Shown here piece after piece: positions 1 to 14,345 of a stretch of DNA of 14,345 bases. The translations under genes were made by a program, and so were the position numbers. The notes under the pieces are model-generated. The model saw only the letters and a list, made by a program, of their open reading frames with translations, did no database searches and was not told the origin of the DNA. Origin of the DNA: Thermodesulfobacteriota bacterium. Its GTDB lineage: Bacteria > Desulfobacterota > Desulfobacteria > Desulfobacterales > Desulfatibacillaceae. Every line of letters begins with the position of its first letter. Positions within the stretch are counted from its first letter, which is position 1. Location: the NCBI GenBank assembly GCA_040753055.1, contig JBFMHL010000078.1:1-14345 (forward strand). Reading direction: 5' to 3'.

Positions 1-3
1 TAT

Positions 4-750
4 TTAAATGTTCACGCGGCGGATTGCCACGCGTTCGCCGTCGAAGTGGATCATCTGCCCGCGCAGTGCAGGCCCGCGTCCCGCCAGGATGCGGATGGCT
101 TCAGCGGCCTGGATTCCGGCGATGACGGCAACGGCGGGCGAGAGGACCGCGGGCGGCTCCTTTGCTTCCTTCGCGTTGTGGAAAAGGCGGTCGAAGGCCT
201 CGTGGTCCGCGGGAAAAAAGGTCGCGGCCTGTCCGGACCATTGGGAAACCGCGCCGTGGACGAAGGGAGCGTTGAGCGTCCGGGCCGCGGCGAAGGCTGC
301 GCGGCGGGAAGCGATATTGTCCAGGCCGTCCACGATGAGGTCCGCACCGGAGAAGATGTGAATGGCCCCCTTTTCCTCTATTCTGTCTACGCGGGCCATG
401 GCTCGGGTGAAAGGGCTTGCGTCGCGCACGGCCCGTGCCGCCTGGCGGGCCTTGGCCTTGCCCAGGGCCTTGCGGGTGCAGATGGGTTGGCGGTTGGTGT
501 TGGTCTCGTCGAAGTCGTCGTCGTCTATCAGGATGAGCCTCCCCACGCCCGCGCGGGCCAGCAGCAGGCAGAGGTGCCCGCCCAGGCCCCCCAGGCCGGC
601 CACAGCCACGCAGGAGCGCAGCAGGCGCTTCTGCTCCTCGGCGCTAAGCGCCGGGCTGTTGCGGGAAAGGGCTTCCGGCCAGATGCCCTGGTCCAGATCT
701 TCCGCCGCGATTTTCGAGGGCGGGATGGACGATTCGGGGTTTTGATCCAT
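4..750 (-). CDS. ThiF/MoeB/HesA-family E1-like adenylyltransferase (sulfur-carrier-protein activating enzyme); C-terminus runs off the window edge
   Basis: Real start is at MDQNPESS (ATG = revcomp of 748-750), not the upstream in-frame extension. Glycine-rich nucleotide loop VAVAGLGGLGG and the LILIDDDDFDETN motif are typical of ThiF/MoeB. The start abuts the stop of the upstream gene. No CxxC zinc motifs are visible in the part inside the window. Confidence 0.8.
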   Translation of the reverse strand: MDQNPESSIPPSKIAAEDLDQGIWPEALSRNSPALSAEEQKRLLRSCVAVAGLGGLGGHLCLLLARAGVGRLILIDDDDFDETNTNRQPICTRKALGKAKARQAARAVRDASPFTRAMARVDRIEEKGAIHIFSGADLIVDGLDNIASRRAAFAAARTLNAPFVHGAVSQWSGQAATFFPADHEAFDRLFHNAKEAKEPPAVLSPAVAVIAGIQAAEAIRILAGRGPALRGQMIHFDGERVAIRRVNI

Positions 751-752
751 GG

Positions 753-1280
753 TCACTGCTCCCAGGGTGAAAACTCCTCGTCGGGGTTGTCCACAATCCG
801 GGAAAGCCTCATGCTTGCGTCGTTCCGGATGGCTTCCTTCATTTCCTCGCCGAAGCCGCGGGACTCCATCCAGCGTTCCAGAAGAGGCCCGCCCGGCTTC
901 CAGAGCTCCATGGTTTCCGCTTCCGTCACCCAGGCCTTGAGCCTGATCCCGTGCTTTTTCAAGATGGCCCACACCGAGTCGCGGTTGCGCCGGTCGCAGT
1001 AGACCATCATGACGCACTCCTCCATCCCCAGGTTGGTGGGTGGGTTGCGGTCGTACTTGATGCAGGGAATCATGCGGGCTTCCACATAGGGATCCAGCTT
1101 GCGCGCGAGCTCGGCGAGCTTTTCCGCGCTTCCCAGCACCAGCCATTTTCCCCAGTAGGCCAGGACCTCCCCGTTGGTCAGCGGCCGCCCCTGGAACACG
1201 GTGTACTTTTCCCCGTGGAAGATCGCAGGATGGTACACGAAGACGAAGTGGCTTTCCGGCTGGTCCACGATCACCCTCAA
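753..1280 (-). CDS. Divergent MoaE-like protein (molybdopterin synthase catalytic subunit homolog), 175 aa
   Basis: Collinear motif matches to E. coli MoaE as I remember it: N-terminal VIVDQPE vs IVVGPQP; TVFQGRP vs VTFTGKVR; SAEKLAELARKL vs TEKALAEIVDEA; VMMVYCDRRNRDSVWA vs IVFVGVTSAHRSSAFEA; ELWKPG vs PFWKRE. Start ATG overlaps the MoaD-like stop (ATGA), which fits translational coupling. It sits between a MoaD-like and a MoeB-like gene. The canonical His-Arg pair appears to be substituted. Confidence 0.5.
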   Translation of the reverse strand: MRVIVDQPESHFVFVYHPAIFHGEKYTVFQGRPLTNGEVLAYWGKWLVLGSAEKLAELARKLDPYVEARMIPCIKYDRNPPTNLGMEECVMMVYCDRRNRDSVWAILKKHGIRLKAWVTEAETMELWKPGGPLLERWMESRGFGEEMKEAIRNDASMRLSRIVDNPDEEFSPWEQ

Positions 1281-1558
1281 CCTCCGGCGGAAAGCGGGAT
1301 GATGGAGATTTCGTCCCCGTCCTTCACCCTCGTTTCGAGACCGGACAGGGAGAGGTAGTTGTCGCCGTTTAGGAACACCAGCAAGCCCGAGGCCTTGCCT
1401 TCGGGGTGGTTCAGCCGCTCGGAAAAGAGCGGAAAACGCTCAGCGACATGGTCCAGGCATTCATCCAGGGTGGTTCCTTCGGAGCTTACTTCGTCCGCTC
1501 CGCCGAACCAGCGGGAGAGCGATCCCGGAACAAGAACCGATACCGGCATGGCGTTCAC
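1277..1558 (-). CDS. MoaD/ThiS-family ubiquitin-like sulfur carrier protein (93 aa, C-terminal Gly-Gly)
   Basis: The protein ends ...GDEISIIPLSAGG, with the GDE-x-x-x-P-x-x-GG C-terminal pattern typical of MoaD/ThiS. Size fits. It lies in an operon with an E1-like enzyme. No obvious SD; the start is 7 nt after the upstream stop, so coupling is likely. Confidence 0.8.
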   Translation of the reverse strand: MNAMPVSVLVPGSLSRWFGGADEVSSEGTTLDECLDHVAERFPLFSERLNHPEGKASGLLVFLNGDNYLSLSGLETRVKDGDEISIIPLSAGG

Positions 1559-1564
1559 TCCGGC

Positions 1565-1879
1565 TCAGGAAAAGGTGAGAACCTTGTCCGCTTCCCTCAT
1601 GATCTCGTAAAGATCGTCCATCCAGGCGATGGGGCAGCTGGCGGAGCCCGCGAGACCGTGGGCTTTCATGCACACCCCTCAGACGTAGAAGTCGCCGGTG
1701 AACTGGTTGATCTGGCCCATGACGTCGAAGGCCTCGCTCCCGGCGGACTCGAAGAGCACGCCCGCCCCCAGCATGAAGACGCTCACTTCGTCGCCCTTGC
1801 GCGCGCCCGTGTTGGCGATCCGAAGGGCGTTGACCATGGTTTCGCCGTCACTGGTGGCAATGATGACAAGCAGCTTCAT
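1565..1879 (-). CDS. DsrE/DsrF-family sulfur-relay protein with an in-frame UGA (predicted selenocysteine), 104 aa on read-through
   Basis: The track ORF 1679..1879 (66 aa, MKLLVIIATSDGETMVNALRIANTGARKGDEVSVFMLGAGVLFESAGSEAFDVMGQINQFTGDFYV) ends at TGA, revcomp of 1679-1681. Read-through in the same frame gives U-GVCMKAHGLAGSASCPIAWMDDLYEIMREADKVLTFS and stops at 1565-1567. The DsrE-family active-site cysteine motif (vC...a.Gl) lies only in the read-through part, and it creates a U-x-x-C motif. There is a SECIS-like hairpin 15 nt downstream of the UGA. RBS GGAGAGG sits 6 nt upstream of the ATG. As I recall, a DsrE-like selenoprotein family has been reported in Deltaproteobacteria. Confidence 0.65.
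1645..1664 (-). promoter_or_regulatory. SECIS-like stem-loop downstream of the in-frame UGA
   Basis: mRNA sense is AGCCC-A-CG-GUCU-CG-C-GGGCU: a 5+2 bp stem with single-nt bulges and an apical loop GUCU containing G and U. The stem starts about 15 nt 3' of the UGA, which matches the spacing and form of bacterial SECIS elements. Confidence 0.45.
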
Positions 1880-1900
1880 GGCCGCCTCTCCTGTTTTCCC

Positions 1901-3466
1901 CTACGCAGGCTTCTCGTTCTTTTCCTTCTTCTGCTGATGCTGCGCGACCTCGCCCAGGAAGGCGGGCAGATCGAGACCGGCCATGGCCGCCACGTCGTGG
2001 AGCGGGGGCAGGCTCTTCACCAGGCCGGAGAGGAAGTTGGCGGTGGAGGTCTTGTCTCCGTCCGCGCCGTCCCAGACCGTGACCTTGTCTATCTTGATGT
2101 TCTTGATGGCCTCCATCTGGGCGTTTACCAGGCTCTCGATCTTCTCCGTCAGGAGCAACGTGGCCACGGCCTTGGCGTCGCCGTTGCAGGACTTGATGAG
2201 CTCCAGGTAACCGGCGGCCTTGCTTTCCAGCACCATCTTCACGCCGCGGGCCTCGGCGCTGTATTTAAGCAGCACGGCGTCCGCCTCTCCGCGGGCCTCG
2301 CGGCGGGTGCGTTCGGCGGTGGCTTCGGCTGCGATCTCGATCTTTTTCCGCTCGATCTCCTGAACGACCACCTGCTCGGCGGTGAGGCGCTCCTGCTCGG
2401 CCTTGTACTGGGCCTTCTGGATCTCGGCCACGGCTTCCAGGCGGGCCACCTCTCCCTGCTGGTTGGCCTGGGCCTTCTTGACGGCCAGCCTCGCGTTGGA
2501 CTCGGCAATATTGGCCTGGGACGTGTTTTCGCCGTCCACGGCCTCGGCTTCGCGGCTCTGAACGTATACCCGGCGTTCGGCCTCGGCTTTTTTCTTGCCT
2601 TTTACGGATTCGGCCTCGTTCTCCGCCACCTTGATCTGCATAATCTTGTTGGCATCCGCTTCGCCGACGGTGGCCTTGGCTTCCTGCTGCTGTACGAAGA
2701 CCCGCTGGTCGGCCTCCGCCTGCTTCTTTCCCTTTTCGGCCTGGGCGCGGTTTTCGGCAACGCGGATTTCCTTTTCCCGCACCGCTTCGACCTCGCCGAT
2801 GGCGCCCATCTTTTCCTGGATCGCGACATCCACCTTGGCCTTGTTTACGGCCTCGGATGCGGCCTTCTTGCCGATGGACTCGATATAGCCGGACTCGTCG
2901 GTGATATCGGTGATGTTCACGTTGATGAGGTAGAGGCCAATCTTGTTGAGCTCTGGCGAGACATTCTTGCGGATGGCCTCCAGGAAGCTCTCGCGGTCCT
3001 GGTTGATCTGCTCGATGGTGAGGGAGGCGACCGTCAAACGGAGCTGGCCGAAGATGATCTCCTTGGCCATCTCCTCGATCTCTTTGGGGCTTAAGTTCAG
3101 AAGCCTTTCCGCGGCGTTGATCATGATGGCAGCTTCGGTGGAGATGCCCACCGTGAAGGTGGAGGGCACATTCACCCGGATGTTCTGCATGGAAAGAGCC
3201 TTCTGCAGGGGGATGCCGATGGTCATGGGCGTCAGGCTCATGTAGGAGTAATCCTGAATGAGCGGCCAGATGAGGGCGCCGCCGCCGTGCAGGCACCGGG
3301 CGGACTGGCCCCGCCCCACCTTGCCGTAGATCACCAGGATCTGGTCCGAGGGGCATCTTTTGTAGCGGGAGGCGAGGAACATGAGGGTGGCCACGATGAG
3401 AACCACCAGGGCCACGATGGGCAGAAGCCAGAGGCCGATGTCGAGATCCAGCGTATAACCGAACAT
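1901..3466 (-). CDS. SPFH/Band-7 flotillin-like protein (YqiK/FloA type), 522 aa
   Basis: Real start is MFGYTLDLDIGLWLLPIVALVVLIV... (ATG = revcomp of 3464-3466) with RBS AAGGAAGGGA 6 nt upstream. It has an N-terminal TM helix, an SPFH core, and a long charged EA/K/Q-rich coiled-coil tail (AEKGKKQAEADQR..., KKKAEAERR...). The in-frame upstream extension in the track lacks an RBS. Confidence 0.85.
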   Translation of the reverse strand: MFGYTLDLDIGLWLLPIVALVVLIVATLMFLASRYKRCPSDQILVIYGKVGRGQSARCLHGGGALIWPLIQDYSYMSLTPMTIGIPLQKALSMQNIRVNVPSTFTVGISTEAAIMINAAERLLNLSPKEIEEMAKEIIFGQLRLTVASLTIEQINQDRESFLEAIRKNVSPELNKIGLYLINVNITDITDESGYIESIGKKAASEAVNKAKVDVAIQEKMGAIGEVEAVREKEIRVAENRAQAEKGKKQAEADQRVFVQQQEAKATVGEADANKIMQIKVAENEAESVKGKKKAEAERRVYVQSREAEAVDGENTSQANIAESNARLAVKKAQANQQGEVARLEAVAEIQKAQYKAEQERLTAEQVVVQEIERKKIEIAAEATAERTRREARGEADAVLLKYSAEARGVKMVLESKAAGYLELIKSCNGDAKAVATLLLTEKIESLVNAQMEAIKNIKIDKVTVWDGADGDKTSTANFLSGLVKSLPPLHDVAAMAGLDLPAFLGEVAQHQQKKEKNEKPA

Positions 3467-3745
3467 GTTGTCCCTTCCTTTTAGAGAATTTCCCAGGCCT
3501 CCCGGTTCGGGTGCGGCCCGAAAGTCTTGCGATGCAGAGAACAGCCGGACAATGGGTTTGGGTCGGTCCGCCGCCACGGGAGACGTCGGCCCTGCGAGCC
3601 CGTTCGCCGGGGGGGCACGGGCCCCGGACGTGCGGCTGTTTTACACGGTGCGTATCAAAGCAGGATGGCTGCTGCGGTCCGCGAAGGCGCACCGTAGCCG
3701 GCTTGCCTTCCTGGGCCAACCTGATACCAGAAGCTCGCGCGGGCG

Positions 3746-3761
3746 GCAAGGCGAATTCCAG
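3746..3761 (-). promoter_or_regulatory. Candidate sigma-54 (-24/-12) element upstream of the flotillin gene
   Basis: Minus-sense TGGAATTCGCCTTGCC, compared with consensus TGGCACG-N4-TTGCW, has the correct 10-nt spacing between the GG and GC dinucleotides. It lies about 280 nt upstream of the flotillin start. This is a weak, motif-only call. Confidence 0.2.
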
Positions 3762-3818
3762 GCGCGGGCAATGACTAGAAGCTATCTCAAGAACAAGAAT
3801 AAGAAGGCAAAGGCTTTT

Positions 3819-3872
3819 GCGGGGGAGGGGGGAAACCCCTTGTGAACAAGCTGGCTTTTCTCCCTCCCCCGC
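3819..3872 (-). terminator. Long perfect G/C inverted repeat (11-bp stem, 32-nt loop) in the nfeD-flotillin gap; possible terminator or attenuator
   Basis: GCGGGGGAGGG (3819-3829) pairs perfectly with CCCTCCCCCGC (3862-3872). In minus sense it is followed by a second small hairpin (GCAAA-agcc-TTTGC) and then the U-rich tract CUUCUUAUUCUUGUUCUUG. It sits 270 nt downstream of the nfeD stop. Confidence 0.3.
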
Positions 3873-3993
3873 ACCCCCTCTCCCTTTTGAGGCAAAACTT
3901 TTTGAACTGGGCCCAAAGGCTGGCATCCGAGGCCCACAGCTCATAGTGGCAAGAAAATCGCTCCCGCCGGGGAACGAAATGGTATTTAGAAAT

Positions 3994-4011
3994 GGGATAT
4001 CCCCTATAGGG
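3994..4011. promoter_or_regulatory. Two overlapping perfect 10-bp palindromes, GGGATATCCC and CCCTATAGGG, in a low-GC intergenic stretch
   Basis: Each decamer is its own reverse complement and they overlap by 2 nt. They sit in the AT-richer part of the 675-bp gap. This looks like a candidate dimeric regulator-binding site. Confidence 0.2.
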
Positions 4012-4141
4012 AAACTCTCTTGAGATGAGTTATAGAAGAGGTCTCCAGCCACGAAGCGCGCAACGGATCCGGAATAGGGAAGGCTTTTCTTGTTCATCTT
4101 CCCGGACCCAGCGCTCGGACCGGACCCGTTCATCGGGGAGG

Positions 4142-4723
4142 CTACGGGGAAAGATCCGCGGAAACCAGGAGCTTGGTGCCGGCAAGGCCGGATACCGTAA
4201 CAGGGGTGCCTGTTTTCAGCTCCTTGCCGTCCTTCTCCATGGCTTCGAACTCCCGGAGCCGTCCGCTCACCTTCACCAAGACAATGCCCACGCCTTTTGC
4301 CGGAATGTTGAGGTACACCTCCCCGCGGCAGCCCACCGCGTCCTCCAGGGAAAGGGTTCCGGAGGACTGGAGCTTGAGCATCATGTGAAGAAGCTTGGCG
4401 ATGAGCCATACGGTGAAGAGCCCGGCAGCCGTGGCCCCGACAAAGGAAAGCGCGATGCCGGTGCGGCTCTGCTTGCTCATGGCGAGCCCCACCAGGCCGA
4501 ACATGAGGAAAAAGCCGGTCAGGCCCTGTACGGAAAGAAGCCGGAAACCGAAGTCGCCGTGGCCGGCGTCGCCCACATCGCCCGCCCCCAGGTCCCCGTC
4601 CCCGTGATGATCCATTCCCAGGAACTGAAGCGCCATGCGGACGATCAGGAGCAACCCTCCCAAGACGGCGCAAGCGAGGTAGATCAGGTCAACCAACGTG
4701 AGGTCCGTGAGGATGGTCTTCAT
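4142..4723 (-). CDS. NfeD-like membrane protein (YqiJ/YuaF type, flotillin partner), 193 aa
   Basis: It has an N-terminal TM helix, an Asp/Gly/His-rich stretch (MDHHGDGDLGAGDVGDAGHGDFG), and further TM helices. The C-terminal soluble beta-rich domain GEVYLNIPAKGVGIVLVKVSGRLREFEAM is typical of the NfeD OB-fold. GGAG lies 9 nt upstream of the ATG. Confidence 0.7.
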   Translation of the reverse strand: MKTILTDLTLVDLIYLACAVLGGLLLIVRMALQFLGMDHHGDGDLGAGDVGDAGHGDFGFRLLSVQGLTGFFLMFGLVGLAMSKQSRTGIALSFVGATAAGLFTVWLIAKLLHMMLKLQSSGTLSLEDAVGCRGEVYLNIPAKGVGIVLVKVSGRLREFEAMEKDGKELKTGTPVTVSGLAGTKLLVSADLSP

Positions 4724-4775
4724 TTCCTTCGGCTCCGTGAGGGCGGGGAAAGGCAGCCGGACACGACCGGGTGCG

Positions 4776-5375
4776 CTATTGCGCGGCCGCCTTTTCGGCC
4801 TCCAGCCTTTTGATTTCGTTTTCTATGTTGGTCTGCTTCTGCTCGTAATCGGCCTGGGATTTTTCCAGCTGGTTCCGCTGATAGCGATATCGCCGGCCGG
4901 CGCGGTTTTGGTGCTTGCGAACTCCCATGGTTTCGACATCCTGCTTCTGCTCGTCGAGGCTCTTCTTTTCCTCCTCCAGCTTCTTGCGCTCCTGGTAGAG
5001 CTGGTTCAGACGGGCATCCCGGTTCCGAGCCTCGGCCTGCTGCCTTGCGGCGAGAGCGGATTTTCTCCGGGCTTCTTCCTCTTCCCGGCTGGTGGCGCTC
5101 GCATAGGGATTGACGAGAGCGGGACGAGCGGGCTCGGAAGTGTCGGGCGCGGCCGTCTGGGTGGTAGGAGTCAGTTGATCTGCGCCTTCGGCGGTCTGGT
5201 CCTCCGGGAGCTTGACGTACTCGGTGTCGCCTGCGCTGCCCGAGGGAATGGTGCCTGGGTCGTCGGTGTAATGCCAGTCTCCGTTTGCGTCCTGGTATCG
5301 GTAGTATCCGGCGTCCGCGGGGGAGGAAAAAAGGATCGCCAGGGCGCAACACAGGAGAAATGCGGCCCTCTTCAT
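4776..5375 (-). CDS. Secreted DUF4124-domain protein with C-terminal coiled coil (paralog B), 200 aa
   Basis: Start MKRAAFLLCCALAILFSSPADA is a signal peptide, with RBS AAAGGAAAAG upstream. The GYYRYQDANGDWHYTDDPGTIP signature that follows matches DUF4124. The C-terminus is a charged heptad-like coiled coil (EEEKKSLDEQKQ...KRLEAEKAAAQ). Confidence 0.75.
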   Translation of the reverse strand: MKRAAFLLCCALAILFSSPADAGYYRYQDANGDWHYTDDPGTIPSGSAGDTEYVKLPEDQTAEGADQLTPTTQTAAPDTSEPARPALVNPYASATSREEEEARRKSALAARQQAEARNRDARLNQLYQERKKLEEEKKSLDEQKQDVETMGVRKHQNRAGRRYRYQRNQLEKSQADYEQKQTNIENEIKRLEAEKAAAQ

Positions 5376-5548
5376 CGCTTTTCCTTTGGCTTTACGGGTT
5401 TGAGAATGACCTCGGCGTCCGGAGGTCTTGCCGATGGGCGCGGACGCCTCTGGCGGTCGGGTTTCGTTTTGGCCAAAGCCCCACGGAAGGCCTTTCGGGC
5501 TTTGCGCCTTTGCATGCCGGAAGCGGTCCGCGGCAGGCCGTTGCTTCA

Positions 5549-6124
5549 TTACGGGGTCCCTTCAGCCGCCCGCTTTTCTTCCACCTCGTTGAGCTCCTTC
5601 TCGTAGGCTAGCCTCTTTTGCTGGTAGGCGCCGATCCTGTCGTTGAGCTCCTGGATGCGGGAGTTCAACGCCCTGCCGGGTGAGGAGCGCTGTACGGACT
5701 TGCGGAGGGTTTCCACTTCTGCAATCTCGGCGGACAGAGCCTGATATTCTTCGTCCAGAGTCTTTTTTTGCACTTCCAGGCGCGCTTTGGCTTCTTGGTA
5801 CTCTTTCTCAGCCCGGGAGTCCTGCATGCCTGAAGCGGCATCCTCCGGCTGTGCCGTCTTCTTCTGGGAAGGTTTGGGCGCCTGGTTCCGGATGGCCTGC
5901 TCCCTGGCCGCCTGGTTTGTCGCCCGTTCCTCGGGGGTCAGGCTGTCTTCCACCTCCGTGTAGGTATCCACTTTGGGACGCTGGTTTGCAGGGACCTGGG
6001 AAAGATCGTCCGTGTAACGCACCGCACCGTTCTGGTCGGTGTAGCGGTAGAACTCGGCAAGGGCCCCGGATGAAAAAACGCCGAACACAAAAAAACAAAC
6101 CAAGGTCGCTGCGATTTTTTTCAT
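5549..6124 (-). CDS. Secreted DUF4124-domain protein with C-terminal coiled coil (paralog A), 192 aa
   Basis: Start MKKIAATLVCFFVFGVFSSGALA is a signal peptide; GGAGG lies about 10 nt upstream. The DUF4124-like signature is EFYRYTDQNGAVRYTDDLSQVP. The C-terminus is a coiled coil (KEYQEAKARLEVQKKTLDEEYQALSAEIAEVETLRK...). Domain order matches the downstream paralog. Confidence 0.75.
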   Translation of the reverse strand: MKKIAATLVCFFVFGVFSSGALAEFYRYTDQNGAVRYTDDLSQVPANQRPKVDTYTEVEDSLTPEERATNQAAREQAIRNQAPKPSQKKTAQPEDAASGMQDSRAEKEYQEAKARLEVQKKTLDEEYQALSAEIAEVETLRKSVQRSSPGRALNSRIQELNDRIGAYQQKRLAYEKELNEVEEKRAAEGTP

Positions 6125-6152
6125 GACGCAGAGCCTCCGGATCGGAAAAGAA

Positions 6153-6818
6153 CTAACGGCCTTTTTTCTGGGACGTGATTTTCTGCTGGGCCTGGCGAAC
6201 CAGGTACTCCGCCAGGGAAAGGCCGAGTTTTTTTGCCTCGAGCTTCTGCATCTCGATGTTGAACACGGCGACGAGCTCCGGCGGCACGGGCATGCCGAAC
6301 TCGCGCTGGAAGGTTTCCGTGAGCTTCTCCATGGAAGGGTTATCGCCGGAAACCACATTGCGCAGAAGCTCGATCTTGGATTTGCCGGTGGCTACCTTGA
6401 CCCCGGCGGATACCACAGCCTTGCGCCGCAGCTCGGCACGGAAGAATGCCACGATGGCTGGGGAGGGTCTTTCCCCGCGTTTTTCCAAAAAGACCTGCTG
6501 GAGCTTTTCGGTGCTGGGCTCGTCCTGGGCCACAACGGAGCGCACCAGCTCCAAGGCCGACTCGCCCGCGGTGCGGGTAATTTCTTCCTTCTTTTTTTCC
6601 CTCCGGGCGACTTCCTTTTGGAAGAGCTGTACCAGGTCGGGAGTCGCGGGGCGGCCGAACTCCTCCATCACCGTCTTGTGCAACACGGAAAGAGAAGGGT
6701 TTTCCTGCGCCGCTACCGTTTTGACCAGAGCCACCTTCATCTTGAACAGAAGGTCGCCTTCGCCGGGAAGATCGGACGGATTGGGAGCCGGATTCGATGA
6801 TTCGTTTGAAGCCTGCAT
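6153..6818 (-). CDS. Hypothetical protein made of three tandem ~55-aa internal repeats (221 aa); family not recognised
   Basis: Repeat units: (1) KMKVALVKTVAAQENPSLSVLHKTVMEEFGRPATPDLVQLFQKEVARRE; (2) ALELVRSVVAQDEPSTEKLQQVFLEKRGERPSPAIVAFFRAELRRK; (3) KIELLRNVVSGDNPSMEKLTETFQREFGMPVPPELVAVFNIEMQKLEAK. Shared pattern is lv+.Vv..#nPS.ekL...f.eefG.P..Pe.V..F..E. GC3 codon bias is strong. The plus-strand ORFs overlapping it are R/S-rich antisense artefacts. Confidence 0.65.
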   Translation of the reverse strand: MQASNESSNPAPNPSDLPGEGDLLFKMKVALVKTVAAQENPSLSVLHKTVMEEFGRPATPDLVQLFQKEVARREKKKEEITRTAGESALELVRSVVAQDEPSTEKLQQVFLEKRGERPSPAIVAFFRAELRRKAVVSAGVKVATGKSKIELLRNVVSGDNPSMEKLTETFQREFGMPVPPELVAVFNIEMQKLEAKKLGLSLAEYLVRQAQQKITSQKKGR

Positions 6819-6863
6819 GGCGGCTTTTCTTTTGATGCAAAGGGTTTTCGTTACGTTTTCTAG

Positions 6864-6892
6864 GTTATAAACCTTTCCGTAAAAAAGTACAA
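6864..6892 (-). promoter_or_regulatory. Sigma-70-like promoter for the repeat-protein operon
   Basis: Minus-sense TTGTAC (revcomp of 6887-6892), a 17-nt spacer, then TATAAC (revcomp of 6864-6869). It lies in a low-GC intergenic region about 45 nt upstream of the CDS start at 6818. Confidence 0.35.
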
Positions 6893-7118
6893 CTTTAATG
6901 AAAACAAAGGCATAACAACAGATGAACCGTACCCCCTCCCATACATGCCAAATGATGCGAAGAGGTTAAAATTTGCTTCGGAGGCCCCAAGACGGAGTGG
7001 CGGGCCCGCGCAAAATGCTCGAATAAGAACTCCATGCTCCATTTATTCCCGAAGCAGCGCCGTGCCCTTGAGCCCGATCCACGAATCTTGAAACCACGGC
7101 TCGCTTTGCGTTCGGCGA

Positions 7119-8060
7119 TCACGCCAAACGAAGGAGGAAGCTCTTCACCTTTCGGATCGGATGGTAGGATTTCTTGGCCTTTGCGAGCCCGGGGATCCCC
7201 ATGTCCGACTCCTTGTTGATGAGCTCCTGGCCGGGAAAGAGCCTGCGGGCGCACTCCCGGTCAAAGACCTGATACAGGCCCTTGATGGAAGAGAAGGCCT
7301 TTTCGAAATTAAGCGAGCCCATGCTCCTGGTCACGTCCGATGACATGGCAAGGGCGGAAACCTTGCCGTCCAGACTCAAGAGGATACCGCGCCACCCGGA
7401 TTTTTCTCCGTTCTCCGCCAAGGCCCTCAGAGCGTTTTCCGCGGCGTCGCGCTCGCATGCCAGATCGTCGTCCTCTGTATTGCAGTCCCGCTCCTTGCAC
7501 CACTCTTCCAGAAACACCAGGCATGCATCCAATGAGCCGGAGTCAATGGGGGAAACCACCACCATTCCGTTCTGCCCGTAGAGACGTTCGAACTGGTGGA
7601 TCAGGTTTCTTTTTTTGTGGTACTTGTCGCCGGCGAGCTCGGCGAGGTCCGAGGCAAGATACACATAGTCGTCGAATCGTGGATCGCGCTCGACGGAGAA
7701 AAGGGTTTCCATCTGTTTGCGGTCCTGCCGGGCGATCCAGTCTTCCGTCACGAACCAGACCTCCGGAGCGTCGGCCTCCTTCGCCAGGGCTGCCAGCTCC
7801 GGAGCTGCCATTTCCGCTTGGGGCTTGATGGGAAGGAGCAGGTGGGCCGGTTTTTTAGGATCGGCGTAGTCCGCGCGGATCACCAGAAAGCCGTCTTTTT
7901 CCGCCACCTCGGGCCAGAAGTACTGGTTGTTCCAGGCCAGAATGGACGCAATAGAATAGCTGCAAAGATCATAGCGCTGGTCTTTGAAAAATGGCGCCAG
8001 CTCCGCATAATTTTTCGGGAAAACCTTTTGAAAAATCATGAGTCTTTCATTCCCTTGCAT
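7119..8060 (-). CDS. FemAB/MprF-C-terminal-like tandem GNAT-fold protein (DUF2156-type; possible aminoacyl transferase), ~306-313 aa
   Basis: Length and motifs (YDLCSYSIASILAWNNQYF, KKRNLIHQFERLYG) resemble the lysyl-PG synthase C-terminal domain / FemAB-like acyltransferase family. The call rests on my recall of that fold and is not verified. Start is either at 8060 (overlapping the upstream GNAT gene by 14 nt, no RBS) or at 8039 (MIFQKVF, with a GAAAGA-like RBS). Confidence 0.4.
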   Translation of the reverse strand: MQGNERLMIFQKVFPKNYAELAPFFKDQRYDLCSYSIASILAWNNQYFWPEVAEKDGFLVIRADYADPKKPAHLLLPIKPQAEMAAPELAALAKEADAPEVWFVTEDWIARQDRKQMETLFSVERDPRFDDYVYLASDLAELAGDKYHKKRNLIHQFERLYGQNGMVVVSPIDSGSLDACLVFLEEWCKERDCNTEDDDLACERDAAENALRALAENGEKSGWRGILLSLDGKVSALAMSSDVTRSMGSLNFEKAFSSIKGLYQVFDRECARRLFPGQELINKESDMGIPGLAKAKKSYHPIRKVKSFLLRLA

Positions 8061-8463
8061 ACCGCATGGGCACGCAGCCCTTCATGGGCCGGAAGCCCAG
8101 CCGCTCGTAGAATGGCTGGGAGCCCTCTTCGGCCACCAGCGCGATCCATCCGACGCGATCTGCGGAGAGCCGGTCCACGATGGCTTGAATGATCCGGCTT
8201 CCCAGCCTCTCGTTCCGGAAGCCGGGTTCGACTACAACGTCCTGGATGTAAGCGTCACTTGCGCCGTCCGAGATGGCGCGGCCCATGCCAACGATTTTTC
8301 CGTTCATCCGGGCCACCGCAAAGCAATGGCTCCCCCGAATGATCCGCGGGATGGAGGCGGCTTCGTCGCCCGGCTCCCACCAGCCCTGGCCTTGGTAAAG
8401 GCGCCGGATGTCTTCCGCCGTTTCGTCATCCGCCTCTGAAAGAAAGGAGATTGCCGGCTCCAT
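8047..8463 (-). CDS. GNAT-family N-acetyltransferase, 138 aa
   Basis: The acetyl-CoA binding motif A VVVEPGFRNERLGSRIIQAIV (R/Q-x-x-G-x-G/A) and a C-terminal YERLGF element are present. RBS AGGAAGGA is 7 nt upstream of the ATG. Confidence 0.8.
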   Translation of the reverse strand: MEPAISFLSEADDETAEDIRRLYQGQGWWEPGDEAASIPRIIRGSHCFAVARMNGKIVGMGRAISDGASDAYIQDVVVEPGFRNERLGSRIIQAIVDRLSADRVGWIALVAEEGSQPFYERLGFRPMKGCVPMRYARE

Positions 8464-8827
8464 GGTTCATCCTTCCTGTCCTAAATATAAAAGCATAGCA
8501 GAAAGGCCGGCAGCCCTCAAACGGTTTGCATTCCCACTTGAATAACATGCTGTCCCTTCGGGAAAAAATTAGTAAAAATACTAGGGCTGTTTCCAATGTG
8601 CGGCGCCATGCTCTCCTGCAAAATAGAAGCCCTTAGACGCCCCTAAAACCGGGTTGTCAACGCCGGCAAGGACCGAGTGGCGCTTGTTCTCACAGCACAC
8701 AGAGAAAGAAAAAGGGAAGAGGTCTCCGAGGAGGAGGCGGCAGGGCCGAAAGTGCATGTTGGAAGCATGCGGCCGGGCAGCCGAAAGGAATGGGGATCGG
8801 CAGATGGCGCGCTTTTGCGGGTGGTCT

Positions 8828-10654
8828 TCAGACTTCCGATTTCGGGCTCGGATGGGCTCGCCGGATGGCCGCGATCAACTCGTCCCGCGTCAGCGGCTTG
8901 TAAAGGAACTCGCAGACGCCCAACGCCTTTGCCGACTCCGGCGTGATGCGGTCGGAGTAGCCGGTGGTTAGGATTACGGGGAAGCCGGGGCGGCTTTCCA
9001 TGAGAAAGGCCGCCAAGCGGTCTCCGGCCATGCGCGGCATGGAGTAGTCAATGACGGCAAGGTCGAAGGCCTGGGGCAGCCGCGAGAAGAGGGCAAGCGC
9101 TTCCAGGGGATCGGTCTTCACGGTCACCGAGTAGCCCAGCCGTGTCAGCATGCGGGCCATGGAGTCGGAAAGCGGCAGGTCGTCGTCCACCAGCAGGATG
9201 CGGAGCCGAAAAACATCTTCGGTCAACGAGGGCTCTGCTTTCGGGGAAAGGGCTATTTCCTCCTGGTGGGAAAGAAGCGGAAAGTAGAGGGCAAGACAGG
9301 CGCCGGGGCCATCTTGCTCTTCCACTGCAATGCAACCACCGTGATGTTGCATCACCCCGTGAACCACGGCAAGCCCCAGGCCGGTGCCCCTCCCGGGCTC
9401 CTTGGTGCTGAAGTAAGGATCGAAGATTTTTCGGGCGATGCCGGGCGCGATTCCGGGACCTGTGTCGGATACCGAAACGCGAGCGTATCCCTGCGGGCTC
9501 TGTTGGTCCGGAGGAAAGCAGGAGGCTTCCTTCACCTTAGTCAGGCGAATGGTGAGAGTTCCCCCCTTCTCCGCCATTGCCTCCCAGGCGTTGGTGGCCA
9601 CGTTCACGATGGCCTGCTTGACCAGAACCGCATCGGCGTTCACCGTTCCTGCATCTTTTTCCACGATGGAAACCAGCTTGATGTCGGCGGGCATTCCGGA
9701 TCGCACCAGGGCGACGGCTTCCTCCACCATGCCGGTGATCCGGACCGGAACGCGAACCTCCAACTCCTGTCGGGAAAAGGAAAGGATCTGGCGGATCAGC
9801 CCCTTGGCGCGCAATGCGGACGCAATGATCTCCGAAACGTTTATATGGGCTTCGGAGTCTGCCGGGACGTCCTCCAGGGTCATCTCGGCATACCCCAGGA
9901 TGGGGGCCAACAGGTTGTTGAAATCGTGGGCGATGCCTCCGGCCAACGTGCCCAGTGCCTCCATTTTCGCCGAATGCTCCTTGGTGCGGGCCAGGTTCTC
10001 CCGCGTTTCCCGTTCGGAGCGGGCCTCGGTGAGGTCCGTCATAACGCCGGCGATGCCGGCCGGATTGCCTTCGGAATCATAGAATACGGCCTTGCTGAAC
10101 AAGATGGACCGCAGCTCACCTTCCGCGTTTCGCGCCCAAGCCTCGTATACCTGCGGCCTCCGGCGGGCCAGGAGGTCACGATCCGCGCGGGCATAGGTTT
10201 CGGCCAGTTCCGGAGGAGAGACGTCATACACGGTTTTCCCCGGAATTTCCTCGCGAGCCATTCCGATGAAACGGGCGAAGGCTTCATTGCAGCCCAGGTA
10301 AAGGCCTTGTGCGTCCTTGAAAAAGACCGGGGAGGGGATCGAGTCCATGAGCTTGCCCAGGAGGCAGGTTTGGTCCGAGCGGCCTTCCGATTTTTCAAGA
10401 GGGGCTTCCGGGGCTTGGGTCTCGCCGGCGGGTAAAACAAGGAGGGCGGAGGCGATCTTTCGCAAGGAAAGGAAATCCAGCACCCGCTTCAAGTCCGGGC
10501 CCGGCCGAACGGCAACCACGGCTCCGGGTGTGTTTTCAAGGGTCTCTTCCAGGTGGTCCAGGGCGTCGACGTGAATCCACTGCGCGTCGCGGAAGGGTTC
10601 CGGAACGTCGCTTCCTGGGTCGCAAAAGCTGACGATCGTGGGGGGAGTGGTCAT
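8828..10654 (-). CDS. Hybrid sensor histidine kinase: N-terminal ~100-aa region of unknown type, PAS, HisKA, HATPase_c, then a C-terminal REC receiver domain (608 aa)
   Basis: PAS-like segment LMDSIPSPVFFKDAQGLYLGCNEAFARFIG. H-box GGIAHDFNNLL. ATP-lid G-boxes DTGPGIAPGIARKIFDPYFSTK and GTGLGLAVVHG. Receiver segment ILLVDDDLPLSDSMARMLTRLGYSV...DLAVIDYSMP...KP. No obvious SD precedes the ATG. Confidence 0.85.
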   Translation of the reverse strand: MTTPPTIVSFCDPGSDVPEPFRDAQWIHVDALDHLEETLENTPGAVVAVRPGPDLKRVLDFLSLRKIASALLVLPAGETQAPEAPLEKSEGRSDQTCLLGKLMDSIPSPVFFKDAQGLYLGCNEAFARFIGMAREEIPGKTVYDVSPPELAETYARADRDLLARRRPQVYEAWARNAEGELRSILFSKAVFYDSEGNPAGIAGVMTDLTEARSERETRENLARTKEHSAKMEALGTLAGGIAHDFNNLLAPILGYAEMTLEDVPADSEAHINVSEIIASALRAKGLIRQILSFSRQELEVRVPVRITGMVEEAVALVRSGMPADIKLVSIVEKDAGTVNADAVLVKQAIVNVATNAWEAMAEKGGTLTIRLTKVKEASCFPPDQQSPQGYARVSVSDTGPGIAPGIARKIFDPYFSTKEPGRGTGLGLAVVHGVMQHHGGCIAVEEQDGPGACLALYFPLLSHQEEIALSPKAEPSLTEDVFRLRILLVDDDLPLSDSMARMLTRLGYSVTVKTDPLEALALFSRLPQAFDLAVIDYSMPRMAGDRLAAFLMESRPGFPVILTTGYSDRITPESAKALGVCEFLYKPLTRDELIAAIRRAHPSPKSEV

Positions 10655-10686
10655 GGGATGCGACCCGAGGTGAGTGTTTTCCCGAA

Positions 10687-10703
10687 GCGGAAAGAAGTTC
10701 CGC
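10687..10703 (-). promoter_or_regulatory. Perfect 6-bp hairpin (GCGGAA-agaag-TTCCGC) in the leader of the histidine kinase gene
   Basis: Inverted repeat read directly from the sequence, about 35 nt upstream of the kinase ATG in minus sense. Confidence 0.25.
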
Positions 10704-10786
10704 CTGTAATTATTCTAGTAAACAACACATATTTATATCGGGCATCCTTGGTTGAGCGTAACGTGAACAGGGCTCCGAAACAGTAC

Positions 10787-10811
10787 GCCCCGGCCGATAT
10801 CCGGCCGGGGC
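10787..10811 (-). terminator. Rho-independent-type terminator downstream of fadD
   Basis: 10-bp GC stem GCCCCGGCCG / CGGCCGGGGC around an ATAT(C) loop, 33 nt after the fadD stop. On the plus strand it is flanked by GCACTGTTTTCT, so it could act in both directions. Confidence 0.55.
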
Positions 10812-10843
10812 GCACTGTTTTCTAAAAACCTAAGGGGGAACGG

Positions 10844-12502
10844 CTATCCGCGCAGGTCCTTCCTCAGGATCTTGCCCACGTTGGACTTGGGCAGCTCGGT
10901 CCGAAACTCGTAGTACTTGGGAACCTTGTAGCCGGTGAGGTTCTCCTTGCAGTGGGCCTTGAGCTCCTCTTCGGTCAGGGACTCGTCCTTCTTCACCACG
11001 AAGATCTTCACGGCCTCGCCGCTCTTGGCGTCGGGGACGCCGATGGCCGCGGCTTCCAGGACCTTGGGATGGGCCACCACCACCTCTTCCAGCTCGTTGG
11101 GATAGACATTGAAGCCGGAGACGTTGATCATGTCTTTCTTGCGGTCCACCAGCTTCACGAAGCCCTGTTCGTTCATGAAGCCCATGTCGCCGGTGCGGAA
11201 GAAGCCGTCCGGAGTCATGACCTTGGCGGTTTCTTCGGGACGCTGCCAATAGCCCTGGGTGACCTGGGGCCCCTGGATGCAGATCTCGCCGATTTCGTTG
11301 ATGGCAAGCTCCTTGCCGTCGTCATCCCGCACGGAAACGATGGTGGAGGGGATGGGGAGGCCGATGAAGCCGGTGTAATCCTTGATGGTCATGGGGTTCA
11401 TGCAGGCCGCGGGGGAAGTTTCGGTCAGGCCGTAGGCTTCCACCAACGGGGTCTTGGTGACCTCCTTCCACTTCTTGGCCACCGGCTCCTGGACCGCCAT
11501 GCCGCCGCCAAGGGCGACCTTGAGGTTCGAGAAGTCAACCGAGGAGAACTCCGGGTTGTTGAGGAGCGCGTTGAAGAGGGTGTTCACGCCCGTCATGGAG
11601 GTGAACTTCCACTTCTTGATCTCCTTGATGAAGTTGGGAATGTCCCTGGGGTTGGTGATGAGGACGTTGAGCGCGCCGATGGACGAGAAGATGAGGCAGT
11701 TGGCGGTGAGCGAGAAGATGTGGTAGAGCGGAAGCGGAGTGATCATGATCTCCTGGCCTTCCTTCACCAGCTGCCGGATCCACGCCCGTGCCTGCAGAAC
11801 GTTGGCTACGATGTTGCCGTGGGTGAGGATAGCGCCCTTGGCCACGCCCGTGGTGCCGCCCGTGTACTGGAGGAAGGCGATGTCGGCCAGCGTGAGGGCG
11901 GCGGCCCGGAAGGTGCCGGCGTTTCCCTTGGCCAGGGCGGTCATGAAGGGGATGGCGCCGGGGATGGAGTAGGGCGGCACCATTTTCTTCACGTATTTGA
12001 TGACGGAGTTGACCAGGAGGGACTTGGGGAAACCCAGCATGTCGCCGATCTCGGTCACGATGACGTGCTTGACCTGGGTCTTGGGCAGCACCTTCTGCAG
12101 CGTTGCTGCGGAGTTGGCGAAGATCACGATGGCCTGGGCGCCGGAGTCCTTGAGCTGGTGCTCCAGCTCGCGGGCCGTGTACAGCGGGTTCACGTTCACC
12201 GCCACCATGCCCGCGGACAGGAGCCCGAAGAGCGCGATGGGGTATTGGAGAACGTTGGGCATCATCAGGGCAACCCGGTCGCCGGGCTGGAGCTTGAGCT
12301 CGTTCTGCAAAAAGCTTGCAAACTTTTTGCTGAGCGTTTCCAGCTCGTTGTAGGTGATGGTCTTGCCCATCTGATGAAAGGCGGGCCTTCCCGCAAACTT
12401 TTTGTAGGCCTGCTCCATGATATCGGGAATCGAGGCATACTCGTTCACGTCTATCTCAGCGGGCACACCATTCTGATACTGCGGAAGCCAGATCTTCTCC
12501 AT
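10844..12502 (-). CDS. fadD: Long-chain-fatty-acid--CoA ligase (acyl-CoA synthetase), 552 aa
   Basis: Near-collinear similarity to E. coli FadD as I remember it: MEKIWLPQYQNGVPAEID vs MKKVWLNRYPADVPTEIN; GDRVALMMPNVLQYPIALFGLLSAGMVAVNVNPLYTARELEHQLKDSGAQAIVI is almost identical. AMP-binding motif YTGGTTGVAKGA is present, plus the C-terminal GYKVPK element. Strong RBS AGGAGGAG. Start is at 12502, not the upstream in-frame extension. Confidence 0.9.
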   Translation of the reverse strand: MEKIWLPQYQNGVPAEIDVNEYASIPDIMEQAYKKFAGRPAFHQMGKTITYNELETLSKKFASFLQNELKLQPGDRVALMMPNVLQYPIALFGLLSAGMVAVNVNPLYTARELEHQLKDSGAQAIVIFANSAATLQKVLPKTQVKHVIVTEIGDMLGFPKSLLVNSVIKYVKKMVPPYSIPGAIPFMTALAKGNAGTFRAAALTLADIAFLQYTGGTTGVAKGAILTHGNIVANVLQARAWIRQLVKEGQEIMITPLPLYHIFSLTANCLIFSSIGALNVLITNPRDIPNFIKEIKKWKFTSMTGVNTLFNALLNNPEFSSVDFSNLKVALGGGMAVQEPVAKKWKEVTKTPLVEAYGLTETSPAACMNPMTIKDYTGFIGLPIPSTIVSVRDDDGKELAINEIGEICIQGPQVTQGYWQRPEETAKVMTPDGFFRTGDMGFMNEQGFVKLVDRKKDMINVSGFNVYPNELEEVVVAHPKVLEAAAIGVPDAKSGEAVKIFVVKKDESLTEEELKAHCKENLTGYKVPKYYEFRTELPKSNVGKILRKDLRG

Positions 12503-12714
12503 GGTTCTCCTCCTAAGGTACGGTTTGCGTGCGGGCAGGGCCCGCGTTGAACGTTCCTCAAAAAAAGGGCGCACGGGTGCTGCTTGAGCCCCCGTGCTCG
12601 GAATAATCCCGGTAGGAATTTGGACCTATAGCAAGCAAAGGGGGATATATGCAAGGTTTTTTTGCGAAAAAAGCACGTGTCTAAAATGCAACGCGCCCGG
12701 CGCGGGCAAAGCCC

Positions 12715-12740
12715 CGGAGGGCAAGCCTCCGCTTTTCCTC
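12715..12740. terminator. Hairpin CGGAGG-gcaag-CCTCCG with a T-tract on the plus side and an A-tract on the other: bidirectional terminator candidate between the TauE-like gene and fadD
   Basis: Read directly from the sequence. It lies 17 nt downstream of the TauE-like stop on the minus strand. On the plus strand the stem is followed by CTTTTCCTC. Confidence 0.35.
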
Positions 12741-12747
12741 ATCCTCA

Positions 12748-13113
12748 TTACTTCTTGAGAAATAGGTAGGCGGCAAGCCCCACCAGGATGAAGGCAAACA
12801 CTTTCTTGAAGCCGGACGTGGAGATGTGCTCCACCAGGCGGGCTCCCACCTGAGCCCCCACCACGCCGCCCAGCCCCAGGAATATCCCCGCCTGATAGTT
12901 CACGTTGGAAAGCTTGTTGTGGGCGAGAAGCGCCGACACCGAAATTACCAGGATGGCGAGAAAGGAGGTCCCCACGGCCTTCTGGGCCGAATATCCCATG
13001 AACAAAAGCAGCGGGACCATGAGAAATCCTCCTCCCAGCCCCGAAAAGGACGCTCCGATCCCCACCAGAACACCGAACCCGGCCAACATCGCGTATAGGG
13101 TCGCACCCTGCAT
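12748..13113 (-). CDS. Half-size TauE/SafE (DUF81) family membrane permease, 121 aa, 4 predicted TM helices
   Basis: Start MQGATLYAMLAGFGVLVGIGASFSGLGGGFLMVPLLLF carries the G-x-GGG-x4-P-x-L signature of DUF81. RBS AAGGAGG is 7 nt upstream. The upstream in-frame extension is basic, non-membrane and lacks an RBS. Full-length TauE proteins are two such repeats, which suggests this one acts as a homodimer. Confidence 0.65.
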   Translation of the reverse strand: MQGATLYAMLAGFGVLVGIGASFSGLGGGFLMVPLLLFMGYSAQKAVGTSFLAILVISVSALLAHNKLSNVNYQAGIFLGLGGVVGAQVGARLVEHISTSGFKKVFAFILVGLAAYLFLKK

Positions 13114-13287
13114 GAAAACCTCCTTTGCTGTTTGCCGCAAGCATGGAAAATCCGGCAAAGGCCTATCATTTCGCCTTCGAAAAACCAAGCGCGGAGCAAT
13201 TGACAACAGGCCGCAGCGCCGGGTAGGGTACGCGCGTCACGTCCCGGCCCCATTCTTCCTACTGCCGGGCGCAAAGGAGAACCGCAC

Positions 13288-14322
13288 ATGCAACTGGGAA
13301 TCCTCGGGCTTGCAGGCGCAGGCCGCGCCACCCTCTTTTCCGCGCTTGCCGCCAGCCCCTATGAACCGGAGAAGAGATCGGAAGCCAAGATGGGCATGGT
13401 GAACGTGCCCGATGAGCGGGTGGACTTCCTGTCCGGACTGTACAAGCCCAAGAAAACCACCTATGCCCGCGTCCAATACCTGCTCCCCGGCGTCCCCGTG
13501 AATCTGGAGCCGGCCAAGCAGACCGAGGCGGTTTTGAATGCCATCAAGCCCTGCGACGCCCTCATCCACGTGCTGCGGAACTTTCCCGACCCGGGAGGGG
13601 AGGCGCCCGCACCAGCCACCGACTTCTCCCGCATGGAGTCGGAGCTGATCTTCGCCGACCTGTTCGCCGTGGAGCGCAAGCTGGAGCGTGCAGCGCTGGA
13701 CGCGAAGCGCGGCAAGAAGCCCGACGAGGAGGAGATGGCGCTTCTGGAACGCTGCAAGGCGTTGCTGTCCGCGGATACGCCCCTGCGCCGGGACCCGGAG
13801 CTCGCCGCGGCCAAGAAGCTCCGCGGCTACACCTTCGTATCTGCCAAGCCCGAGATGGTGGTGGCCAACAACGACGAGGGCGACCCGGACCTCCCGGACC
13901 TCTCCGCCCTCCCCGAGCAGGACCCCCGCCTGGCCGTGCGCGGCAAGCTGGAGGCCGAGATCGCCCAGATGTCGCTCGAGGAAGCCGCGGACTTCCTGGC
14001 CGAGTACCAGGTCACCGATACCGCCCGGGACCGGGTGCTCCGCAAGTCCTACGAGCTATTGGGTCTCATCTCCTTCTTCACCGTTGGCGAGGACGAGGTC
14101 CGGGCCTGGACAATCCGCCGGGGCGACAGCGCTCTGGCCGCGGCCGAGGCCATCCACACGGACCTGGCCCGGGGCTTCATCCGGGCCGAGGTGCTGGCCT
14201 ACGACGACTTGGTGGCCGCCGGCTCCTTCAACGAGGCCAAGAAACGCGGCCAGGTGCGGCTGGAGGGAAAGACTTACGAAGTGAAAGACGGAGATATCGT
14301 CCACATCCGCTTCAATGTGTAG
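13288..14322 (+). CDS. YchF/Obg-family (DUF933 + TGS domain) protein with degenerate nucleotide-binding motifs, 344 aa
   Basis: The C-terminal TGS region is strongly YchF-like: LGLISFFTVGEDEVRAWTIRRGDSALAAAEAIHTDLARGFIRAEVLAYDDL...RLEGKTYEVKDGDIVHIRFNV vs E. coli [46 protein letters not shown]...[21 protein letters not shown] (from memory). The N-terminal Walker A is GILGLAGAGRATLFSALA where YchF has GIVGLPNVGKSTLFNALT. The DxxG position reads LLPG. RBS AAGGAG is 8 nt upstream. Confidence 0.75.
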   Translation: MQLGILGLAGAGRATLFSALAASPYEPEKRSEAKMGMVNVPDERVDFLSGLYKPKKTTYARVQYLLPGVPVNLEPAKQTEAVLNAIKPCDALIHVLRNFPDPGGEAPAPATDFSRMESELIFADLFAVERKLERAALDAKRGKKPDEEEMALLERCKALLSADTPLRRDPELAAAKKLRGYTFVSAKPEMVVANNDEGDPDLPDLSALPEQDPRLAVRGKLEAEIAQMSLEEAADFLAEYQVTDTARDRVLRKSYELLGLISFFTVGEDEVRAWTIRRGDSALAAAEAIHTDLARGFIRAEVLAYDDLVAAGSFNEAKKRGQVRLEGKTYEVKDGDIVHIRFNV

Positions 14323-14345
14323 TGCGCGGGTTCGGGAAGGGCCCG

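Follow-up and report, generated by a model that had tools for sequence, protein, structure and literature searches.

A DsrE-like gene with an internal UGA codon that is very probably decoded as selenocysteine in a Thermodesulfobacteriota contig

The locus between positions 1565 and 1879 raises the question of whether two small open reading frames (ORFs) lie side by side or whether a single gene continues through an internal UGA that is decoded as selenocysteine (Sec). In the window, by which we mean the whole analysed stretch of 14,345 bp, an ORF on the minus strand (1679..1879) starts with ATG (1877-1879), 5 nt downstream of a GGAGAGG (1885..1891) that was read from the sequence and may act as a Shine-Dalgarno element, and stops after 66 aa at a TGA (1679-1681). 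Beyond this codon the frame stays open, and in-frame read-through adds U and 37 residues (GVCMKAHGLAGSASCPIAWMDDLYEIMREADKVLTFS) up to a second TGA at 1565-1567, giving a product of 104 aa including Sec67 (CDS 1565..1879, minus strand, stop counted). The codon at 1679..1681 would thus open a U-x-x-C motif, U67-G68-V69-C70, in which the TGC at 1670..1672 supplies Cys70 as the resolving or partner cysteine, and a further TGC at 1634..1636 encodes Cys82 of a conserved C-P motif, a third redox-capable residue. When the read-through product was compared with Pfam, the DsrE model (PF02635) matched residues 1-103 over its full length (1-116 of 116; E 5e-9) with a score of 36.7 bits, above the gathering cutoff of 22.7, and because the match spans residues 1-103, the DsrE domain is complete only with read-through. 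An earlier note on this DNA had described the 66-aa ORF ending at UGA, the extension to a protein of DsrE length and the U-x-x-C motif, and all three were borne out. Overall, we consider it very likely that the region encodes one 104-aa DsrE/DsrF-like protein with UGA decoded as Sec, rather than two small ORFs.

This judgement draws mainly on homologous genes. The homolog set comprised 68 loci from Desulfobacterota and Nitrospirota, all with the same architecture, which together with the window gave 69 genes. The internal codon was TGA in 69 of the 69, whereas the true terminal stops of the homologs, located at the same position as in the window (…TF-stop), were a mixture of TGA (28), TAA (27) and TAG (10). 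Since the real stops use all three codons, the uniform internal TGA is not a matter of chance. Its carriers include complete genomes of isolates, Desulfosarcina variabilis (NZ_CP159846) and D. widdelii (NZ_AP021875), and the gene is also present in the complete genome of Desulfofustis limnaeus. Downstream of the TGA the entropy at the three codon positions was 0.36/0.28/1.15, as coding-like as upstream of it, and synonymous codon differences exceeded non-synonymous ones (23012 vs 14278). The 36 codons that follow the TGA contained no further stop in the 62 intact genes analysed, with variation biased to third positions, while a few homologous loci (L044, L059 and L066-L068) carried extra stops or frameshifts. 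The 37 residues downstream of U, whose conservation among DsrE homologs the earlier note had made a condition of its reading, turned out to be the most conserved stretch of the whole family. These sequence comparisons show that the codons downstream of the TGA are under purifying selection.

Homologs without the TGA were equally informative. Three close homologs (P0011, P0015 and P0016; 60-70% identity) have TGT or TGC, that is Cys, exactly at the U position, and in a sister group, whose proteins have 106-107 aa and 27-47% identity, this place is occupied by A-C-G-T-C-L-K; such Cys residues had been anticipated by the earlier note. All of these Cys homologs are single continuous proteins with a C-G-x-C motif, and the residue at the U position was never Trp or Gly. 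Within the subfamily Sec predominates: TGA was present in all 68 genomic loci with a locatable codon, and the three Cys-encoding clusters came from a search of metagenome-derived proteins. Cys70 is invariant in the close homologs and present in more than 90% of the wider family, and Cys82 and Pro83 are invariant in both alignments examined (A3 and A4), their region being widely kept as CPxST in the Cys sister group. The sister group shares length, fold, three conserved Cys positions and C-terminus with the Sec subfamily (consensus A-C-G-T-C-L-K … C-P-x-S-T-M-x-D-L-Y … S-D-K-V-x-T-F) and differs in its sequence and in having Cys for Sec; the two groups thus lend themselves, as a clean natural pair, to the question of what Sec contributes to a C-G-x-C DsrE-type active site. 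Some members of the sister group (P0335, P0343, P0348 and P0350) are extended at the N-terminus, perhaps by a signal peptide or a membrane anchor.

With these data the rival explanations can be weighed. The locus could hold two genes, a 66-aa DsrE fragment and an independent peptide of 34-36 aa initiated at GTG or ATG (MCMK/MKAHGL) with GAGGGG as ribosome-binding site. Both ORFs are indeed present, the downstream one with 36 aa from the GTG at 1675 or with 34 aa if it begins at MKAHGL (ATG); the purine-rich GAGGGG overlaps the TGA, and 66-aa proteins make up most of the database entries. However, neither piece makes a complete DsrE domain, exactly one TGA separates the two parts, which always share one frame, and the Cys homologs unite them in one protein. 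In addition, G68-V69-C70, located after the TGA but ahead of the supposed downstream ATG, are kept with synonymous variation throughout the 69 genes, and L033 and L040 read GVCAK, with GCG/GCA where the ATG would be expected. The earlier note had raised this arrangement and thought it the less likely one; it had also considered homologs that end at the equivalent stop and are followed by a separate gene, a pattern contradicted by the retained GVC, the missing ATG in L033 and L040 and the coding-like entropy. We regard two genes as extremely unlikely. No more credence is due to a decayed or misread gene, in which a Cys codon (TGC/TGT) of a DsrE-like gene had become TGA in this MAG. A change from TGC to TGA takes one base, MAG contigs carry errors, and a few homologous loci do show extra stops or frameshifts, but the same codon recurs in every gene of the set, across two phyla and in complete isolate genomes, the frame behind it is intact and under purifying selection, and the copy in the window has no defect besides the internal TGA.

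The codon might also be read as a standard amino acid, whether Trp (code 4), Gly (code 25) or the result of near-cognate suppression. About 13 database entries do give Trp at this codon (YVWGVC), and the contig that forms the window holds none of the host's Sec machinery. Against this, TGA serves as an ordinary terminator elsewhere in the same contig, ending a ThiS-like gene (…AGG-stop), the gene of a 173-aa protein, a GNAT gene and a histidine kinase gene; the ThiS-like protein reaches its family-defining Gly-Gly directly before TGA, and the TGA of the 173-aa protein falls where its homologs end. The Trp entries derive from short pieces of metagenome, contigs of 510 bp up to a few kb, and are probably gene-caller artefacts, because the genomic loci with the same conserved YV-x-GVC all have TGA. 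The Cys found in homologs that lack TGA also speaks against Trp or Gly, as does the setting of the codon within a C/U-x-x-C motif, with a conserved SECIS-like hairpin downstream. Reassignment is accordingly very improbable in our view, and decoding as Sec remains the reading that we prefer.

The hairpin lies at 1645..1664 on the minus strand (AGCCCAC / loop GGUCUC, 1652-1657 / GCGGGCU) and starts 15 nt after the UGA, in agreement with the earlier note, which had placed a stem-loop with G/U in the apical loop about 15 nt downstream. It has 6-7 bp and carries G and U in its loop, which reads GGUCU(C/G). RNAalifold returned only a trivial 3-bp helix and did not recover this hairpin; because of that outcome, the hairpin and the lower stem were tested explicitly. 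In 65 distinct sequences the hairpin cells were paired in 85.6% of cases, as against 26-56% when the partner was slid, and compensatory changes were seen at two pairs, 19-36 (UA 36 / GC 16) and 21-34 (CG 58 / UA 4 / GC 1). None of 500 shuffles attained the observed score. At stem pair 23-32 the bases were unpaired in 31 of the 65 sequences, among them the window, which has A·C there. The lower stem that appears in the window's own fold was rejected, as it was 66.5% paired, showed no covariation and is not conserved. The folding energy of the single sequence was ordinary (z = 0.01 vs shuffles), and thermodynamics alone is insufficient to call a SECIS at this z value in a GC-rich coding region.

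The Cys homologs, meant as a negative control, keep the same hairpin, and much of it is fixed by the conserved amino acids S/A-H-G-L-x-G; because of this coding constraint and the retention in Cys homologs, the hairpin by itself cannot separate Sec genes from Cys genes. Rfam matched no family in the whole window at gathering thresholds, and a permissive scan of 1540-1900 gave a chance snoRNA match only, a result that is uninformative for a bacterial SECIS. Compared with the SECIS of Escherichia coli fdhF, the element likewise sits within the coding region, a short way 3' of the UGA, and has an identical apical GGUCU; it differs in that the loop starts at +22 rather than at +19, and in that its conserved stem of 6-7 bp is shorter, often contains an unpaired position and is not joined by a conserved lower stem. 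On these comparative grounds we infer that the hairpin is a bacterial SECIS-like element.

In translation, the UGA at 1679-1681 would be decoded as selenocysteine with the hairpin at 1645-1664 recruiting SelB-GTP-Sec-tRNA(Sec) to the ribosome, so that Sec67 would be inserted in place of termination and synthesis would run on to 1565-1567. Sec insertion itself and the binding of SelB to the hairpin are predictions from the sequence. The window, a single MAG contig of 14,345 bp, contained neither selA, selB, selD nor tRNA-Sec, and no tRNA at all; tRNA-Sec was also not found near the homologous genes in 60 related loci, which is uninformative. According to PMC1794560, no phylum is richer in selenoprotein families than the Deltaproteobacteria. 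The host contig belongs to a Thermodesulfobacteriota MAG of a lineage related to sulfate reducers.

DsrE-like selenoproteins with a UxxC motif have been reported from Desulfovibrio vulgaris, from Sargasso Sea metagenomes and from the delta-symbionts of Olavius (PMC1088965, PMC1794560, PMC1976440), and a 2026 review lists the family with WP_014524487.1 as exemplar and states that no member has experimental data (PMC13188914). When the published Sargasso sequence IYIUGGC…EADRVVTF (AACY01115178) was aligned with the window's product, U fell on U (BLASTP E 1e-5). The published members and the window's protein have in common PF02635, a U-G-x-C directly after a hydrophobic strand, the C-terminal …EAD(K/R)V(L/V)TF, a SECIS hairpin with G in its apical loop and hosts among the sulfate-reducing Deltaproteobacteria/Desulfobacterota. 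The Sargasso protein differs in having U-G-G-C instead of U-G-V-C, is 32% identical over 44 residues and lacks the third Cys, which the subfamily of the window carries in an additional invariant segment, C-P-(I/V)-(A/G)-W-M-D-D-L-Y. The Pfam DsrE match, the U-x-x-C motif and the alignment of U on U therefore support placing the gene, by sequence, as a further member of this known and functionally uncharacterised family, which has been on record since 2004-2005.

More distant relatives offered some guidance on structure. YedF is a candidate selenium-metabolism protein whose C-terminal DsrE-like domain contains CGxC (PMC5322559). The YedF model (TIGR03527) was weakly matched by residues 33-101 at positions 123-192 (E 0.0015), with a score of 18.4 bits that is far below the cutoff of 110. 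Its C-G-x-C corresponds to the U-G-V-C found here, but YedF is not a selenoprotein, and the window's protein has no SirA/TusA-like N-terminal domain. TusD and DsrE (PDB 2d1p and 2hy5) belong to the same fold family, and their reactive Cys ends the same central strand as the Sec, within one alignment position; they differ in that they are about 21% identical, have one active Cys and lack a CxxC. TusD and DsrE work in heterohexamers (TusBCD and DsrEFH) whose paralogous subunits are encoded adjacently. We found no DsrF-, DsrH- or TusBC-like gene and no second DsrE-family gene adjacent to the locus in the window or among the recurrent neighbours of 70 loci. The alignment with TusD displaced its active-site Cys78 by one residue from U67, and since TusD was itself part of the profile, the hhalign run was circular.

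Searches of PDB sequences with the single sequence and with a profile gave no meaningful match, and Foldseek with a predicted structure of the Cys homolog P0011 gave weak DsrE-family matches, the top ones being 3pnx, 2hy5 and 2d1p (E ~0.01). Because pLDDT in this model was below 50 at residues 64-82, the active-site segment, no active-site geometry was drawn from it. From these alignments Sec67 is predicted to follow a beta-strand at the site of TusD Cys78, within one residue. The protein is most likely a selenol/thiol redox protein or a carrier of (per)sulfide, in which the nucleophilic attack would fall to Sec67 and the resolving role to Cys70, possibly with help from Cys82.

The earlier note's expectation that standard gene callers would truncate or split such a gene was confirmed in the protein collection that was searched: about 85 clusters consist of fragments of 66 aa that go by the names "hypothetical" or "DsrE family", and in about 13 clusters the Sec codon has been mistranslated as Trp. 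The DsrE-like Sec family is recognised by none of the NCBIfam models; a model built for it, with the Sec codon flagged, would correct these entries in both Desulfobacterota and Nitrospirota. The result is mainly an annotation correction, since the DsrE-like selenoprotein family is already known, and it leaves the current understanding of Sec recoding unchanged.

The neighbouring genes lie on the same strand. The start of a gene for a ThiS/MoaD-like small protein with a Gly-Gly end (1277..1549; Pfam ThiS E 2e-11, NCBIfam MoaD/SAMP1/Urm1-like below cutoff) is 15 nt past the selenoprotein stop, and it is followed by the gene of the 173-aa conserved protein (753..1274; more than 100 homologs at 60-71% identity, no match in Pfam, NCBIfam or PADLOC), which is the middle gene of a ThiS/173-aa/ThiF cassette, and by that of a ThiF/MoeB-like E1 adenylyltransferase of 248 aa (4..750; Pfam ThiF E 9e-49). 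Upstream, a flotillin/SPFH (Band 7) gene (1901..3577; Pfam Band_7 E 1e-26 and Flot, NCBIfam FloT-like below cutoff) stops 21 nt ahead of the selenoprotein ATG. Judging from strand and spacing, the ThiS-like gene is probably co-transcribed with the selenoprotein gene. The flanks of the other 70 DsrE-Sec loci contained no flotillin, no ThiS, no 173-aa protein and, with the exception of a single unrelated one, no ThiF, and the DsrE gene was absent from 11 loci of the ThiS cassette, which is itself conserved elsewhere. Because the cassette genes and the DsrE-Sec gene lack each other's company in other loci, a conserved functional operon was rejected as the main explanation. A reading of the E1/Ubl cassette as a defence system was also dropped, PADLOC having matched a generic E1 domain only and nothing in the other two proteins, and the ThiF-like gene was rejected as a second selenoprotein (Sec-MoeB) because its stop is TAA.

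It is doubtful, and in our estimate quite unlikely, that in this lineage the DsrE-like selenoprotein was recruited into the ThiS/173-aa/ThiF operon as a chalcogen donor. Were it so, a (seleno)persulfide on Sec67 would act on the ThiS-like protein, whose E1-adenylated Gly-Gly terminus would become a thio- or seleno-carboxylate; there would then be a direct link between a selenoprotein and a sulfur-carrier pathway of the ubiquitin-like kind, and the upstream flotillin/NfeD pair could mean localisation at the membrane. The neighbours that do recur at DsrE-Sec loci are an ArsR-type regulator, a J-domain protein and a thioredoxin-reductase-like protein, which are modest functional leads.

Sec recoding had been proposed in the earlier note for a DsrE-family gene at 1565-1879 on the minus strand. 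On that strand, an ATG at 1877-1879, preceded by GGAGAGG at 1885-1891, opens a 66-codon ORF that ends at an internal TGA (1679-1681), the first codon of U67-G68-V69-C70. Translation past this TGA gave an uninterrupted frame of 37 codons, GVCMKAHGLAGSASCPIAWMDDLYEIMREADKVLTFS, up to a second TGA at 1565-1567. The ORF, the read-through, the U-x-x-C motif and the hairpin were each checked and lay where the note had placed them. When the 104-aa product, carrying a placeholder at the TGA, was used as a Pfam query, residues 1-103 matched the whole DsrE/DsrF-like model (PF02635, positions 1-116 of 116) with 36.7 bits against a cutoff of 22.7, indicating that read-through of the TGA is required for a complete DsrE domain. 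We conclude with high confidence that this is a Sec-recoded DsrE-like gene.

In a protein search with the read-through product, about 85 clusters were exactly 66 residues long and ended in GDFYV, so that, as the note had anticipated, gene callers truncate the gene; even complete genomes contribute such 66-aa entries (for example, Desulfofustis limnaeus DPPLL_24900). Another ~13 clusters, "full-length" at 103 aa, carry Trp at the Sec position (YVWGVC), where the gene caller took TGA as Trp, presumably through a code-4 gene call on short metagenomic contigs. A true Cys was found in three clusters, P0011 (YACGVC) and P0015 and P0016 (both YVCGVC). A scan of species-representative genomes yielded 70 DsrE-Sec loci, from Nitrospirota/Thermodesulfovibrionales as well as Desulfobacterota, the latter with, among others, Desulfosarcina variabilis and D. 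widdelii (complete genomes) and MAGs of Desulfarculia, Desulfobulbaceae, Desulfovibrionales and Syntrophobacterales. The codon at the U position is TGA in 69 of 69 cases (68 loci with a locatable motif plus the window), while the real terminators of the homologous genes are mixed (TGA 28, TAA 27, TAG 10). In the 62 genes that are intact, column entropy at the three codon positions averaged 0.36/0.28/1.15 over the 36 codons that follow the TGA and 0.56/0.42/1.41 over the 66 that precede it, and downstream of the TGA synonymous codon differences (23012) exceeded non-synonymous ones (14278). This codon-position pattern and synonymous excess show that the post-TGA segment is translated in the read-through frame; if anything, its variation suggests tighter constraint than on the N-terminal part. 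Two further expectations of the note were thus borne out, namely conservation of the downstream 37 residues, which show coding-type variation and low entropy, and Cys at the U position of Cys homologs, both close (P0011, P0015, P0016) and distant.

The same data bear on three other readings of the interrupted frame. Two separate genes, the 66-aa ORF and an independent downstream ORF starting at ATG or GTG, would leave unexplained that G-V-C, which lies between the TGA and the proposed start, is conserved with synonymous variation (GGN GTN TGY); moreover, two loci (L033 and L040) read GVCAK and have no ATG at the proposed start, and the Cys homologs are single, unsplit polypeptides. The note had also disfavored this alternative, and it fails here. 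A pseudogene or sequencing error could draw on the additional defects seen in a few other loci (L044, L059, L066-L068), but fails against a TGA that is universal and a downstream frame that is under selection. Reassignment of UGA to a standard amino acid fails as well, since TGA is an ordinary terminator within the same contig: the ThiS-like protein ends in Gly-Gly followed by TGA, a 173-aa protein stops where its 173-aa homologs stop, and the GNAT and histidine kinase genes also terminate at TGA. In addition, homologs without the TGA carry Cys at this position, not Trp.

The stem-loop that the note had described, with a G/U-containing loop about 15 nt 3' of the UGA, is present as AGCCCAC-GGUCUC-GCGGGCU (1645-1664, minus strand), starting 15 nt after the TGA. 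In an alignment of 65 distinct sequences from the TGA onwards, which contains no indels, helix columns 19-24/31-36 form standard pairs in 85.6% of cells, and sliding the 3' partner by 1-3 columns lowers pairing to 26-56%. Pair 19-36 is compensatory (U-A in 36 sequences, G-C in 16), as is pair 21-34 (C-G 58, U-A 4, G-C 1), and none of 500 column shuffles reached the observed pairing or covariation score. The 19-36 covariation links the first base of a Ser/Ala codon with a synonymous third position in a Gly codon, a coupling for which constraint on the protein does not suffice as an explanation. The loop, GGUCUG in the family and GGUCUC in the window, shares its GGUCU with the apical motif of the E. 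coli fdhF SECIS (a sequence confirmed in 5,419 E. coli genomes), although GGUCU starts 22 nt after the UGA in this family and 19 nt after it in fdhF. As a single sequence, the window hairpin folds no more stably than shuffles (z = 0.01). RNAalifold did not recover the helix, probably owing to pair 23-32, which is unpaired in 31 of the 65 sequences, and Rfam gave no match for the SECIS-like element. The fold of the window sequence also has a longer lower stem, which was discarded as not conserved. The hairpin is kept almost unchanged in all four Cys-encoding loci, so that the hairpin alone does not separate Sec from Cys genes; its retention fits either a recent Sec-to-Cys conversion, with the look of a "fossil SECIS", or amino-acid constraint. 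These loci (L071/L072, 870-1181; L073; L074) are rare close homologs with TGT/TGC, and in L071 the gene lies between the tryptophan-biosynthesis genes IGPS and PRAI. In a Thermodesulfobacteriaceae MAG (L059, ~6198-6215) the Sec TGA is followed four codons later by another in-frame stop, TAG (GVCA*AHGV), in a gene that is otherwise intact and whose hairpin is register-shifted (GGCUCA/UGAGCC); the extra TAG may reflect an error in sequencing, a pseudogene or another cause.

Selenoproteins of a "DsrE-like" family (Pfam02635, U-x-x-C) were described in the Sargasso Sea selenoproteome (PMC1088965), and members were recorded from Desulfovibrio vulgaris (PMC1794560) and the Olavius delta-symbionts (PMC1976440); Deltaproteobacteria were reported as the bacterial group richest in selenoprotein families (PMC1794560). 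A 2026 review includes the family, crediting its own reference 12, and no member has been characterized experimentally (PMC13188914). In an alignment with the window protein, the U of the Sargasso sequence AACY01115178 (…VPIYIUGGCAEARGV…EADRVVTF; PMC1088965 supplement) coincided with U67 (E 1e-5; 32% identical across 44 residues), which makes the window gene a member of this known family, in a subfamily marked by an extra C-P-I-(A/G)-W-M-D-D-L-Y segment. It adds to an already known kind and is no surprise for a specialist; its practical value lies in annotation, where dozens of entries are truncated or mistranslated with Trp and a curated model is lacking, and the family offers a clean Sec/Cys pair for study of a C-G-x-C DsrE-type center. 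NCBIfam holds no model for it, and the sole match, below threshold, was the YedF DsrE-like C-terminal domain (E 0.0015), so that identity with YedF was ruled out. A possible role for the C-G-x-C of that domain as a redox site related to selenium has been discussed (PMC5322559).

An exhaustive profile search recovered 528 relatives (E ≤ 1e-3). Those aligned at full length (106-107 aa, 27-47% identical) have A-C-G-T-C-L-K at the U-G-V-C position, together with a second conserved C-P and the same SDKV-x-TF C-terminus. Some proteins of the Cys sister group (P0335, P0343, P0348, P0350) carry partly hydrophobic N-terminal extensions of 30-75 residues, which could be signal peptides or membrane anchors; the Sec subfamily lacks them. 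A PDB sequence search detected no entries. The AlphaFold model of the Cys homolog P0011 (mean pLDDT 72.8, below 50 over residues 64-82) best matched the DsrE-family structures 3pnx, 2hy5 (DsrEFH) and 2d1p (TusBCD), all weakly (E ~0.01, TM ~0.5). In an hhalign comparison that is circular, TusD being inside the profile, the active-site Cys78 of E. coli TusD (NC_000913.3) fell one column from U67, which places the two only at the same strand end, within one residue. A TusBCD/DsrEFH-type complex subunit was ruled out, there being no adjacent paralogues.

Established here are the reading frame, the conservation of the TGA, selection downstream of it, Cys/Sec equivalence, the conserved hairpin and ordinary termination at TGA in other genes of the contig. 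By analogy with established bacterial Sec decoding, SelB-GTP-Sec-tRNA(Sec) would bind the apical loop of the hairpin and bring Sec to the A-site UGA. Motif and family suggest a U-x-x-C center for selenol/thiol redox chemistry or (per)sulfide carriage, in which Sec67 would act as nucleophile and Cys70 as the resolving residue; Cys82 may contribute as a third ligand or in relay.

Neither tRNA nor Sec-machinery genes were found within the 14,345-bp window, which is one whole contig of a Thermodesulfobacteriota MAG. On the minus strand, two tandem DUF4124-domain proteins (257 and 269 aa; 4776-6358) lie just upstream of a 193-aa ORF with no assigned family (4142-4723) and a flotillin/SPFH gene (1901-3577). 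The DsrE-Sec gene follows after 21 nt and is itself followed, after 15 nt, by genes for a 90-aa ThiS/MoaD-like protein with a C-terminal GG (1277-1549), the 173-aa protein (753-1274; unassigned in Pfam, NCBIfam and PADLOC) and a ThiF-like E1 (4-750). The mechanical ThiF ORF is 380 aa (4-1146), and its first ~132 codons, which run through the 173-aa gene in a different frame, appear non-coding in composition (Arg/Gly/Ala-rich); both the homologs and the Pfam match point to a start at ATG 748-750, giving 248 aa. The ThiS/173-aa/ThiF cassette recurs in other Desulfobacterota (L075-L077, L080-L081, L083-L085), and the 173-aa protein, whose homologs (over 100, 60-71% identical) come mostly from MAGs of Desulfobacterota and in one case from a Spirochaetota MAG, occupies the place expected for a partner enzyme of a sulfur-carrier system. 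In a Desulfomonile tiedjei MAG (L078 and L079) the ThiS-like and 173-aa genes have no adjacent ThiF, making this pair the apparent core of the cassette; its neighbors there are a PNPOx-like gene and MoxR-type AAA+/VWA genes. A DsrE gene was present in none of the 11 cassette loci, and neither cassette nor flotillin was near any of the 70 DsrE-Sec loci; the juxtaposition is thus specific to the window lineage and was left out of the main explanation. That the selenoprotein is functionally linked to the ubiquitin-like sulfur-carrier cassette beside it seems to us very improbable. Neighbors that recur among the 70 loci, in a span of ±3.5 kb around the DsrE-Sec gene, were an ArsR-family HTH regulator (in 20), an 88-aa protein without a Pfam match (15), a small J-domain protein (10) and a thioredoxin-reductase-like flavoprotein (7), which are compatible with, though no proof of, a role in thiol/selenol redox or metal(loid) stress.

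Follow-up and report, generated by a model that had tools for sequence, protein, structure and literature searches.

Between the nfeD and flotillin genes of the Thermodesulfobacteriota genome considered here lies a gap that is genuine, free of coding sequence, and exceptionally long. It is found in a window of 14,345 bp, the whole stretch of DNA analysed, which is the entire contig of an NCBI Thermodesulfobacteriota MAG. We favour the explanation of a non-coding regulatory spacer, specific to the lineage, in which a putative terminator, an internal promoter, and a long leader would together uncouple flotillin from nfeD and, judging from sequence comparison, we give this reading a probability of about 0.5. 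The gap has a two-part make-up: its nfeD-proximal 370 nt are confined to this genome, and nearer to flotillin a promoter-shaped block, a stem-loop, and a pyrimidine-rich box are kept in the three known members of the clade.

NfeD and flotillin are believed to be functional partners, and in nearly all cases their genes lie side by side and are expressed together. An earlier note on this DNA had offered three explanations for their separation here: a terminator/re-initiation unit, a long structured 5' UTR of flotillin, or an antisense or small RNA gene. The first two, taken in combination, give the best fit to our results, namely a conserved block and stem-loop 180-270 nt upstream of flotillin and a terminator-like hairpin; the third has nothing positive in its favour. 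The earlier interpretation thus finds partial support, chiefly from features that the note had not flagged.

A long non-coding gap between nfeD and flotillin

All genes near the gap are encoded on the minus strand. As nfeD ends with TAG at 4144-4142 and flotillin starts with ATG at 3466, the gap spans positions 3467-4141, or 675 nt. This extent, already given in the earlier note, is confirmed by the ribosome-binding site AAGGAAGGGA at 3480→3471, 5' of the flotillin start codon, and by the NCBI gene call, which has the same ATG and a 521-aa product. The nfeD product is identical to the MAG protein AB1921_04485 in NCBI, and its homologues are either named NfeD or bear PF01957. The features of the gap and its flanks are collected in Table 1.

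Table 1. Positions of the features in and around the nfeD-flotillin gap, in the order in which the minus strand is read.
Feature	Positions	Strand	Remarks
nfeD CDS	4142..4723	-	193 aa; TAG at 4144-4142; upstream gene; from the ORF list
Long imperfect hairpin	4044..4124	-	Directly after the nfeD stop; -42.3 kcal/mol, z = -2.3
Two overlapping 10-bp palindromes	3994..4011		GGGATATCCC, CCCTATAGGG; probably chance
Intrinsic-terminator-like site	3948..3977	-	8-bp stem 3977→3958, 5 G-C pairs, CGGC loop, UUUUCUU
GC-rich palindromic element, ~90 nt	3806..3900		Core stem 3818-3873; C-rich plus-strand tail ACCCCCTCTCCCTTTT..AAAACTTT
Sigma-54-like TGG-N8-TTGC	3746..3760	-	Overlaps the -35-like element; judged coincidental
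Clade-conserved promoter-shaped block	3721..3749	-	TTGCCG, 17-nt spacer, TATCAG; three-genome alignment
Conserved stem-loop	3679..3714	-	Core GAAGGC 3710-3705 / GCCTTC 3688-3683
Pyrimidine-rich box CCAyCCTnCTTyGA	3655..3668	-	Invariant alignment columns
Variable leader remainder	3481..3654	-	GC ~66%, C slightly above G
Flotillin RBS and CDS	1901..3480	-	ATG 3466; 521 aa; SPFH/Band 7 and Flot domains

Canonical nfeD-flotillin operons include yuaF-floT of Bacillus subtilis and yqiJ-yqiK of Escherichia coli. The window resembles them in the gene pair and its order, nfeD followed by the gene for a flotillin/SPFH protein. However, in the canonical operons the two genes are about 14 nt apart or overlapping and are co-transcribed, whereas in the window they are separated by 675 nt of non-coding DNA that carries terminator-like and promoter-like signals. 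That these genes are usually adjacent and here far apart, as the earlier note had it, was borne out by a scan of a genome collection with flotillin, which yielded 80 loci (64-77% identity). In 79 of them, L026 being the exception, flotillin is immediately preceded by an nfeD homologue, with a spacer whose median length is 14 nt and which never exceeds 188 nt; the few negative values are artefacts of automatic stop/start calling. Such short spacers agree with the published description of flotillin as the second gene of an nfeD-headed operon (PMC11222466). Similarity to the gap was found in none of the 80 loci, and the next longest intergenic spacers on the contig itself measure 364 and 300 nt.

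The absence of a credible open reading frame from the gap, also proposed in the earlier note, is confirmed by several results. GC content at codon positions 1, 2, and 3 is about equal in all six frames of the gap; in the real genes of the window GC3 is 0.68-0.88 and GC2 0.37-0.53. Of the 19 ORFs submitted to Pfam (15 annotated or candidate genes and four gap ORFs), the four from the gap gave no match; tblastx on the gap gave no signal, and none of five gap ORFs is present as an exact entry in a collection of 15 billion proteins. Scans of the gap for tRNA, tmRNA, and tandem repeats were likewise negative. A stop-free minus-strand frame beginning MNKKSLPYSG does cross the whole gap, but it belongs to an 802-aa shadow ORF, which crosses flotillin out of frame as well; long shadow ORFs are typical of GC-rich DNA.

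The gap had further been described as low in GC, a description that holds for one part of it only. The frame GC is flat throughout, at ~0.52-0.56 in the nfeD-proximal half (3770-4141), about 10 points below the surroundings of this segment, and at ~0.65-0.68 in the flotillin-proximal half, whose value of ~0.66 is above the coding average.

A conserved block and leader in front of flotillin

Searches with NfeD identified two close relatives only, L081 and L082, both at 73% identity, the next best match being L083 at 54%. The nfeD-flotillin spacer is enlarged in the two close relatives, to 215 nt in L081 and 323 nt in L082, and measures 16 nt in L083. The flotillin N-termini of L081 and L082 are 92-95% identical to that of the window and all other matches are at or below 85%; protein searches with the flotillin N-terminus gave no further clade member above 85% identity. 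A gene encoding a DUF4124 protein upstream is common to the window, L081, and L082, and both flanks of the gap are syntenic. A metagenome scan with the block pattern described below gave a single match (L084), which falls in AT-rich coding sequence and is attributed to chance, and look-ups of the window's own proteins led to no contigs on record.

Alignment of the three gaps gave a single conserved block, the remainder being unalignable and variable in length. Window positions 4141→3771 are without counterpart in L081 and L082; homology begins at ~3770, a position equivalent in L082 to the first bases past the nfeD stop. The flotillin-proximal part (~3756→3467) is common to both relatives, and the nfeD-proximal part (4141→3771) is found in this genome only. 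The earlier note had pointed to the stem at 3819-3872 as the place where conservation among relatives should be sought. What the comparison brought out instead is the block near flotillin; the stem is absent from L081, L082, and all 80 wider loci.

The conserved sequence reads GCCTTGCC-N10-GCTTCTG-N-TATCAG in all three clade members and occurs at a unique site within the window, 3752→3721 on the minus strand. It contains a -35-like hexamer (TTGCCG at 3749-3744), a TG at 3729-3728, and a -10-like hexamer (TATCAG at 3726-3721). The -35-like hexamer, TTGCCG or TTGCCC, matches the consensus at 4/6 positions, and the spacer is exactly 17 nt in the window, L082, and L081, fixed in length and not conserved in sequence. 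The TG stands one base 5' of the -10-like hexamer in each genome (TGgTATCAG, TGaTATCAG, and TGcTATCAG). With blastn the block aligns at E ~1e-7 and the rest of the gap is unalignable, which indicates that the block is under selection. As read from the three aligned sequences, two conserved elements and a TG around a non-conserved spacer of fixed length are the conservation pattern of a promoter, and we infer that the block fires as one. It resembles the extended -10 promoters of sigma-70 in TTGCCs, in the 17-nt spacer, and in the position of the TG, and differs from them in the last base of the -10 hexamer. TATCAG has the A at position 2 but a G instead of the highly conserved T at position 6, and because of this final G a consensus promoter scan made no call at the site.

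The location of the block is also informative. Counted from the -10-like hexamer, the flotillin ATG is 254, 268, and 182 nt away in the three clade members; the distance from the nfeD stop to the block is 3 nt in L081, 26 nt in L082, and 385 nt in the window. As the distance to flotillin is roughly constant and that to nfeD variable, the block goes with flotillin and is functionally part of it.

All three clade members have a stem-loop that starts 6-11 nt past the -10-like hexamer, where the flotillin transcript is predicted to begin. Its arms are GAAGGC/GCCTTC in the window, GGGAAAGG/CCTTTCCC in L082, and CGGAAAAGG/CCTTTTCCG in L081, and it is part of the minimum free energy (MFE) fold of all three leaders. 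In the consensus fold, compensatory changes (G-C to A-U) occur in 3/9 pairs; the covariation term of -0.22 is weak because it comes from three sequences only, so these changes are suggestive only. The pyrimidine-rich box follows, and beyond it the leader, ~180-270 nt long in all, is length-variable and poorly alignable among the three genomes. Its C/G ratio, calculated as a check for Rho utilisation, is 1.0-1.8, which makes a Rho-utilisation character suggestive at most.

Two known systems offer points of comparison for this leader. In the ompA-type 5' UTR a 5'-terminal stem-loop acts as an mRNA stabiliser. The window leader is unrelated to that of ompA in sequence; the likeness is a stem-loop within a few nucleotides of the predicted +1, seen in three genomes. 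By analogy, the 5' stem-loop is likely to be a 5'-end protector of the ompA type, and it would stabilise the mRNA. The second system is STAB-SD, an SD-like sequence near the 5' end of the Bacillus thuringiensis cryIIIA mRNA that acts as a stabiliser. As in that mRNA, an SD-like purine run stands at the very beginning of a long leader, well away from the start codon. However, the SD-like run of the window is paired in a stem, and its host belongs to the Thermodesulfobacteriota and is not a Firmicute.

Hairpins of the nfeD-proximal segment

A transcript that leaves nfeD enters a segment rich in predicted structure. The long imperfect hairpin at 4124→4044 shows no similarity to L081 or L082 and occurs in this genome only. 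Further on, 165 nt downstream of the nfeD stop, the site at 3977→3948 folds with -12.7 kcal/mol in the correct orientation, and at 3977→3958 the GC-rich stem, short loop, immediate U tract, and orientation of an intrinsic terminator are all found. It ranks second of 22 such sites in the whole window, although sites of this kind are not in excess (22 versus 17.4 in shuffles). We infer that hairpins of the gap terminate transcription. If the site at 3977→3948 does so, flotillin, being intact and conserved, must be transcribed from a promoter located after this site.

Between these two hairpins lie the overlapping palindromes to which the earlier note had drawn attention. They are indeed present, at 3994-4003 and 4002-4011, but their significance did not hold up: the local fold has z = 0, and 10-bp palindromes are as frequent in the window (19) as expected by chance (17 in shuffles). 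A role for them as operators was rejected on this ground.

The largest structure is the GC-rich hairpin at 3873→3818. As first described, a perfect 11-bp inverted repeat, GCGGGGGAGGG/CCCTCCCCCGC, pairs 3819-3829 with 3862-3872 around a 32-nt loop; its arms extend to 21 nt. The fold has an energy of -50 to -53.5 kcal/mol with z = -2.5 to -2.9. As the stem is directly followed by AAAAGCC and a U-rich stretch comes only later, it is not a canonical terminator. A G-quadruplex motif at 3862-3884 on the minus strand was considered and set aside as not distinctive, there being another inside nfeD.

We scanned viral contigs with the hairpin arms and the C-rich tail and obtained look-alikes in L089, L094/L101, L114, and L171, and a weaker one in L175. 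Their similarity to the window element reaches well past the search patterns and includes the G-rich arm, a small palindromic loop, TTCTCCCTCCCCC, CCCCCnCC, a TTCC-like run, and AAA(A/G)ACTTT. In L094 and L089 the look-alike is flanked by tandem phage structural genes, in either orientation, and in L114 by divergent genes; this variety of orientation and gene context argues against a simple terminator and favours a palindromic element of some self-contained kind. When four look-alikes were used to build a covariance model, the window copy scored 78.7 bits, a statistic biased by the choice of the viral loci by pattern; the same model found no copy in 667 kb of the relatives' loci (83 genome loci). 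On the sequence similarity, a relationship between the large hairpin and the phage look-alikes is probable.

Other lines of search were negative. There is no second copy of the large hairpin within the 14-kb window, similarity searches of the gap against plasmid and phage collections gave no match, and a literature search for the hairpin arm sequence turned up nothing relevant. Candidate terminal inverted repeats around ~3775-4035 have 9-bp exact cores, which are at chance level for 675 nt, and show no clear target duplication. The element recalls REP/BIME and MITE-like elements in being a GC-rich intergenic hairpin of ~90 nt with look-alikes in unrelated contigs and in both orientations. In contrast to these, it has no GTAG-type REP head, no convincing terminal repeats, and no target duplication, and it is not multi-copy in the window or in the relatives' loci.

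Explanations of the gap and what they would mean

The history that we propose begins in the ancestor of the clade, where a tight nfeD-flotillin junction would have gained a spacer that supplies flotillin with an internal promoter and with a long leader that has a stem-loop at its 5' end. In the present genome a further 370 nt would then have been inserted between nfeD and the promoter, bringing in a terminator-like hairpin and a phage-like palindromic element. Transcription through nfeD would meet the long hairpin, then the predicted intrinsic terminator at 3977→3948, and then the GC hairpin at 3873→3818. Flotillin and the genes after it would be transcribed from an internal sigma-70-type extended -10 promoter at 3749→3721, and the resulting mRNA would carry a leader of ~250 nt with the conserved stem-loop folded at its very start. 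The outcome would be an nfeD-flotillin pair organised as two transcription units, that is, a terminator/re-initiation unit.

Some of the same observations can be read differently. The nfeD-proximal 370 nt may be a passive insertion with no regulatory role, either a mobile or palindromic element or decayed horizontally acquired DNA, with the GC hairpin as a selfish or phage-derived palindromic element and not a terminator or an RNA gene. We regard this as possible, if on balance unlikely; it is compatible with the regulatory-spacer explanation of the flotillin-proximal part and also with the RNA-based alternative below. The segment is missing from close and wider relatives, its GC content is depressed, its hairpin and C-rich tail resemble the elements of L089, L094/L101, L114, and L171, and the tandem and divergent settings of these disfavour a pure terminator. 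Against an insertion of this kind stand the chance-level terminal repeats and the want of a clear target duplication, of a second copy in the 14-kb window or the 667 kb of relatives' loci, and of a match in the phage and plasmid collections, together with the bias that pattern selection of the viral loci brings to the similarity statistics. The main rival to our explanation, which we consider improbable, is that the conserved block is not a promoter but works in cis as RNA, on a polycistronic mRNA of nfeD and flotillin. Such an element might be a stem-loop between the cistrons that determines a processing site or makes stability differ along the mRNA, or a translational riboregulator whose SD-like 5' arm and CCUUUCC-like anti-SD 3' arm control access to the flotillin RBS. 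In L081 the block follows the nfeD stop after 3 nt, with no terminator between (nor is there one in the 26 nt of L082), so there it could equally be an element of a read-through RNA. The stem-loop is maintained by compensatory changes, and its 5' arm shares a 7-8-nt word with the SD region of its own species (AGGAAGG, GAAAGGAA, and AAAAGGA). However, conservation is strongest upstream of the stem-loop, in two hexamer-like blocks around a spacer of variable sequence and fixed length, as expected for recognition at the DNA level and not for a structured RNA, and in the window a terminator-like site does separate nfeD from the block. Pairing of the block with the flotillin SD is no better than in shuffles, which did at least as well in 350/500, 244/500, and 30/500 cases, and the MFE folds of the three leaders leave the SD free. 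Masking of the SD by the 3' arm or by the pyrimidine box is thus not supported.

Two further explanations are in our view very improbable. The earlier note had pointed out a sigma-54-like motif, which is present at 3760→3746 (TGGAATTCGCCTTGC) and might mark a sigma-54-dependent promoter activated from enhancer-like palindromes at 3994-4011. The GG-N10-GC spacing is exact in the window and the palindromes lie ~240 nt upstream of the motif, but the motif is not conserved: the spacing is N9 in L082, and L081 has no GG at -24. Moreover, its frequency is near chance, the TGG-N8-TTGC core occurring five times in the window versus 2.5 expected, with the other matches in coding sequence; the palindromes themselves are at chance frequency, and a Pfam sigma-54 activator domain (Sigma54_activat) was found in none of the 15 annotated or candidate genes on the 14-kb contig. 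It is similarly hard to believe that a gene for a small RNA or a small protein is concealed in the gap, or that the gap is an assembly artefact, even though local structure is strong and a stop-free minus-strand frame runs across it. At the gathering score no Rfam family was recognised in the whole window, a search of the gap at E<=10 gave nothing beyond microRNA-type noise on the hairpin, and there was no match in the gaps of L081 and L082 or in a phage look-alike. The antisense or small RNA gene of the earlier note is not supported, as there is neither an Rfam match nor a promoter-terminator pair that frames a small transcript. A hidden protein gene is opposed by the lack of coding periodicity, Pfam domains, and recorded ORFs, and the stop-free frame is the shadow ORF described above. 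The synteny of both flanks with L081 and L082, including the DUF4124 gene, argues against a chimeric join.

A more speculative idea, to which we attach little credence, is that the ~110 conserved nt at 3756→3650 are the core of an undescribed flotillin-specific cis-regulatory leader RNA of an uncultured Thermodesulfobacteriota clade, or that the ~90-nt GC hairpin represents an unnamed class of palindromic elements that phages and bacteria share. In such a leader RNA the stem-loop, with its SD mimic and anti-SD arm, and the pyrimidine box may sense a signal, for instance temperature, membrane stress, or a protein partner, and may gate flotillin translation or Rho-dependent read-through.

As far as three sequences allow this to be judged, the architecture of the gap is that of ordinary bacterial intergenic control in an unusual place. 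Part of it are a short leader motif, conserved in the clade and absent from Rfam, and a hairpin element that has look-alikes in phages. The conserved leader block is a candidate regulatory motif. If the explanation of the gap as a regulatory spacer is true, this clade could set flotillin levels independently of NfeD. The clade would then provide a natural experiment on whether the flotillin/NfeD pair needs a fixed stoichiometry.

A probable loose family of intergenic hairpin elements

The GC-rich hairpin in the gap between nfeD and the flotillin gene probably belongs to a loose family whose members, each about 87 nt in length, lie in intergenic regions; it comprises the element in the window and look-alikes in several phage or prophage contigs. 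All share a layout in which the loop of a G-rich/C-rich hairpin is small and palindromic, and the hairpin is followed by TTCTCCCTCCCCC, CCCCCnCC, a TTCC-like run and AAA(A/G)ACTTT. The elements occur in both orientations, between tandem or divergent genes, and the family is absent from Rfam.

Coordinates of the hairpin-family elements, each in its own sequence
Sequence	Position	Strand
Window	3806-3900	
L089	9243-9328	
L094	1291-1376	
L101	5811-5896	-
L114	6621-6707	
L171	4129-4222	
L175	2477-2552	-

The sense (minus) strand of the window carries two canonical G-quadruplex motifs, one overlapping the 5' arm of the hairpin (3862-3884) and the other inside nfeD (4581-4603). A different structure is seen in the flotillin leader of L081, one of the two close relatives with an enlarged gap, where an A8 run precedes a GC-rich hairpin (approximately 925-990). 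Read on the opposite strand, this site has a near-perfect intrinsic terminator shape (stem, then T8), although the 1.6-kb contig shows no gene converging on it.

Reading frames in and around the gap

A stop-free shadow ORF of 802 aa (2265-4673, minus strand) reaches from within nfeD across the entire gap and, in the wrong frame, over most of the flotillin gene. This frame arises artefactually from GC-rich sequence and accounts for the ORF beginning MNKKSLPYSG recorded in the earlier note.

Downstream of the flotillin gene (4-1879, minus strand) lie a 66-aa ORF, a ThiS-like gene and a ThiF-family gene. Neither the 66-aa ORF nor the first 164 residues of the ThiF-family protein has a Pfam match. 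Among 83 related loci, the ThiF-family gene is the sole downstream neighbour matched near flotillin, by one weak match (L008, 36% identity), with none for the 66-aa ORF or the ThiS-like gene. Therefore, the 'flotillin-sulfur-relay operon' proposed previously is either contig-specific or unverified.

On the other side, two adjacent DUF4124 proteins are encoded before nfeD, and the mechanically called minus-strand ORFs 5549-6358 and 6153-6818 have 206 nt in common. For 6153-6818, the upstream member of this pair, there is no Pfam match, and this ORF may not represent a genuine gene.

Direct repeat and long spacers

An 18-nt direct repeat (15/18 identical) has one copy inside the leader, the flotillin-proximal part of the gap (3599-3616), and the other abutting the nfeD stop codon (4125-4142). 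The repeat is probably due to chance; it could also mark a duplication tied to the nfeD-proximal insertion of about 370 nt found in this genome only. Further long spacers separate same-strand genes at 6819-7118 (300 nt) and 8464-8827 (364 nt), both of low GC content (0.47-0.52). This genome may have long, AT-richer spacers as a general feature.
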